Shown piece by piece: positions 1 through 64,000 of a stretch of 64,000 nucleotides of DNA. This DNA is from a virus. Below the pieces are notes generated by a model, which was given only the letters and a program-made list of their open reading frames with translations, was not told the DNA's origin and searched no databases. How positions within the stretch are numbered: position 1 is the first letter of the stretch; each line of letters begins with the position of its first letter. The translations under genes were made by a program, and so were the position numbers. Location of the stretch: IMG/VR virus record IMGVR_UViG_3300005253_000070; one strand, written 5' to 3'.

Positions 1-2
1 AG

Positions 3-476
3 TTGCTGTCAGTCTGGCGCGAGTGGCACATGAACGACATGCGTCCCGGATGCAGACACCAAACTCGCAGCGCATCGTGGGATACCACTCGTAAGCTAAC
101 CCTGCACAAGTACACGTGGACACCCCGATACCGCCATATGAGGGAGAACGCAGCCAACGGCATCCTGTCCGATGCACAGTACCATCGCCACAGTGAACGT
201 GTGAAACTTGTTGCCACAGCCTGCAAGAGCAACATCCCTCACAACCACCACGTAGTGCATGCACTTGCTGACAAGCTGATTCGAGAGAGCGGAACCAAGA
301 CAGAGGCCGCAGGATGGGTGCACCCTGAGGAGCATCCCGATGGATTGCTGATGAAGCCCTGCCCAGAATGCGGCTACAAATACGGCTCCGAATGGAAAAG
401 CGAACCTGTGCCCAAGCCCGTGCTTGACTGGCTACGAGCATTGCCCGAGACTGACCGCGTATACCCCTGGGCCTAA
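3..476 (+). CDS. hypothetical protein, possibly 5'-truncated at window edge; C-terminal CxxC (CPECGYKYG)
   Basis: 157-aa ORF from track beginning at the window edge (TTG). Co-oriented with the early arm. Only the CPECG motif is seen and no family is recognised. Confidence 0.45.
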   Translation: MLSVWREWHMNDMRPGCRHQTRSASWDTTRKLTLHKYTWTPRYRHMRENAANGILSDAQYHRHSERVKLVATACKSNIPHNHHVVHALADKLIRESGTKTEAAGWVHPEEHPDGLLMKPCPECGYKYGSEWKSEPVPKPVLDWLRALPETDRVYPWA

Positions 477-508
477 CAGAGTCTCAGCAGCTACAAGGAG
501 AGCACAGC

Positions 509-910
509 ATGACAGTCTTTAGAATCAGCGCAAACCCAACAGACTACGGACCTGACTGCACAGACGGGCCGGCCAGCGCTCGTTCCCTCAAGCGTGCAAT
601 CGAGAACTACATCAAGGGTGCAAGACTCGAATGCGAAGTAGAGATCGTACCGGACTCGGAATCCTTCACCTACAAGTCCACAGGCGACCAAGACGTAATC
701 GACGAGATATGTGACTGGCTTGAGCCTCGATGGCAGAGCCTTCTATCTGACGAGAAGGAGCCTTCGATGCACCTATCAGCCATCAAGCTGCTCTGGGAGA
801 TATGGGCAGGCTTAACGGATGACGATGCCGAAACGATCGTGTCTTGCATAGACATGCTATGCGCGTACCTAACAGAGGAAGAGAAGGCCAGCATGAAGGA
901 GCCCAAGTGA
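509..910 (+). CDS. hypothetical small acidic protein
   Basis: 133-aa ORF with AAGGAG about 8 nt upstream of the ATG. The stop overlaps the next GTG start (GTGA). No motif recognised. Confidence 0.55.
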   Translation: MTVFRISANPTDYGPDCTDGPASARSLKRAIENYIKGARLECEVEIVPDSESFTYKSTGDQDVIDEICDWLEPRWQSLLSDEKEPSMHLSAIKLLWEIWAGLTDDDAETIVSCIDMLCAYLTEEEKASMKEPK

Positions 911-1131
911 ACCCCAATGGCAAGCCTGACACAGAGTTTGTGTCCCATCAGACGTGGGACTCATACGCACGTCGCATAGAGCGCGAGAATCTGAACGCTA
1001 CGGGGACTTCATTAACAGCCGCGAGCATATCCAGAAGAGCCAAACACCTCATCTTGGACGTGCAGACAGACCAAGGTGGGATGATAGTCACCAAAGGATG
1101 GCGAAAGACAATGCGAAGGGAGCCCAAGTGA
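907..1131 (+). CDS. hypothetical protein (74 aa, GTG start)
   Basis: In-frame GTG at 907 inside track ORF 844..1131, preceded by GGAG and overlapping the upstream stop. Ends ...REPK, like the upstream protein (...KEPK). Confidence 0.4.
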   Translation: MNPNGKPDTEFVSHQTWDSYARRIERENLNATGTSLTAASISRRAKHLILDVQTDQGGMIVTKGWRKTMRREPK

Positions 1132-1132
1132 C

Positions 1133-1588
1133 ATGATCACCTACCAGCAAGGCAACATCTTCGACTCGCAGATGGAGTGCCTTGTCAATCCAGTCAACAC
1201 AGTGGGTGTCATGGGCAAAGGCTTGGCCTTGGAGTTCAAGCGTAGGTACCCAGCTATGTTCAGCTCATATGTCCGGCTGTGTAACAGCAAGCAACTGGTC
1301 GTTGGCAATCCACACCTGTGGACCGGCCCGTTTGGGTTCAAGGTGCTGCTCTTCCCAACGAAGAAGCACTGGCGACAGCCATCGAAGGAGCTGTACATCA
1401 AAGGCGGTCTGCGTGTCGTGGCTCAGGCTGTAAGCGCAGGTCTCATAGACAGCATAGCCTTCCCAGCTATAGGCTGCGGGCTTGGTGGTCTCGACTTCGA
1501 GACACAGGTTCGGCCACTGCTAGACAAGTATCTAGCAGACCTCCCAATCGATGTGGAGGTATACATGCCCAAGGAGAGAAAGCGATGA
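1133..1588 (+). CDS. macrodomain protein (ADP-ribose binding/hydrolase, TARG1/DarG-like layout)
   Basis: 151 aa. Has N-terminal GNIF, a glycine loop NPVNTVGVMGKGLALEF and PAIGCGLGGL near the C-terminus, which is the typical macrodomain motif order. Confidence 0.8.
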   Translation: MITYQQGNIFDSQMECLVNPVNTVGVMGKGLALEFKRRYPAMFSSYVRLCNSKQLVVGNPHLWTGPFGFKVLLFPTKKHWRQPSKELYIKGGLRVVAQAVSAGLIDSIAFPAIGCGLGGLDFETQVRPLLDKYLADLPIDVEVYMPKERKR

Positions 1589-2028
1589 GACAGTGCACAA
1601 AGACTGAGTCCATTGACTGCCAAAGGCTGGCCGAGGCAGATTATCAGATAGCCGAGCTGGAAAACGAGATCGCCTTGCTCAAGCTTGAGAAGGGGGGTAT
1701 CAGTGATGGATACTCACGTGTGAAGGCAGAGCTTGACCTGCGCAAGGGACTCAAGCCTGGCCACGTCATCGTGAAGGACAAGCCAGACATGGACATAGAC
1801 ATGCCGGACATGAACATGTATTCGCACTTGGATGTGTTTGCTGTCTACTTGCCCGTTCCTACTGGCGCAAAGGAGTTGCGTGAGAAAGAAGACGCTTATG
1901 ACGCGCTTGATAAGCTCATAGACCAACATATGGAAGCGCTCCAAGAGGACATGGGAGATCTTCCCATTAGGCTAAGCGCCTCCGTAGCCAACGCCAGGTC
2001 CCTTAGGCAGCACAGTATGAAATTCTAA
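1585..2028 (+). CDS. hypothetical coiled-coil protein
   Basis: ATG at 1585 overlaps the macrodomain stop (ATGA). The longer track ORF 1318..2028 overlaps the macro gene out of frame. Heptad-like segment AELENEIALLKLEK. Confidence 0.55.
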   Translation: MRQCTKTESIDCQRLAEADYQIAELENEIALLKLEKGGISDGYSRVKAELDLRKGLKPGHVIVKDKPDMDIDMPDMNMYSHLDVFAVYLPVPTGAKELREKEDAYDALDKLIDQHMEALQEDMGDLPIRLSASVANARSLRQHSMKF

Positions 2029-2038
2029 GGAGTAAGCA

Positions 2039-2284
2039 ATGAACGTCATTGTCGCTGCATCGAATCAGACAGAGTCACAGCCTATCCCTGTGGTCACGTC
2101 GATTACAGGAATGGACATCTGCCCCTTGTGTGGGTCGGATGAGACAAAGGGTGAGTCGTTCAACACCGAGGGGGACGATCGCATCTCACAAGAGATGTCG
2201 TGCCTCGTGTGTGAGTCGGAGTGGATGGCCTACTACACCCCTACCCGAAAAGTTGTAACCTTTGTGGGAAAGAAAGGAGCATAG
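2039..2284 (+). CDS. small zinc-ribbon protein, paralog family member 1
   Basis: 81 aa with CPLCG-x24-CLVCESEW-x3-Y. Same motif skeleton as 7355, 7600, 10782 and 14712. AAGGAG upstream. Confidence 0.65.
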   Translation: MNVIVAASNQTESQPIPVVTSITGMDICPLCGSDETKGESFNTEGDDRISQEMSCLVCESEWMAYYTPTRKVVTFVGKKGA

Positions 2285-2736
2285 TGTACGAGGTTCTTGT
2301 AGCGGGTCCTGATGGTGAGCTTTGGGAGGAAGGCAAGGAGGCTCTGGCTGCACCTGCACAGATTTTCGAGGTGACGGTCACTGAGCACATCCGCCCAGTG
2401 AGTGGGTCTGTCAAGTCGTTCCTCTCCGACGCTCACAACGTCGGGTGGCTGTTCGATGAGGGAGACGAGCACGGGTGCAACGACGCGGAGCTATTCAGGA
2501 TATGGCACAGGAGGCTATGGCTCTACGTCATATCCGACTTTCCCATTCTGACTCGCCTCGTTGATCGGTCTGGCGGTGTGAGGATCACAATCATGAGAGC
2601 TGGGGACTTGTTCCTCCTCCCTAATAGGGGCTACTTCTCATACAGCTACAGAAGCAGCCCGATAACGCATGCCATCATGGTACTGGATACGATGGATACG
2701 CTGCTCGAACGCATCACAAAGAAGGAGAAACCATGA
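2284..2736 (+). CDS. hypothetical protein
   Basis: GTG at 2284 follows AAGGAG with 5-nt spacing and overlaps the upstream stop by 1 nt. It is in frame with track ORF 2221..2736. No motif recognised. Confidence 0.5.
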   Translation: MYEVLVAGPDGELWEEGKEALAAPAQIFEVTVTEHIRPVSGSVKSFLSDAHNVGWLFDEGDEHGCNDAELFRIWHRRLWLYVISDFPILTRLVDRSGGVRITIMRAGDLFLLPNRGYFSYSYRSSPITHAIMVLDTMDTLLERITKKEKP

Positions 2737-3938
2737 CATCCAACCTCTATAGGATGTACGATTTTGAGCTACGGACCTTGGTACAAAAGCTCCAAGAGGA
2801 AGCAAGACAGGGAAACCTCACGAGAGCGGCCTCCTCCCATAGTCTCAACAAAATCCTTGGGGAGCTGCGCCAAGCAGAGGAGTGCGCCAACAGGCTGAGG
2901 ACACAAAGAGACAAGGCAGTCGAAGAGTACGAGGACACGCACAAGGACCTGCTTATTGTAGAATCTCAAGTCACTGCATACAGGACAAGAGTTGATGAAG
3001 GCGAGGCACAGTACGCCATTCTATCAAAGCAGTGGAGCTCCCTACTCAGTCATAAGAACTATGTAGAACGACAGGTTGGCAAGTTGCGGGTGGAGGTCAA
3101 AGAGCTGAAGTCCGAAGCCGTATCGAACCGAGCCCATATCTCATTCCAGATGGGCAGAGCTGAGGGTGGCAGCCTGTGTGTCAAGCAGCTTAAGACGCAA
3201 GTGGAGGAACTCATAGAGGAGTGGAACAAAGCAGAAGCCAAGGTTGGCAATCTCTCTACCATCAAGGCTGATCAGGCTATGCGCATCGTGAGAGACGAGA
3301 GAGATGACCTCAGGGCACGACTGAATGCATCTATCGAACAGGTGAATAGGATCGGCTATCAGAGTAGCCTCGACGAGGCTTGCTTGGCTGCCTCTCGTCA
3401 GTCCGTTCGGGAGCTTGGGGGTGCTCTCGCTTGCAAGGAGAGACGCATAGTCGAACTCCAAGAGGGCCACGAACAAGCGTGTCAAAGTCGAGACTACTCC
3501 CAGGTCCGTTGGGAGAAGTTCTCTAAGAAGAACACCGAGCTGGAAGCGCAGCTAGCGAATACACACCGAGACTTGCTCACCGTAGAGAGCCGTGTCGCTT
3601 CGCTCATAGAGAGATTCGAGACTCTACAAGCTGAGCAGAACGATCAAGGCAAGGTATCCCGACTTGAGCAGCAGCTTAAAACTGTAACAGAGGCATACAA
3701 CGCCCTTCACCTGGAGACTCAAGCTATCATCAACGTCGTGCCCACCGCCATCAAGGTTAGGGACAACCATGAAAATGGTCCCTTGTACTGCATCTACTGC
3801 CACAGGGAGTTTGAGTCGTTCGTAGATGCCAGGGACAAAGAGCAGCACGAGATGGACTGCCATTGGGTAGAGTTGGAAGAAGTATCTCTGTGGACAGAGC
3901 AAGACGTGCTTAGAGCAGTTCAAGGAGAGACAGGATGA
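2733..3938 (+). CDS. long coiled-coil protein with C-terminal C-x-Y-C...H-x4-C-H zinc-finger-like module
   Basis: 401 aa, E/Q/R/L-rich heptad sequence throughout. C-terminus is CIYCHREFESFVDARDKEQHEMDCHW. ATGA overlap with the upstream gene. Confidence 0.65.
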   Translation: MTSNLYRMYDFELRTLVQKLQEEARQGNLTRAASSHSLNKILGELRQAEECANRLRTQRDKAVEEYEDTHKDLLIVESQVTAYRTRVDEGEAQYAILSKQWSSLLSHKNYVERQVGKLRVEVKELKSEAVSNRAHISFQMGRAEGGSLCVKQLKTQVEELIEEWNKAEAKVGNLSTIKADQAMRIVRDERDDLRARLNASIEQVNRIGYQSSLDEACLAASRQSVRELGGALACKERRIVELQEGHEQACQSRDYSQVRWEKFSKKNTELEAQLANTHRDLLTVESRVASLIERFETLQAEQNDQGKVSRLEQQLKTVTEAYNALHLETQAIINVVPTAIKVRDNHENGPLYCIYCHREFESFVDARDKEQHEMDCHWVELEEVSLWTEQDVLRAVQGETG

Positions 3939-4342
3939 ATCAGCGAACGATCAATACGATACTAGCAGCCCTCAGAAGCTGGCAACGGCACCTCCCTGGG
4001 GGAGACTCGGATTTCGGTCCAACAGACGAGAACACGGACATAGCTACAGATGGGGGGACACTACCCCTCTCTTTCGTAGAGATAGACACCCTCTGTGAAC
4101 AGATTAACGAGAACGGCCTTCGACTCACGACAGACGACAGGGACATCGCTCAGCCCCTCTTCAGTTTGGTCGATCAGGGGTTCTCAGTTCGCTTTGCTCC
4201 ACACGGCCCAACGAAAGAGCTAGAGATCGTGATAGAGGAAGAGAAGGGCCTAACGCACATGGAAGTGTACACGAGGAAGCACAGGGCCGACGCAGTACTA
4301 GCCCTTCTGAACAGAGCCATGCACATGCGAAGGACTACCTGA
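3935..4342 (+). CDS. hypothetical protein
   Basis: 135-aa ORF with start overlapping the upstream stop (ATGA). No motif recognised. Confidence 0.55.
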   Translation: MNQRTINTILAALRSWQRHLPGGDSDFGPTDENTDIATDGGTLPLSFVEIDTLCEQINENGLRLTTDDRDIAQPLFSLVDQGFSVRFAPHGPTKELEIVIEEEKGLTHMEVYTRKHRADAVLALLNRAMHMRRTT

Positions 4343-4845
4343 TGGAGTTTCTGCTCGGAAGAGATTACCCACATCTATGTGACACATGCAGAGCAGCCAT
4401 TGACACGGCTGCTCTGCTGCTTGGGGAGGAGGGTCCCGATACAGACAACATCGAGGCACCGATCGACTTCGTCTATGACCACAGCCTCTACTGTGGTGGT
4501 CGCCAGACAGCATGCTACCATCCCACGAGGGACTACATCCAGTGGTACTTCATCCGCGTAGGTGACGACGATGTAGAGGGTCACGGGGACATAGCCAAAG
4601 CCATCGAACGAGCTGAATACTACAGAGACAGGTCGCACATTGGAAACCTGGACCTTCGCTTGATTGACGATGTTACAGGGGAGGTACTCTACTCCCTGTT
4701 CACCTACGGAAAGCATCAGCTTCGTGAGGAGAGACACGGAAGCATCAAGGATCTTAGAGAGAGGTTGGGTGTGCCCGACCCATCCGAATCCACTGAGCTG
4801 GTAGAGTTGTGCAAGAGTCTAGGTCTGAGCAAGGAGAAATCATAG
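4342..4845 (+). CDS. hypothetical protein
   Basis: 167-aa ORF. Its start overlaps the upstream stop by 1 nt (TGATG). No motif recognised. Confidence 0.55.
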   Translation: MEFLLGRDYPHLCDTCRAAIDTAALLLGEEGPDTDNIEAPIDFVYDHSLYCGGRQTACYHPTRDYIQWYFIRVGDDDVEGHGDIAKAIERAEYYRDRSHIGNLDLRLIDDVTGEVLYSLFTYGKHQLREERHGSIKDLRERLGVPDPSESTELVELCKSLGLSKEKS

Positions 4846-5660
4846 TGAAAGTGAATCTGAAATCGTTCAGCATCAAGCGTCGTGTACAACAGGATGGGAG
4901 GGTGTCCCTTGCCTTTCGGGTGTCGTTTACTGACAGTGACCACGACATCTCCCCGATGCTTCACTGCACACAGCACATCGATGAGTTTTGCATGAGGCTT
5001 CGAGGAATTATGGGATTCTGGGCTGCCCATGCATTTGAGGATGGGTTGTACTACCTTCTGCCATCCCCTACAGGCATCAGGTTCCTCGTGTCCGCTGGAT
5101 CCTTGTTCAAGCGTGTTAAGTCGCCTGTGGAACCAGGTGAGTCGGACGACCCCTTCGATATTCTACGAGGGTACAGGTATGTCGACGAGCAGGTACTTAG
5201 AGGATTTGAGACGGTCCAACTGACCTTCCCAGGTGATGAGCTCGCTGACTTGATAGACAAGACAAGGCTTAGCTACAAGGTCAGGGACTTAGCCAAGGGA
5301 GTCAGCGCCGAGATCGATGAGGTGGCTGCGGCTCGTCTCCGGTACAAATACCGAGAGGTAGCCAAGATCATCTTTCGTAACGATGAAACGAAGGAGCGCT
5401 TCATCAAGGCCCTGCATGGTCCGCATGCTGAGTCATTCAGGGACTGTGTTCAGGCCACCTACCGTGGAACTAGAAACATGAGCATGGGAAACGTAATGCA
5501 CCTTGAGGTGCATTCGGATGGTGCAAGTTCCTTCATGTTCATTCGACGAAACATGGAGAAGCTGGATGAGTACGGTCGGGGAGCCTACTGCGGCAACGGG
5601 GGTTGGATAAACCACCATAATGCTGATGGCTCCTCCGCTGGGTTCAGCACGCACACATAG
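4845..5660 (+). CDS. hypothetical protein
   Basis: GTG at 4845 follows AAGGAGAA and overlaps the upstream stop by 1 nt. In frame with track ORF 4809..5660. Confidence 0.55.
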   Translation: MKVNLKSFSIKRRVQQDGRVSLAFRVSFTDSDHDISPMLHCTQHIDEFCMRLRGIMGFWAAHAFEDGLYYLLPSPTGIRFLVSAGSLFKRVKSPVEPGESDDPFDILRGYRYVDEQVLRGFETVQLTFPGDELADLIDKTRLSYKVRDLAKGVSAEIDEVAAARLRYKYREVAKIIFRNDETKERFIKALHGPHAESFRDCVQATYRGTRNMSMGNVMHLEVHSDGASSFMFIRRNMEKLDEYGRGAYCGNGGWINHHNADGSSAGFSTHT

Positions 5661-5671
5661 AAAGGAGAGAC

Positions 5672-5914
5672 ATGACAAATCCAACGATAGACGCTTTGAC
5701 TATGGCTGTCGTCGATGTCAATGGGACAACACCAACGTACCATGAAGGCTTGGGCTTTTCATTCTCAAGTCTCCAATCTGAAGCCAACTTCTGCTATGGT
5801 CTTGTGTGTCGCGCGGTGCCCTCCTGTTGTTGGCTACAGCCAGAGAACTCAGCCAGTGACAAGAGTGGCTGCAAAAACTGCACGACAGACTGCTCTGGTG
5901 CAGGGAAGGGGTAA
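5672..5914 (+). CDS. small Cys-rich hypothetical protein
   Basis: 80 aa with AAAGGAGAGAC before the ATG. Eight Cys in the C-terminal 45 aa (CYGLVCRAVPSCCW...CKNCTTDC). Confidence 0.45.
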   Translation: MTNPTIDALTMAVVDVNGTTPTYHEGLGFSFSSLQSEANFCYGLVCRAVPSCCWLQPENSASDKSGCKNCTTDCSGAGKG

Positions 5915-5915
5915 C

Positions 5916-6323
5916 ATGCTAGCAAAGGGAACGATCGTCATTTACATAGAGAAAGGAAGCTTTCAAGAAGCGTACTGTGTAGGAGAGCGCCGTCCATTCA
6001 TCATCTACGACTTTGACGATGACGCCGAAGACATCAAGCACATCAGGGAGGCAACGACTGCACCTACTGTGCCTGAAGACATACTGGAGGACATAGAGGA
6101 AGAGCGAAAGAAAAAGGCGGCCAATGAGATTGACATACTGAAGACACACCTGCGCCGGCTCACATCCCTACCTATGACTACCGTCCACCTAGCAGCCTGG
6201 GTGTGTAACTACTGCAACATTCGCATAAGCCTAGCCAAGGGATCTCCTAAGGACATCGAGAACCATATGGATGACTGCATCTGGGCTCTAGCCAAGAAGG
6301 CGTTGGAGAACGACGACGGATGA
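5916..6323 (+). CDS. hypothetical protein with C-terminal C-x-Y-C...H-x3-C-x-W module
   Basis: ATG at 5916 lies directly after the 5914 stop with GGAAGGGG upstream. In frame with track ORF 5715..6323. C-terminus is CNYCNIRISLAKGSPKDIENHMDDCIW. Confidence 0.5.
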   Translation: MLAKGTIVIYIEKGSFQEAYCVGERRPFIIYDFDDDAEDIKHIREATTAPTVPEDILEDIEEERKKKAANEIDILKTHLRRLTSLPMTTVHLAAWVCNYCNIRISLAKGSPKDIENHMDDCIWALAKKALENDDG

Positions 6324-6421
6324 AAATGTGGGAGTTCATCGCCCTCGTCATCCTTGGTATAGTCTTCCTCATCCCTGAGACCTTTGCTGACTTTGTCTTC
6401 AAGCTGCTGGGGGTAGAATGA
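6320..6421 (+). CDS. possible 33-aa hydrophobic (single-TM) peptide
   Basis: Below the ORF-track cutoff. ATG overlaps the upstream stop (ATGA) and its own stop overlaps the next ATG (ATGA). Sequence is MKMWEFIALVILGIVFLIPETFADFVFKLLGVE. Confidence 0.35.
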   Translation: MKMWEFIALVILGIVFLIPETFADFVFKLLGVE

Positions 6422-6639
6422 GCAGACTAACATGTCCCATCTGTGACAAGTCTCTATTCTATGAGCAAACAGTCAGCGAGTCTGGATTTCTTGAGGTCCA
6501 GGGACCCTCTATCTCGCTGGAGTGGCATGACACAGAGTCCCGTGGTGGACTCATTATCTCTTGCGCGACGAAGGATTGCGAGTTTGAGCTGGAAAACTTT
6601 CCCAAGCTCAATCGCAGGATCACATTGAACTTAGGGTAG
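6418..6639 (+). CDS. small CxxC protein (possible distant zinc-ribbon family member)
   Basis: 73 aa with N-terminal CPIC and a later C-x4-C (CATKDC). Lacks the W/Y tail of the main family. Confidence 0.5.
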   Translation: MSRLTCPICDKSLFYEQTVSESGFLEVQGPSISLEWHDTESRGGLIISCATKDCEFELENFPKLNRRITLNLG

Positions 6640-6650
6640 GGAGAAGAGCA

Positions 6651-6926
6651 ATGACTGAAGAGTTCGTATCTTACGCTTGTTACTTTCGCCTGACTAGGAA
6701 GCACAAGTGGCGTCGTCAAATGACCGGCCATGGTCCAGATGTGAACGAGCTGGAAGAGCAGTGTCGGCGACTCCTACCTGCCTATCATGCCGAAGGAAAG
6801 ACAGCGTCTTACGCTATCGTCATAGCAGACAGGCCGATGACATTGCCAAACACGCTGTGGAACGATCAGCTAATGGACATACTCGAGACACAGAGGAGAA
6901 TCATTCATGTACCCGATACAGCATGA
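6651..6926 (+). CDS. hypothetical protein
   Basis: 91-aa ORF, GGGAGAAGAGCA before the ATG. Confidence 0.5.
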   Translation: MTEEFVSYACYFRLTRKHKWRRQMTGHGPDVNELEEQCRRLLPAYHAEGKTASYAIVIADRPMTLPNTLWNDQLMDILETQRRIIHVPDTA

Positions 6927-7377
6927 GGGAAAGGTGTACCTAGAAGATGGGCTGACTTCCCCCGGTCCAGACACATTCGTGTGTCACAGGTGTGGAAAGA
7001 CTGTCGTTGTTAACAAGACAGACCTCTGTCCTAACTATGCTATCTTGAGGACTGGAGACGGCGAGGATGTCAGACTGTGCATCTGGTGCGCCTCTGATCT
7101 GGAGAGGGAGTGGATGCTCTCCAATGGCAGGACCTGCCTTTACCTGCAAGAGGCAGATGGAATACCCAAAGAGGTCACTGACTGGCGTGGTATATTGCGC
7201 TTCAAGGTTATGGAGTACCGATTCGGTAGGCACAACATCGCAGGCAGTCGGACAGACGTGTGGTTCTGGGGTCCGGACAGGCACCTCTGGTGGGGTGTCC
7301 TGTATGGGCAAAACACTCAGCTGATTCACTGTAAGAGGACAAAGGAGAAGAAAGATGACCGAGTCCACAGGGAGTAA
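6907..7377 (+). CDS. hypothetical Cys-cluster protein
   Basis: 156 aa with GAGGAG RBS. Contains CHRCGKTVVVNKTDLCPNY...LCIWC, four Cys pairs consistent with Zn binding. Confidence 0.55.
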   Translation: MYPIQHEGKVYLEDGLTSPGPDTFVCHRCGKTVVVNKTDLCPNYAILRTGDGEDVRLCIWCASDLEREWMLSNGRTCLYLQEADGIPKEVTDWRGILRFKVMEYRFGRHNIAGSRTDVWFWGPDRHLWWGVLYGQNTQLIHCKRTKEKKDDRVHRE

Positions 7378-7600
7378 CAAGAGTGTAAAGCTGACACAGC
7401 AGCAGAAGGATGACTACCTGGAGTTCGACGCTTCCTGTTGCCCAATCTGCAACGATGACCGGCTGTCTTTGGGAAAGCTGAAGCACCCATCGAACATCTT
7501 GATCATACAAAGGAGCACGTGCAGGGCCTGCGGAGCCGAGTGGCTAGAGCAATATGCTATGAACGATATCATTCTAACGAAGGAAGGATCGGATCTCTAA
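7355..7600 (+). CDS. small zinc-ribbon protein, paralog family member 2
   Basis: 81 aa with LTQQQKDDYL...CCPICN-x23-CRACGAEW-x3-Y. AAGGAGAAG RBS. Confidence 0.65.
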   Translation: MTESTGSNKSVKLTQQQKDDYLEFDASCCPICNDDRLSLGKLKHPSNILIIQRSTCRACGAEWLEQYAMNDIILTKEGSDL

Positions 7601-7839
7601 TGGGAACAGAGCTGACTGAAGAACAAAAGATACACTACCTAACCGTAGCCCTCGGGGATAGGTGTCCATTCTGTGGCTGCACAGACATTGAATCGATCTA
7701 CGATGGGCCAATTACCACGCAGGACTGGGAGGTCATCATGGACATTCGCTGCCCCGACTGCAAAGCCAAGTGGCGAGACATCTATACCTTGTCGGATGTG
7801 GAAGACATAGAAGAGGAAGATTCGCATGACAACGCGTGA
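7600..7839 (+). CDS. small zinc-ribbon protein, paralog family member 3
   Basis: ATG at 7600 overlaps the upstream stop (TAATG) and is in frame with track ORF 7519..7839. Motifs LTEEQKIHYL...CPFCG-x24-CPDCKAKW-x3-Y. Confidence 0.65.
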   Translation: MGTELTEEQKIHYLTVALGDRCPFCGCTDIESIYDGPITTQDWEVIMDIRCPDCKAKWRDIYTLSDVEDIEEEDSHDNA

Positions 7840-9307
7840 GACTAGAGAACTGACTGCTACGGAAACCAAACTGATTGAGCTGCTGACAACAAGCACAGGC
7901 TCAGCGATGATGGACTCGGGAGGAATTCCTCAGTATGATGCAGATGGAAAATACACTGGCTCCATCCATGGATATGGGCGTGCACACGAGCGAAACCAAG
8001 GCAGGACGTTTGTCGATAAGCCCGAGACATCCCTGCATTTCTCTTCTTGGTATACGAACAGGGAGGGAAAGGATGGATGGAAGACTGAGCACAGTGGGGA
8101 CATGGAGTTCTCTGTCAGTGTCTTCCACTATCTGAACCGATACCTCGACTACGACAAATCCCTCGATGGGTTCTATGGCTGGTACCTCGATGAGATCAAG
8201 AAGGATAAAGACGATCCACACACCACCGACGTAGAAGACTTTATCCAGTGGATGCGAGACAGTGACTTCGAGATTGGTGGGCTATATGGGGATAACGAGG
8301 CTGCCTGGTCTGGCAATACGTACAACGGGGAGTGCAATCTGACACAGACCCTCCAGTATTGGCTCCTCTCTGTCAACGAGGTGCCAGAGGAGTACGAGGA
8401 GCGGCTTCCTTGCCCCAGCTTCTACATGCTCATTTTGCAGATCCATCAAGGGGCTGACGTTCGAGGTGGATACACAGCCCCCACAGTGTTCACAGCCAAC
8501 CAGTACGACATAGATAGCTTCTTCGGATTCTCCGATGGAGAGATCTACTGCAACGGATGTGAAGCTCACTGGAGCACAGATGACGGGTACTACTGGTACG
8601 AGGACGGCTCTTCAGGTGGATACAAAGTCTTGGATCTGCCTGCACACACGAAAGCATTGGCTGCTCTCAAAGATGTTCGGCAGAAACAGATCAAGATTCA
8701 TGCGGAACTTTGGCCAAGACTACAGTCTCAGGGGATGGCTGCATGGATGAGAAGCAACCGCTCGTATGCGCTGGAGTATCGTTCCCTCTTCGACGAGCTA
8801 GAAGCAGTCAGACGAGGTGATCCAGAACTAGGAGAAGTCATCCTAAAACTGTCCAATATAGCTCCCATCTTCCTACAGGTGGACACTGCGAGTAACATCC
8901 TTAAACGACTCATCGAGAGTGCAGCACAGGCTCTGGCTACTCCTATCTGTAGGAAGCTTGTGTCGAGTGAGCGAGAAGAAGCCCAGAACATGATGGATGC
9001 TGTCGCCAAGCGTCCCCATGTGCAGCTGGACAAGTGCACCTTCGTCGAGCTTCATGACATTGAGGAGCACGATGACCTCAAGCAGTCGCTAAATGAGTAT
9101 ATGAATAACCCAATCGTTCCTGAGCCTGTTTCAGATGAGCAGACGACCTATCTCGAGGACGATTCGGACATCCGAGACAGCAGAAACCACCCAAGAAACA
9201 AGCAAGACATCAAGGGCTGGGCTGTTACTCACGGCTACGTACTGATCGATGAGGACCACAACGGCCACTGCCCATTCTGTGGTGACAAACTGAAAGGGGG
9301 ATTCTGA
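7826..9307 (+). CDS. large hypothetical protein (493 aa), C-terminal CPFCG
   Basis: Long ORF with GAGGAAG RBS. Internal CNGCEAHW and terminal HCPFCGDKLKGGF. No family recognised by eye. Confidence 0.65.
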   Translation: MTTRETRELTATETKLIELLTTSTGSAMMDSGGIPQYDADGKYTGSIHGYGRAHERNQGRTFVDKPETSLHFSSWYTNREGKDGWKTEHSGDMEFSVSVFHYLNRYLDYDKSLDGFYGWYLDEIKKDKDDPHTTDVEDFIQWMRDSDFEIGGLYGDNEAAWSGNTYNGECNLTQTLQYWLLSVNEVPEEYEERLPCPSFYMLILQIHQGADVRGGYTAPTVFTANQYDIDSFFGFSDGEIYCNGCEAHWSTDDGYYWYEDGSSGGYKVLDLPAHTKALAALKDVRQKQIKIHAELWPRLQSQGMAAWMRSNRSYALEYRSLFDELEAVRRGDPELGEVILKLSNIAPIFLQVDTASNILKRLIESAAQALATPICRKLVSSEREEAQNMMDAVAKRPHVQLDKCTFVELHDIEEHDDLKQSLNEYMNNPIVPEPVSDEQTTYLEDDSDIRDSRNHPRNKQDIKGWAVTHGYVLIDEDHNGHCPFCGDKLKGGF

Positions 9308-9858
9308 TGCCACGAGGGGGTCAAATGCTACTGCTCCCACTCATAGGGGAGGCCAGGTATGTCAAGTGCGTAGCCATTCCTGTGGGGGTGCGGCACATCG
9401 CTCGACTAAGCCAATACATAGCACATGCGAAGGGCATGGGTCGCTACGATTCGACCCTCCATTCTGTACAGTTCTATGATAGCAACGTGTATTGGCTAGC
9501 ATCTTGGCCAGAGGGGTTCCCACTAGACGAGGAGTGGCGGCTTAATCACACAGTAGAGGGAGAGAAGCCGTGGAATGAAGAAGTCGTTGGCTTCATTGAG
9601 CGGTGTCTGTGGCAACCGAAGATGCTGGAAGACAGCCGCTATCCACACGTAGTCTTCCACACATGGAACGCAGATGAAGTCCGTGTCGTGGTCACAGGAG
9701 GCGGCGTTCACTGGGTAGCGCTGGGTCCTTGTCCGGCCTACGGGCAGTGTCGGGAGCAACAAGTGATGGAAATGGAAGTAGCCACCCACTGCATCGCCGA
9801 GGAGTACCTGCGCTACATTCCACACGCTGCTGGGGAGCTTGATCAATACCCGAGGTGA
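9307..9858 (+). CDS. hypothetical protein
   Basis: 183-aa ORF. Its start overlaps the upstream stop by 1 nt (TGATG). No motif recognised. Confidence 0.5.
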   Translation: MPRGGQMLLLPLIGEARYVKCVAIPVGVRHIARLSQYIAHAKGMGRYDSTLHSVQFYDSNVYWLASWPEGFPLDEEWRLNHTVEGEKPWNEEVVGFIERCLWQPKMLEDSRYPHVVFHTWNADEVRVVVTGGGVHWVALGPCPAYGQCREQQVMEMEVATHCIAEEYLRYIPHAAGELDQYPR

Positions 9859-9861
9859 CAC

Positions 9862-10077
9862 ATGCGCTGGATGATCAGAAGACTGTGCGACGAGGAGGGT
9901 GTGCTTCCTGTGTTTTTCGGCGGAGACCTTCGAGACAGCCTCATGGGAGTGCAGGAGGAAGCCGATTTTTGGTACGACTTCATTTGCAAGCTGATTCCAG
10001 CGGATCATTGGATCCAACCTGGAAGATCCGCAAGGAAGCCCAATGTCACGTACTTGCGAAGGAGAGTGAAAAGATGA
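9862..10077 (+). CDS. hypothetical small protein
   Basis: 71 aa, GAGGTG 4 nt before the ATG. Confidence 0.4.
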   Translation: MRWMIRRLCDEEGVLPVFFGGDLRDSLMGVQEEADFWYDFICKLIPADHWIQPGRSARKPNVTYLRRRVKR

Positions 10078-10421
10078 TAGGCGTTAGATTCTACCTCGAC
10101 TACGTGTCAGCACAGAGAAAAAGGAAGGGCCAACATGCCGGTAATGTGATCGCTGCCCATGTCATCACGAGTGGACGGAGCTGGTCACATGTAGGCACTG
10201 TGAGCAAGGGAGAAACAGGGAAGATCCTCTTTTCTGTGGAGTGCATAGCCGCCGTATATGCCTCTCCGAATTCGCCTGTCTGCTCTTCATCAGTCTCACG
10301 AACTTACCTACAAGAGTCGTGCAAGTTCATCTCGGAGGGCAAGGCTCGCGAGATCCATCCAGCTCTGTTCGAGCGCCTGGACGCGGCAAACGAGGAGAAG
10401 GGTGTACCTCAGCAAGGCTGA
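10074..10421 (+). CDS. hypothetical protein
   Basis: ATG at 10074 overlaps the upstream stop (ATGA) and follows GGAGAG. In frame with track ORF 9855..10421. Confidence 0.45.
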   Translation: MIGVRFYLDYVSAQRKRKGQHAGNVIAAHVITSGRSWSHVGTVSKGETGKILFSVECIAAVYASPNSPVCSSSVSRTYLQESCKFISEGKAREIHPALFERLDAANEEKGVPQQG

Positions 10422-10689
10422 CCGAAGGAAGCTTGCTGAGATCATCGAGGTCTTTGCCGGCGAAATGGTAACCCTCATGGCCTACCGTGTTAAATTGATC
10501 ACACCAACTAGAGAGGAGGTTGCTTCGAGGATGGCCCGTTGTCATAGAAAAACGAACGAGTGGCTATGGGAGATGTCCTGCATTCTGATGATACCCATCA
10601 AGCAGGTAGGAGACAAGGAGACACATGTTGACTCACGAGCAACACCGGAAGAAGCATCAGAGGAAGATGACGAGGCTACTGGTTCTTGA
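10402..10689 (+). CDS. hypothetical protein with acidic tail
   Basis: GTG at 10402 follows GAGGAGAAGG and is in frame with track ORF 10258..10689. The start is uncertain. Confidence 0.4.
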   Translation: MYLSKADRRKLAEIIEVFAGEMVTLMAYRVKLITPTREEVASRMARCHRKTNEWLWEMSCILMIPIKQVGDKETHVDSRATPEEASEEDDEATGS

Positions 10690-10781
10690 GGTTGTTCTCT
10701 TGATGAGTGTCGGGTTTGTACTGAGCTTGTTCCTCCAATCTATTAGCATAGATACGTATGGCCTGATAGAGAGGGCATTCA

Positions 10782-11063
10782 GTGGGTAACACGATTGACC
10801 TCAAGCCAAGTGACCTGGAAGGAGACGAGAGCCTAACTGAAGAGCGAAAGCTCAGATACGTGAATGTGGATGGTGGAAAGAGGTGCCCCTTCTGCGGCAG
10901 TTCAGTAGTAATGTGCTCATATGAGAAGGGACAGTTTGTCGGAGACCAGGGCAGGTTGCATTTAGAGATCCCAAGTGATTGCCTAACATGCAAGAAAGAA
11001 TGGATAGATTTCTTCACACTAACAGACGTTAGAGAAGCGCCAGATCACATAGAAGGAGACTAG
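10782..11063 (+). CDS. small zinc-ribbon protein, paralog family member 4
   Basis: 93 aa with LTEERKLRYV...CPFCG-x28-CLTCKKEW-x3-F. Confidence 0.6.
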   Translation: MGNTIDLKPSDLEGDESLTEERKLRYVNVDGGKRCPFCGSSVVMCSYEKGQFVGDQGRLHLEIPSDCLTCKKEWIDFFTLTDVREAPDHIEGD

Positions 11064-11121
11064 GATGCCGAAGCCGATCTGCTGTGAGTACTCGTTGGAG
11101 ATGCATAAATAAGGAGACGCA

Positions 11122-11607
11122 ATGAAAGAGATTCTGCTCACTCAAGGATATGTTGCTCTCGTCGACGATGAAGACTACGAGTGGTTATCACAGTGGAAAT
11201 GGTATTCACACCGGGGGAGTAGTAGTGGTCCTTGGGCAGAACGAAATTCTCCGCCGGATGACAACGGGAAGAGAAGTCCTGTGCTTATGCACAGACAAAT
11301 AATGGACGCTCCTTCAGATAGAGACGTGGATCATCACGATCATTGTATGCTGAATAATCAAAGGGCAAACCTGCGCGTGTGTACAACGGCGCAAAACATG
11401 GCAAATAGGCGCAAGTCGAGGGGATGCTCCAGTAGATTTAAGGGAGTGTGCTGGGACAAAGAGCACAAAAAATGGAGAGTGCGGATTGGAGTCAATGGCT
11501 GTTCAAGGCATCTTGGATACTGTGACGACGAAATGAAGGCTGCTCTTGTCTACAACAAAGAGGCAATAAAGGAGTGGGGAGAGTTCTCCCTCCCAAATAA
11601 TGTATGA
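11122..11607 (+). CDS. HNH homing endonuclease with C-terminal AP2 DNA-binding domain (copy 1)
   Basis: 161 aa. N-terminal LTQGYVALVDDEDYEW, HNH core VDHHDHCMLNNQRANLRVCTTAQN and AP2-like SSRFKGVCWDKEHKKWRVRI...YNKEAIKEWGEF. Confidence 0.85.
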   Translation: MKEILLTQGYVALVDDEDYEWLSQWKWYSHRGSSSGPWAERNSPPDDNGKRSPVLMHRQIMDAPSDRDVDHHDHCMLNNQRANLRVCTTAQNMANRRKSRGCSSRFKGVCWDKEHKKWRVRIGVNGCSRHLGYCDDEMKAALVYNKEAIKEWGEFSLPNNV

Positions 11608-11629
11608 AGAAGAAGGAGTGTAGACCAAC

Positions 11630-11902
11630 ATGAGGATCATTCGAGACGACGACGACAGCTCCTTTGAAATGCTAGCCGTGCTCATCGACTGGGGCATACG
11701 ACGATGCAACGTGAAGGGATGCACGACTGTCCCCAACACGATCATCGTTAGTGCTCCAGGAGCACAGGCAACCATTGGCCTCTGTGAGGAGCATTTCCAG
11801 AAGGCCAATCAGCCCACTGGCCCCGTCACATACTCGTTTGTGTGGGACACATTCGACGCATTCGCATATCAGGATACTCACAAGGACCCGAAAGAAGAAT
11901 GA
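11630..11902 (+). CDS. hypothetical protein
   Basis: 90-aa ORF, AAGGAG upstream. Confidence 0.5.
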   Translation: MRIIRDDDDSSFEMLAVLIDWGIRRCNVKGCTTVPNTIIVSAPGAQATIGLCEEHFQKANQPTGPVTYSFVWDTFDAFAYQDTHKDPKEE

Positions 11903-12162
11903 GCAGCGCACTAGAGTTCTCGCCAGGATTTCAAACACACCACTTCAAAACTACCAACGTGCCGGGTACCCTTGTTACCGTCGTCCCCATTGCCTCGATG
12001 CCCAAGCCAGACGGAGAGGATCTCGAGGAATGGACACAGGATTTCCTAGCCCTGGTAGCCAAAGACATGGGTGGTACCTATGAGCTAAGTGAATCGTTCA
12101 GAGTCGGTTCATACGGGGGAACAAACGTAGTGATCCACGTGAAGAAGGTATCAGATGAGTAG
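11899..12162 (+). CDS. hypothetical protein
   Basis: ATG at 11899 overlaps the upstream stop (ATGA). In frame with track ORF 11842..12162. Confidence 0.5.
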   Translation: MSSALEFSPGFQTHHFKTTNVPGTLVTVVPIASMPKPDGEDLEEWTQDFLALVAKDMGGTYELSESFRVGSYGGTNVVIHVKKVSDE

Positions 12163-12721
12163 CCCCTGGTCATTGGAGAGGCGACTTGGTTGGGACAGGA
12201 GGAAAGCCCCACATATGGAGAATCCATCTCACCCAACGATGAAGGAACTGAAAGGTTTGCTCAACGAGCAGGCTGACCTCATGCATCACAACGCTAGTCT
12301 GTCGAGCATGCTACCCACCATGAACTACTATGGAGAGGAGATCGACAATCGGTTTGATGGGCGGCTAGCCAACTACGTGGAGCACATCCTACTTGTCGAC
12401 CTGTCATACAGAATGAAGGGAAAGTTTGGCATCGACCTCACTTTCAGGCAATATGGAAGGGGCGGAGCAACTATCGCTCCTACAGAGTGGGTCGTCGAGG
12501 GATATGGAATTATGACCGAGTATTCTGGACTCGACGGAGACACAGCGATCGAAGAGTTGCTGCCGTTCTACTGTGAAGACCAGACCAACCTCAGTAGATA
12601 CCATGCCATGCGCAAGCTGCTGCTCATCCTGGAGTACATCAATGACTACTGGACAGAGCAGGTGAAGCACTGTTCAGAGTGGTGGGACCAAGAAGTCGAA
12701 TGCATGCAGGAAACTGCCTAG
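12155..12721 (+). CDS. hypothetical protein
   Basis: 188-aa ORF overlapping the upstream stop by 8 nt. No motif recognised. Confidence 0.55.
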   Translation: MSSPWSLERRLGWDRRKAPHMENPSHPTMKELKGLLNEQADLMHHNASLSSMLPTMNYYGEEIDNRFDGRLANYVEHILLVDLSYRMKGKFGIDLTFRQYGRGGATIAPTEWVVEGYGIMTEYSGLDGDTAIEELLPFYCEDQTNLSRYHAMRKLLLILEYINDYWTEQVKHCSEWWDQEVECMQETA

Positions 12722-12723
12722 TG

Positions 12724-12752
12724 TTGACACGACAGCCAAAAAGCGATACAAT
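12724..12752 (+). promoter_or_regulatory. sigma70-like promoter TTGACA-N17-TACAAT
   Basis: TTGACA at 12724-12729, a 17-nt spacer and TACAAT at 12747-12752, in the 46-nt gap after the stop at 12721. Only one mismatch to consensus. Confidence 0.5.
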
Positions 12753-12767
12753 GGGGGTACTCATTCA

Positions 12768-13010
12768 GTGTTACTTTTGGACATCGTAGAAAGCCTCACT
12801 AACCGGGTGGCAACCCAGCCAGATGAGCGCACAGGAATAGCGAAGTGTATCTATTGCGGTGCACTCATCCTTGACGTATCTGGTCGGACTGCCCACGAAC
12901 ACAAAGCGTTTTGTGCCTGGCGTTTGGGTAAGGAGCTCGTACAAAAGAAGGCAAGTCGATGTGAAAGAGATCCCATTGACACAGGGCTACGTGGCTCTGG
13001 TAGACGATGA
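12768..13010 (+). CDS. small protein with C-x-Y-C...H-x-H-x3-C-x-W module; 3' end overlapped by HNH gene
   Basis: 80 aa with GTG start. Contains CIYCGALILDVSGRTAHEHKAFCAW, matching the C-terminal modules of 2733..3938 and 5916..6323. The last ~50 nt overlap the HNH ORF and there is almost no leader after the promoter. Confidence 0.4.
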   Translation: MLLLDIVESLTNRVATQPDERTGIAKCIYCGALILDVSGRTAHEHKAFCAWRLGKELVQKKASRCERDPIDTGLRGSGRR

Positions 13011-13443
13011 TGACTATGAGGAGCTATCTAAGTACAAATGGCACGTGGACCTCCAGCGTAGTGGGCCTAAAGCGAAGCGAAATTCTCTCGTAAGTGAGGG
13101 GGAAGGGCAGAAGGCCATCTACATGCACCGCCAGATCATGTATGCTCCAGCAGGAACGTATGTAGATTATAAGGATCACGACACGCTGAACAATCAGAGA
13201 GTGAACCTGCGTCCCTGCACGAGATCGCAGAACGCAGCCAATCAGCGCCCACAGGAGGGCTGCTCGTCCAGGTTCAAGGGAGTGTACTGGCACAAGGCAG
13301 CTAGAAAATGGCACGCCGCTATTCTCGTGGAGGGGAAGCGGAAGTATCTTGGCCTCTTTGTTGATGAAGTGAGAGCGGCCCAGGAGTACAACAAGGCCGC
13401 TCTCCAGCATTTCAAGGAGTTTGCCTTGCTGAATGTCATATGA
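12961..13443 (+). CDS. HNH homing endonuclease with AP2 domain (copy 2)
   Basis: GTG at 12961 was chosen by alignment with copies 1 and 3 (VKEIPLTQGYVALVDDDDYEELSKYKWH). HNH core is KDHDTLNNQRVNLRPCTRSQN and the AP2-like part is SSRFKGVYWHKAARKWHAAI. In frame with track ORF 12859..13443. Confidence 0.85.
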   Translation: MKEIPLTQGYVALVDDDDYEELSKYKWHVDLQRSGPKAKRNSLVSEGEGQKAIYMHRQIMYAPAGTYVDYKDHDTLNNQRVNLRPCTRSQNAANQRPQEGCSSRFKGVYWHKAARKWHAAILVEGKRKYLGLFVDEVRAAQEYNKAALQHFKEFALLNVI

Positions 13444-13523
13444 GAAAAAGGAGCTAAGGGACAGAATGAGTAGATAACAGAGCTCAGTGACGTATCCTTT
13501 TTCGTGACCACAGGAGGGTCCAC

Positions 13524-14234
13524 ATGTTTATCGAGACCGAGTTCCAGGTACATCTGACGACGTTGACAACTATGTTCGGGTCCTGCCCAAACGATCCCGG
13601 CATCTACGCGGAGCACTTGCAAGACGAGATAGACTCCAGTACACCTGAAGCTCGTGCAGAGATTGCTGCTCTGCCATACGACGAGGAAGAGGGTGACAAG
13701 ACAGACCGCACCACTGTGTTCCTACGTGTTGGGGATCTGCCTGGTATCCACAGCCACGTTATGAAAGGTTTCTTCAAGAGTGCTTGCGGAGCCTTGTGGG
13801 TAGTGGGTGGCACATTCTCGTCCAAAGTGCGAGCATACAAGAAACGCATCGACACTCTCATCTTCATCGAACCCCAGATCATCCCTCTCCATCCAGCAGA
13901 CAACGAAATCAAGAACCTGACTACGTACATAGATAAGACAACAGGACAGGTGGTTTGCGTTCGTCCACTGAGAGCAGAAACGGCTAAGGGACCCCGCGTG
14001 GCCTTGGCTAGATCCGAAGTGCTTCCACCAGGGACAGAACTGACATTCAAGATGATCATCGTGGGCAAGGTACCCAAGCTTTGGCGTGAGACAACCAAGA
14101 AGACACCCCTCCACGAGGAACTGCTGCACGAATGGCTGAGCTATGGTAGGAGACATGGATTAGGTTCTTGGAGAAATGCTGGGTGGGGCCAGTTCACGTA
14201 TGAGATGAAGAGGCTCACTCCAGAACCCAGCTAG
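13524..14234 (+). CDS. hypothetical protein with RAMP-like motifs (Cas7/Cas6-superfamily-like, unverified)
   Basis: 236 aa with GGAGGG RBS. Contains LPGIHSHVMKGFFKSA, SEVLPPGTELTFKMII and the C-terminal glycine loop GLGSWRNAGWGQF. Confidence 0.6.
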   Translation: MFIETEFQVHLTTLTTMFGSCPNDPGIYAEHLQDEIDSSTPEARAEIAALPYDEEEGDKTDRTTVFLRVGDLPGIHSHVMKGFFKSACGALWVVGGTFSSKVRAYKKRIDTLIFIEPQIIPLHPADNEIKNLTTYIDKTTGQVVCVRPLRAETAKGPRVALARSEVLPPGTELTFKMIIVGKVPKLWRETTKKTPLHEELLHEWLSYGRRHGLGSWRNAGWGQFTYEMKRLTPEPS

Positions 14235-14299
14235 GGCATTGGTCGACCAGAGGCGCTAGGAAAGGCAAAAGCCTCGATCGTAGCTCGCTGCGGCGGCCA

Positions 14300-14600
14300 T
14301 GTCAAGTTCAGCTGCGGCATAGATAGCGTGGCTTTGGCATTGATAGCCTTGATGTGCTTTGGCGAGGGTAGCAGAGGGATGCATGGCAACGGCAGAAGAG
14401 GTGCTAGGAGCAGCAAAGGCGTATTGAGGTGACGAGTGTGCAGCAAAGGCGTCTCCAGGTGCGGTAGGGAACGCAACAGCGTCTCAAGGCGAGGACGGTG
14501 TTGCATCGGCTCATCAAGGTGGAGCATCGTCGGGGCAAAGGCGGGGCAGGGATGGCACGAAATGCGGAGGATCAAGCAGCCTGCATAGGCACGATAGGGT
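14300..14600. repeat. degenerate tandem repeats (24-33 nt units) in a purine-rich non-coding region
   Basis: GCAGCAAAGGCGT-N4-AGGTG occurs at 14410 and 14440 (30-nt period). It is flanked by weaker units: GCAACAGCGTCTCAAGGCG at 14473, GCATCGGCTCATCAAGGTG at 14503, and units starting GCGGCATAG, GCATTGATAG, GCGAGGGTAG and GCAACGGCAG at 14314-14410. No + strand ORF is present. Confidence 0.6.
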
Positions 14601-14711
14601 ATCGTTCGCGCAGGCTGAGCTGAGCACGATCTTGTGAGGATACGCACTGGTGAAGGAAGGCACAGCAAAGCATATACACGCCTGAATGTCCAGTGAAAAA
14701 AGGAGAATCGC

Positions 14712-15083
14712 ATGGCTATCAAGTGGGGAATTCTAAGAAAAGAGATTGCAGCGGTCAGAGCTGGGATGTACGTGTTGAATCTGGTGTTGGAGGCGTCGAA
14801 GGTAGGAGGAGAGGTCGACGTGCCACTCCTGGGCAGAGAAGCACATAGGATGATGACACATAACCATGAGCATGGCTCACTCTCTTCCACAGAACTGGAA
14901 AAGATCAAGATGATATGCGCCGACGACGGGCGATTCCTTTGTCCATACTGTGGCTGTCCACACACAGGAGGAGATGACCCACAGATACTGGAAGACGGCA
15001 TCCTACAAAACATGCAGTGCACTCGATGTGAGGAGACATGGGACAATCACTACATCTTGATAGAAAGATTCAAAGGATTCTGA
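14712..15083 (+). CDS. zinc-ribbon protein, paralog family member 5 (with N-terminal extension)
   Basis: 123 aa with AAAAAGGAGAA RBS. Motifs LSSTELEKIKM...CPYCG-x21-CTRCEETW-x3-Y. Confidence 0.6.
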   Translation: MAIKWGILRKEIAAVRAGMYVLNLVLEASKVGGEVDVPLLGREAHRMMTHNHEHGSLSSTELEKIKMICADDGRFLCPYCGCPHTGGDDPQILEDGILQNMQCTRCEETWDNHYILIERFKGF

Positions 15084-15111
15084 CTGACGCGGGAGCAAAC
15101 CATTAAGCCGC

Positions 15112-15140
15112 TTGACAGCGCGGTTGAAGTATGATACTAT
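15112..15140 (+). promoter_or_regulatory. sigma70-like promoter TTGACA-N17-TACTAT
   Basis: TTGACA at 15112-15117, a 17-nt spacer and TACTAT at 15135-15140, in the gap after the stop at 15083. Confidence 0.5.
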
Positions 15141-15583
15141 CAAGAAAGCGACAGGCGGAGGTGACATTGGGATACGACATGCCCGACATACAAATCTTCT
15201 GGAAAAGGTCTCGTGGTGGATTGGAGTTTGGTGCGCCTATCACCTGCGTAACGTCTCACGTACTGGTTGATGGGGAGGTGGTTGAGTTTCCAAGGGCAGT
15301 AGCTCAGCTATTTCCTGGTGGATCAGCACAGGTATGCATCAGTCAGTCCAAAGAAATCAGCTGGATACTAGCAGGACCAAACAGAAGGTTCGTTCAAATG
15401 ACAGCCACTCTGTGGCTGTTCTATCTGGCATCCCTTAACGATGCTGCAATGGACAGCCTTACCTTGGACCTAGAAGATAAGGGGGAAGATGACACGGAAG
15501 AAGTGATGACAACACTCGACAGCATTCAGGCGTTCCTAAAATCAGAAGATAAGAAGAAAGGTACAACAGATGAAGCTGAGTGA
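15131..15583 (+). CDS. hypothetical protein (true start probably downstream: TTG 15167 or ATG 15179)
   Basis: 150-aa track ORF whose first ATG lies inside the predicted -10 box. GGAG at 15157-15160 favours an in-frame start at 15167 or 15179. Confidence 0.5.
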   Translation: MILSRKRQAEVTLGYDMPDIQIFWKRSRGGLEFGAPITCVTSHVLVDGEVVEFPRAVAQLFPGGSAQVCISQSKEISWILAGPNRRFVQMTATLWLFYLASLNDAAMDSLTLDLEDKGEDDTEEVMTTLDSIQAFLKSEDKKKGTTDEAE

Positions 15584-15905
15584 GTTTCAGGCAGGACACA
15601 AGGCGCTCGCCACCGAGATAGCCAAGATCATAAGAGCGGATATTTTCGAGACTACGTCCAAGCAACGAACATACACCCTCAACCGGCTGGAAAAGATGTC
15701 AGCATCGATCAGACAGGCAGACAAGATCTGCGCCCTGCTTGACACAGAGCCCAATTCTCCAGGGGAGGTCGCTCCTGTTTTTGGGGCGGCCATCGAGGAT
15801 GCTGTGCCGGTCACGAATGTGGTCAACATATCCGCCCCAAGCAAGGAAGACGAGTCTCCGACAGAAGAGAAACCTACTACCAAAGCAGGTCGACGCAGTA
15901 AGTAG
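15570..15905 (+). CDS. hypothetical protein
   Basis: 111-aa ORF overlapping the upstream stop. No motif recognised. Confidence 0.5.
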   Translation: MKLSEFQAGHKALATEIAKIIRADIFETTSKQRTYTLNRLEKMSASIRQADKICALLDTEPNSPGEVAPVFGAAIEDAVPVTNVVNISAPSKEDESPTEEKPTTKAGRRSK

Positions 15906-15962
15906 CCCGATCGAGGAAGGTGAGACTCTCTTGAGTGGCAGGCATCTTGGGAGTTTGGAGAA

Positions 15963-15999
15963 GTTGCATCCGCCTCTGCGGGTGGATGGGGATTGAAAC
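15963..15999 (+). repeat. solitary CRISPR-repeat-like unit A (37 nt)
   Basis: GTTGCATCCGCCTCTGCGGGTGGATGGGGATTGAAAC. Has an 8-bp stem (positions 5-12 paired with 19-26, one G-U), a 6-nt loop and a 3' ATTGAAAC. Lies between the stop at 15905 and the ATG at 16009, with no adjacent second repeat. Confidence 0.7.
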
Positions 16000-16008
16000 A
16001 AACAAACG

Positions 16009-16455
16009 ATGTATAGAGTAGGCATCTTGGAAGTGTGGCAAAGAAACATTCTTGTCGAAGCCGAAACGAAAGCAGCGGCTGTTGAGGCTGTGCTATCTTC
16101 CAAGGTGCCTGCTATGCAAGAAAGTCTGACCTACTTACGTATCTTAGATCCAAAGGAGTGGATGGTAGAGTCCACAGAGCCAGAGGAAATTCTAGCAGAA
16201 GCACTCGGTCTTGTTGGAGCACTATGCTCCATTATACAGATGAGTGGAGGAGACAAACGTGAGGTACTAGAGAGAGCAAAAGCGTGGGAAAACAGGTTCC
16301 TCGCATTTGCACAGGATGCTCAAGAGGCAGATGAACAACCAAGCAGAGTACAAGGCAACGAAGACGGAACAGATGAGCCTGACTTCAGTGGAGATGCTCT
16401 TCTCGGGGATAGTAAAATCCCTAAGCAAGCTGGGATATGGGACGTCAGTGGATGA
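16009..16455 (+). CDS. hypothetical small acidic protein
   Basis: 148-aa ORF starting 9 nt after repeat unit A. Codons 5-12 are duplicated upstream of the repeat. Confidence 0.55.
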   Translation: MYRVGILEVWQRNILVEAETKAAAVEAVLSSKVPAMQESLTYLRILDPKEWMVESTEPEEILAEALGLVGALCSIIQMSGGDKREVLERAKAWENRFLAFAQDAQEADEQPSRVQGNEDGTDEPDFSGDALLGDSKIPKQAGIWDVSG

Positions 16456-16810
16456 CCCGAGAATCCCAGATTACGCGGAGGCAAGGTTACTTCGCAGCGA
16501 TTTCCTAGTGGCAGTGAGACGAAGAGATACTTCCGACATGTGCTACTCGCTTGCTCATGAGCTTGGACACATCATCTCCAATCCGCGAAACGATCTGGTA
16601 TCGGCATCGGAGATCAAAGCGGATCTGTTTGCCTGCTCTCTCCTCCTCATGTTTGGGATTGACAAGTCAAAAGAGTCAGCAGAGTACGTTCTCGGGTGGT
16701 TGAGGTATGGCCCAATGAGAGATACCTTCTGGATCGCCCAAAGGGAGCAAGAGATGAGACAGAGAGCCACAGATGAAGCACACAGAATCTGGAGGTACAT
16801 TAAAGAGTGA
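16373..16810 (+). CDS. ImmA/IrrE-like HEXXH metallopeptidase
   Basis: Contains SLAHELGHII followed by ADLFACSLL, a layout typical of ImmA/IrrE peptidases. Start is uncertain (ATG 16373 or 16394, in frame with track ORF 16307..16810) and overlaps the upstream gene. Confidence 0.65.
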   Translation: MSLTSVEMLFSGIVKSLSKLGYGTSVDDPRIPDYAEARLLRSDFLVAVRRRDTSDMCYSLAHELGHIISNPRNDLVSASEIKADLFACSLLLMFGIDKSKESAEYVLGWLRYGPMRDTFWIAQREQEMRQRATDEAHRIWRYIKE

Positions 16811-17070
16811 CAGTCGTTGACAAAGTCTACATAGCTGTCATGGTGAAGTCAGGAGGAACCCTGCTTAAGCGATCCGGCATTGTAAAAGCCATATGCAAAG
16901 AGCCTCGAGATGCAGTAACAGCGCTGAACCCGTCCCTCAAAAAGGTGTCAGTCAGGGTACCGGAGAGGGATAAGAGTGGAGTCACGATCTTCAGGACAGC
17001 ATCGAGGAGTGATGTCATGGTGATAGATCTGGACTCGCTTTATCAGGCACAATGTCAGACCCTCGACTGA
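16807..17070 (+). CDS. hypothetical protein
   Basis: 87 aa, GTG start overlapping the upstream stop (GTGA). Confidence 0.45.
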   Translation: MTVVDKVYIAVMVKSGGTLLKRSGIVKAICKEPRDAVTALNPSLKKVSVRVPERDKSGVTIFRTASRSDVMVIDLDSLYQAQCQTLD

Positions 17071-17921
17071 CCTCAGAAGAGTATGGTATTCTTCTGAGTA
17101 TGGAGGTCTCGTCCGAATACCAAGATGGATACAGGGACACCACAAGAATGGCAAGAGTAATTGTAGAAAGAGCCCCCCTGCACCGGCTAAAGAAGCTGTG
17201 TCAGGAGCTTGGTATTAGGCACACCAGCGTTGCTTCGCTGCTGATCCATCGTCATAACCACTCAATCAACGAGCAGTCTGCGGATTGGCTACATAGACTG
17301 GATCTCATACCCATCTCCCATCTTGCTACCCTGTCAATCAGCCATATTGCATCTCAGACAGCCTCTAATATCAGTCGGATTCTGAGATGTAAGAAGGGAT
17401 CTGTAGCCACAGCCGTTCTACTAGACTGTCTACCTGTGTTGGCGACGATGCCTGAGACAATCCCAGGGATCAAGAGCCTGATCAGATACCCCTCCAGAAG
17501 TAGGAGGTCAATTGGCCTGTACAAGACGACTAGAGACAAGGTTAGCGCTAGATGTAGGCTATTGGCTGACGAGACAGATGAGAGACTGTCTGTTTCTGAC
17601 TACGTCCGGACAGCTCTCAGCACTGTGCCAACAGCCGAGATAGAATCGATACTTCGAAGCGAAGACTTTGCTGTTGCCCTAAGCAACACAGCGGAAAAGA
17701 GCAAAGTTTCCTGCATCGAGGTGGATACAGGACTGTATGAGTATCTCAAGGATCTAAGTAAGTATCTCGGATGCTCAGTCACTCGTATAGTGTCATTCTT
17801 CATCGATGAAGAGTTGCACGCTACAGAGCAGGGGTTCAAATATGAGGAAGAGGTCATCTCATTGAACCCAGTGAGTCGGTGGAAGACAATCCTCAATCAC
17901 TACATTCGATCCGGGAACTGA
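17052..17921 (+). CDS. hypothetical protein
   Basis: 289-aa ORF. No motif recognised. Confidence 0.55.
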   Translation: MSDPRLTSEEYGILLSMEVSSEYQDGYRDTTRMARVIVERAPLHRLKKLCQELGIRHTSVASLLIHRHNHSINEQSADWLHRLDLIPISHLATLSISHIASQTASNISRILRCKKGSVATAVLLDCLPVLATMPETIPGIKSLIRYPSRSRRSIGLYKTTRDKVSARCRLLADETDERLSVSDYVRTALSTVPTAEIESILRSEDFAVALSNTAEKSKVSCIEVDTGLYEYLKDLSKYLGCSVTRIVSFFIDEELHATEQGFKYEEEVISLNPVSRWKTILNHYIRSGN

Positions 17922-17924
17922 GAA

Positions 17925-18203
17925 ATGATGTGCGCAGCCGCATTTGTGGGCGCCATCTTTGGACTGGCTCTGCTTTCTCTTTGGCTCAAGATGGTACTCA
18001 ACGAACCAAGGCCCCCACCGCCTATGCCCATTGCTACGACAAAGGAGATCATGGATCTGATCCTTGGAGAGGAAAGCGAGGAGAGTGAGGAAGAAGAAGA
18101 AAACGGCACCACATACGTGTACACGGAGGGCGGAGTGGCCAAAGAAGCCAAGCCAGGTACTGAGATGCATCGTCTGATCGAACAAGTCGTAAGGAGGCGA
18201 TAG
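17925..18203 (+). CDS. membrane-anchored protein with acidic stretch
   Basis: 92 aa. N-terminal hydrophobic helix AAAFVGAIFGLALLSLWL, a PPPP segment and EESEESEEEEE. Confidence 0.5.
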   Translation: MMCAAAFVGAIFGLALLSLWLKMVLNEPRPPPPMPIATTKEIMDLILGEESEESEEEEENGTTYVYTEGGVAKEAKPGTEMHRLIEQVVRRR

Positions 18204-19004
18204 ATGCTCGATAGCAACCAAACTAGAGATATGAAGCTGCTGCGCTTGATGGGACAGGAGCGGCGATTCCAAGTTCTCCTGCTCCTGTGTAAGAGACAGA
18301 TGTCACACGAGGAGATCTGCCTTGCCCTCGGAAAGCCGATGGGTGTGTACAAGCACCTGAAGGGTATGGTTGAGGCCGGGCTACTGATTCGCACGGATAT
18401 CACATCGAGGGACGTTGTGTACAGGGCTAACCCAAAGGTTCTGGAAGAGGTAGGCATGTGCCTACAAGACATGGCCACCGATGCTCACGAGATCTCGTTT
18501 CGGATAGCACATGGCATACCAGACGAAGAAATGGACGAGAAGCCGGCCCATGCAGATAGGCGGTTTGAGGAGGTAGAAGCTGTGAGAGACACCCATCGGG
18601 AGGAGCAGCGACGAGCAAGAGATGCAGAAACAGGCAGGTGCTACGACTTGTGTATCGCCGAAGATGATGAATGGGGCCGCCTAAATGCCAAGGGCCTGGA
18701 GGAGGAGCAGGATGAAAGGGCACAGAGAAGGGCACAGATAAAGACCACACCAGACGAGGACTCAGGAGACCCAGAGAGAAAGGCGGCACGCAAGGTAACT
18801 GCTGAACAACTGTTTGAGAAGCTGGCCGACATGGGCAAGGTATACGGACGTAAGCCGGAGGACATCATGCCAGACGTAGACGACGCAACCCGTAGAGAGA
18901 TGATGGCTATCCTCGGCGATGAGATAAAACCAGCAGAGTTGTCACAGGAAGAGATCGACAATGCTGCTGCGTTGTACGAAGAGACGAAGCTGGACGATGA
19001 ATAG
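18204..19004 (+). CDS. ArsR-like winged-helix transcriptional regulator with long charged C-terminal region
   Basis: N-terminus RFQVLLLLCKRQMSHEEICLALGKPMGVYKHLKGMVEAGLL fits the ArsR/SmtB wHTH pattern. The C-terminal ~170 aa are D/E/R-rich. Confidence 0.6.
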   Translation: MLDSNQTRDMKLLRLMGQERRFQVLLLLCKRQMSHEEICLALGKPMGVYKHLKGMVEAGLLIRTDITSRDVVYRANPKVLEEVGMCLQDMATDAHEISFRIAHGIPDEEMDEKPAHADRRFEEVEAVRDTHREEQRRARDAETGRCYDLCIAEDDEWGRLNAKGLEEEQDERAQRRAQIKTTPDEDSGDPERKAARKVTAEQLFEKLADMGKVYGRKPEDIMPDVDDATRREMMAILGDEIKPAELSQEEIDNAAALYEETKLDDE

Positions 19005-20022
19005 AACAGTCATCTCCGTCTCCGACATCAGAACATTCCTCTCCTGCCGGCAGAAGTGGCAGTGGCAATCGAGGAACGGTGAGCACCTACGATCACGGCA
19101 CCCAAGCAAGCACCTGTTCCTTGGATCAGTGATGCACGAGGCGCTGGCTGCGTACTACGGTCCGCAAGCTGCCCCTGAAACAACCGATATGCTATCCAGC
19201 GCCAAGTCTGCTCTTCTCGACGCCATTATCGATCGAGCGAAGACTATCAAGGAGGATCTATACGGAGACTTCCCCCAGCCGATCCAAGACTATGCTATCC
19301 TAGCCATGCGAATGATCGAGCAGTACGAACGTTGGGCACCTTCAGTTGACAAGTTCGAGGTGATCGATGTAGAGTATGAGTTAGCTGTTGACTACACCTA
19401 CTGGCTCTTCATCGGGTTCATCGACGCCATCGTACAGATGCCCGATGGAACCTGCTGGATTCTGGAACATAAGACACTGACCAGGGAGCCAGACTTCTAC
19501 GAGCTCTTCTTCTCTCTCCAGGCTTCCGGGTACATGTGGGCTGCTCAACGTGACCCTGTGCTCAGTCAGCTTGACATCAAGGGTGTGATCTTCAATCTCC
19601 TGCTCAAGACTGAAGTGAAGCCGCCCAAGGTACTCAAGTCCAGGAAGCTGTCAAAGGACAAGCGGCAGGCCACATCGATCGAGATGTACCGGCAGGCGAT
19701 CGCTGACAACGGGTTGAACCCGGCTGACTACGAGCAGTTCATCCTCGGGATCGACCCGAATCGGTACAACAAGCGCAAGAAGATCGTACCCACACCGGCT
19801 ATGATCGACTGGTTTGATGACACCATCCGCACTGTAGGCATGGAGATGTGCAGCAACCCTGTCATTTACCCAGCGCAGGCGCGCGACTGCACGTGGTGCG
19901 ACTTCAAGTTGCTTTGCACTTGGGTACGAAACGGCCTAGATTGGCGCAGCATTGTGAGTGCCAAGTTCGTCGAGCGTGGTAGCATAGACATCAAAGCGAT
20001 GGAGGAGCTTTCAGATGCCTAG
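18997..20022 (+). CDS. PD-(D/E)XK (RecB/Cas4-like) exonuclease with Cys cluster
   Basis: ATG at 18997 is in frame with track ORF 18961..20022. Motifs GFIDAIV...WILEHKT, an N-terminal Cys (FLSCRQKW) and C-terminal CTWCDFKLLC, the four-Cys pattern of Cas4-type nucleases. Confidence 0.8.
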   Translation: MNRTVISVSDIRTFLSCRQKWQWQSRNGEHLRSRHPSKHLFLGSVMHEALAAYYGPQAAPETTDMLSSAKSALLDAIIDRAKTIKEDLYGDFPQPIQDYAILAMRMIEQYERWAPSVDKFEVIDVEYELAVDYTYWLFIGFIDAIVQMPDGTCWILEHKTLTREPDFYELFFSLQASGYMWAAQRDPVLSQLDIKGVIFNLLLKTEVKPPKVLKSRKLSKDKRQATSIEMYRQAIADNGLNPADYEQFILGIDPNRYNKRKKIVPTPAMIDWFDDTIRTVGMEMCSNPVIYPAQARDCTWCDFKLLCTWVRNGLDWRSIVSAKFVERGSIDIKAMEELSDA

Positions 20023-20785
20023 ATTGACTCTCAAAGACCTAGAATCTGGTAAGATGCGGTGCCTGTTCTATGGACCAGTTGGGACAGGGAAGACCACACT
20101 CTGTGCATCTGCTCTCCTCGTCCCCGAAATGTGTCCTATTCTGTACATGGATGTGGAAGGAGGCATCAGCTCTGTCAAGAAAGAGTTCAAGGCTCACTGG
20201 GACAAGATTCAGGTGTGGTCAATGGAGGATGAGAGAGATGTAGAGGCGATGGAAGCTGGAATCTTCTCAGAAAAGACGCCGTTCAAGACGGTTGTCCTAG
20301 ACAGCCTGACGGAGTTCCACGCAGTGCTGATGGAGATCACCCTAGCAGAAGCAACTAAGCCGCACTCGCTTCCACAGATCCAAGACTACGGTGATGTATC
20401 GATCAAGATGCTTAAATTCTTTAGGAGGTTACGAAAACACGCTCAAGTACATTTCCTTGCGACTGCCAGCGAGTCGTTCACAGTGGACGAGATGGCTAGA
20501 ACTCTCCACACAGAGCCGGATATTGTAGGTCAGCTGACCAGGCGCATACCCAGGTTCTTCCATCTCCTGGGTCACCTGACTGCACGAATCACGCCAGGAA
20601 CTGGTGGAGTGGTCAAAAAAGATGAGAGGAGAATGCAAGTACAACCCTTTGGTCGCATCAGAGCCAAGGATAGATCACCAAAAGGGAGACTGGGGGCTGT
20701 GGTTACAGATCCAACGATGCAGAAACTGTGGGACGCTATGTACGTAGAAGATCAAAGAAAGAAAGAGGAGAAAGAAAGTGGCTAA
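20015..20785 (+). CDS. Sak4-like/AAA_24 RecA-fold ATPase
   Basis: Walker A FYGPVGTGKTTL and Walker B VVLDSLTE. Sits between the nuclease and SSB-like genes, as in phage recombination modules. Confidence 0.75.
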   Translation: MPRLTLKDLESGKMRCLFYGPVGTGKTTLCASALLVPEMCPILYMDVEGGISSVKKEFKAHWDKIQVWSMEDERDVEAMEAGIFSEKTPFKTVVLDSLTEFHAVLMEITLAEATKPHSLPQIQDYGDVSIKMLKFFRRLRKHAQVHFLATASESFTVDEMARTLHTEPDIVGQLTRRIPRFFHLLGHLTARITPGTGGVVKKDERRMQVQPFGRIRAKDRSPKGRLGAVVTDPTMQKLWDAMYVEDQRKKEEKESG

Positions 20786-21266
20786 GATCTCGGTCGATAT
20801 GCGCGGCGTGAAGAGCGGATTCGAAACCTTGCCGATCGGTTCGTATGCAGCGACTGTCGAGAAGGTGGAGCAGCTTCAGTCCAAGAAGGGCAACCCGATG
20901 CTCAAGATCACGTTTGACATTACTCATGAGGGGTTTGAGGGCAGGAAAGCCTTCTCCTATTCAAGTCTTCTTCCAACTGCCTTGTTTAACCTCCACGGAT
21001 TCATGCTGGCTACGGGAATCTACGATGAGGAAGAGCTGGATGCAGAGCTGGAGTTCGATGACCAAGACTTCATCGGTATGCAAGTAGCCGTAGTCATGGT
21101 CCCATACGAGAGGGACAACGGTGAGATGGCAACATCCTGTGACGCACTCATCACAGTGGAGCAGGCAACCGGGCCGTCAGGCCAACCACTTCCTGAATCA
21201 CAGACAAGTCCAGACAGCAACCCGAAAGACGTAGATGAGATCTTTGGAGGAATGCAGACCAACTAG
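20778..21266 (+). CDS. DUF669-like putative ssDNA-binding protein
   Basis: 162 aa with GTG start after GAGGAG. N-terminal pattern LPIGSYAATVEKVE...SKKGNPMLKITFDI with an acidic tail. Position downstream of the Sak4-like ATPase supports the call. Confidence 0.55.
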   Translation: MAKISVDMRGVKSGFETLPIGSYAATVEKVEQLQSKKGNPMLKITFDITHEGFEGRKAFSYSSLLPTALFNLHGFMLATGIYDEEELDAELEFDDQDFIGMQVAVVMVPYERDNGEMATSCDALITVEQATGPSGQPLPESQTSPDSNPKDVDEIFGGMQTN

Positions 21267-21291
21267 ACCGTAGCTCTCACAGCGGCACACC

Positions 21292-21326
21292 GGAGCAGGC
21301 GTCTGTAGTTAAGGGACGCCTGCTCC
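21292..21326 (+). promoter_or_regulatory. perfect 12-bp stem-loop between SSB-like and primase genes
   Basis: GGAGCAGGCGTC, an 11-nt loop, then GACGCCTGCTCC. No T-run follows and the primase RBS lies 6 nt downstream. Confidence 0.4.
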
Positions 21327-21342
21327 TGCATCAGGAGGCAGT

Positions 21343-23853
21343 ATGTTGTTGGAAGCTATCTTCCGCACTCTGCGTCCGGATGAACAGGTCTACGTATGGA
21401 GAAAGGAGCCCCATGAGAGGTCGCTCTTCGATACAGTAGACGAGGTCATTGCCTACGCGAATAGCAACCCTGAGTCTGACTTGTACTTCGGTGTCTCTCC
21501 TCGAGTAAGGGGGGACTACGACACCATTAGCAGAACATGTGTTGCTTGGGCTGACGTGGATCTGAAAGACTTCAAAGACAATCCGGACAAAGCTGCGCGA
21601 GCTATAGCAACGTTCCCCCTAAATCCATCGTTCATCATCAACTCCGGGCATGGCTTCCATGTCTATTGGTTGCTGGAAGGAGAGGTAACAGGAGCAGAAG
21701 CCCAAGAGATATGCCGTGGAATAATGCGGATCGTTGGGTCGGATCCTACTCACAACGCTCTGCAGATTCTGCGCATACCGGGAACGACGAACTGGAAAGA
21801 TCCCAACGAGCCTGCTTTAGTCGTTGTGATGGTATCCAACCCAGGTACCAGATACGACGCCGGCGACCTCTTGAAACTCACCAACCTTGGCGAAATCACG
21901 ATAAACGTGATTGCCACAGGGTCGACAAAGGGATTTCCGTCTCGGAGCGAGCGTGACTGGCATGTGATTCGTGAGCTTACGGCTGCGGGAGTGTCGGAAG
22001 AAACCATTTACACCATCGCAGACCAGAAGCCAGTGGGTGAGCGATGGAGAGAAAATGACTATCGTCTCTTAAAGCACGACCTCCAGAAAACTGAAAGCTC
22101 CTATGGCGATGCAGTAGAAAAGTTCATAGAGCTGCAGGACTGCCTCTTCTATAAAGGAGCAAGGGGCCTTACCCAGGTATCCACATTCACTATACACCCA
22201 AAGAAGCTTCTCCACGACGCCGAGGGAATCAGGGAGGATCAGCTTATATGCATCGTGTCAGCCGCAGGAAAAGTGTGGAACGATGTCTTGTTTCCCAGAA
22301 GCGCCTTCTCCTCCCAATCAAGTTTGCACAGAAACCTCCCGTCTATGTTCTGGCAATGGATGGGAAATGACTACCAGACTAAGCAGCTGCTTGTATACCT
22401 TCTTAGCCGGCTAGAGGAAGCTGGCCTTCCGGAGGCGAAGCTAACGCAAGTCATTGGCAGGCACAGCAACATATGGGTAGCTAAGGACATCGTCATGTCC
22501 AGCACCACGGTGTACAATGCGGATGACGCGGAGTACCTATATCGATCCCGATCATGGAGTGGACATCATGCACGTATCATAGACATTGCCCCGAACACAC
22601 AGTATTCCTTCCCAGAGGATGAGGACTACAGAGCGCTGTGTAAAACGATCAGTAGGCTTCTCCCACGCATTAACGTGCCAGAGAATTCCATCCCCATCAT
22701 TGGGTGGTTTTTTGCTGCGCCGTTGAAGCAGCTATTCAACGACGTACAAATTCGTTTTCCCCACCTAAACATCTTTGGCACTATGGGCAGTGGAAAGACT
22801 GCAGCTCTGCAAGATATTTTCATGCCGCTCATGGGTGTACACAGGCCTACCACTCAGACAGCAACGACCACGAACTTTGTTCTTCGTGCGATCATGGCAT
22901 CAACGAACGGTGTGCCGATCATCTTTGGTGAGTTTCGTGAGTCTGGAGCCAGCGAAAGAAGCGACTTTCAGTCTCTCCTTAGACGAGCCTACAACTCAGG
23001 GATGGATTCGAGGGGTAGAGCAGACCTCAGGACAGAAACATTGCTCCTCCTTGCCCCTGTGATAGTGGATGGAGAGGATTCTTTCTCCGATCCAGCACTG
23101 AAGCAGCGATGTATTACTATCAATCTGCATCCAGAGGACATCCGTCCAGGAACTGAGCATAACAGTGCATTCAAGCGGCTTCGTGAGTTCCCCCTGCAGA
23201 CATTTGCTGCCCGATACATACAGAGAACCCTAAAAGAAACTGGTGCTAGCCTACTGAAAAGGTACGCAGACGCTGCCAAACGGATAGAAAAGCTACTGCC
23301 TAAATCGCTCCCTGACCGCGTTAAAAACAGCTGCGTCATAGTGCAGATTGGATTGGATCTCTATAATGAGCACATGACCAAGTGGGGGACGAAGGGGGTT
23401 GAGTGGGACGAGAGCATGATCAAGGCCAACCTCAGCAACTCTCTACTGCAGTTGTCTCGGGGCATATCCAGAACGTATGTAGATGACTTTACTGAGGCCA
23501 TCGTTGGCGAGTTAGCGAAGGAAGTGATCCAACGGGCCTCCCCGTTCGTGTACCTATACGACATTAGGCTTAACATCCTCTGGGTTCATCTGACAACAGC
23601 CGTACATTGGTGGGAGAAGACCCAGCGATACCGTGGAAAATCTTCTGTTGCCATGGTAGCTTTGAGAGCACAGCTCCAGGAACGCTGTGATCCTGTTGAT
23701 GGATATGTGATTCCCGAGACGCCAATGACGAGCTCATCAGGAGCGACGACGAGATGCTTTGGACTGAGGCTAACTGCCTGTGTTGACGCCGGGCTCAATG
23801 TTCCGGATAGACTTAATGGAAAGGTACAAAAGATCATGGATAGAGTGATATGA
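21343..23853 (+). CDS. bifunctional AEP primase-polymerase / P-loop helicase
   Basis: 836 aa. AEP motifs WADVDLKD, SGHGFHVYWLL and LRIPGTTNWK, followed by Walker A FGTMGSGKTA in the C-terminal half. Confidence 0.85.
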   Translation: MLLEAIFRTLRPDEQVYVWRKEPHERSLFDTVDEVIAYANSNPESDLYFGVSPRVRGDYDTISRTCVAWADVDLKDFKDNPDKAARAIATFPLNPSFIINSGHGFHVYWLLEGEVTGAEAQEICRGIMRIVGSDPTHNALQILRIPGTTNWKDPNEPALVVVMVSNPGTRYDAGDLLKLTNLGEITINVIATGSTKGFPSRSERDWHVIRELTAAGVSEETIYTIADQKPVGERWRENDYRLLKHDLQKTESSYGDAVEKFIELQDCLFYKGARGLTQVSTFTIHPKKLLHDAEGIREDQLICIVSAAGKVWNDVLFPRSAFSSQSSLHRNLPSMFWQWMGNDYQTKQLLVYLLSRLEEAGLPEAKLTQVIGRHSNIWVAKDIVMSSTTVYNADDAEYLYRSRSWSGHHARIIDIAPNTQYSFPEDEDYRALCKTISRLLPRINVPENSIPIIGWFFAAPLKQLFNDVQIRFPHLNIFGTMGSGKTAALQDIFMPLMGVHRPTTQTATTTNFVLRAIMASTNGVPIIFGEFRESGASERSDFQSLLRRAYNSGMDSRGRADLRTETLLLLAPVIVDGEDSFSDPALKQRCITINLHPEDIRPGTEHNSAFKRLREFPLQTFAARYIQRTLKETGASLLKRYADAAKRIEKLLPKSLPDRVKNSCVIVQIGLDLYNEHMTKWGTKGVEWDESMIKANLSNSLLQLSRGISRTYVDDFTEAIVGELAKEVIQRASPFVYLYDIRLNILWVHLTTAVHWWEKTQRYRGKSSVAMVALRAQLQERCDPVDGYVIPETPMTSSSGATTRCFGLRLTACVDAGLNVPDRLNGKVQKIMDRVI

Positions 23854-26225
23854 AAGACGACCACCACGAGAGCAAGTTTCCTGCAGCGCACAACTGTCAC
23901 GACTGTCCACTTCGAGATACCCCCGGTATGGTGGGTCGCGGCGTAATCGATGAGACGACGGGGCGTGTCAACGTCCTCATCATCGGTGAGGGTCCTGGGC
24001 GTGAGGAGGTTAGAAAGAAGCAAGTATTCATCGGACCAAGTGGAGCTCTTCTGTACAAGACGATGCGAAGCATCAATCTTGGATCCTCCTTCTGGCTCAC
24101 AAACTCAGCCCTGTGTGCAAGCAAGGACGCAAAAGAGAAGCGAGCAGCATCCCTCTGTTGTGAGGATAGGCTTAGACATACAATAGCAGAACTCAGACCA
24201 CGCATCATCATGACTCTCGGCAACATTCCAACTGACATCTTGCTTGGGAAGGGTGAGGGGATAACGGCTAGGCGTGGTTCCGTAAACAAGGTACAGATCA
24301 CGAAGGAGTTCTCAACCATTGTCGTACCAACAGTGCATCCTGCTGCTGTCCTAAGAAACAACAACTGGCTAACTGACTTCGAAAGCGACTTCATACGTGT
24401 GTCACGAATACTGTTTGGGAAGTACAAGGTAAGCCTAGAAAGTAAAGAGGTAGAGTACACAGTTACGGCAGACTATCCAATGGTGCTTGCTGAAGCAGAA
24501 AGAAGCGTCTTCGCTGTGCTTGACTTGGAAACCACAGGGTTAGATATGACTCGCGATCGTCTGCTGTGCGCCGTAGTAGCCACAGACTGGCATGTTTACA
24601 TCATCGAAAAGAGAGTGATGTACTCACCCTGGTTCGCAAATGCCCTGGAGCATTGCACAGCCAGGTGGAGCGGTCACAATGCCAAGTTCGATCGAAACTT
24701 TTTGATAAAGCAGATCGGCTGCTACGTAGATTTCGCATACGACTCCATGTTGGCTCACTACCTATTTGATGAGAGACAGGGAAATCAAGGACTCAAGAAC
24801 ATTTGCCGTAGACTGTGGAGTGCTCCCGACTGGGAGGCCCCTGTTCGTAGCATGCTAAAGAGAAGAGAGATCAAGGACTACGGCGATCTTCCGCTCGACC
24901 TGCTGTACAAGTATGCAGCCCACGATGGCTACTGGCAGAGAAGATTAACCATTTACACAGGCAAGTTGCTTCTCAAGGACAGCAAAAAGAAGTGGGTATT
25001 TGATACTCTGCTCATGCCTGGAAGCCGTGCCCTTTCGCAGGCAGAGGTTAGGGGTGTAAAGGTCGATCAGGAAGCGCTTGAGCCACTGAAGGAGAGATAC
25101 GAGGAGGTGCGAAAAGCCAAGGAGATGGAGCTCATTTGCATAGCAGGGAGAGACTTCAATGCCCGATCCCCACAGCAAGTAGCCGAGATCATGTTTGATG
25201 AGCTAAACCTTCCGAAGCTCAATGGACGGTCGACAGCGGCTAAAACCGTGTTGCTTAGGTATCCCTTTCCCAGACACCCATTCGTAGAAACGCTGCTTGA
25301 CTATCGGGAGGTGGACACGCTCTTGACCAGATACATCAACGGCTTGATTAAGAACATCTCCCCAGATGGCTACGTCCATTCCTCCTTTAGCCTAAGTGGC
25401 ACAGTCACAGGGCGGCTGTCCTCCAGCAAACCTAATTTGCAGAATCAGCCCAGTCGTGTGCCCTCTGCGAAGAAGGACATTCGCGATCTGTTCATTGCCG
25501 AGCCTGGCGACGTTTGGTGCGATTGTGACTTCAGTCAGCTCGAGTACCGAATGATTGCAGTCTTGTCACAAGACCCGTATCTACTGCAGTGCTACAAGGA
25601 GGGCAAGGATTTCCACGCTGAAATGGCAGAGATGATCTGGGGTCCCGACTGGACAAAGGCTAATAGAACGGATGCGAAAGGAATCAACTTCGGCCTTGCT
25701 TACGGACGATCGGTTAAGGGCATCATGTCAGATGGCACACTGGACATCGACTACAACACAGCCCTTCGGGTGGCAAGCACGTTCTTCAAGCGCATGCCAG
25801 GCGTAGTGCGCTTTAATGCAGAGACAAGAGGTTTCGTCAAGACACACAGGTATGTGGAGACCCCACTAGGCCGTGTGCGTAGATTTCCTGAAGTTGCTCT
25901 GGCCAAGAATGAGTGGCAAATGGGTCGCATCTACCGAGAAGCAATCAACATGCTACCCCAGAGCACAGCGAGTGATGCAACACTGTATGCGTTCATCAAC
26001 CTACACAAGCGCGGCTTTGATGTGAGAATCACTGTTCACGATTCGATCGTTGTCTCCGCGCCGGCTGACCAGGTAGAGCACGCCGCCAGGAATCAGATGA
26101 GCATCATGTCTAAGAGTGCTGCTGAGCTGTTCGGTGACCAAATCCCATTCCCCACAGATGCACAGATCGGAAAGCGATGGGGATCCTTGAAAGAATTGAA
26201 AATGACACAAGGAGGAGAAACGTGA
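23850..26225 (+). CDS. family-4 UDG-like domain fused to family A DNA polymerase (3'-5' exo + pol)
   Basis: N-terminus: CHDCPL, IIGEGPGREE, FIGPSG and VHPAAVL (UDG4 motifs). Exonuclease: VLDLETTGL, HNAKFD, YAAHDG. Polymerase: DFSQLEYRM, RTDAKGINFGLAYG, VHDSIV. Confidence 0.9.
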   Translation: MKDDHHESKFPAAHNCHDCPLRDTPGMVGRGVIDETTGRVNVLIIGEGPGREEVRKKQVFIGPSGALLYKTMRSINLGSSFWLTNSALCASKDAKEKRAASLCCEDRLRHTIAELRPRIIMTLGNIPTDILLGKGEGITARRGSVNKVQITKEFSTIVVPTVHPAAVLRNNNWLTDFESDFIRVSRILFGKYKVSLESKEVEYTVTADYPMVLAEAERSVFAVLDLETTGLDMTRDRLLCAVVATDWHVYIIEKRVMYSPWFANALEHCTARWSGHNAKFDRNFLIKQIGCYVDFAYDSMLAHYLFDERQGNQGLKNICRRLWSAPDWEAPVRSMLKRREIKDYGDLPLDLLYKYAAHDGYWQRRLTIYTGKLLLKDSKKKWVFDTLLMPGSRALSQAEVRGVKVDQEALEPLKERYEEVRKAKEMELICIAGRDFNARSPQQVAEIMFDELNLPKLNGRSTAAKTVLLRYPFPRHPFVETLLDYREVDTLLTRYINGLIKNISPDGYVHSSFSLSGTVTGRLSSSKPNLQNQPSRVPSAKKDIRDLFIAEPGDVWCDCDFSQLEYRMIAVLSQDPYLLQCYKEGKDFHAEMAEMIWGPDWTKANRTDAKGINFGLAYGRSVKGIMSDGTLDIDYNTALRVASTFFKRMPGVVRFNAETRGFVKTHRYVETPLGRVRRFPEVALAKNEWQMGRIYREAINMLPQSTASDATLYAFINLHKRGFDVRITVHDSIVVSAPADQVEHAARNQMSIMSKSAAELFGDQIPFPTDAQIGKRWGSLKELKMTQGGET

Positions 26226-26527
26226 GCGAATTACAACTACTTGAACTTCAGAATCTTCCGATACTGACAAAGGTGGAACGGCTGTGTATTCGATCTGATG
26301 TCAGATATCTGTTGATTCATGGTGATTGTCGCTATGCCCGAGCGAAAGACAACGAGCATCTCTGGCGCTTCGAGGCCACCCTATGCAAACTCGAAGCCGA
26401 TCTCGCTAAGATGACAAAGGATCGAGACGCATGCGAGAAAGAGGTTGCCAGCTTGAAGGAGTGCGTAGCCAAGTTCATCTATGAGGAGAATGGAAATGAA
26501 CATCGGACACGGGAAAATGTGGGATGA
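26222..26527 (+). CDS. hypothetical coiled-coil protein
   Basis: GTG at 26222 follows AAGGAGGAG and overlaps the polymerase stop. In frame with track ORF 26177..26527. Confidence 0.5.
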   Translation: MSELQLLELQNLPILTKVERLCIRSDVRYLLIHGDCRYARAKDNEHLWRFEATLCKLEADLAKMTKDRDACEKEVASLKECVAKFIYEENGNEHRTRENVG

Positions 26528-26937
26528 TCGTCCTATCCATCGATCCGGGGGAAACAACTGGGTATGCCATATGCGACTCTAGTCAGATGAGTCAGGAGAG
26601 AATGCCAGCCCTGATAGAGACGGGAATTCTATCAAGGTGGAGAGGACTTAGATCTCGCATAGAGGAGCACACTCCTGATGTCATCGTCGCCGAGAAGTTT
26701 GTCCTGTATGCTGGACGAGCGAAGATGCTCAACCATAGCACCCTCGTCGTCGTGCGTGTTCTTGGTGTCATTCAGTATCTAGCAGAAGAGATGGGCATAC
26801 GACTCGTGGAGCAGTTGGCATCGGTTGGTAAGAGCGCCCATCTTCCAGCAGAGATCCTAAAAGAATGCCGAGAGGAGCACATAAGAGATGCTCTGCGACA
26901 CACGCTGGCGTATCTCAGATCGATTGGAGAATCATGA
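26524..26937 (+). CDS. RuvC-like Holliday junction resolvase
   Basis: 137 aa with IVLSIDPGETTGYAI, VIVAEKFVLY and HIRDALRH, which is the RuvC-fold acidic motif order. Confidence 0.7.
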   Translation: MIVLSIDPGETTGYAICDSSQMSQERMPALIETGILSRWRGLRSRIEEHTPDVIVAEKFVLYAGRAKMLNHSTLVVVRVLGVIQYLAEEMGIRLVEQLASVGKSAHLPAEILKECREEHIRDALRHTLAYLRSIGES

Positions 26938-28556
26938 TAGACCTTCTTCCTCGTCTTGGACGGCGCACAGCCAAGCTGGTCATCCGCTCTGGTGGCCTTC
27001 CCACGTTCAAAGCGCTTGAAGACATCACAGGGGTGGCGTACAACAACAAGTCAAGTGTAGCCTTCTTTCCCCGTGAAACACGGATGTTAGAGCTGATGCT
27101 CAAGGCCGCACCCCTGCCCCTGTCTGAATCCGTACAGCTTTGGTATGACTTTGAGATTGGTATGGAGAAGGAGTCTGCTGCCCTCCTTCTACAGGAAGAT
27201 GTGGAGCTCGCACACGAGAAGGCGTCCATCCTCAGGAAGTACCAGAGGATCGGAGTCGACTTCATGGTGCATGGCTGTCGCACTCTCATGTGCGACGAGA
27301 TGGGGCTAGGTAAGACCGCCCAGACTATCGTAGCCGTGGAGACAACAAGGTTTCACCGCAGCATGATGGTCGTCTGCCCAAACTCTGTCAAGTATCAGTG
27401 GCAGGAAGAGATCTTGAAATGGACACAGTGTGATCAGCCCATCACTGTGATTGAGTGGAAGAATCGAGTAGAGCAGCTCGAGTCCTATGCGGGAGGCTGG
27501 TTGATTCTCAACTACCACAACTTCCGATCGGACACGGCCTTCCAATCCATGGGCTACTGGGATTGGGTCATCTTCGATGAAGCACACAAGCTCAAGAACA
27601 GGAAGTCGCAAACATTTTCTGCTGCCAAAGCAATGAAATCCAAGCGCATGGCCCTCCTGACTGGGACACCAACCGGAAACGATGTCTCCGAGGTATGGGC
27701 TCTCCTGCATCTACTCAATCCAATGAGGTATACGTCCTTCTGGCGATTCTTCGAGATGTACGTGGGCTACTATCAAGACTATTTCGGAGCCAGAAAAATC
27801 TTTGGGGTTCGGAATCCGGAGCTGCTCAGAAGAGAACTGTCGACGAGGATGGTTCAACGAAAGAAGAAGGATGTGCTGCCAGAGCTACCTGCAAAGATCC
27901 ACCAAACTGTCCCTGTGCAGATGACCAAGACACAGAAGAGGACTTACGATCGCATGGCTAAGGAAGCAGCCATCCTCATGACGAGCGGAGAACTCCTGAC
28001 AGCGGTGAATCAGATGGCTGTGCTAATGAGGCTGCGGCAAATCCTTAGCACCACAGCAAACTTCGATCTCCCTGACCACTCTGGAAAACTTGATGCTGCT
28101 GTCGAGCTCATTCAGAACGCGGGCAAGAAGGTGATCGTTTTCACCGTCTTCCGCAAAACAGTCATGGCCGTGCTTCGTCGCCTAGACGTTGCTGGAATCA
28201 AGAGTGTTCGTATCATGGGAGGTGTGTCTGCAGAGGATAGACAGCTAGCCAAGCAGGCCATCAATACAAGCGACACACAGGTCCTCGTGTGCACGATCAA
28301 AAGCGGAGGCCTTGGACTCAATCTCCAGGGAGCCTCCGTAGGCATATTCGTCGAAAAGGAATGGAATCCGATAGACCAGGCCCAAGCAGAGGACAGGATG
28401 CATCGAATAGGACAAACAGAGACAGTGCACATCATCAGTCTCATCTGCCAGGGAACAGTCGATGAGTCTGTTGAGCGCTTGCTTGCAAAGAAGCAGAGAA
28501 TGACCGACGAAATACTGAAAGAAACCTTGTTTGCAGAGCTTAGAAAGTATACCTAG
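26934..28556 (+). CDS. SNF2-family helicase
   Basis: ATG at 26934 overlaps the upstream stop (ATGA). Motifs DEMGLGKTAQTI, FDEAHKLKN, LTGTP and QAEDRMHRIGQ. Confidence 0.9.
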   Translation: MIDLLPRLGRRTAKLVIRSGGLPTFKALEDITGVAYNNKSSVAFFPRETRMLELMLKAAPLPLSESVQLWYDFEIGMEKESAALLLQEDVELAHEKASILRKYQRIGVDFMVHGCRTLMCDEMGLGKTAQTIVAVETTRFHRSMMVVCPNSVKYQWQEEILKWTQCDQPITVIEWKNRVEQLESYAGGWLILNYHNFRSDTAFQSMGYWDWVIFDEAHKLKNRKSQTFSAAKAMKSKRMALLTGTPTGNDVSEVWALLHLLNPMRYTSFWRFFEMYVGYYQDYFGARKIFGVRNPELLRRELSTRMVQRKKKDVLPELPAKIHQTVPVQMTKTQKRTYDRMAKEAAILMTSGELLTAVNQMAVLMRLRQILSTTANFDLPDHSGKLDAAVELIQNAGKKVIVFTVFRKTVMAVLRRLDVAGIKSVRIMGGVSAEDRQLAKQAINTSDTQVLVCTIKSGGLGLNLQGASVGIFVEKEWNPIDQAQAEDRMHRIGQTETVHIISLICQGTVDESVERLLAKKQRMTDEILKETLFAELRKYT

Positions 28557-28562
28557 AGACCC

Positions 28563-28829
28563 TCACGGCCTTAACCATGCACCGATTCCAATCAGCGCAG
28601 CGGCAAGCATCTCTATGGTTGCCTCTCTCCTCCTAACCTTGTCTAGGTCTCTTGTCTTCCTTCCAAGCCTATCAATGTCTTTTTGGTTATGCTCAACCTG
28701 CACTTGCATGCGAATCAGAATGTCATGATCGGCTACTATGGAATCTAGCTTCCTGTCTATTTCTTTGAGCTGACTACCGAGGACAGCAACGGTCACCCGA
28801 CCGTTGTTTGCCTTTTGTCCATCCGTCAT
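28563..28829 (-). CDS. small coiled-coil protein with C-terminal TM helix (XhlA/holin-like, tentative)
   Basis: ATG at 28829 follows GAGGT, 9 nt after the upstream stop, and is in frame with track ORF 28563..28955. Has a charged coiled-coil segment and then IEMLAAALIGIGAWL. Confidence 0.5.
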   Translation of the reverse strand: MTDGQKANNGRVTVAVLGSQLKEIDRKLDSIVADHDILIRMQVQVEHNQKDIDRLGRKTRDLDKVRRREATIEMLAAALIGIGAWLRP

Positions 28830-28837
28830 TGATACCT

Positions 28838-29209
28838 CTATTTCGGTTTCTCTTCCATCTCCACCTCTGGTGCATTCAAAATCCTGCCGATCATCACCAA
28901 GTCCACCTCGCCAAAGCCTTTCAGTTTGCCAATGATCCGCTTCAGCATGTCCCACTCGACCGTCTCCAGTAGCAGGCTGGTGTCCCCTGCTGCACTTGCA
29001 GCGTAGAACTTTTTAACGAGCTCAGACGCAGCCATCAGCTCTGTAGGTGAATGACCAGCGGCATTTGCATAGAGGTGCTGCTTTAGCCACAGACATCCTT
29101 CTACGGTTCGACGAGCGGTGAATTTCTCAAACTGCCCCGAGACTTGGTGAACTCGAGTTGACTCGAGTGTAACATCGTAGTCCGCGAACTCAATCTTTCG
29201 TGCCTGCAT
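28838..29209 (-). CDS. hypothetical protein
   Basis: 123 aa, AGGAGG 6 nt before the ATG. Confidence 0.5.
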   Translation of the reverse strand: MQARKIEFADYDVTLESTRVHQVSGQFEKFTARRTVEGCLWLKQHLYANAAGHSPTELMAASELVKKFYAASAAGDTSLLLETVEWDMLKRIIGKLKGFGEVDLVMIGRILNAPEVEMEEKPK

Positions 29210-29380
29210 GTTAGCCCTCCTGAGGTTTCTGTGTGGAATCCTATATTCATAGAGCTTAGTTCGATTGGCTAGATGCTTAAACCTCCTTGCTTAGCCAGCA
29301 TTTCATGGGTAACTTTAAGATTTTCTCGAGAAATCTCGAGCTTTTTATGGCCAGGTGGCCATGTTAGTCTCCTTGATACT

Positions 29381-29602
29381 TTACCAGGTGCCCATCTCTG
29401 CGTCGACGATTACGGCCCCCGCGTCGTGCTGCGTGTTCGCCAGGTCCGTTCTGACGATGCCCTTCCACCAGCCGAATGTCACCTGCTTCGCGAACTGGGC
29501 CTTGGTCAGTTCTCCTGCCGGGTCCCAGCCATACTGATTGGCAATCGCGTCCAGTAGCAACGCGAGCTTTGCATCCGGTATCGTGATCGTGATGTCTGTC
29601 AA
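29381..29602 (-). CDS. hypothetical protein (TTG start)
   Basis: TTG at 29602 follows GGAGG, 10 nt after the fibre-gene stop. In frame with track ORF 29381..29647. Confidence 0.45.
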   Translation of the reverse strand: MTDITITIPDAKLALLLDAIANQYGWDPAGELTKAQFAKQVTFGWWKGIVRTDLANTQHDAGAVIVDAEMGTW

Positions 29603-29612
29603 GTGTCCTCCC

Positions 29613-32069
29613 TTATGCGTTCGCGTAGAGAGCCAAACGATAGACAACGCCGTTGAGCTCTACACGCACACTCTGTGTCGAGTTCGTCGCGCCAGTGATA
29701 ACGCCGCGAGCTGAGGCGATAAAATTGATCGCGCCCTCAGAGATGTCTGCCTGGTCAAGAGCCAGCACTGGAATGGCAGCGGAACTGTTAGATTGGTCAA
29801 TGTGAAGATGGGCCAGAGGAGCGTTAACGTTCATACCAATCCACCCGTTGGTGGGCTGAACTACCACCCATGTATCGGCGCCTTCACTAATTCTAAACTT
29901 ATCACCGTCTATGCCCCGAACCTGAAGCTTCCACTCTACTGCGTCATTAGCAATTTCGATGGCCGGATTCGAGTTTACATCTGTAGCGGTGAGCTGAATA
30001 GTTCCAGTTGCGGCATAGACATCTAACAGGTTGACTGGTGCCCTACCGATGCCTACTTTACCTGCTGTATCTAGAATAATGCCTTCATTGAAAGCTACTT
30101 CTGCACCTTGAGCTATGCCACTATCGTACTTGACGTGAAATAGATCGCCAGATTTCTGAACCACAAAGTTTGATCCGATATCACTACTTTTCCAGGCCCC
30201 GTCCCAGTAAGCGTCAAAACCTATATGAACGGAATCATGTGCGTAGTTTAGTATCTGCATAAGAGGATAACTATTAGGTGATGTAGTGAACTGTAAGTGT
30301 GGTCCATCTACATGGCTATCTCTACCCTCAATGGCAAACCTCGCTGCCCCGATGCCTCCTTTAGGAATTGTTGATAGGTTAATGCCAACACGTCCATCGG
30401 TTAAGAGTGCAAGGACTGGATCGTAAATACCGGCAATAAAACCGTCACCCATTGACGAAAACTTGAGCAAGCCCGATTGGGTATTTAACCTCCAATTACG
30501 CAAGCCCGATGCGGCTCCCGTTACAGCAAAGTCTATGTTAGTTCCCGAAGTGGCTTCAAGGAGCTGGCGAACACTTGTTGCGCCCTTTACATGGAAGTAG
30601 GCGCTAGGATACGTTCCAAAGCCGACCGAGCCTGCTGTAGTGATATACACTACAGGGTTAGCAGCAAGGTTTGCCCCAGCAGCTATAACAAAAGCATTAG
30701 AGACATCGTTGTCGATGCCTGTTGACCAGCTTTGCCCTCCTGTGAGCAAATAGCGAATGGCTGCATCGCCGACGCCATCTTGTTCTATGCGTATAGCCGG
30801 AACTATGTCAGCATTGTTCTCATATAGATGATAGTTAGTCAGAGGAATGTCAATACCACTCCCTATCAGCCCTACACTGTCTATCATTAACCGATTGGCT
30901 AGAACACCGTTATTCCGTGTCTGAAATCTAATAGCTCCAGACGCGGCCCCAGCGATGCTAGTAAGCTCTCCAAATATCTTAGCAAGAGAAGCATCTACAA
31001 GAATGCCAGAGGCAAAGCGCATACCTGCTTGTGTGCCTACAGTAGTCCCGGTGTTTTGAAGCGCAAGCAAAATCAGGTCAGCGCCATCATTTAGACCAGC
31101 GATATGGAGGGGATCAGCGGGGTCAGCAATGCCTATGCCCACTTGGTCGGTTAGGGTAGTCGGGTAGAGTTCTCCGTTTGCTACGTCTCTAGTCCAGTGG
31201 GACCCTATTACGGGCAGGTCTGCAGCAACAAGAGCCCTGAATGTAGGTGCCAGTGGCCCGCCGCCATCAGGGCCAGCAAAGACCAAGTTATCGGCCTGTG
31301 TATCTAAGGAGAGGGCTTGACCAACGATACCAAGTAGGTTAGCTGCCAAGTCAGCATCGATGGTCACGACGGGCTGATGGTCTGCAGCGCCCACACCGCC
31401 GAGCTGGGCATGCTGCACCTGTGCCCAATCAGCGTCTGTGCCATCAGACCCGAAGTAGGTATCGACTACACCGACTAGGACCTCTCCCCATGCAGGGGTA
31501 GCGTTCCCAACCATGACGCTGCCCTGCGTGACAGCGGAAGCCGCAGAGTCCGTATGCGTGGCACTCAGGATGTGATGAGTCGTCCCGACAACAGGAGGTA
31601 TAAGAGCACCACTGCCAGCAGCAGGAATCCCCAAGATCATGACGGCTAGGGTTCCTGTGCCTGCCTCCATAGCTACACCGAGGATTGATTCCGGCTCCTC
31701 CCCTCCTACCAGGGGCTTCCCTAGCTTGTTCGTAGCAGAGGTCACAATCAGATTCCCTGTGACCACAGCGGGGCCATCACAGGTGATGAGCTCTACTCCA
31801 GCACCTGGGTGGTAGCACTTGATGACTTCTCCGTCTGCCCCTCCAATCTGAATGACCAGGGGATTAGCATCTCCTGCCTTGGTAGCAAAGATGACAGAGC
31901 GATCGGAAGTAGGATCTACAACGACAACATCACCAGTCACCACGTCTGCACCAGTGGCATTGGTCATGTTTATCGAGGGGGATTCATAGGGTTCGCGTGA
32001 GTGCCTACGATGTCGTTCTCTAACGATCTCCCTGCTGATGAGCGCATCTCTCTTCCTGCGTGGAGGCAT
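29613..32069 (-). CDS. tail fibre / receptor-binding protein candidate
   Basis: 818 aa, G/A/T/V-rich beta-type sequence. It is the last large gene of the tail module and shares a TAATG overlap with the upstream gene. Confidence 0.6.
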   Translation of the reverse strand: MPPRRKRDALISREIVRERHRRHSREPYESPSINMTNATGADVVTGDVVVVDPTSDRSVIFATKAGDANPLVIQIGGADGEVIKCYHPGAGVELITCDGPAVVTGNLIVTSATNKLGKPLVGGEEPESILGVAMEAGTGTLAVMILGIPAAGSGALIPPVVGTTHHILSATHTDSAASAVTQGSVMVGNATPAWGEVLVGVVDTYFGSDGTDADWAQVQHAQLGGVGAADHQPVVTIDADLAANLLGIVGQALSLDTQADNLVFAGPDGGGPLAPTFRALVAADLPVIGSHWTRDVANGELYPTTLTDQVGIGIADPADPLHIAGLNDGADLILLALQNTGTTVGTQAGMRFASGILVDASLAKIFGELTSIAGAASGAIRFQTRNNGVLANRLMIDSVGLIGSGIDIPLTNYHLYENNADIVPAIRIEQDGVGDAAIRYLLTGGQSWSTGIDNDVSNAFVIAAGANLAANPVVYITTAGSVGFGTYPSAYFHVKGATSVRQLLEATSGTNIDFAVTGAASGLRNWRLNTQSGLLKFSSMGDGFIAGIYDPVLALLTDGRVGINLSTIPKGGIGAARFAIEGRDSHVDGPHLQFTTSPNSYPLMQILNYAHDSVHIGFDAYWDGAWKSSDIGSNFVVQKSGDLFHVKYDSGIAQGAEVAFNEGIILDTAGKVGIGRAPVNLLDVYAATGTIQLTATDVNSNPAIEIANDAVEWKLQVRGIDGDKFRISEGADTWVVVQPTNGWIGMNVNAPLAHLHIDQSNSSAAIPVLALDQADISEGAINFIASARGVITGATNSTQSVRVELNGVVYRLALYANA

Positions 32070-33712
32070 TAGTAGTCTTCCAGTCTAGGATAGATGAAGA
32101 ACACAGGTTCCACTGTGATTCCAGTTTCTCGGTTCAGCTTCTCTCGAACAGCCACGATCCTCATGTCGAATACACCACCGTGAGTGTACTCACCTGTGCA
32201 GATGTCACCCAAGTTCCACTTACTCCCGTAGCTCAGGACCTCTTTCGGTGCCGATCGCAGCTCAAATAGGCGAACAAGTCCATGCTCCACGTTATAGGCG
32301 TCACCAAGAGCTGCAAGTGATGCTAGAGATGTCTCTTTGGATGCTTCGATGAAGGTTTCTATCCTGTTCCAAGGAGAGTCCTCATCTCTGCTGGCGATGT
32401 TTGTGCGCACAAGTATCTCTCGATCAGCTCCTATCCCCTCTCCGCCCACATAGGTCACTGTTATTTCGTCGACGCGGTCTTCCTCGTATGCTGGCTCGAC
32501 GAGAGTAGCGCGGTCGATCGACCATACCATCTCTGGCCAACCCTGTACTCCATTCCTTCGTCTGTCTTTGCCCTTGAAGGGATAGAAAACGTCGAAGTCG
32601 ATGTAAGCCCCGTTTTGATTTATGTCCCAATCCGCCCCCTCTCCTACTTGTGCCAAGTTTTCGAGCTCCTCATGCACAGGCGTGTACCGAAAATGGAGAT
32701 TCAGAGGAACGCCAAGATGGTCGAAGGACTGAACTCGTAGCCTGGCCATCGCTCGGTCGACACCGGCAAATGAGGTTGCGTTCAACGAGATAAGATGCCG
32801 CATGGTATCTGTGAATGGACCTGAGATTGAAAAGAATGCTCTATCCGCTGGGAATGGAATGACGATTCTCCTCTTGGCCAGATGCTTTAGATCTGGTCCA
32901 GAGGACATGAACATCTGAACTCCCTTACCTGGTGGATTCCATACCTTTGTGAATCTGTGGAACCCCTCGAAGACTACCACAGGGCCTGTGCTAGATAATC
33001 TGCGGACCTGGATGATCCTATCTAGCGTGAAATCATCTACAGGCAGGAGAGAAGCTGCCCCAGTCAATCTGAACCAGCCATACCCACTGTGCCACTGCCC
33101 GTTGACAGCTCGAACGAACTCTACCTCCGTATACTGATCAATGACATGCAGTAGATTGCCATCATGATCCAAGAGGCGAATCTCATAAGGCCCGTCGAAG
33201 TCGTCGTAGTAGACGGTTACCAGGGGAGTCGGTAGGCGGATCTTGGCCATCAGGTCGAATTCTTTGACAGCCTCTATCTGCGCACGAAGGGAGAAATCGA
33301 GTTGCTGTGTGAAGGGGGCCTGAATTCTGGCTCGGAGGAATAGATGATCTTGCGTAGTTGCAGGAGCAACCTTGGTAGCAGCCAGGTAGAAGCTATCGGC
33401 ATAGAGCCACGCCAACATGTCAGAGACATCAACCTCAAGCATGACTTGTGAATGCCTCGTTGCAGCATTCGTCAAGTCAACTTCGAGCATCGCTTGAGTT
33501 GCTATACCCAAACCGTAGATGGACTCAGAAGAGATGTCCACCTCGATCATGACCTGAGTAGCCTGAGGACCAGGAATAAGCTCAACTTCAATGACCTGCT
33601 GAGTTATCTTGCGAGGAGCCTCAAGTTCTACCTCGATGACAAGCTGAGTTATCCTGCGAGGAGCCTCAAGTTCTACCTCGATGACAAGCTGAGTGATCCT
33701 CGGATCGGCCAC
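32069..33712 (-). CDS. tail/baseplate structural protein with N-terminal 15-aa repeats
   Basis: 547 aa with six units of the type ITQLVIEVELEAPRR at the N-terminus. Located between the ConA-like paralogs and the fibre gene. Confidence 0.6.
   Translation of the reverse strand: MADPRITQLVIEVELEAPRRITQLVIEVELEAPRKITQQVIEVELIPGPQATQVMIEVDISSESIYGLGIATQAMLEVDLTNAATRHSQVMLEVDVSDMLAWLYADSFYLAATKVAPATTQDHLFLRARIQAPFTQQLDFSLRAQIEAVKEFDLMAKIRLPTPLVTVYYDDFDGPYEIRLLDHDGNLLHVIDQYTEVEFVRAVNGQWHSGYGWFRLTGAASLLPVDDFTLDRIIQVRRLSSTGPVVVFEGFHRFTKVWNPPGKGVQMFMSSGPDLKHLAKRRIVIPFPADRAFFSISGPFTDTMRHLISLNATSFAGVDRAMARLRVQSFDHLGVPLNLHFRYTPVHEELENLAQVGEGADWDINQNGAYIDFDVFYPFKGKDRRRNGVQGWPEMVWSIDRATLVEPAYEEDRVDEITVTYVGGEGIGADREILVRTNIASRDEDSPWNRIETFIEASKETSLASLAALGDAYNVEHGLVRLFELRSAPKEVLSYGSKWNLGDICTGEYTHGGVFDMRIVAVREKLNRETGITVEPVFFIYPRLEDY
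33611..33700 (-). repeat. 2 x 45-bp near-perfect tandem repeat inside the 547-aa gene
   Basis: 33611-33655 and 33656-33700 differ at one base. They encode ITQLVIEVELEAPR(R/K). Confidence 0.9.
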
Positions 33713-34729
33713 TTAGGTCGCCTTATAGCCAAACTGTGTGTTGTCGAAATCGTCTCTGAGCCATTCGTTTCCATCGGGATCTGTCAGCAGCATATCGTAA
33801 ATGTACCCGTAGAAGGCCCCAGGAGCCCTAGAATTTCCCTCCAAAGGTACTCCGTCCTTTACCATGTACGAGGAGATTTCTCCAGAACCGCCTCCTACGA
33901 GCTTAGCATCTACTGACCACTGGACACAGCCGGGTCTGATGTTGAAAGAACCAGCAGGGATATTCTCTGTGCCATGAGCATCTCGCTGTCCCAAAGTTCC
34001 TGACTGAACATAGGTCGAGTCGTCATCGGGAACGCCATCATCAACGTCTTCCCAATTCTCCTCACCTGTGTCAGGAAACTTATCCCATGCCCGGAAAGGA
34101 CCTTGAATGTTTGCTCGAAAACCATATATCTTTCCTGCGCCTGGCCAGATGTCGTTACCTCGGCCATCGTCTACGGTGTCGTTGTATGCAATATCATCAA
34201 TGTAAATGCGACTGCTTGAGCTGACCGCTCGCCAAGCTAATTCGACTACGTCTGTCGTCGCTGCCGGTTGAGTATCTCCACTGTAAGTGAAGACTTCCAC
34301 ATCGTCTATTCTAATCGTTACTACTCCACCAGAATTAGCGCATTTGATATAGAACTCCCACCTTTTGAAGCCTGGCGAGGTGGCCCCTATATTTCCCTCC
34401 AAACCGCCAATGATATCTATATCCCCAGATTCTAGGTCCATTGAAACGATATTGTTAGCACTTTCAGCTCGTATTTGTAACAGATCCCCCAAGTGGTTAG
34501 AATTCATATCGATCATCTGTCTAATGTACACTTCGTCAGACCAGGCATGTGCTGGAATGGTAATTTCTGCCAAAGCTTCACCAGAAGAACTTGCACCAAC
34601 AAGCTGAAGCCCGTAGCCTATTCCAAGATACGCTGCGGCATTTGTGATTGCTATAGTGCCTGTTCCTGCACTGCGGGAAAGGAGATCAAGTCCCCTAGCC
34701 TCAAATCCTTGCTGGTATTTCCTTGCCAT
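33713..34729 (-). CDS. tail-associated ConA/LamG-like protein (paralog of 34738..35796)
   Basis: 338 aa with AGGAGG RBS. Shares the blocks DDI.YND, G..Y.R, P..GEEN.EDVD..PDDD.TYV and W...DN.QFG.K with the neighbouring gene. Confidence 0.6.
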   Translation of the reverse strand: MARKYQQGFEARGLDLLSRSAGTGTIAITNAAAYLGIGYGLQLVGASSSGEALAEITIPAHAWSDEVYIRQMIDMNSNHLGDLLQIRAESANNIVSMDLESGDIDIIGGLEGNIGATSPGFKRWEFYIKCANSGGVVTIRIDDVEVFTYSGDTQPAATTDVVELAWRAVSSSSRIYIDDIAYNDTVDDGRGNDIWPGAGKIYGFRANIQGPFRAWDKFPDTGEENWEDVDDGVPDDDSTYVQSGTLGQRDAHGTENIPAGSFNIRPGCVQWSVDAKLVGGGSGEISSYMVKDGVPLEGNSRAPGAFYGYIYDMLLTDPDGNEWLRDDFDNTQFGYKAT

Positions 34730-34737
34730 CGATCCTC

Positions 34738-35796
34738 CTACACAGGCTGCTTTATCCCAAATTGGGAGTTGTCAATCGAGTCGGCAAGCCAGGTGCCACC
34801 GATGACAGGGTCCTCGTCCTCGATGTGCGACAGGTATACGTAGTCTGTACTAGAGACCTCCATCGCTGAACCTTGATAGTCGAAAGTATTTCCATATCTG
34901 TACATGGCTGAGATATTGGCTGATCCAGCGATGGGAACCTTGGCTCGAATCTGCCAGGTGACAGCAGCTATCAAAGACAAGGCAGAGATGCCCAGGTCAG
35001 CTAGATCCTCAAACTCATAGGTGTCAATCTGTCCATATCCTGTCGAGAAGACGTAGGAAGTGTCGTCATCAGGTGGGACCTCGTCAACATCCTCGTAGTT
35101 GTCCTCTCCCGAATTGGGAAATGGGGTGAACTGTGAGTAGTTGCCTACATCATCTGGCCTGAGTCCATACACAGCACCGATGCCAAGCCAGGCATCATTC
35201 ACACCGTTGAACACATCGTTGATTCCCAAGTCGTCGTAGAAAATGTGATTGGCAGAAGTGGCACCGTCTTGATTGCCAAAGACTGCTACTGCCATGGTAA
35301 AATCCGTTCCGAAGTTGCCACCGTTGTTGTTCACGTTGGACAGGTTGAGCACAGTTACACCGTCGATCTTGACAACGACCACACCGTCAAGGTAGATCTG
35401 CGACGTAGTAATTGCTTGACGAATCTCGAATCGGTACCAGGTGTCGTCGGCAGCAAAACCACCAAAGTCGCCCAAGTTGTCCCATGCAGCGCCATCCCAT
35501 CGATCAACTTCTCCTGTTGCCAGCACTCGTATCTGTGGGTTTCCTACGTCATCCTCGAATGAGAGTATGGAAGCTGCTTGTGTCCGGTCATCGAACTTGA
35601 TGTAAAACCTGGTGTACGTCTCTGCAACAGGGACCTCAAACTCATGGTTAGAGTGGTTGTTGCCGGCGCAATTGATGTCTAGGGCGTAGCCCCCTGTGCG
35701 TACATCGGCTCCGGTAGATGTGACTGCTCCGCCATCGTTGACGCTGAAGACCCCAATGTGACCGGGCTCTACCCCTGTATTGAGAATCCTGGACAT
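34738..35796 (-). CDS. tail-associated ConA/LamG-like protein (paralog of 33713..34729)
   Basis: 352 aa with GGAGG RBS. Collinear similarity to the downstream gene. Confidence 0.6.
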   Translation of the reverse strand: MSRILNTGVEPGHIGVFSVNDGGAVTSTGADVRTGGYALDINCAGNNHSNHEFEVPVAETYTRFYIKFDDRTQAASILSFEDDVGNPQIRVLATGEVDRWDGAAWDNLGDFGGFAADDTWYRFEIRQAITTSQIYLDGVVVVKIDGVTVLNLSNVNNNGGNFGTDFTMAVAVFGNQDGATSANHIFYDDLGINDVFNGVNDAWLGIGAVYGLRPDDVGNYSQFTPFPNSGEDNYEDVDEVPPDDDTSYVFSTGYGQIDTYEFEDLADLGISALSLIAAVTWQIRAKVPIAGSANISAMYRYGNTFDYQGSAMEVSSTDYVYLSHIEDEDPVIGGTWLADSIDNSQFGIKQPV

Positions 35797-36294
35797 CTAG
35801 GCCTCCAAATACTCGTAGAAGACAGTCTCAGCTGTCCAATCTCCTGAGGTTGCTGCCGCAGCAACGAAGAGTTGAAAGACGAGATAGTCAGTCCAAGGAC
35901 TGATTCCCAGATCAGCCACTGTGCGTACAGTCAGATCCCATACCTGCTTGGATCCAACGACAGCAATGGTAAAGTCGTTGACGGCCACTACGGAAGGGGT
36001 AAGCACAGGGTCAGCGGCGACTGCAGTGGGACCGAACCTTAACGTCGTATTCGTTTGAATGGTGCCATCACCCCAAATCTTTAGATAGCCGATCCAGGTG
36101 TCTGGCATAGCAGTCACTTTGAGGCGGAGCCACTTCTCGAAAGAGTACGATCCCGAGATGAGAGGATTTGCTATCCTGTTTGCGGCGCTGAAGACGCAGT
36201 TGTCATCGCTGCACAGATCTGCACCACCGGCAATGGCACCTCCATCCGAGAGGGGGCTACCCGAAAAGCAATGAATCTCAACGGACGCTGCCAT
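35797..36294 (-). CDS. hypothetical tail/baseplate protein
   Basis: 165 aa with GGAG RBS, located in the tail module. Confidence 0.5.
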   Translation of the reverse strand: MAASVEIHCFSGSPLSDGGAIAGGADLCSDDNCVFSAANRIANPLISGSYSFEKWLRLKVTAMPDTWIGYLKIWGDGTIQTNTTLRFGPTAVAADPVLTPSVVAVNDFTIAVVGSKQVWDLTVRTVADLGISPWTDYLVFQLFVAAAATSGDWTAETVFYEYLEA

Positions 36295-36679
36295 CTCTTT
36301 GGCTCCTATCCAGTGTAATACCAGTCTGCATCATGACCATCCCGTCTGGGTAAACTGTGATGACTTCGCTGTGATCTCCCCTGGTCCAGCCGATGTTATA
36401 GGTAGCCAGCTCATGCCGCACACGGGATCCCTTGGCACCCATGATTACACCCTGGGTCTTTAGATAGTAAACCCATCTCTTCTCTCCTGGAAGGAGGACA
36501 ACTACCTTTGGCATATGCTGAGCATGTTTCCGTGGCACAAGCTCAATCAGAGTAGCCTGTTCGAGTGCCTCTGCCCACTTCTCTCCCCAACCCTGCGCCT
36601 CTTCTGTCCCCAGCTTTATCGTAACATCTGTTCCCGGAGAGAGGAAATGGAAATCATACAAGTCCTTTCGTGATGCCAT
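36278..36679 (-). CDS. hypothetical tail/baseplate protein
   Basis: 133 aa, AGGAGG RBS. Confidence 0.5.
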   Translation of the reverse strand: MASRKDLYDFHFLSPGTDVTIKLGTEEAQGWGEKWAEALEQATLIELVPRKHAQHMPKVVVLLPGEKRWVYYLKTQGVIMGAKGSRVRHELATYNIGWTRGDHSEVITVYPDGMVMMQTGITLDRSQRDGSVR

Positions 36680-36694
36680 GAGACCCTCCTGTGG

Positions 36695-37645
36695 TCATAC
36701 GCCTATCCAGCGATCGTTGTATGCGACTGTCATTGTCGAGGCAGCGGTGCACCCTCCTGGAGAAAGTATTCTGATGTAGTTGTTGTAGTGCGTCTCGTCT
36801 GGTGGATTGTAGAGATTTCTGATTGGGGGAAAAGCCAGCCTAAACAGAGCAAATGTCGTAGAATCAGACAGAGTTACATTGTCTCCACTCGAATCCACAG
36901 CCTGCCTGTTTCCAAACTCCGTCGTGATCGTAACAGTTTCTCCTGCCACTATATTGCCAGCTAGCTCTATCGTAGCCAAGATGGAGAAGGCAGCAGCGTC
37001 GGCATTCCAGCTCTCGAGGGTGACCCTTGGCGTGGTCATCGGCCCTGTGAGAGCTATGGTACAGTCAGCAAACCAGGTTCCAAAGTTCTGCGCGGGTTCT
37101 TGGTAATCCCATATGGGGATGCCAACATCGTTATCATTCAGGGCGTCTATCGTCCATGTCCTAGCAATTCCCCACCAGGTTGGATTGAGTGCGCGAAATC
37201 TAAGCGCCACTTGCTGCGCTCGGGGACCCTGACCAACACCTACGCCATCGGCATCAAAGCCAGCGTCTAAGATGACCTTCTTCAGCGTGTAAATGTCACC
37301 ATTGTGCAGTGCCATCTCAAACGAGAAAGGGGCAAGGGCAGGATTAAGAACATCGAAAAGCTCCCCACGCCTACCTTGACGCCTCTGTTGGGCATTGGCA
37401 ATCATGGGACCCCACATATCCCTGATCTTTAGGAGAATTTGCACAGCACGTGGATTCAATACCGACTCGATATAGGTCGCCCCATCTTGATTTGGGGAGC
37501 TCACATATCTGTGATCCGTCGGTGGTGTGCCTATGCCCCTGACATGAACGAACTGCAGTGGCCATTCAAGGATGGCTTCTGTTGCGTAGTCAGAGTAGAT
37601 TCTGAATGTCTCCGGATAAATTGGATCTCTCACCGTTATAGGCAT
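36695..37645 (-). CDS. distal tail protein candidate (by position)
   Basis: 316-aa gene immediately downstream of the tape measure gene, GAGGT RBS. No motif confirmed. Confidence 0.45.
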   Translation of the reverse strand: MPITVRDPIYPETFRIYSDYATEAILEWPLQFVHVRGIGTPPTDHRYVSSPNQDGATYIESVLNPRAVQILLKIRDMWGPMIANAQQRRQGRRGELFDVLNPALAPFSFEMALHNGDIYTLKKVILDAGFDADGVGVGQGPRAQQVALRFRALNPTWWGIARTWTIDALNDNDVGIPIWDYQEPAQNFGTWFADCTIALTGPMTTPRVTLESWNADAAAFSILATIELAGNIVAGETVTITTEFGNRQAVDSSGDNVTLSDSTTFALFRLAFPPIRNLYNPPDETHYNNYIRILSPGGCTAASTMTVAYNDRWIGV

Positions 37646-37652
37646 GGGTACC

Positions 37653-40600
37653 TCACGATAGATCCATCATAAGCTCGACATCTTCTCTGATACCAGCGAT
37701 CGATTGCCTGTTGGCATAATGCGCAGTCAAATTCAAAGTAGGACCTGGGGTGGAAAAGTAGTTGTTGTTGACAATCGATGTCGTTCCCGCGCCCATGCCA
37801 ATGCCACCGCTGACAAGGGCAGGACCGCCCCTCCCAGACATAGCTAGTTCGTTTATTCCGATGTTCGCTGTCCACGCAGCCTGGTCAGCCATCACCTGTC
37901 TTGCCTGAGCAAAGATCGTGGGTATCCGCGCGGCCATCCGCTTAGAGCCGATTTCCAGCCCCATGATGATACCGTCCATGATGCTCTCTCCCACAGGGAC
38001 CATCTTGGCTGCTGGTGATTTTACTCCAAAGAACTTATCGATCGACTGCATCATCTTGTCCCATGTGGAGTCGCTTGTGTGGTCAAATCCAGAAGTGATT
38101 CCTAAGTAGATGCTCTTTACGATGGCCTGCCCTAATGTAAAAGCTCCTACTACCATACGAGCGACGAAAGGAGATGCAGGACCGAATACAAAGGCGAGGG
38201 ATCCTGCCATCACGGGGACCAGGGCCTCCATTTGACCAGGAAACTTGTCTGCAGCCCAGTCCTCCAGTGTCTTTATGATTCCTTTGTGTATCTTCTCTGC
38301 TATTCTCCGACCCAGTTTAAGTCCTGGAAATGCTCCTTCTGGAAGTTCATCGATGAGCCCAAGATCGGAAGCAAGCGCCGAAAGCCCATCGAAGAAGGCC
38401 TTGGCGGTTTCTTCAAGTGTGTCAAACTTCCCAGTCGCTTTATCTAATATGTCAAGTAGACCCTCAAACGTCTCGAGATCTGGCTCGGGTAGTTCGAGCC
38501 CTTCTTGAAGCAGCTCGATCTGCGCTTCCAGATTTTCCACCATCTTTTCTCTTCGATCAAGCTGCTTTTTGAGGATCGTTTCTTCTCTCCGTAGAAGTGT
38601 GAAGCGTCTATCTAGGAAGAACCTCTCCTCACTCCTGTCCCTTCTCGCCTGTTTTTGGGCTAGCCGTTGCTCCGCCTGTGCCAACTGTGCCAGTTCAAGA
38701 TCCTCTTGGCGGATCTTCAGAAGCTCCTCGTGGACAGCCAGGTTATTCTCCACACCCTGTAATTGCTTTTCTGCTGCCTCTAGCATCTTTTCGGCTATGC
38801 TCTCAAGGCTGGCTAATCTATCTTTTTCGTCCTTGAACTTCTTCTTCAAAGCATCAAGCTCTTTCCTAAGTCTAGCTACGTTATCCCTCTCGACAGCTGC
38901 CTCTCCCCTCAGTTCAAGCAGCCGACCGGAAATGCTTTTCTTTAGGATCTTGTTGCGCAGTTCCTCCATAAAGATCTCGTGAGTCGTTGCTTCTAGGACC
39001 TCTGCGGCTAGAGTAACTTTCTCCTTCATGGCGTCGACTTCTTTTTGGAGTGCCTTGAGGATGTCCTTGCTGTTCTTTTTCTCCTCCTCTGCTCCCTGCC
39101 TAAGAAGGTCTATCACACGCTGTAAAGCCCTTTCTTGGCGCTGTATTGGAATGATCGTCTGTCTAGTCGCCGCCTCGAACAAGAACAGTGTGTCTTCTAG
39201 TGGATGAAGAACCTTATCCAATCCTAGTTTGGTGACATCCAGCTCGAACATGGCATCTGCAATGCTCTCCATCTCCTTCGTCATATCCGCACGGTTGGCT
39301 TCGAGTGTCTTGACACCCCTTTCCAGCTCTCTGATGGCTACCTTCATCATGTCGACTTCCATCTCTAATAGCTGGCGTTCTTCCATCAAAGCTGTGCCAA
39401 GAAAGTCTGTATAGCCCTCCACAACGTCTGCTGACTCTTCTATCGATTCTGTTACATCTTCTACTTGGTTTTTAACCCTTAGCCATAATCCTGCCAGGCC
39501 AGCAGCTATGCCGGAGATTGCCAACACACCCTTCACAGCAGCAATGCCACCCAAGACCTTAAACGACGCTGCCAAAAGAGCAACGAGAGGAACGAGTGTT
39601 GCAACCGTGCCAGCTACGACGGCGAACACAGTTGCCACGATCAGCATTTCAGCTATCGTCTTTTTCGTTTCAGTCGAGAGAGAGTTTATCGTAGCCAGTA
39701 GCCTGTTTATCGTTTTCAGCGACTTGATGTAGATAGGTAGGAGATGCCGTCCTATGCCGTTCTCTAGCCTTTCAACATTCTTCGTGACCAATCGCGTCTG
39801 GAAGGCAACAGTTTCTTGTGCTTTACTGAATGCGCCGGCGAACTTTGCACTCTCTTGGTACAAGAAGGCTAGAACAGCTTGGCTTCTTTCCTGCTGGGTA
39901 AGCTCCCTCCCAACTATTCCTGCCGCCCTGGCGTAGTCCTCAAGCACTCTAGCTGTCTTTCTGTAGATGTTCAAGGAGCGAAGAATAGTGACTGTACCAA
40001 CAGACACAGCACGGTTGAGTAGTTCATAAACTTGCACAGCCTTCAGACCACGGGCAGCAGCCACATCGTTTGCCAAAGCAGCGAGGAAGGCTGCGTGGCG
40101 ATAGTCTAGGTTAGCTGTGACCAACGTTCCAATGCTTGCAGCTGCTTGTTTGGCCGTGAACAACTGCCCCTCAATAGATCTTTGGACACGCTTAGCACCC
40201 TCATTAGCCAGACCGGAAGCGGCTGCTAGGTGCTCCAACGCAAAAGTGGCTGCTTCCGTCTCTGAAGCAACACGAATGAGCTCCCCAGTGACGCCATTGA
40301 GTACAGCAGCGAAAGAAACGGCCACGGAAGCCACAACGGAAAGTGCAAGAGCTAGTTGCTGCTGCTCTATCGCACTTTGTCTCGTAGCAAGCATCTCCTT
40401 CTGTACAAAGGTATCCAGTTTCTTGTATGCGTCAGACTCCTCTGCCATCACGCGAATCTTCTGCAGTCGAAAATTCATCAGACTGCGGATAATGTCCTGC
40501 TCTTTTTGGCCGGCATTCACAAATCGCGCAGTTGCCATTTCTGTTCTGTCGGCTGCTCGCTGCTCCTGAACTGACCGCTCTGCGAAAGCAAACTGTTGAA

Positions 40601-40787
40601 AGCTGGCGGCCATACGAAATGCTGAGGACCGTCTTTCCGTTGCTATAGCAGCTTTGATTGTGCTTTGTTTCAGTAAGTTTAGGCCAGTGGTAAACCGCCG
40701 AAGCTGGCTAATGGCAGCGGCAGCACGAATGACGACGAGCTCTATACCCGCCTGTGCAAAACCCGAGCTGCCTATGCCGAATGCCAT
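37653..40787 (-). CDS. tail tape measure protein
   Basis: 1044 aa with extensive coiled-coil E/K/L/R sequence. Has a central hydrophobic block (IVATVFAVVAGTVATLVPLVALLAASF...GIAAGLAGLWL) and follows the chaperone pair. Confidence 0.85.
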   Translation of the reverse strand: MAFGIGSSGFAQAGIELVVIRAAAAISQLRRFTTGLNLLKQSTIKAAIATERRSSAFRMAASFQQFAFAERSVQEQRAADRTEMATARFVNAGQKEQDIIRSLMNFRLQKIRVMAEESDAYKKLDTFVQKEMLATRQSAIEQQQLALALSVVASVAVSFAAVLNGVTGELIRVASETEAATFALEHLAAASGLANEGAKRVQRSIEGQLFTAKQAAASIGTLVTANLDYRHAAFLAALANDVAAARGLKAVQVYELLNRAVSVGTVTILRSLNIYRKTARVLEDYARAAGIVGRELTQQERSQAVLAFLYQESAKFAGAFSKAQETVAFQTRLVTKNVERLENGIGRHLLPIYIKSLKTINRLLATINSLSTETKKTIAEMLIVATVFAVVAGTVATLVPLVALLAASFKVLGGIAAVKGVLAISGIAAGLAGLWLRVKNQVEDVTESIEESADVVEGYTDFLGTALMEERQLLEMEVDMMKVAIRELERGVKTLEANRADMTKEMESIADAMFELDVTKLGLDKVLHPLEDTLFLFEAATRQTIIPIQRQERALQRVIDLLRQGAEEEKKNSKDILKALQKEVDAMKEKVTLAAEVLEATTHEIFMEELRNKILKKSISGRLLELRGEAAVERDNVARLRKELDALKKKFKDEKDRLASLESIAEKMLEAAEKQLQGVENNLAVHEELLKIRQEDLELAQLAQAEQRLAQKQARRDRSEERFFLDRRFTLLRREETILKKQLDRREKMVENLEAQIELLQEGLELPEPDLETFEGLLDILDKATGKFDTLEETAKAFFDGLSALASDLGLIDELPEGAFPGLKLGRRIAEKIHKGIIKTLEDWAADKFPGQMEALVPVMAGSLAFVFGPASPFVARMVVGAFTLGQAIVKSIYLGITSGFDHTSDSTWDKMMQSIDKFFGVKSPAAKMVPVGESIMDGIIMGLEIGSKRMAARIPTIFAQARQVMADQAAWTANIGINELAMSGRGGPALVSGGIGMGAGTTSIVNNNYFSTPGPTLNLTAHYANRQSIAGIREDVELMMDLS

Positions 40788-41050
40788 TATTTCGGTGTCC
40801 TCTTAGCCTTTATCTGACTCTTCTTTTGTTCTACCCAAGCCAGACTACTCTTAGACCTATGAAAGGCCACTATTCTAGCACGATCGTAGTATGGCAACGC
40901 TATGAAGTCAACCCACGAAATGCCAGTTGCATCTGCTGCCAGCCGGCACATGAAACCTGGTGAGTATTGGTACTCGGGGCCAGTGAAGGACGAGAATGGA
41001 TCCCTTTCGTCATGCTCCGCTATCCACTCCTGAATCGGCATCCCGTCCAC
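40787..41050 (-). CDS. tail assembly chaperone-position small ORF
   Basis: 87 aa. Overlaps the upstream ORF by 41 nt and the TMP start by 1 nt (TAATG). No clear RBS of its own. Confidence 0.4.
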   Translation of the reverse strand: MDGMPIQEWIAEHDERDPFSSFTGPEYQYSPGFMCRLAADATGISWVDFIALPYYDRARIVAFHRSKSSLAWVEQKKSQIKAKRTPK

Positions 41051-41657
41051 TTGGAGGGAGAAACGTGGCCATAGCGGCCTCTACGTCCTCCTCTTTGATG
41101 CCCTCAAGACGGTTGCCTGCTTTCCTCAAACCTTCCATGTCCATTGCCGATGGCAGGATTCGATAGCGCAGCCACTCGAGGTACCTGGCGGTCTTCTGTT
41201 CCTTGCCGGGAACGTCTAGTCCAATGGCTTCATACTCCTCAATCCATTCTGTATCATCTTCGTACTTCGGCTGGTCTTTGGGGAGCTCCAGAATGACCAT
41301 TCCCCTGAACATGTTTACCTTCAGCACCGCTTCGCCAAGCAGGACCATCCTGCGTCGACGCTTTCTTACATAGTCTGGATCGTTTGCATTTGGTTCTTTC
41401 CACGTTTTGGAACCTTGTGTGATAGTAACGATGGGAGGATCACGCTCAGGAAACTGGGCTAGGACCCTCTGCATGATGTTGTCTGGCGGCTCTATTGCTT
41501 CAATCACAGCCCCCGTGGATGTCACAAAGGTAAAATCGTCTGGAAGCTGCTCCATACTCTCACTTGCCTTATCCAGAGCAGCTGACAGCTCCTTATCCTC
41601 TTCCAGTGACAATGGCTTGTCTGTCGTTTCTTCCAGTGATTGCGGTTTGTCGGTCAC
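41010..41657 (-). CDS. tail assembly chaperone candidate (by position), acidic
   Basis: 215 aa, GTG start 7 nt after AGGAGG. Has an N-terminal duplicated DKPQSLEETT/DKPLSLEEDK. Confidence 0.5.
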   Translation of the reverse strand: MTDKPQSLEETTDKPLSLEEDKELSAALDKASESMEQLPDDFTFVTSTGAVIEAIEPPDNIMQRVLAQFPERDPPIVTITQGSKTWKEPNANDPDYVRKRRRRMVLLGEAVLKVNMFRGMVILELPKDQPKYEDDTEWIEEYEAIGLDVPGKEQKTARYLEWLRYRILPSAMDMEGLRKAGNRLEGIKEEDVEAAMATFLPPSGRDADSGVDSGA

Positions 41658-41689
41658 GAATAACCCTCCTAGTTAGGTTGACCCTCCTG

Positions 41690-41757
41690 GTTCAAAAGCA
41701 GAGCAACGGGGGCGGCAGGTGTCAGGAGGGTCCGAAAACCCGCCCACCACCCCCGTC
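41690..41757 (-). terminator. GC-rich stem-loop followed by a T-rich tract after the tail-tube candidate
   Basis: On the - strand, ACGGGGGTGGTGG pairs with CCGCCCCCGT (with G-U pairs). This is followed by TGCTCTGCTTTTG, but the T-run is not directly adjacent to the stem. Confidence 0.35.
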
Positions 41758-41762
41758 ACTCA

Positions 41763-43238
41763 CTAGGATCCAATCATCAGGATGCCGTCTGTTCCTGCAC
41801 GAAGACCGCCAGCGACGCAGAAGTTGCCACTTATTCCGGCGTCAATTGCATTCAAGTGAATGTTCGCAGGAGTGGCAGCTGCAGTGTCTGGCAGCTGATA
41901 CCAGGTACTTCCACCATCCAAAGACCGGAAGACGTATCCCATTGCACCGTCAGTTGCCGTCATGAACCCAAAAGGAGAATCCGGGTGATGTGAAAAGGCG
42001 ATTCCATGGACCTCTCCTTGCCCACTCAATCCGAATACTTTCTCCGTCCAAGTCACACCGCCATCTGTGGTGAAATACATGCGCCCACCAGCATCACCAA
42101 TCATCCAATAGAACCGAGTCCGCATCCAGATGGTATTGATGATCTGCACAGTCGGGCTCGTGATGGCCGCCCAGGTGGCACCACCATTGGACGAGAACAG
42201 AATCACACCGGCTGCGCCTACTGCAACGATGTTTCGACTATCTGACCCATGGACCGCAATCAGGTTCTGCGCCGTCAGGACCGCGTTGTGGATGACGGTG
42301 ACGCCGTCTGCTGGGTTGGCCATTGAGTAGATGATCCCACTATTACCAACAAGCCAGGACTGCGTTGAGCTGTGCGAGTGAATGTCATTCGGGCCACCAC
42401 CGGCAATGAAGCCAGCAGCCACTTCTTGCCACGTATCCAGATCATCAAGATCCACATAGTGGAGAGAGAGTGAATCAGCAGATGGAACAACGACATTGAC
42501 ACCACCGACAAGGGCCACTGCAGACGGGTCCTCATCAGCTGCCAACGTGTCGATGTCATACTGCTCACAGGTTAGTCCACCATCGAGAGACACGATCAGC
42601 TCGGCGGGCAAACCAGGAGATCCCGTAGTATACCCAACTGTCACGGCAAAGATGCGGTTCTCTCCTTCGCTTTCGTAGCCACATTCGCCGCAGGAGATGT
42701 AGTCATCAATGGTGACATCGACGACTTCCTTGTCGATCTGCGCTGCACACGTCTCAGCGAGGGCCATCTGGTCGATCTCCCACAGCATTCGAGCTGTGAT
42801 GTCGCCGGTCAAGAGGATTGTGGCCCTCCCGGCCTCGTCCAGTGCCGTTTGCTCATCACCCGATCGGTTGGTGAACCTTGCTTTCTCATAAGCAAGGATT
42901 TTTTCCCATCCCCCATTCTGGTCTTGGGGGTTTCCACACTTTCCATAATGCGCTTGGATGTGCATCGGGCAAACTGCAGAGAGGATGGGGTTGGTGAGGC
43001 CAAAGCGAGCAATCATGCTAGTCGTTGGCAACGAGCTCTCGCCGCTGACCACATCAATATCCTCAAATCGATCGTAGGCAAGTCGAGAGGGAATCTGCAC
43101 GCGGGACACTTCTCCCTCAGCCTTGGCAAACGAGCCAAGACGTGCCATTCCCTGGTAGACCATCGAGCTATTGGGGTTAGCCCCGCTAACTTGAAGGAAA
43201 ACCCGACCATGCCCCGTTTGGAATACTCTTTCAGACAT
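41763..43238 (-). CDS. major tail (tube) protein candidate with C-terminal BNR/Asp-box beta-propeller
   Basis: 491 aa with GGAGG RBS, in the position directly before the chaperones and TMP. Asp-boxes SSNGGATW, TTDGGVTW and SLDGGSTW, plus a degenerate SLDGGLTC. Confidence 0.55.
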   Translation of the reverse strand: MSERVFQTGHGRVFLQVSGANPNSSMVYQGMARLGSFAKAEGEVSRVQIPSRLAYDRFEDIDVVSGESSLPTTSMIARFGLTNPILSAVCPMHIQAHYGKCGNPQDQNGGWEKILAYEKARFTNRSGDEQTALDEAGRATILLTGDITARMLWEIDQMALAETCAAQIDKEVVDVTIDDYISCGECGYESEGENRIFAVTVGYTTGSPGLPAELIVSLDGGLTCEQYDIDTLAADEDPSAVALVGGVNVVVPSADSLSLHYVDLDDLDTWQEVAAGFIAGGGPNDIHSHSSTQSWLVGNSGIIYSMANPADGVTVIHNAVLTAQNLIAVHGSDSRNIVAVGAAGVILFSSNGGATWAAITSPTVQIINTIWMRTRFYWMIGDAGGRMYFTTDGGVTWTEKVFGLSGQGEVHGIAFSHHPDSPFGFMTATDGAMGYVFRSLDGGSTWYQLPDTAAATPANIHLNAIDAGISGNFCVAGGLRAGTDGILMIGS

Positions 43239-43267
43239 TTCTGATACCTCCAGGGGCTTTCCAAAGC

Positions 43268-44458
43268 CTAGACTGTAATCCCCTCAAGTGATGCATAGAA
43301 GTTCGAGACAGTTTTCCATGCTTCCCAAGCGCCTCGTTGTGGTCCGAATGGGTTGGATGCCTGCTGAAACGTCATGCTGTCATCTTGCGGGATCTCTTGC
43401 CAGTACGAAAATATCTTGTTTATCGACTCTCCTCCTCCAGAAACTGGTCCCGTCAGCAAGGCCGTGGCAAAAGCCGCGACTGTTCGAGCGAAGGGAGACG
43501 ACATCCGCCCAAACTTATCTGAAGGCCACCCGGATAGGTAATAGAGTCGTACAAGTTGCGGTATCCGTGTCCAACTTTGTAGGAGATTCCATTCACTGTC
43601 CGTGTCATCCCACTTTGCTGGAACCAGCGATGCTATTCCTTTCTCTGGAAGCCATGGCTGTAGAAGGCCATATTGCTCACCAAAAGCAAGAGGTGCTAGC
43701 GCACTGTCTTGCCACCCGAAGACGATGGGAGCGAATTCGTTCGTATCGCTTCTTGAGTATACTCTGTAGACATCGACGTTGGCAAGGAAAGAAGCTGGAT
43801 CATTGCCATCTATAAACTTGCCCATCCCGTCCCACAGAGTGGGCTTGACAAACCACACCGATTGTCCCTCTATCGTAATGGTCGTTCCAGAAATCCACAC
43901 CTCTAGATTTCGGATACTCTCTTCGACGGTCGTGTCTGTCTCCCCTGCTGGATACACAGCAATCTCAGCAGGCAGCCACGACGAAGCATCGGCATGAATG
44001 ATCTCGAAGCGCATGATCTCGTTAAAGCCATCTCCGTCACGATCGATACTCGATCCGGAGATGTCCACGCCTGCTTCAATCAGGCTTACGAATCTTCGTC
44101 CACCCCCTATAAAGCGCGTGTGCTTCAGGTTCACAGTCTTCCTGTGTCGGGGATAGTTCATCTCCGGTGCGATTCTAGGCTGTGGATATATTTGGCGCTC
44201 ATCTGCCACATACTTTGGAGCTAGCCAGAATCCAGTATGCATAGACATCAGGTCTTCTGCCTTGGCTATAGCATCAGCTACCTGCTGCCTGCTTGCTTTG
44301 CCTGACTGCTGCCACCCATGCTGATACCACAAATCGTGAGTCCCTCGTTCCTCCGGGATCTGTGTTGTGATCACTTGATTGAAAAGTCGTGGATCGAATT
44401 GCATCTCCTCTGCCCACTGGTCCAAGCTGAGGAGTGTCGGAGTAGTCGCCTTTGCCAT
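43268..44458 (-). CDS. virion structural protein (head-tail joining region), function unknown
   Basis: 396 aa with AGGAGG RBS, between the glycan cassette and the tail gene. Confidence 0.5.
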   Translation of the reverse strand: MAKATTPTLLSLDQWAEEMQFDPRLFNQVITTQIPEERGTHDLWYQHGWQQSGKASRQQVADAIAKAEDLMSMHTGFWLAPKYVADERQIYPQPRIAPEMNYPRHRKTVNLKHTRFIGGGRRFVSLIEAGVDISGSSIDRDGDGFNEIMRFEIIHADASSWLPAEIAVYPAGETDTTVEESIRNLEVWISGTTITIEGQSVWFVKPTLWDGMGKFIDGNDPASFLANVDVYRVYSRSDTNEFAPIVFGWQDSALAPLAFGEQYGLLQPWLPEKGIASLVPAKWDDTDSEWNLLQSWTRIPQLVRLYYLSGWPSDKFGRMSSPFARTVAAFATALLTGPVSGGGESINKIFSYWQEIPQDDSMTFQQASNPFGPQRGAWEAWKTVSNFYASLEGITV

Positions 44459-44466
44459 ATCTCCTC

Positions 44467-44739
44467 CTATGAAAGGATCTTGAATGTCGTCTTTCCAAAA
44501 CGGCGTACCAGCTCATCCGCATCCTGTCTAGGCATGCGAACTCTCTTCCTGGCTCCTGCATCAAACCTGTACTTTCGTCTCGACGGCAGAGGGAATGACC
44601 GAGCGCCCATGATGTCTAAGAGGAACTCCACCTGAACTTGTTCGAATCTTTTCTTCTGCTCTCTCTTCACCACTGCAGAGGACGTCTTGGGAGCATCCAG
44701 ACGGATCGAACCAGGCCGCATTCTTGATCGCGCTCGCAC
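44467..44739 (-). CDS. hypothetical very basic small protein
   Basis: 90 aa, R/K-rich. Weak RBS and uncertain start. Confidence 0.35.
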   Translation of the reverse strand: MRARSRMRPGSIRLDAPKTSSAVVKREQKKRFEQVQVEFLLDIMGARSFPLPSRRKYRFDAGARKRVRMPRQDADELVRRFGKTTFKILS

Positions 44740-44766
44740 GGAGCGCGTGCGTGTCCTACGATTCCC

Positions 44767-47151
44767 TCAACCACGCCTCGCGGCTGGAGTCATATCAGAG
44801 TACCTCCCTCTTATCTCTAGGAGGAGAGCGTCTTTGTTTCTTAAACTCTCCTCTCTGCGTACTCCGGTATCGTATCGATATGCGAAGAGCGGAAGCGGAA
44901 CCCTTGCGCCTCCATAGCCGTTCATACCCAACTTGATTTCGTAGTCCCAGTCCTCCCACAGTGCCAGATTTTCGTCGAACCCACCGATGTCGAAGAACGC
45001 CTTTCTCGGGTGGAGAAAGGTGATTGCAAACAGGGCGTGCAACTTCAAACGGTCCAGATTCCATGGCTCAGCTCTATGGGCTTTCCCTTCTGGCAATGCA
45101 TACCAGTCGGAATAGAAAAACATGGCATCATCTGGGCATTCCTCAGCAGCCAAGAGGGTTTCGTGAACATATCCCCGCATCAAGTAGTCATCCGCGTCCA
45201 CGAAAGTGAGATACCTTCCTCGAGTATGCATCACGCCGATATTTCTTGCTGCAGAAACGTTTCCGATCTTTTGATTTCGTACCCACCGCACCCACGGGTA
45301 AGCATCTCTGTACGGAACAGAGCCGTAGTCCTCCAGGTCTCCTTCCTTCGTATCGTCCACAACGATGACTTCCCATCGATCATCGATCTGACCGGCAATG
45401 GACTCCAGGGCGTCTTGCAAGAGAGTCTTGTGTCCATCCCAAACAGGGATAACAAAACTGACTTCCGGCCTGTCGTAGTTGGGAACAGGGTGGGAAACTT
45501 TGTTATCTGGAGCTATTCGAGCAGCGAATGGAATTGGCCCACCGTTGGCAACGGGAAGCCATGCCAACCAGCGAGGTTCTTCCTTTTCTGCCCTTCTGAT
45601 TTGCGCCGTGGAGCTCATCTTATGAACACGATACTGATAGACAGCTTCCTCTGTGCAGCGTTCGACATCGTAGCCGATCAAAGGAATCCTCGTCCACAAT
45701 TCAGCATCTTCTGCAGGAGCAGCGTGCTGTCTAAACCCTCCTGCTCGCATAAATGCCCGTCTTCGCATCATATTGCACGATGGGACCTGGCATCTATTTT
45801 TCAGTTGTTGATCCATTCTAAACTTAGGGGGCCAGTCAGACTTTCTTCTGCTGACCTCTCCGGCCTCATTTATCGTAGCAAGTTTTCCATAAACCAAACC
45901 GAGAGTCGCCTTCTGAGTGATGCCCGTGAGAAGATCAACCAAGAAGTTTGGCAGCATCCTATCGTCTGCGTCAAGGAAAGAGAGGAACTCACCAGAGGAT
46001 GCCATGGCGCCGCTATTTCTAGCAGCAGCCACACCCTGATTCGGTTGGTCAATCACGGTGAATCTGCTATCTCCTCTAACAGCAGCACGAATCACCTGCA
46101 AGGAGTCATCCTTGGATCCATCGTTCACAACGATGCACTCCCAATTGTCATACGTTTGCGCCTTGACTGATTCAATGGCCTCCACCACGAAGGAGCTATA
46201 GTTGTAGCAAGGAATGATGACAGAGATATGACCTTCCCTATCTCTGGCGATATTCCTCAGGGCCAAATCATAGACGGAGCGATACCTGCCCATCGATTTC
46301 GCCCACGTATACTCCAACGCACGCTTCCTAGCTGCTCGGCTTAGTTCTTGGTGATTGTCCTGGATGTACTGAAGGCCTCTCAGTGTGTCTTCCATATTTC
46401 CAGGCTCAGCAACGTACCCCTCTTTCTTGTGCCGCACAAGAAATGGAAGATGCCCCCATCGCCAACCAAGTACAGGAAGACCAGCAGCCATTGCTTCTAG
46501 TATACCAATTCCAAACGTCTCCTTTGTTGGAGCAAAGTAGATGTTTGAGGAGTAGACGACCTTCTTCATTTCTTGGTAAGTCATAGAGCCAATGACGGAC
46601 ACATTTGTGGCACGCTCGCCGAATGTCGTGATGAACTGCGTACCCAATGCCGCTTGGGCTAGCTCGTCTAGGGACTCAGGGGAGCAAACACCAAAGGTCC
46701 TATTCTTGTTCCAAAGAACTACCGGTGAATCAAATGAGTATGGCTTTTCTGGCCATTCATCAAAGCCCAATCCGTGTGGCACCACCTCTGGCCAGAACCC
46801 CATATCTCTTGCAAATAGCTCAGCCACCCACGGACTTGGCACAGTGACGACTGATGCCTCCCGCGCCGAATCAATGACCAACTGGTTGATTCTCCACATC
46901 CAATTTTCCATCTCAGCAGGCTCGGCTGTTGGGTACAACCCATGGCAGTGAAGAACATCTATCTTGCGAGTTCGCATGTTATGTGAATGTATATGTCCCG
47001 CAAACAAGTCCGCGTTTTTCTCGCTTCCTACAAAAGAGATCCCATAGTCTGGGAGCATGTTGTGCATTCGTCGAATCACAATGTCAACACCGCTACGAAG
47101 TTTCTCCTCAGGCTTCGGGGGTGGAATAAGGTGTAGCTTTATTTCCTTCAT
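44767..47151 (-). CDS. three-domain glycosyltransferase (GT4-like GT-B + two GT2-like GT-A domains)
   Basis: 794 aa. The N-terminus has ETFGIGILEAMAAGLPVL (GT4 E-x7-E region). Then VIIPCYNYSSF...VVNDGSKDD...FLDADD, followed by FVIPVWDGHKT...VVDDTKEGD...FVDADD. Confidence 0.85.
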   Translation of the reverse strand: MKEIKLHLIPPPKPEEKLRSGVDIVIRRMHNMLPDYGISFVGSEKNADLFAGHIHSHNMRTRKIDVLHCHGLYPTAEPAEMENWMWRINQLVIDSAREASVVTVPSPWVAELFARDMGFWPEVVPHGLGFDEWPEKPYSFDSPVVLWNKNRTFGVCSPESLDELAQAALGTQFITTFGERATNVSVIGSMTYQEMKKVVYSSNIYFAPTKETFGIGILEAMAAGLPVLGWRWGHLPFLVRHKKEGYVAEPGNMEDTLRGLQYIQDNHQELSRAARKRALEYTWAKSMGRYRSVYDLALRNIARDREGHISVIIPCYNYSSFVVEAIESVKAQTYDNWECIVVNDGSKDDSLQVIRAAVRGDSRFTVIDQPNQGVAAARNSGAMASSGEFLSFLDADDRMLPNFLVDLLTGITQKATLGLVYGKLATINEAGEVSRRKSDWPPKFRMDQQLKNRCQVPSCNMMRRRAFMRAGGFRQHAAPAEDAELWTRIPLIGYDVERCTEEAVYQYRVHKMSSTAQIRRAEKEEPRWLAWLPVANGGPIPFAARIAPDNKVSHPVPNYDRPEVSFVIPVWDGHKTLLQDALESIAGQIDDRWEVIVVDDTKEGDLEDYGSVPYRDAYPWVRWVRNQKIGNVSAARNIGVMHTRGRYLTFVDADDYLMRGYVHETLLAAEECPDDAMFFYSDWYALPEGKAHRAEPWNLDRLKLHALFAITFLHPRKAFFDIGGFDENLALWEDWDYEIKLGMNGYGGARVPLPLFAYRYDTGVRREESLRNKDALLLEIRGRYSDMTPAARRG

Positions 47152-47660
47152 GCTTGCACACCCCCAACGTGAGGAGAAGGAACATCATTCAACAAGGCAA
47201 ATTCACCCCATGCCTCAAGAGCAGCAACGTTGTAGGCACAGCCGGCATCTGCTTCATTCACAAAGCGCCCAAGATTCCTGTAATGTCCCGATACAAGTAT
47301 TTGAGCACGCCATTTCTTCTTCGGTTTGTCCCAGTAGACACCCTTAAATCTGGAACTTCCCCTAGTCTTCTTTCGATTCGCGGCGTTTTGAGATCTCGTG
47401 CACACGCGAAGGTTCGCAATCCTACGATTATCGAGTGTGTCATGGTTTACATGGTCAACGAGCACCCCCTTGGGCGCTTTCATGATCTGCCTATGCATAT
47501 AGATTGTCCCTGGTCTCTCTCCTTTGACTCTGGGGACATTGCGCACCGCTTTTGGACCACCTTGCATTGTACACACATGCCACCTGTACTTCGATAGCTC
47601 CTCGTAGTCTTCGTCATCCACTTTTGTCGCATAGCCCCTAGTGAGCTTGATTATTCTCAT
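47148..47660 (-). CDS. HNH homing endonuclease with AP2 domain (copy 3)
   Basis: ATG at 47660 lies 1 nt after the upstream stop and is in frame with track ORF 47148..47699. Motifs MRIIKLTRGYATKVDDEDYEELSKYRWH, VDHVNHDTLDNRRIANLRVCTRSQN and SSRFKGVYWDKPKKKWRAQI. The stop overlaps the GT start. Confidence 0.85.
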   Translation of the reverse strand: MRIIKLTRGYATKVDDEDYEELSKYRWHVCTMQGGPKAVRNVPRVKGERPGTIYMHRQIMKAPKGVLVDHVNHDTLDNRRIANLRVCTRSQNAANRKKTRGSSRFKGVYWDKPKKKWRAQILVSGHYRNLGRFVNEADAGCAYNVAALEAWGEFALLNDVPSPHVGGVQA

Positions 47661-47661
47661 G

Positions 47662-48444
47662 CTACAGCTTCTTGATCTCTGCCAGAATGCGAGCAGCAAC
47701 CTGTGCAGGAGTCCATATTCCTGGGGTGTTAAGGATCGTCATGCAGCGTTCTCTTCCTTGAGGAGATTCGTATGGATAACCCTCCCTCGGAGATAGGTTT
47801 CGATCGAGATAGATCCACCAAGGACGGGTGGGAGCCATTGCATCCTCAACGGAATTTCTGATAGACTCCGTAGGGGCTATTACAGACACAACAACGTTTC
47901 TGTATTTAACTAATTGCTTGGCCAGCCGTGCCACTCGAATGTTATGGGCAAGTCTCTCTTCGATCGAGAAACCAGCTCCTAGAGAGATCGAAGCTCTCAT
48001 CTCATCCCCATCCAGGTTCACAGCATTCAAGGGACCCAGGAGCTCGTTTGCTATCGTGGTCTTCCCAGCACCGGAGTTTCCCGTTATCCAATAAATGCGA
48101 TGTCCCCCGTCTTCTCGTATCGCCGTTCCGCTCACGTTGGACGCTCTTGGCGCGCTCACTTTTCGAACTTCCCATCCTGGAGTCCTTCCGTAGACGACCT
48201 CAACGATGTTTGGCACATTGATGATTATCATGCGCCCTTCTGCAATCTCCTCCTTGTAGAAGGCCTCGAAGGCTACCGTTCTTTGCGCTTGAGTGAAGGG
48301 GTTGCTGTCTGTTCCATCCTCTTTTCTTAGGGCGATGACAACGCGCCGTCCCTCACTGAGAACCTTGTCTATCAACGCGAAGTGCCCCCTGTGTGGCATC
48401 GGCACCTGAAAGCGTCCCAGAATCAAGCTATACTCTTTGGACAT
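47662..48444 (-). CDS. NMNAT/cytidylyltransferase-like nucleotidyltransferase fused to adenylylsulfate (APS) kinase
   Basis: ATG at 48444 follows AGGAGG. N-terminal domain has GRFQVPMPHRGH and VSGTAIR. C-terminal domain has WITGNSGAGKTTIA, LDGDEMR, GFSIEERLAHNIRVARLA and VSVIAPT, collinear with CysC. Confidence 0.75.
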   Translation of the reverse strand: MSKEYSLILGRFQVPMPHRGHFALIDKVLSEGRRVVIALRKEDGTDSNPFTQAQRTVAFEAFYKEEIAEGRMIIINVPNIVEVVYGRTPGWEVRKVSAPRASNVSGTAIREDGGHRIYWITGNSGAGKTTIANELLGPLNAVNLDGDEMRASISLGAGFSIEERLAHNIRVARLAKQLVKYRNVVVSVIAPTESIRNSVEDAMAPTRPWWIYLDRNLSPREGYPYESPQGRERCMTILNTPGIWTPAQVAARILAEIKKL

Positions 48445-48495
48445 ATTGACCCTCCTGAAGGTCCACCAGTTGCTTTGAATCCATTCCGTCATCCT

Positions 48496-49065
48496 CTAAA
48501 GCCCAGTCGCTCCTGGCACAGAAAAAATGATTGGGCGCAAAAGCTGTTCGTACTGTGGCGGATACGCTACGATTGCATCGCGGACCAACATAACGATGCT
48601 ATCCTCTAACCTACAACCGATCTCCTCCAGTGTTGGCCACCCCTCAAGCCCCTGTCGGCCAAATAGACGGGCGTCATCGATGAAGATGACATGGTTATAC
48701 GGATGCTGTGCGATAGCATCTAGCTCTTCTCTGATCGGAGGCCTGTGCTTACCATCGTGAGCGTCGAGCCAGAAGAGGATAGGCCCTTCTTTTACAAGAC
48801 TTAGAAGATCTGGAAGGAGAGAACCGGAGTCTCCCCAAAGGGCAACGAGGTTCTCCACCCCCGCCTCCTCTGCTACATGCTGCATCGCCAGGTATCCCTT
48901 CATGCTCTTCTCAATCGTATAAACATCCCTGAAGCGGGATGCAGCCCACATAGCTGTATCACCTCGATGCGTACCAGTTTCGATGAACACGTCAATGGAC
49001 AATGCTTCAGCAATTTCTTCGACCAGTTTTTGGAGATCCTCGTTTGCCGATAGCGATCCACCCAC
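48496..49065 (-). CDS. putative class I SAM-dependent methyltransferase-like protein
   Basis: 189 aa, GTG start after AAGGAG. Contains VFIETGTHRGDT...YTIE...GDS...LFWLDAH...VIFIDD, a pattern seen in polysaccharide-cluster methyltransferase-like proteins. Confidence 0.45.
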   Translation of the reverse strand: MGGSLSANEDLQKLVEEIAEALSIDVFIETGTHRGDTAMWAASRFRDVYTIEKSMKGYLAMQHVAEEAGVENLVALWGDSGSLLPDLLSLVKEGPILFWLDAHDGKHRPPIREELDAIAQHPYNHVIFIDDARLFGRQGLEGWPTLEEIGCRLEDSIVMLVRDAIVAYPPQYEQLLRPIIFSVPGATGL

Positions 49066-49080
49066 CTGCAGGTCTCCTTG

Positions 49081-50046
49081 CTACAAACTTTCCTGAAGTA
49101 CGTTATCCTCAATCCACCTATAGGTAACTGAGAGTCCTGCCTCTAAGGGAATGCTAGGAGCCCACTTTAGGATTTCGTTGATTCTATCGTTGTTCGAATT
49201 TCGACCACGAACACCCTGTGGACCATCGATATGCTTCTTTTGTATCCTCACACCTGCAATCTCTGCGATGATGTCGGCAAGCTCATTGATAGAGACTAGC
49301 CTGTCACTGCCCAAATTGAGAGGATACGGGTAGTCCGAGCGCATAAGCCTAAGAATCCCCTCGATGCAATCATCTACCAGCATAAATGATCGCGTTTGCT
49401 CTCCATCACCCCAGATCTCTATCCTCGGTTCCCAGGAGGTTCTTTTTCCTTCAGCAATCTTTCTGCAAAGAGCAGCAGGAACCTTCTCTGCATTATCATT
49501 CCAAGATCCCTTCGGCCCATAGACATTATGAAACCGAGCAATCCGCGTAGTCATCCCATAGTCTTCTGCATAGGAAAGGCAGAGTTGCTCCATACACAGC
49601 TTCTCTAGGCCATAGGTATCCTGAGGATCGGCAGGGTAAGCATCATCCTCTTTTAGTCCTAGAATGTCTGTCCGTTCCTGCTTGAAATTTGGGTAGACAC
49701 AGGCGGAGGAACTGTAGAAGAAGCGACCTACTCCGCCTGTCCTTGCAGCCTCAAGAATATGTGTGTCTATAAGTAGGTTGTCATGCAGAATGGATGCGCT
49801 GTGAGAGGAGATGAAGCCCATACCTCCCATAGAAGCCGCCAAGTGGTATACCTCATCTATTCCATCCACAGCGATATAGCACGTGGCTCTGTCTCGCAGA
49901 TCACCAAAGAAGAAATCGTCGCATGGAATAGGGCCATACCGTGGTTTAGCAATGTCTGCTCCACGTACCCAATACCCTTCTTCCTTCAACCGCTTTGCCA
50001 AATGTCCGCCGATGAACCCTGACACACCTGTTACAAGTGCCTTCAT
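49081..50046 (-). CDS. NAD-dependent nucleotide-sugar epimerase, GDP-mannose 3,5-epimerase-like
   Basis: 321 aa with VTGVSGFIGGHL, SSSACVYP and YGLEKL (Y-x3-K). Long blocks (ASMGGMGFI, RFHNVYGP, WGDGEQTRSF) resemble GME as I remember it. Confidence 0.8.
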   Translation of the reverse strand: MKALVTGVSGFIGGHLAKRLKEEGYWVRGADIAKPRYGPIPCDDFFFGDLRDRATCYIAVDGIDEVYHLAASMGGMGFISSHSASILHDNLLIDTHILEAARTGGVGRFFYSSSACVYPNFKQERTDILGLKEDDAYPADPQDTYGLEKLCMEQLCLSYAEDYGMTTRIARFHNVYGPKGSWNDNAEKVPAALCRKIAEGKRTSWEPRIEIWGDGEQTRSFMLVDDCIEGILRLMRSDYPYPLNLGSDRLVSINELADIIAEIAGVRIQKKHIDGPQGVRGRNSNNDRINEILKWAPSIPLEAGLSVTYRWIEDNVLQESL

Positions 50047-51365
50047 CTTTGCTCCGATACACCAATGTAGCGCATCTTGATCTTCTTGGAGTTCTGTATT
50101 TTGCCCCTGAGAATTCTCCAGCAGTCAACAACTGTTCCCTGCTTCTGCCTCTGCTCGAAATCAGACTGAGAAATCTGGGCAAACTGCTCTGTGCGATTTG
50201 CGATGATTATGACGTCTGCCTTTTTCAAACAAGCCCCTAGAGACCAAGGCTCAATGAATTCTGGAAGAGACATCTGCCTCATCCTCTCGTCATATCCTAC
50301 AACTCTTACATCCTTAGCTGCCATCCTTCTAGCTAGTTCTATGGAAGGCGATCCAATCATACATGGAGTTCCCGATTTGTATGACAACCCTAGAATGGCA
50401 ACAGTACCTTTTTCACTGAGACATCCGGTAGCAATATCAACAAGTCTTCTCCACCTAGCCTTATTGGATCTGCTTACAGCCCATGGAAAGTTGCCTGGGA
50501 TACAAAGATCTTCTACAATCTCTTCAAAGGCCCTCACATCTCGAGGAAAGCAGGTTCCCCCATACGGCATTCCCGCTATGAAGTATTTCTTTCCGACCCT
50601 AGAGTCAGATCCAACAGCAGCGGAGACCAAGTCGATATCACCACCAGGGAAGCGCTCACAAATGTCCCCAAGAAGATTTGCGAATGCTATCTTCGAAGAA
50701 ACAAACATGTTGATCCCCATCTTGACAATCTCTGCATTAGTGAGTGACATCTGGTGAATCTGATGTGGTTCTACCAGCATTGTTGAGAGTATAAAGCCGA
50801 CCAAACCAACTCCAGCCTGCTGACCAGACTGTCCCACGATAACAAGGTTCGGGTTCAGGTAGTCTTCTATGACACTGCCTATGGCAACAAGCTCAGGATT
50901 GTATGCAAGTTCCCAGCTGTCACCACAGGCGTATCCCGACGCCTGTTCGATCGCCGGCTTGATCACTTCCTCCATCGTTCCTGGCATGAGCGTACTCATC
51001 ACGGAGATGATTCTACTGTCTCCATATGGCACTGTACCTCGGATGGCCTTTCCGATCCGCTTGCACACATCCAGCACATATTCATGAGAAAACTTCCCAT
51101 TTTTCAGGCTGGGTGTTGGTACCAGTACACCAATGACATCTGCACCATGCACACCTTGCTTCAGGTCAGTGGACGCGGAAAAGCTCCCCTTTACAGCGGA
51201 CATCATTTGCTTCATGTGGGGCTCATCCACAGGAGAAATCCCTGCGTTAATCTTATCCACAACCTTTCTGTTTTTGTCTATTCCAATGACATCATGGCCT
51301 CTACTGGCGATGGCAGCCGCTATCGGTGCCCCCAACTTTCCCAGCCCAACTATTGTGATGTTCAC
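50043..51365 (-). CDS. nucleotide-sugar 6-dehydrogenase (UDP-glucose/GDP-mannose dehydrogenase family)
   Basis: 440 aa. Has N-terminal IVGLGKLGAPIA and the catalytic-Cys motif GGTCFPRDV. Confidence 0.85.
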   Translation of the reverse strand: MNITIVGLGKLGAPIAAAIASRGHDVIGIDKNRKVVDKINAGISPVDEPHMKQMMSAVKGSFSASTDLKQGVHGADVIGVLVPTPSLKNGKFSHEYVLDVCKRIGKAIRGTVPYGDSRIISVMSTLMPGTMEEVIKPAIEQASGYACGDSWELAYNPELVAIGSVIEDYLNPNLVIVGQSGQQAGVGLVGFILSTMLVEPHQIHQMSLTNAEIVKMGINMFVSSKIAFANLLGDICERFPGGDIDLVSAAVGSDSRVGKKYFIAGMPYGGTCFPRDVRAFEEIVEDLCIPGNFPWAVSRSNKARWRRLVDIATGCLSEKGTVAILGLSYKSGTPCMIGSPSIELARRMAAKDVRVVGYDERMRQMSLPEFIEPWSLGACLKKADVIIIANRTEQFAQISQSDFEQRQKQGTVVDCWRILRGKIQNSKKIKMRYIGVSEQR

Positions 51366-51988
51366 CAGTTTTCCCTAATCCATATTGTCGTTTTCTTATC
51401 CCTCTTCCCATGCGTGAACCAGTTTCTTTGCACGAGAATCGGCTTGGTTGCTCCAAGAAACTTGCCTTTCACGCTTTTTGCTCTTTCTGCGCCTATTCGC
51501 TCCGCTGTCCATGGAGTAGCATGTCTTCGTAGCAACCGACGAAACACACCTGTTTGCCAAATGGTTCCCTTTTGTGAAAACAAAAACGGATTATCTTTGG
51601 CCATCCTAACGAAAAGAGCATCGCGTTTGTACGGCGTCCCCTTCGTTGTGAATCTCTTCGACAGCCTAACCATGCAGACTGAGGAATCTTCAGTTAGGGC
51701 AGCTAGCGCCCGAGCAATCCTTCGCGGATAAATCTCTACGGGGATGAGATCATCTAGGCAGAGCATCATTAGCTCGTCATGCATGTGATGGCGAAGGAAC
51801 AAATGCAGATTGTCCGCAAAGCCAAGATCTTTTCCCAGCTTGATGACCGTTGCATCAACGTCTATGTTCTCTTCGTTTGTGATGACAATCACGTCGTAGG
51901 GACACTGTGGCCAAAGTTTCCGAAGAAAATGAATGTGTGCCGGGATAGTATGGGCATACTTGTCACAAGTGGGAATGACAATCTTCAC
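51362..51988 (-). CDS. hypothetical protein, tandem paralog A (possible GT-A-like, CLDDL)
   Basis: 208 aa. Starts MKIVIPTCDKYAHTIPAHIHFLRKLWPQCPYDV, near-identical at the N-terminus to the upstream gene. Confidence 0.5.
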   Translation of the reverse strand: MKIVIPTCDKYAHTIPAHIHFLRKLWPQCPYDVIVITNEENIDVDATVIKLGKDLGFADNLHLFLRHHMHDELMMLCLDDLIPVEIYPRRIARALAALTEDSSVCMVRLSKRFTTKGTPYKRDALFVRMAKDNPFLFSQKGTIWQTGVFRRLLRRHATPWTAERIGAERAKSVKGKFLGATKPILVQRNWFTHGKRDKKTTIWIRENW

Positions 51989-52644
51989 CAGTGACGCTCA
52001 ATCCACCTGGTTACGAACTTGTCCTTTCGTCCCCGATGGGAGATCCAATTCATCTGCTCCAGGGTAGCGTGGGTAGCCCCAAGGTTCATCCCTCCTCTAC
52101 TTCTTAGCCTGGCAGTGCCATTTCCTTCTGTGCGTGTTGATGTCTCTCCTCCCTCAAGAATCGATTGATGAACTGACGATCTCCACAGGGTGGCCTTGTT
52201 TGAGTACGTATACCTATCTCTGCGCATATGCACGTAGATATTGTCAGGCCCATAGCGATCGTGTGGCTTTTCTAGTGGTCGCTTGACCCAACGCTCCGCC
52301 AGCCGAATCTGATTGACGACACGATCTGCAGAGACTACTGTTACTGCCTCCTCGATGAGAACGCCATCAATATGAAACGGGACCAAGTCATCCATGCACA
52401 AGATGAAAAATTGATCATCTTGAAGGAACCTTTTATGCGTCTCAAGAAAGTTGCTGGCCCACAGCCTATCTTGACCAAGGTGCTCTATCCTAGCATTGAT
52501 TTCCTTGGCATGAGGAACGGGAGCAGATCCTCCAACGACCACCAGCACCTCGTATGGGCAGGAAGGCCACAGCTTGTGGAGGAAGTGAACATGTGCGTGA
52601 ATCGTATGCACATACTTGTCGCAGGTGGGGATGACAATCTTCAT
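51985..52644 (-). CDS. hypothetical protein, tandem paralog B (CMDDL)
   Basis: 219 aa. Starts MKIVIPTCDKYVHTIHAHVHFLHKLWPSCPYEV. Confidence 0.5.
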   Translation of the reverse strand: MKIVIPTCDKYVHTIHAHVHFLHKLWPSCPYEVLVVVGGSAPVPHAKEINARIEHLGQDRLWASNFLETHKRFLQDDQFFILCMDDLVPFHIDGVLIEEAVTVVSADRVVNQIRLAERWVKRPLEKPHDRYGPDNIYVHMRRDRYTYSNKATLWRSSVHQSILEGGETSTRTEGNGTARLRSRGGMNLGATHATLEQMNWISHRGRKDKFVTRWIERHW

Positions 52645-53393
52645 TTGTACCCCCAGCGAGCCATGTATTTTTTGCAGCTTCTTTCAATCATCCTCACCTG
52701 AGTGTGATTCAGCCAGGTTTTCCAGTGGCCAGAAGTTCCGAACACGACAGCAGGAAGAGAAGGGAGCACCGGGTGCTCTCTGGGGGGATTCTCCCCTGCC
52801 TTCTCCAGCTTCCTTCTCTTTTTCCAGTACTCATCTTTTGCCTTCTGCTGATCTGGCAACCTGAATGGGTTGGTAAGTGTCCTTGCCTCTTTTAGGGAGA
52901 TGGCGATGCCCAAGAAAGTGGCGATCCGCAATGCCTCTGCAGATAGATCCTCAATCATCACCTCAAACTTTGAGACGTGGATCATGTTTCTTGGAATTTT
53001 ATCTACCCACATGTCAAACCAGCCAAGCCACATGGGAAGCTTTTCATTTATCACTGTCTTCCCAGAAAACTCACCGATCTTCCCAGAGCGTCTTGCTCGC
53101 TCCTGCATGGAGACGAAGATGTCTCTAGGATCTCGAACAGTTCCTACCACCCGAATGCGCCCCTCCTTTAAGAACCGCGCAGCTGTCTCTGACTCGTCTG
53201 GTAGATACCGAAAGACTTTGCAGATGACGAGCTCGTCTTCGTCCTTGTCGTGCTCCACCAGCCTACTCTCCTTGTGATAGCCTATCCCCCTTCCCCTGTT
53301 TGCGTGTTCAACTATGGCAGCCGCTATTCTATTCTGCGTTGTTGATCCTGTACGATACGTCCCTGTGACGAATACCCATATAGGTGCACTCAT
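52641..53393 (-). CDS. PAPS-dependent sulfotransferase
   Basis: 250 aa with AGGAGG RBS. Has a 5'-PSB-like TGTYRTGSTT, a 3'-PB-like VRDPRDIFVS and a C-terminal GTSGHWKTWL. Confidence 0.7.
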   Translation of the reverse strand: MSAPIWVFVTGTYRTGSTTQNRIAAAIVEHANRGRGIGYHKESRLVEHDKDEDELVICKVFRYLPDESETAARFLKEGRIRVVGTVRDPRDIFVSMQERARRSGKIGEFSGKTVINEKLPMWLGWFDMWVDKIPRNMIHVSKFEVMIEDLSAEALRIATFLGIAISLKEARTLTNPFRLPDQQKAKDEYWKKRRKLEKAGENPPREHPVLPSLPAVVFGTSGHWKTWLNHTQVRMIERSCKKYMARWGYK

Positions 53394-53417
53394 TCTGACC
53401 CTCCTGGAGTCGTATGT

Positions 53418-54329
53418 CTACCTGCTCCCAATTAGGATGTTGGAATCAAAGTCGATTCTCTTTACAGCCTGTTTTCCACCGAAGGATGTCACAGCGGCAA
53501 GGAGATCGTAGCTGTCTTCCAAGTTTCCCTCCTTTGGTGGTATAGGCTTTCCGCTCATTCGTATGAGCAGTCGCGTCGCTCCGAACCAGTCTCTGTCCTC
53601 GACCACAGTGCGAACGACCTCTGCCGGGCATTCATTCAACGCGTTTGTTGAAATAAACAACTCAGGATTTCCCAGTGCTTCGTTGCTCATTCTTAGGACG
53701 AGGGATGAGGGGATGATATTTATCTTCCCTTTCTCTGCTTCCTTCCCCTCCACAGTGATCAGGTTGACCGCATCCTCCCCAAAGAGGACGGATAGGTACA
53801 ACCACTGAAGCACACAAACCGGAGGAAAGTCAGCAATCGTATAGGTTAGCGAATCGTGTCCCATCCGCTTGTAGATCTTTGGTTGGCCACCATAGCCAGA
53901 GCCCCAGTCAAGGATTGATTTTGTCTGTCTTATTGGCACCCCCGTTTCCTTTGCAGCCACATACGCGTAGAACAAGAACTTGGTGACATCCCAGTTCACC
54001 GTCTTTCCTAGAAGGTTGGTTTGGGGAACGCCACCAAACTGATCTACAACCAGGGCAGCCTTGGTCAACCGCTGATCAAAGTTGTCCTCCAACCACGTCT
54101 TCACCAGATTGTACTTCGCAGGGTTGGTTCCCATTCTGCCCCGAAGACCAGGCTTTCCCATGAAATCAAAGTCAGGATGTGGTAGGAGAAGTTTTTCCGC
54201 CCTCCACGCACCACTCACCCAAAAATCCGACAGCTGCTCTTCTTTAGCAAACTGACGGATGTTCTCATACCTCTGTTGCACTTGCTCTCGTAGTCTCAAA
54301 TACCTATCGTGTTGCGTTTCCTCCAACAT
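53418..54329 (-). CDS. putative SAM-dependent (sugar O-) methyltransferase
   Basis: 303 aa with AGGAGGG RBS. Contains ILDWGSGYGG...YTIADFPPV, resembling a Rossmann SAM-binding motif. Confidence 0.45.
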   Translation of the reverse strand: MLEETQHDRYLRLREQVQQRYENIRQFAKEEQLSDFWVSGAWRAEKLLLPHPDFDFMGKPGLRGRMGTNPAKYNLVKTWLEDNFDQRLTKAALVVDQFGGVPQTNLLGKTVNWDVTKFLFYAYVAAKETGVPIRQTKSILDWGSGYGGQPKIYKRMGHDSLTYTIADFPPVCVLQWLYLSVLFGEDAVNLITVEGKEAEKGKINIIPSSLVLRMSNEALGNPELFISTNALNECPAEVVRTVVEDRDWFGATRLLIRMSGKPIPPKEGNLEDSYDLLAAVTSFGGKQAVKRIDFDSNILIGSR

Positions 54330-54346
54330 TGCTGGTTACCCTCCTG

Positions 54347-54370
54347 ATAAGGGAGGGCCGAAGCCCTCCC
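54347..54370 (-). terminator. intrinsic-terminator-like hairpin downstream of capsid gene
   Basis: On the - strand: GGGAGGGC-TTCG-GCCCTCCC followed by TTAT. Lies 84 nt after the capsid stop. Confidence 0.5.
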
Positions 54371-54395
54371 TGATGAATACGACACACAGAACCAC

Positions 54396-54432
54396 GTTTC
54401 AATCCCCATCCACCTCTGTGGGTGGATGCAAC
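54396..54432 (-). repeat. solitary CRISPR-repeat-like unit B (37 nt)
   Basis: The - strand reads GTTGCATCCACCCACAGAGGTGGATGGGGATTGAAAC, 30/37 identical to unit A with the same stem register. Lies in the 3' UTR of the capsid gene. Confidence 0.7.
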
Positions 54433-54453
54433 TAGCTCCTACAAACGAAGTGT

Positions 54454-55887
54454 TTACCACTCCTTGTAGTAGCTTGGCGGCGTCGGGTAGTACTCGTCTC
54501 CACCCTTCTCGAAGTACGGGCTGGATGGGAAGGGCTCACGCAGATGCTGGAGCGGCTCGTACATGATGTTCTCGAGACGACCGGCTAGTTGGGGAGTCCT
54601 GAGCACCACTCGGGGCTCAATTTTCCCCTGGAACTTGAAACAGTAATTCAAGTTCTGCATGCTCCACATGTATCGGCCCCCATCGGTAACCCAAAACTGT
54701 CCCTTGTTCCGTAGCACAGCCAGATCGCCCTGAGCCTGTGAGTAGTCCAGATACTCCCAGTACAACGTCCTCATCCCCTTCGCCCGAAGCGGAAGGATGT
54801 AGATGTCGCTGGCAAACTGACCAGGGATCAGGTTTGCATTGGTCGCGTTATTGTCTTCGAAAATACCGTCATCAGTGATGACCGGAACCTGGAGACCGTT
54901 GATCCAGAGGTACTTTCCCCTCCGCATTTCGTCTCTCATGTTCACATTCGTCGCATCATTCATGATCACGACATTCGTACCCGCAGAGTTTGCACATCGA
55001 TCGGTGAGATACTGGCAGGGCCATACGGCGCTCAGCTCGAAGAAAAGCTGCGGTCGCATAGCAATGACCCAGTCCACAGGATCGAGGCTCATGCGCTCGG
55101 CGTTGTGGGTCAGATACTGCATCATCATCGAGAGATACTGAACGATGCTAGGAGAGGCTCCATCGATGCTGTTGAATCCAAAGTCTTTGATGTCTGAATC
55201 CAAAGCAGGGCAAGGAGACTGGCTGAGTGCGTCAACCTTTCCAGTCGAGACCAGGATCTCAAGTCCAGGAAACTCCGCATATCCGCCGTTGGTGTTGTTC
55301 ACAGGGTTGCCCTGGAAAAGCATCCTCGTAAGCCACCGCTGAAACTCAATGCCGATGATGACGAGCTGCGACTGAACAACAGAGTTCAGCCATCCGCCCT
55401 TGGGAACACCTTCCTGAGTCAACAGCTGATGACCCTCACCAATGACATCACCTAGAAGGCGAAGATCTGTGGTGAGTTTGTTATTCAACACCTGCATTAG
55501 CGTGTTGACTTCCATCTCTTTCGAGCTTCGTGCCACACGGCCAAAGGCAGCAGTCTGATGACAGACCTCGAGAACACCACCAGGGGCGTCATCACAGGGG
55601 CCATCCGGCTCAGCCGATCCATCCCCCTCAAAGCCGGTGAGGAAGGGGTAGATTGGGTTCAGGTAGACTGTTGGGATTGCCGGAATCATACCCGACATGC
55701 CCCGAGGAGAAATAGACGCATTGATAACCGTGTCTTCAAGACCAAAGTTGCTGAAGAAGCCCTTTGGTCCGAAGACGAGCTGTGCATTAGGAACACCGGA
55801 GATCGCCTTTTGCTGGATTTGATTACCAGCGAGGAGGGCGAGAGTCTTGTTGATGCCCTCCAAAATTGCAACTGTTTGCCTATCCAC
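54454..55887 (-). CDS. major capsid protein candidate (by position and size)
   Basis: GTG at 55887 lies 7 nt after GGAGGG. The track ORF extends to 55902 without an RBS. About 477 aa, directly after the protease/scaffold gene. No motif verified. Confidence 0.55.
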   Translation of the reverse strand: MDRQTVAILEGINKTLALLAGNQIQQKAISGVPNAQLVFGPKGFFSNFGLEDTVINASISPRGMSGMIPAIPTVYLNPIYPFLTGFEGDGSAEPDGPCDDAPGGVLEVCHQTAAFGRVARSSKEMEVNTLMQVLNNKLTTDLRLLGDVIGEGHQLLTQEGVPKGGWLNSVVQSQLVIIGIEFQRWLTRMLFQGNPVNNTNGGYAEFPGLEILVSTGKVDALSQSPCPALDSDIKDFGFNSIDGASPSIVQYLSMMMQYLTHNAERMSLDPVDWVIAMRPQLFFELSAVWPCQYLTDRCANSAGTNVVIMNDATNVNMRDEMRRGKYLWINGLQVPVITDDGIFEDNNATNANLIPGQFASDIYILPLRAKGMRTLYWEYLDYSQAQGDLAVLRNKGQFWVTDGGRYMWSMQNLNYCFKFQGKIEPRVVLRTPQLAGRLENIMYEPLQHLREPFPSSPYFEKGGDEYYPTPPSYYKEW

Positions 55888-57895
55888 TTTTGTTCCCTCC
55901 ACCGAGGAATGTGTCCATTAGGGCATCGCCCATGTCCTGGACAACACCTGCCCCGACGCTTTCTTGGTCGGCCTTTTCCTTCGCCGCTACAGTAGCATTA
56001 GGATCAACGGTTTTTGGATCGGTCGACGGACGAGTAAGCGATGCGCGAGTCGATTGATTCCGTCGCAGCGCCTGTACCTCAAATGAGACGGAGGCGAGTT
56101 GGTCAGACATCTCTTTCACCAAGCCGGCTAGAGCTTCCTGCCCTTCGTCAGCAGTGAAATTCGGTGGATCGGAGGCGACTTCTTTGGCCTTTTTCTTGGC
56201 CTTGCCGTCCTTACCATCCTCGTCGTCTTCGTCTTCCTCTTCATCTTCCTGTTTCTTCTTCTTGGCCTTCTCAGCCAAGGAGAGGAAGGCTACCTTGAGT
56301 TCACAGTCTGGCAGGTCACCCATCGCCTTTATGAACAAGTCATTTGGGTCAGGTTCCTGGGTGTCTTCCTTCTCCTCCTGGTCGGGAATGTGTGACACGA
56401 AGACAGCAGCACTCTTGAGTATCTGCTTGTGATCTTCGTTTTCCTCCGCGTCGACCATCATCAAGAGCTCTTTCACCAGGTTATCTCGTGAGATCTCCTC
56501 GTCCTTGAAGATGGCATCCGGCTCGACTGACTTAGCATTGATTCCATCCGCCTGAGAGACTGCTTTCGTGGCCAGTTCATCGCCGAGCAGCTCTCGGAGA
56601 ATGGCAATCTTGTGTTGCAACATTTCTGGTTCTCCTTCAGTAGTGATCCGAGAGAAGACATTCGCAGACTGCTGGACAGGAAGTAATGATCTCTCTAGGA
56701 TCGCAATGCTGTGATAAACGTTATTGACTCTTTTTCCTCGCACATCGACGTTGCGTTCCTTATCTGTTGGGTCAGAAAGGAATGCAATGCTGATCGCCCA
56801 TCTTTCAGGGTGCCTCGATGTTTCTTTCCTGGCCTGCTGGCTAACTGCATCGTTGTACCACAGGCCGGATTCTATCAGACACAACCCATCGTGCATCGCA
56901 AAGTCGCAGTTGCCGAAGTCGACACCCCTCACGTGCCAAAAACGCAGTGGACCACGGTCTTTGACCACACTGTCTGCAGACCTCTCCAATGCCTTGGAGG
57001 ATACGATGTCAAACTCACGGTCCATGAAAGCAGTGGACGAAATCGATACCCAACGATATTGTCCATCATGCTGCTTTGTGGTGAAGAACACGTTCTGCCC
57101 CTTGGTGATCGCAGGCTCTGGTGCTAACTCCTTCGTCAGCATCTGCCCCAACGAGGACCACACCTGGGAGAACTTATCCTTCCAACTCTTCGGCTTTGCT
57201 CGCGTTCCCATGAGAGGTGCTCCACAATCGGGGCAGACCTTGTCTACACAAGCTGCACCCTTCGAGTGGTCTCCGGAGTAGCCGCACTCCTTGCAAACAC
57301 AGGTGCCTACTCCATCCTCTAGGACCGCTTTCTCTTGCCCTCCTGATTTTATATCCAACAGAGCAGGGGCTGGAAGAACACTGGTCCCGTCTGATTTCCG
57401 CGTCTCCTCGGTCACCGACGCTCCCTCTTCCTGCTCAGAAAGAACTTTGTCCACAGACAGGTTTACTTGCCTGTGCGAATGCTCCATGCCCCATCCCTTG
57501 TGTGTTTTCCCCGCAAGGTAGGTTGCAATCTTGTCCCACGTTTCCGGAGTTATCTCTGCTACCTCGTCAAGCCATACCAAAGGAGATCCTAAGGCATTCT
57601 CCTTTTTCACAGGCCATGACACCACACCAACTCGCGGAAGCTGCAGGTGATGCTGCACGGAACCGTCTTTGGGGATAGCACCCGTGTTCATCCCAAGTCG
57701 CCATGCGAGATCCGCGACCAGTTGAACAAGGAGGTCCTTCTGCCTACGCTCCTCAGAAGACTCAATCGCACCTATTTGCGCCACTGCGGCCTCCCTACTA
57801 TCGTGACATCCCATTGACTTCCCTGCGGCTGTTCCGTCTGGGGACTTCTTGAACACACAATGCTGTCCGCCTTGCATAACGATGGTGTATGGCAT
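55880..57895 (-). CDS. prohead protease / scaffold fusion candidate with internal zinc ribbon
   Basis: 671 aa. The central region (RFWHVRG...ISIAF...ILERSLLPVQQSAN) resembles HK97-type prohead proteases. Also has CKECG...CPDCG, the acidic run QEDEEEDEDDEDGKDGK and a helical C-terminus. Confidence 0.5.
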   Translation of the reverse strand: MPYTIVMQGGQHCVFKKSPDGTAAGKSMGCHDSREAAVAQIGAIESSEERRQKDLLVQLVADLAWRLGMNTGAIPKDGSVQHHLQLPRVGVVSWPVKKENALGSPLVWLDEVAEITPETWDKIATYLAGKTHKGWGMEHSHRQVNLSVDKVLSEQEEGASVTEETRKSDGTSVLPAPALLDIKSGGQEKAVLEDGVGTCVCKECGYSGDHSKGAACVDKVCPDCGAPLMGTRAKPKSWKDKFSQVWSSLGQMLTKELAPEPAITKGQNVFFTTKQHDGQYRWVSISSTAFMDREFDIVSSKALERSADSVVKDRGPLRFWHVRGVDFGNCDFAMHDGLCLIESGLWYNDAVSQQARKETSRHPERWAISIAFLSDPTDKERNVDVRGKRVNNVYHSIAILERSLLPVQQSANVFSRITTEGEPEMLQHKIAILRELLGDELATKAVSQADGINAKSVEPDAIFKDEEISRDNLVKELLMMVDAEENEDHKQILKSAAVFVSHIPDQEEKEDTQEPDPNDLFIKAMGDLPDCELKVAFLSLAEKAKKKKQEDEEEDEDDEDGKDGKAKKKAKEVASDPPNFTADEGQEALAGLVKEMSDQLASVSFEVQALRRNQSTRASLTRPSTDPKTVDPNATVAAKEKADQESVGAGVVQDMGDALMDTFLGGGNKSG

Positions 57896-58602
57896 TATGT
57901 CGTTACTATCGCAACGGTCGGCTTCGGTCCAGCTCCGCCTTTAGCGATCGCGGCCTGAAGAACAGGCCCGATTTCTCTTGCCATTTTCTTCTGCATTTCA
58001 AGAGCGATAGAGGCAGAGAATCCACGAGGCTCAACACCAGGATGCTTGACCCTCTCGTACTTCTTTACGTAGTTCCCTGTCCTGTCCCGCTTTCGTGTAT
58101 TCAATCCGGGGAAAGACATGAGGAAGCTAGGAGCCGTTTTCGGCGCATAGGGATTGGACCAGAAGAGAAATCCTCCCTCTTCCTTCGGGCCAATCCAGTG
58201 TTCCCCAGTGCCATAGTCGATCAGTGTGTATAAGGCAGCAAGATCCATTTCTTTCGAGCCACCAGGGCTGGGCTGAGTTGGACTTAGACCGGCCAAAACA
58301 AGCATGTCACCAGAAGCAAGAAAGCTTTGCTTGATGACCTTGAATCTTGGATGCCTTTTCCACGAAAGAACCGTCTGCCTATACAAATCGGATCCCGAGG
58401 ATCCCACTCTCCCTAGCCAGTTAAGAATTTCCAGGCGAACATCTTGAAGCGTCCACAAATCAGGAAAGACAGGGAGAAGACCATACAGCTCGCCACCGGG
58501 TGTTACTGAGCCAGCAGCAAATGCTGTTGATCGAAAATGCGGGTCTGCTCCGCGAACCGATCCTGTATCCTGGCTAGCCAAGGTGGTACCTCTGCATAAC
58601 AA
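57895..58602 (-). CDS. hypothetical head-module protein (start uncertain)
   Basis: 235-aa track ORF with a TTG start that overlaps the portal 3' end by 29 nt. No motif recognised. Confidence 0.45.
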   Translation of the reverse strand: MLCRGTTLASQDTGSVRGADPHFRSTAFAAGSVTPGGELYGLLPVFPDLWTLQDVRLEILNWLGRVGSSGSDLYRQTVLSWKRHPRFKVIKQSFLASGDMLVLAGLSPTQPSPGGSKEMDLAALYTLIDYGTGEHWIGPKEEGGFLFWSNPYAPKTAPSFLMSFPGLNTRKRDRTGNYVKKYERVKHPGVEPRGFSASIALEMQKKMAREIGPVLQAAIAKGGAGPKPTVAIVTT

Positions 58603-59923
58603 CCTGCATGGCTGATCTCATCTCTTGTAGAGATCGAACGATATGAGTGACCCTTTCCTCTTCTTCATCTCTTGGATCGGCTATCGTCGCCTGAGCCAAG
58701 AAGGACTCGGGAGCGTCGCCCTCAGTAACTGCAAGTTCTAATGCCTGTTGCGGCGTGATTTCTTGCGAAGTTACTCTCAGCGCACGCTCCCGTGCCCTGG
58801 CGTGGGAAAGCTCAACTCTCTCACGTTCTGCCGCAGGATCAGTCGAAGTAAACTGAAACTCAAGCGACTGCGGCAGAACAAAGTGGTTGAAGCCAAACTC
58901 AAACTGCTGAATAATAACGCCAGGTCCCTTTCCCCTCGCCTTCGCCGCCATCGTTTCAACTTGTGAAGCGGAACCCAGGTTTCCCCCCGGCAAAGGAGCG
59001 AACTCCGAGTAGTCTGTACCAAAGCCAAGCGCCAAAGTGGCGATGTACCACTTCAGAAGAATATCTTCGTTGAATCCATCAGGCAGGCCGGCTAGTTCAA
59101 TAAGCTTTGCGTCCAATGGAACACCGGGGTCAGGACCAGCCAAAATGACGGGACCCGTGTAGAGAGTCCTTCCCCGATGCTCTATCTCCGCCTCCATCGA
59201 CCGTGTGATCGCTTCCTCTACAGCACCCCGCCGAATTCCCTGAACAAAGAGGATGCCAGGAACACGCTTTCCAGATAGCTTCTGTCTTTTGTAAACGCTC
59301 AGTGCCTTCAGTGTCTGAGCCGCTCGCAGGATTCTCGATATGGCACAGAATCCGATACCGACATGTTTTTCCCGTGAGGAGGGCATGTCCACCATTGGAA
59401 TGACATCATACCACTGCAGCTTATGAACATTGTCACGCACATCATAGTAGTCGACAGGCTGCACAGGGTCCCCTGTACGAACGCATCTCTGTGAATCCAG
59501 CTGGGCAACGCCCTGGGCAGCTGTGTGCTTACCGGATCCGGGCTGTCTCAGCAGCTCAATGAATGCCCCATTGTCTTGCGTAAACAAATCCTGTGCAAGG
59601 GCGAAGACGAAATGTATCCAGCCATTCCCCAAATCTGCTGATTGGAGAATGGTATTCCACCGATTCACTGCCTTTCGCGGACCAGTGAGCTTGTAGTCCA
59701 AAGCCGCGATCTTGGCACACATGGAATACACCGCGCCGGCCACGATTGGCTCTTCTCTCCAGATCCTATCCAAGTACACATCTCTCTGTGGAGTAGGCCA
59801 CGTAGGGGTATCGTCGGCCAAAGCAGAAAGATAGAAGACCAAGGGAGAAAGAGCGCTTGCCTCTTGCTCAGCCCTGTTTTGAATGGACAGATCCACTTGG
59901 ACCTGTGGATCGACGATACCCAT
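58574..59923 (-). CDS. portal protein candidate
   Basis: 449 aa with AGGAG RBS, immediately downstream of the large terminase. Call is positional only. Confidence 0.6.
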   Translation of the reverse strand: MGIVDPQVQVDLSIQNRAEQEASALSPLVFYLSALADDTPTWPTPQRDVYLDRIWREEPIVAGAVYSMCAKIAALDYKLTGPRKAVNRWNTILQSADLGNGWIHFVFALAQDLFTQDNGAFIELLRQPGSGKHTAAQGVAQLDSQRCVRTGDPVQPVDYYDVRDNVHKLQWYDVIPMVDMPSSREKHVGIGFCAISRILRAAQTLKALSVYKRQKLSGKRVPGILFVQGIRRGAVEEAITRSMEAEIEHRGRTLYTGPVILAGPDPGVPLDAKLIELAGLPDGFNEDILLKWYIATLALGFGTDYSEFAPLPGGNLGSASQVETMAAKARGKGPGVIIQQFEFGFNHFVLPQSLEFQFTSTDPAAERERVELSHARARERALRVTSQEITPQQALELAVTEGDAPESFLAQATIADPRDEEEERVTHIVRSLQEMRSAMQVVMQRYHLG

Positions 59924-59932
59924 GAATGTCTC

Positions 59933-61306
59933 CTACATACCTGTCCAGATGCTGGCATAGTATTGCTGCAAGGAAGCTGGATGTGCAGCACGCTCGGCTG
60001 CTTCGTCCATCATTCTCTTGTCATGAGCTCTTTGAGCAAGAACAGCGTCAGGATCAGCTTCCTCTCCCCAAATATCTTCCCTGTCCTTAAACCAAAGACC
60101 GTATCTTAGAGCATCTGCTGCATTGTCGGACGCTTTGATCGGTTTCTTCGTGGCGGAGTCCCTCACATACCCAGGGATCTCTTTCAAGGAGAACTCACAG
60201 CGTGGATGCCAGCGAACGTGCGCAACACCTGCAGCGTTGCGGATCCACGAGGCCGTCCTCTTTATTCCTTCCTCCACACTGTGCGTCGCCTTGATAGTAT
60301 CAATGTTCTTGTTCCATAATCGCGATCGCAGCTCCGCTGCTGAGGAGTCCACGTAAGCTAAACCCGGAAGAGGCCATGGACGATCAAGTGCATTATCGAT
60401 GGAGATCTCTGGCAGCTCATACGTTGCTACATACTCGTCGAAAACATTGATAAAAGGAGGAATGATTTGCGCCATTAGGATGACTCTCGGGTGCCCTACG
60501 GTGAAGCCATCATCCACCCACCACTCAATAGGGACCCCAGAAAAGTAATCTGCTTTCTCTGTGACGTTTCTACCGGAAGGCTCGAAATCATCCCAAATGG
60601 CCCCATCCAAGGAAACAAACCCGCCAAGCAGCTCTTGCTCCCGCATCTTCCCTGTATACAGTCCCATGAGTGTCGCATAGTAGAAGGGATCGACATGCTG
60701 CTTGTTGTCTTCCGTAGTGACATGGAAATAGTCAACGACCTTCCCCTTGTATCCCAGCTCGTAAAGAATCTTTAGGACATCCTCATCAAAGATACCCTTA
60801 ACGAAGACATCGTATAGCCAATGAGCAATACCTGCGGGGGTTGTCGTGACCCACAGTTGGGGGTTAAGTCCAACGCGTATTCGAGCTGCAAGGATGTTGA
60901 AGGCTAAGCGAGTTCGCTTCCGTCCTCCCTCATCGAACCAAGCCCAATTAACATTTGGCCCTGCCCATCCCTTCTCTTTCTCAATTCCTCCGTAGTAGAC
61001 CAAGACCTCCTTTCCCCGAATGTTGAAAGTCATGATCTTCTTTTGGGTATGTGGGTGGTCCAGGTGTGCATTTGTACACAAAGACATTGGTGCCCACTTC
61101 AGAAACTCGGGAAAAGTGGACTTATACAGCTGGGGAAAATCGGGAGCAACGATGATCCCATCCTCCCCCTCACTGATCTTCTTGACCGCCTTCACAGCTC
61201 CAGCAGCAGTCTTACCACTCCCAACTCCTCCCATCAATCCTATGTATCTTGCTAGAGACAGTAGGAATTGCGATTGTGGAATTGAGGCGACAAATCGCTT
61301 AGGCAT
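59933..61306 (-). CDS. terL: terminase large subunit
   Basis: 457 aa. Walker A LMGGVGSGKTAAG, Walker B WAWFDEGG and a C-terminal nuclease-sized domain. Confidence 0.85.
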   Translation of the reverse strand: MPKRFVASIPQSQFLLSLARYIGLMGGVGSGKTAAGAVKAVKKISEGEDGIIVAPDFPQLYKSTFPEFLKWAPMSLCTNAHLDHPHTQKKIMTFNIRGKEVLVYYGGIEKEKGWAGPNVNWAWFDEGGRKRTRLAFNILAARIRVGLNPQLWVTTTPAGIAHWLYDVFVKGIFDEDVLKILYELGYKGKVVDYFHVTTEDNKQHVDPFYYATLMGLYTGKMREQELLGGFVSLDGAIWDDFEPSGRNVTEKADYFSGVPIEWWVDDGFTVGHPRVILMAQIIPPFINVFDEYVATYELPEISIDNALDRPWPLPGLAYVDSSAAELRSRLWNKNIDTIKATHSVEEGIKRTASWIRNAAGVAHVRWHPRCEFSLKEIPGYVRDSATKKPIKASDNAADALRYGLWFKDREDIWGEEADPDAVLAQRAHDKRMMDEAAERAAHPASLQQYYASIWTGM

Positions 61307-61318
61307 TGTCTACTTATG

Positions 61319-61645
61319 TTAAAGGTTCACGTTCTGCGGAAAGCCGCCGGGCAGCAACGCGAGCATCTGCGTGTTGGCATCATCAGCCTCATCAATGCCC
61401 CAGCCCTCAGCGATGCGCCGGAACTCGTCTACCAGAGCGGTCAACTTCTCGCCATCTGACCATGTGGGGTGCTCCGTGATGCTCAGCACCGTCCCGCCAT
61501 CCATCACCATCGTGCGATGTCCGTTAGGCACTAGCTCCCACACGGCGGGATCTTCCGAAACAAGCTTCTGAATCTGGCACATTAGGTGGATATTCCCATC
61601 CGCCGCTGCCTCGCTTTTTGTAATGTGTGCTCTATAGGTTGCCAT
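61319..61645 (-). CDS. hypothetical protein in small-terminase position
   Basis: ATG at 61645 lies 5 nt after AAGGAG and overlaps the upstream stop (TAATG). In frame with track ORF 61319..61798. 108 aa, acidic, with no DNA-binding motif seen. Confidence 0.45.
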   Translation of the reverse strand: MATYRAHITKSEAAADGNIHLMCQIQKLVSEDPAVWELVPNGHRTMVMDGGTVLSITEHPTWSDGEKLTALVDEFRRIAEGWGIDEADDANTQMLALLPGGFPQNVNL

Positions 61646-63987
61646 TACGGCTCCTTGATCACGGTGTCTATGTTCGTGCCGCCGCTGTTGAGCAGACCCC
61701 AGTAGAGGATCGTCGGCAGCACGGCAAAGTTCACTGGCTGATTGATCGTCGCTACTGGAATCCCAGCCACTGAGAGTTGCATGAAATGGCCGCGCCAATA
61801 CAGCTCCAAGAACAGTTCGTCATCTGCGGCCCATGCTCCAGCAGCAGCCCAGTTGACGGTTTGCGCGCCGCCGCCATCATCGAATCGCGTGTCTACTGTG
61901 TTGAGCACCGTCGCTCGTACCCGTGCATAGTTGGCTGCTGCGCCAAAGGCGTCTAGCAACGTGACCTCGGCGCCTTCCCAGAATGCCACCAGGTTGGCTG
62001 GCACATGTCTTAGTCTACCCCGCCACACGATATGCCCGCTTCGCGCTTTGAGCCGGTTAAGCACGGGCTGCGTCAAGGCGTCGTAGCCGTCTACCCGAAT
62101 GCCGCCTGATTCGAGGCTGTTTGCTTCGCTGGCGGGTGTCACCGTGAGGGCGACATCGTCTAGAGCGACCAAGTAGGCATCATCAGCATACCCAACTCCT
62201 GCGGTTTCCGCCTTGATAAGGGGACGCAGGTTATTGAACACGGATCGGAATATCGCACGCGTATCAGACCAAGCCGCAGCCGCTGTTGAAAGATAGGAAA
62301 ACAATGTTGTGGAATTCTGCAATAGCCCGCGGCTCGATGCCCAAGCCCCTATTCGTAACTGCCCAGACGAAGCATATGCCCATGTTCCCAGCATATAGAA
62401 TTGCCCACCAGCTACACCAGCATCAACATAAAGTCCCTCGCCTATCACGGCACCGCCAAGGAACTCTATACACTCACGTCCGCTATGAATGATTCCCGCA
62501 CCAGCGGTACTGGCTTGCGCATCACCGGGATCAAGTCCTTGATTTACCCACCCGTCTGGTATCCAAGGATTCCCCGCGCCCGTTTCGAGCGACGGGTTGT
62601 CGATCAGGTTCTCTTGGACCTCGCACTGATGAACATAAAGTGTACCTGCGTTGTTGGCCGACAGCACTTTAACGGAGATACTCACGCAGTCTGCGCCAAC
62701 ACCGTTGCGCGCTATCGTGGGTAGTTCGAAGCAGAACGTCTCCGCCCAGGGATGCCGAATCGCCAAATCCCATGTGATCGTAAACGTATCGCCGGTATCC
62801 CAATCATCATCCCCGCCGCCAGCGAGAGCAGCCGTGATTGTTAGCCCATCCCCACTGATAGCTGTGATTGTCCCGCTACTACCGTCCGCCGTATTATTGA
62901 TCGTCGCGCCCATCAAAGACTGTGGGAAATGACCCGTCGCATCTGTGAGCGTTGCGGAGCCATTTGCTCCTGTATGTGTGCCCGTATATGTTGGTCCATC
63001 GAATACAACAATGTCTGCGCCGTTGGTTTCGTCGTGTATCGTGATCCTCGGATGCACAGTGCCGTCAGAATGGACAACAGCACGCACGACGTAGTTCTCG
63101 CCAGCATCTAGGCCCGCAAGCGTCTGCGTGATCCCCTCATCCGCTGCGTCTACAGTGATTTGGTACCCGCCGGCCCCAAAGAGCTGATTAGCTGCGACAG
63201 CAATGTCAGCAGGGCCTGCGGAGGGTGTGCCCTCAGTCCCCCACGCACTCGCGCCGTAGGTCGTTTCCATCCAGGAATCGTCGAGCACCGCGCTTGAATG
63301 AGGATGCGACCACGCTTCGCCTGCGCCGGTGACGAGAGCGCCGGTGCTGCTGTCAGTGGGCATGGCGAACACCACGTCCCAGCTACCCGTCGTCAGCGTC
63401 GGGTCTGCGCCTGCGCCAGCGGCGTAGATGGCGGCAAGCTCATCTCCATTTCCGACGTCGGTGCCGTATGCGCCATCCCACAAGACACGGCGGTAGATCG
63501 TCAAGCCCTCGATGATTGCGTTGGCGGAATTGACCGGAATCTGAGTGGACCCAATGTAGGCCGGAGTGGCTGGCTGACCCAAAAAGGGCAGGTTTGCGTC
63601 CCGTCCGAAGCTATGGACATCATCAATAGAAATAGAAATTCTATTCGCGCCGTCTAGTGTGTTGGTCGCATCCCAACGGGCCACGATACAGTATGTGGTG
63701 CCAGCAGTCCATGCCGAAACGTCCACAGAATGTAGCGGCCCCGTGATATTGGCTATCCGTAGCCCCAGGAGCCCGGCGGCGGTCTTGTCCAGGCTCATCC
63801 AGTTGGTAGCCCACGGGCTTAACGCATGAACAAGGCCGTCGTCACCATCCCATTCGGGCGTAACCCAAAACACAATAGAGCCCTGCGTTTGGTCAAAGTT
63901 GGCGTACCACGTAGGGGCGACAACGCCAGCACCACGCGAGAACCTCGCGCTGTCCGGCGTCCCGCTCCCGTCCCATGCGCCCTGCAT
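61645..63987 (-). CDS. large ConA/LamG-like plus CBM-like carbohydrate-binding protein (start near window edge, unverified)
   Basis: 780 aa. The N-terminus (GSIVFWVTPEWDGDDG...ISISIDD...IEGLTIYRRVL) looks like a LamG jelly-roll. An internal segment NLIDNPSLETGAGNPWIPDGW is CBM4/9-like. G+C is visibly higher than in the rest of the window. Confidence 0.55.
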   Translation of the reverse strand: MQGAWDGSGTPDSARFSRGAGVVAPTWYANFDQTQGSIVFWVTPEWDGDDGLVHALSPWATNWMSLDKTAAGLLGLRIANITGPLHSVDVSAWTAGTTYCIVARWDATNTLDGANRISISIDDVHSFGRDANLPFLGQPATPAYIGSTQIPVNSANAIIEGLTIYRRVLWDGAYGTDVGNGDELAAIYAAGAGADPTLTTGSWDVVFAMPTDSSTGALVTGAGEAWSHPHSSAVLDDSWMETTYGASAWGTEGTPSAGPADIAVAANQLFGAGGYQITVDAADEGITQTLAGLDAGENYVVRAVVHSDGTVHPRITIHDETNGADIVVFDGPTYTGTHTGANGSATLTDATGHFPQSLMGATINNTADGSSGTITAISGDGLTITAALAGGGDDDWDTGDTFTITWDLAIRHPWAETFCFELPTIARNGVGADCVSISVKVLSANNAGTLYVHQCEVQENLIDNPSLETGAGNPWIPDGWVNQGLDPGDAQASTAGAGIIHSGRECIEFLGGAVIGEGLYVDAGVAGGQFYMLGTWAYASSGQLRIGAWASSRGLLQNSTTLFSYLSTAAAAWSDTRAIFRSVFNNLRPLIKAETAGVGYADDAYLVALDDVALTVTPASEANSLESGGIRVDGYDALTQPVLNRLKARSGHIVWRGRLRHVPANLVAFWEGAEVTLLDAFGAAANYARVRATVLNTVDTRFDDGGGAQTVNWAAAGAWAADDELFLELYWRGHFMQLSVAGIPVATINQPVNFAVLPTILYWGLLNSGGTNIDTVIKEP

Positions 63988-64000
63988 GATAGGCGCTGCC

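Follow-up and report, generated by a model that had tools for sequence, protein, structure and literature searches.

Introduction

Solitary CRISPR repeat units (SRUs) were reportedly first catalogued by Faure et al. in 2019, and virus-borne mini-CRISPR arrays are said to act in inter-viral conflict, following Medvedeva et al. in the same year. The viral SRUs catalogued now number 2,103, and RacrIC1, an RNA anti-CRISPR (Racr) of type I-C that lies 11 nt past a gene and is co-transcribed with it, inhibits I-C interference (PMC10651486). Type I-C systems operate without Cas6, and their repeats are processed by Cas5c, which recognizes its cut site together with the bases that follow. An 11-nt 3′ tail after the stem-loop, the future 5′ handle, is typical of I-C repeats, while mutations in the loop leave processing by BhaCas5c unaffected (PMC8524198).

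Here, we analyze a solitary repeat, termed unit B, in a 64,000-nt stretch of phage DNA (IMG/VR record IMGVR_UViG_3300005253_000070; hereafter the window). Since both solitary repeats and a Racr of type I-C are known from earlier work, unit B opens no new category. Like the Racrs and viral SRUs of Camara-Wilpert et al. (2023, PMC10651486), it is a single intergenic repeat mimic on a phage, in both sequence and hairpin. It shares with RacrIC1 the type I-C assignment and a position shortly after a gene, although the two sequences are unrelated as far as can be judged without a direct comparison. Unit B follows a capsid gene, unlike the Racrs linked to acr genes, and its phage, unlike that of RacrIC1, carries two diverged copies, one per transcription arm. 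Its class is also longer, at 37 nt (4 + 8-bp stem + 6 loop + 11) versus 32 nt for the canonical I-C repeat.

The direct repeats of type I-C (CRISPR-DR9, RF01322) have the same 11-nt 3′ tail (...GGAUUGAAAC), with the stem-loop immediately 5′ of it and a loop that can vary. Arrays of the family discussed below stand beside Cas1c, Cas4, Cas8c, Cas7, and Cas3, whereas unit B is solitary and phage-borne. The first base of the handle is G in unit B and U in the Bacillus halodurans repeat (PMC8524198). Viral crlRNAs ("Cracr") and the host CreA/CreR RNAs likewise combine a repeat-like element with a short non-repeat segment. Unlike these, unit B has no pseudo-repeat, the segment that follows it mostly predates the repeat, and no complementarity to cas or toxin promoters was found in the host and viral loci searched. 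Virus-borne mini-CRISPR arrays resemble unit B in placing a repeat on a virus without cas genes; they contain at least two repeats flanking a competitor-matching spacer, whereas unit B is one repeat with no target found.

Layout of the locus

An earlier note, drawn from the letters of the window alone, had proposed a CRISPR-repeat-like unit on the minus strand at 54432-54396, placed 21 nt past the capsid stop (54454-54456) and followed in order by 25 nt, a hairpin, and TTAT. Letters, distance, and order were all as claimed (Table 1), and the unit has counterparts in genuine CRISPR arrays, with a stem that covaries across the family.

Table 1. Coordinates of unit B, its parts, its neighbors, and the second repeat unit of the window.
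Feature	Coordinates	Strand	Sequence or remark
Major capsid protein gene, HK97 fold	54454..55902	-	482-aa ORF; assigned by AlphaFold2 and Foldseek
Segment from capsid stop codon to unit B, 21 nt	54433..54453	-	ACACTTCGTTTGTAGGAGCTA
Unit B, 37 nt	54396-54432	-	GTTGCATCCACCCACAGAGGTGGATGGGGATTGAAAC
Unit B, 5′ tail	54429-54432	-	GTTG
Unit B, 5′ stem arm	54421-54428	-	CATCCACC
Unit B, loop	54415-54420	-	CACAGA
Unit B, 3′ stem arm	54407-54414	-	GGTGGATG
Unit B, 11-nt tail	54396-54406	-	GGGATTGAAAC
Predicted Cas5c cleavage site	54406..54407	-	between last stem base (54407) and first tail base (54406)
25 nt after unit B	54371-54395	-	GTGGTTCTGTGTGTCGTATTCATCA
First 10 nt after unit B	54386..54395	-	GTGGTTCTGT; not alignable to relatives
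Last 15 of the 25 nt	54371..54385	-	GTGTCGTATTCATCA; ancestral 3′ UTR
Hairpin, then TTAT	54351-54370	-	GGGAGGGC-TTCG-GCCCTCCC; terminator or mRNA-stabilizing
Next gene downstream, 303 aa	53418..54329	-	no family match; own RBS GGAGGG directly after hairpin
Unit A, second solitary repeat	15963-15999	+	GTTGCATCCGCCTCTGCGGGTGGATGGGGATTGAAAC; replication-gene arm

Unit B sits in a 124-nt intergenic gap, in sense with its transcription unit, and the centroid RNA fold contains both its own hairpin and that of the capsid gene. Of the two routes by which a Racr candidate may be expressed, an own promoter within ~250 bp or co-transcription with the gene before it, this orientation fits the second. The latter had been called a terminator; the hairpin itself is present and folds, but no T-run follows it and it fails a simple terminator scan. 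Upstream of unit B, no sigma-70-like promoter was detected by a scan that does not extend to the promoter types of the presumed host group.

An Rfam scan of the whole window returned units A and B as its sole credible matches, both to CRISPR-DR9 (30–31 bits; E = 0.006 and 0.0095). At 30.1 bits (E 0.0095), unit B falls below the gathering score of that model, 45 bits. The same scan gave a weak match to the fluoride riboswitch model (62167-62220, minus strand, 20.3 bits, E = 0.36) inside a 780-aa ORF, which is probably due to chance. No second repeat, even a degenerate one, was found in the window, where the best other match (19/31) is at the level of shuffled sequence (18–21). Two independent assemblies from marine sediment (runs SRR1555748 and SRR1555744, project PRJNA259156) are identical in sequence, which rules out a chimera or assembly artifact as the origin of unit B; the longest contig of this project that carries the window measures 83.6 kb.

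The 482-aa ORF upstream of unit B has more than 1000 homologues, unannotated, and matches no family or PDB sequence. Its AlphaFold2 model (pLDDT 74.9, pTM 0.73) retrieved only phage capsids or encapsulins among the top 50 Foldseek matches, with best E-values of ~1e-8. The capsid identity proposed for this gene was thus upheld as an HK97 fold, and with matches confined to HK97-fold capsids and encapsulins, the predicted model justifies the term capsid 3′ UTR. Translation likely starts at the GTG at 55887, giving 477 aa, and a 477-aa product is on record.

The phage is organized in two convergent arms. TerL and the structural genes occupy the minus arm; the plus arm encodes a PD-(D/E)XK nuclease, an AAA_24 ATPase, PolA fused to a UDG domain, and an SNF2 helicase. 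The fusion is a single ORF (23850-26225, plus strand) in which a family A DNA polymerase carries an N-terminal domain of the uracil-DNA-glycosylase superfamily. No cas genes were found among the ~40 ORFs scanned, and no acr gene was recognized near unit B in a scan run without an Acr-specific library. Nearly all flanking ORFs were without a match in PHROGs, Pfam, and PDB sequences, and a near-identity search of phage nucleotide sequences with the part of the window from 50 to 58 kb gave no match.

Directly after the capsid gene lies a block of sugar-modifying genes (50043-53393, minus strand) whose content varies among close relatives. In the window, it includes a sulfotransferase (52641-53393) and a UDP-glucose/GDP-mannose dehydrogenase (50043-51365). 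The corresponding block of a related contig, L165 (5945-11690), encodes a sulfotransferase, a TOD1_MUCI70-family protein, an NAD-dependent epimerase, and two methyltransferases.

Repeat family and CRISPR type

The family pattern GTTGCATCC-N12-GGATGGGGATTGAAAC was found at 34 metagenome loci, mostly arrays, with up to 47 repeats and spacers of 33–39 nt. Among the array repeats, GTTGCATCCACCAGCGATGGTGGATGGGGATTGAAAC is the most frequent (173 copies); it has the same letters as unit B at 31/31 non-loop positions and differs in the loop. No array carrying the loop CACAGA was found. Genes adjoining the arrays encode Cas1c (473 bits), Cas4, Cas8c/Csd1, Cas7/Csd2, and Cas3. Unit B is a member of a real CRISPR repeat family associated with type I-C.

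Over a set of 29 distinct repeats and SRUs, pairing holds in 99.6% of the cells of the 8-bp stem, and four of its eight pairs have changed on both sides. The covariation score was reached by 0/500 shuffles, and slid registers came nowhere close. The 4-nt head and the 11-nt tail are invariant across this set. The parts recognized by Cas5c are invariant or nearly so in the family while the loop varies freely, a pattern that fits the Cas5c recognition rule (PMC8524198). Cleavage by Cas6 with an 8-nt handle had been assumed for unit B; with type I-C cas genes next to the family arrays, the expected enzyme is instead Cas5c, and its cut is predicted to give the downstream fragment an 11-nt 5′ handle, GGGAUUGAAAC.

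In GTDB species genomes, the strict flank pattern had no match. With a looser pattern, 120 loci were retrieved and none shared the stem; the repeat class lies there mostly in Chloroflexota (Anaerolineae, Thermomicrobiales, Chloroflexia, Dehalococcoidia), Dormibacterota, and Armatimonadota. The exact tail GGTGGATGGGGATTGAAAC had 0 matches in IMG/VR. In reference genomes, the nearest repeats together with I-C loci or Cas proteins belong to Chloroflexota MAGs. We tentatively take the host of the phage to be probably a member of the Chloroflexota, an assignment in which named organisms stand only behind the less similar arrays and loci.

Sets of 231 and then 909 unique array spacers produced only null-level matches to the window and its relatives; consequently, the spacers give no direct sign that the phage meets such an I-C system. 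Spacer 17 of the L017/L030/L034 arrays has a 15-nt exact match to the hairpin region, which did not extend and was dismissed.

Unit A and the flipped core

Units A and B are the only matches to the two-flank pattern in the window, and 0 were obtained in 100 shuffles. Unit A lies 9 nt 5′ of the ATG of a 148-aa ORF without relatives in IMG/VR. The two units are identical at 30/37 positions; the differences are confined to position 10 and the loop, where none of the six bases agrees. Position 10 forms a G.U pair in unit A and an A-U pair in unit B, so the G to A change keeps the stem. These comparisons had been made in the earlier note and hold throughout, as does its observation that each unit is in sense with its own transcription unit. 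A contig from another metagenome (L011), 91% identical to 15311-16340, retains unit A (L011 632-668) with the change G10A (G.U to A-U) and two loop changes. The 5′ stem arm of unit A is that of L031-type arrays (CATCCGCC), and its 3′ arm is that of L034-type arrays (GGTGGATG).

The palindromic core of unit B had also been described as flipped relative to its flanks, and this was borne out. Compared with the A-type core of L004/L011, the 22-nt core of unit B agrees at 21/22 positions as the reverse complement and at 17/22 in the forward direction. On the plus strand, the cores of A and B run in the same direction and the flanks are inverted. The arrangement recurs in a single repeat of contig L016 (1012-1048), whose core is the exact reverse complement (22/22) of that of the L033 array repeat; relative to arrays L006/L010/L014/L033, only the core is flipped and the flanks keep their orientation. 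We speculate that flipped cores arise through loop inversion at the palindromic stem, via template switching or short-patch conversion. They are consistent with a functionally neutral loop.

Gain of unit B in the capsid 3′ UTR

Two relatives retain the capsid region without the repeat: L165, with 97% capsid identity and ~93% nucleotide identity, and L166, with 90% and 74%, respectively. Both carry the identical hairpin CAGGGAGGGCTTCGGCCCTCCC. L165 also keeps GTGTCATATTCATCA before the hairpin (GTGTC(A/T)TA...CATCA), 14/15 identical to the window. Relatives at 64–66% capsid identity have only a hairpin 3′ of the gene. Relative to these sequences, ~50 nt after the stop codon are swapped in the window for ~70 nt, comprising 21 nt, the 37-nt unit, and 10 nt. 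The 21-nt segment has no counterpart in the alignment and arrived with the repeat. A 20-mer of this segment is absent from IMG/VR, and when the gained flanks were tested as spacer remnants, they matched no spacer from the retrieved arrays and no IMG/VR sequence.

Since the repeat-less relatives keep the hairpin and the nucleotides that precede it, the hairpin and 15 of the 25 "spacer-like" nucleotides are older than unit B. The earlier proposal of a repeat / 25-nt / terminator module thus gives way to an insertion into an existing UTR. The alignments show unit B to be a recent gain. The relatives catch this gain almost in the act, which makes the locus useful for understanding how phages acquire repeat mimics. 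The hairpin CAGGGAGGGCTTCGGCCCTCCC (54350-54371, minus strand), with its C(UUCG)G loop, is 100% identical in L165 and L166, although identity in its surroundings goes down to only 74%, and is a strongly conserved 3′ element.

Proposed role of unit B

The earlier note had left two alternatives, a decoy (RNA anti-CRISPR) or a guide expressed from a single-repeat mini-array. The decoy is now the best-supported reading, as unit B is a genuine mimic with a covarying stem, sense-oriented and solitary. With moderate confidence, we regard unit B as a solitary repeat and candidate Racr that acts as a decoy against type I-C. It lies intergenically on a phage, as judged by TerL, the HK97-fold capsid, and PolA. 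Solitary repeats of the same class also occupy tight, co-oriented intergenic sites in unrelated viral contigs (L041, L044) or follow just after an ORF stop (L040/L043), and short metagenome contigs (L003/L022, L029) yielded further single ones. The features of unit B match those used to call SRUs and Racr candidates, and for this reason an I-C RNA decoy is rated most likely.

In such a mechanism, unit B would be transcribed within the 3′ UTR of the presumably abundant late capsid mRNA, and its RNA would form an 8-bp/6-nt hairpin with the 11-nt tail GGGAUUGAAAC behind it. Host Cas5c, then Cas7, may bind this RNA as they would the repeat of a pre-crRNA, with Cas5c probably cutting between G26 and G27. 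Tied up in such non-guiding complexes, Cascade subunits would be lost to the crRNAs that target the phage. At an earlier stage of infection, the same decoy would come from unit A in the replication-gene arm, and it is attractive to infer that the phage draws on an early supply from A and a late one from B. Several points speak against a decoy. An anti-CRISPR made late, along with the capsid mRNA, would be oddly timed. The closest relatives lack unit B, which shows no sign of purifying selection, although a young insertion looks intact anyway. Finally, none of the 909 spacers matches the phage, the CACAGA loop was found in no array, and the scan described above recognized no acr gene nearby.

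The main rival to the decoy is that unit B is a functionless recent passenger, a host array fragment or a copy of an A-type unit brought into the capsid 3′ UTR by illegitimate recombination, with not enough time to decay. Its absence from relatives at 93% and 74% nucleotide identity, which keep the remaining UTR, agrees with this origin, and the gained ~70-nt segment resembles a spacer end, a repeat, and a spacer start. Its flanks match no spacer or IMG/VR sequence searched, and unit B itself bears no mark of selection. We nonetheless consider a passenger unlikely. The phage holds two units, each in sense with its own arm; unit A is kept in the 91%-identical relative, where a change improves a stem pair; and the same class recurs, intergenic and co-oriented, in unrelated viral contigs. 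An exactly 37-nt unit with intact boundaries is, moreover, expected under selection for a mimic.

The guide alternative takes unit B as the source of a crRNA-like RNA, from a mini-array or as a viral crlRNA ("Cracr"), in which the handle, 25 nt, and hairpin load a shortened Cascade that targets a competitor or represses host cas or toxin promoters. The order of handle, 25 nt, and stable hairpin loosely resembles handle, spacer, and 3′ hairpin, and viral crlRNAs directed at I-C systems are on record (bioRxiv 10.1101/2024.10.29.618823). No site combining a TTC PAM with a seed match to the post-repeat segments of A and B occurred in 1.09 Mb of host and viral loci or in the window, and searches of the phage database returned only hairpin-driven matches with E-values of 0.02 or worse, so that the suggested protospacer check yielded no target. 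A single-repeat mini-array also lacks its second repeat: the hairpin was tried as a degenerate copy and rejected, as neither it nor the sequence past it resembles the repeat. The distance from handle to hairpin is 25 nt versus ~38–40 nt in arrays, and the hairpin with 15 of the 25 nt is ancestral UTR present in repeat-less relatives. Taken with the empty target searches, these points make a guide very unlikely. A related scheme, to which we give marginally less credence still, is that host Cas5c does RNA processing for the phage, yielding a short RNA of the 11-nt handle, 25 nt, and capsid hairpin. Here, the ancestral hairpin would replace the 3′ repeat hairpin, and the product might be a truncated Cascade, incompetent for Cas3, that serves in regulation or blocking.

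Two further explanations dispense with a CRISPR RNA, and we find either one extremely improbable. Unit B could be a cis element, an extra 3′ hairpin that stabilizes or processes the capsid mRNA independently of CRISPR, as its stable hairpin and location in the 3′ UTR would allow. The ancestral hairpin, however, already holds that role and is retained, and a generic stabilizer would have no need for single-stranded flanks, GTTG and GGGATTGAAAC, that match those of CRISPR arrays exactly. Alternatively, unit B could work at the DNA level, as a stretch of homology through which the phage recombines with host CRISPR arrays or integrates into them. SRUs were once proposed to permit viral integration into arrays (cited in PMC10651486), and the unit has 12 and 19 contiguous bp in common with array repeats. 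This homology is nevertheless very short, an integrase was not found among the ~40 ORFs scanned, and two units in opposite orientation on two arms would cause rearrangements; that both are strictly in sense speaks for a role as RNA.

If the decoy is functional, it would extend Racrs to a marine-sediment phage, probably of Chloroflexota, and to a 37-nt variant of the I-C repeat. It would also present a new layout of expression, in which a decoy rides in the 3′ UTR of a capsid mRNA and the replication-gene arm holds its second copy. Should processing by Cas5c prove true, together with the recurrent flipped-core units (B versus the A type; L016 versus L033), it would mark a distinct evolutionary route in which RNA mimics are built from existing terminators. 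The repeat match also serves as a host-range clue (type I-C, probably Chloroflexota), which matters for a phage clade of which nothing has been cultured and hardly any gene is annotated.

Other single repeats of the family

Several loci retrieved with the family merit separate description. In L041 (4451-4509; IMGVR_UViG_3300037067_002744), the solitary repeat lies between the copies of an 11-bp direct duplication, ATGCCTAAGGT. Through this duplication the upstream gene regains its stop codon and the downstream gene its start codon; the two genes probably overlapped before the insertion. The tail of this repeat, GGGGA, lies 7 nt 5′ of the downstream ATG and could act as a ribosome-binding site. 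L032 (6308-6344; JRHI01001535.1) has a single family repeat among cellular-looking neighbors (ABC transporter, MFS transporter, and enolase-superfamily genes); none of the 10 ORFs scanned is a cas gene. This repeat lies ~35 nt 3′ of a promoter-like TTGACA-17-TATCAT site and may represent a host regulatory crRNA-like RNA or a remnant. L075 (1376-1490; Thermomicrobiales MAG AC2.42) is a one-spacer mini-array composed of a full repeat, 38 nt, and a second repeat that decays past the stem (GTTGCACCCGCCTCGCGGGGCGGGTAGCCCACG).
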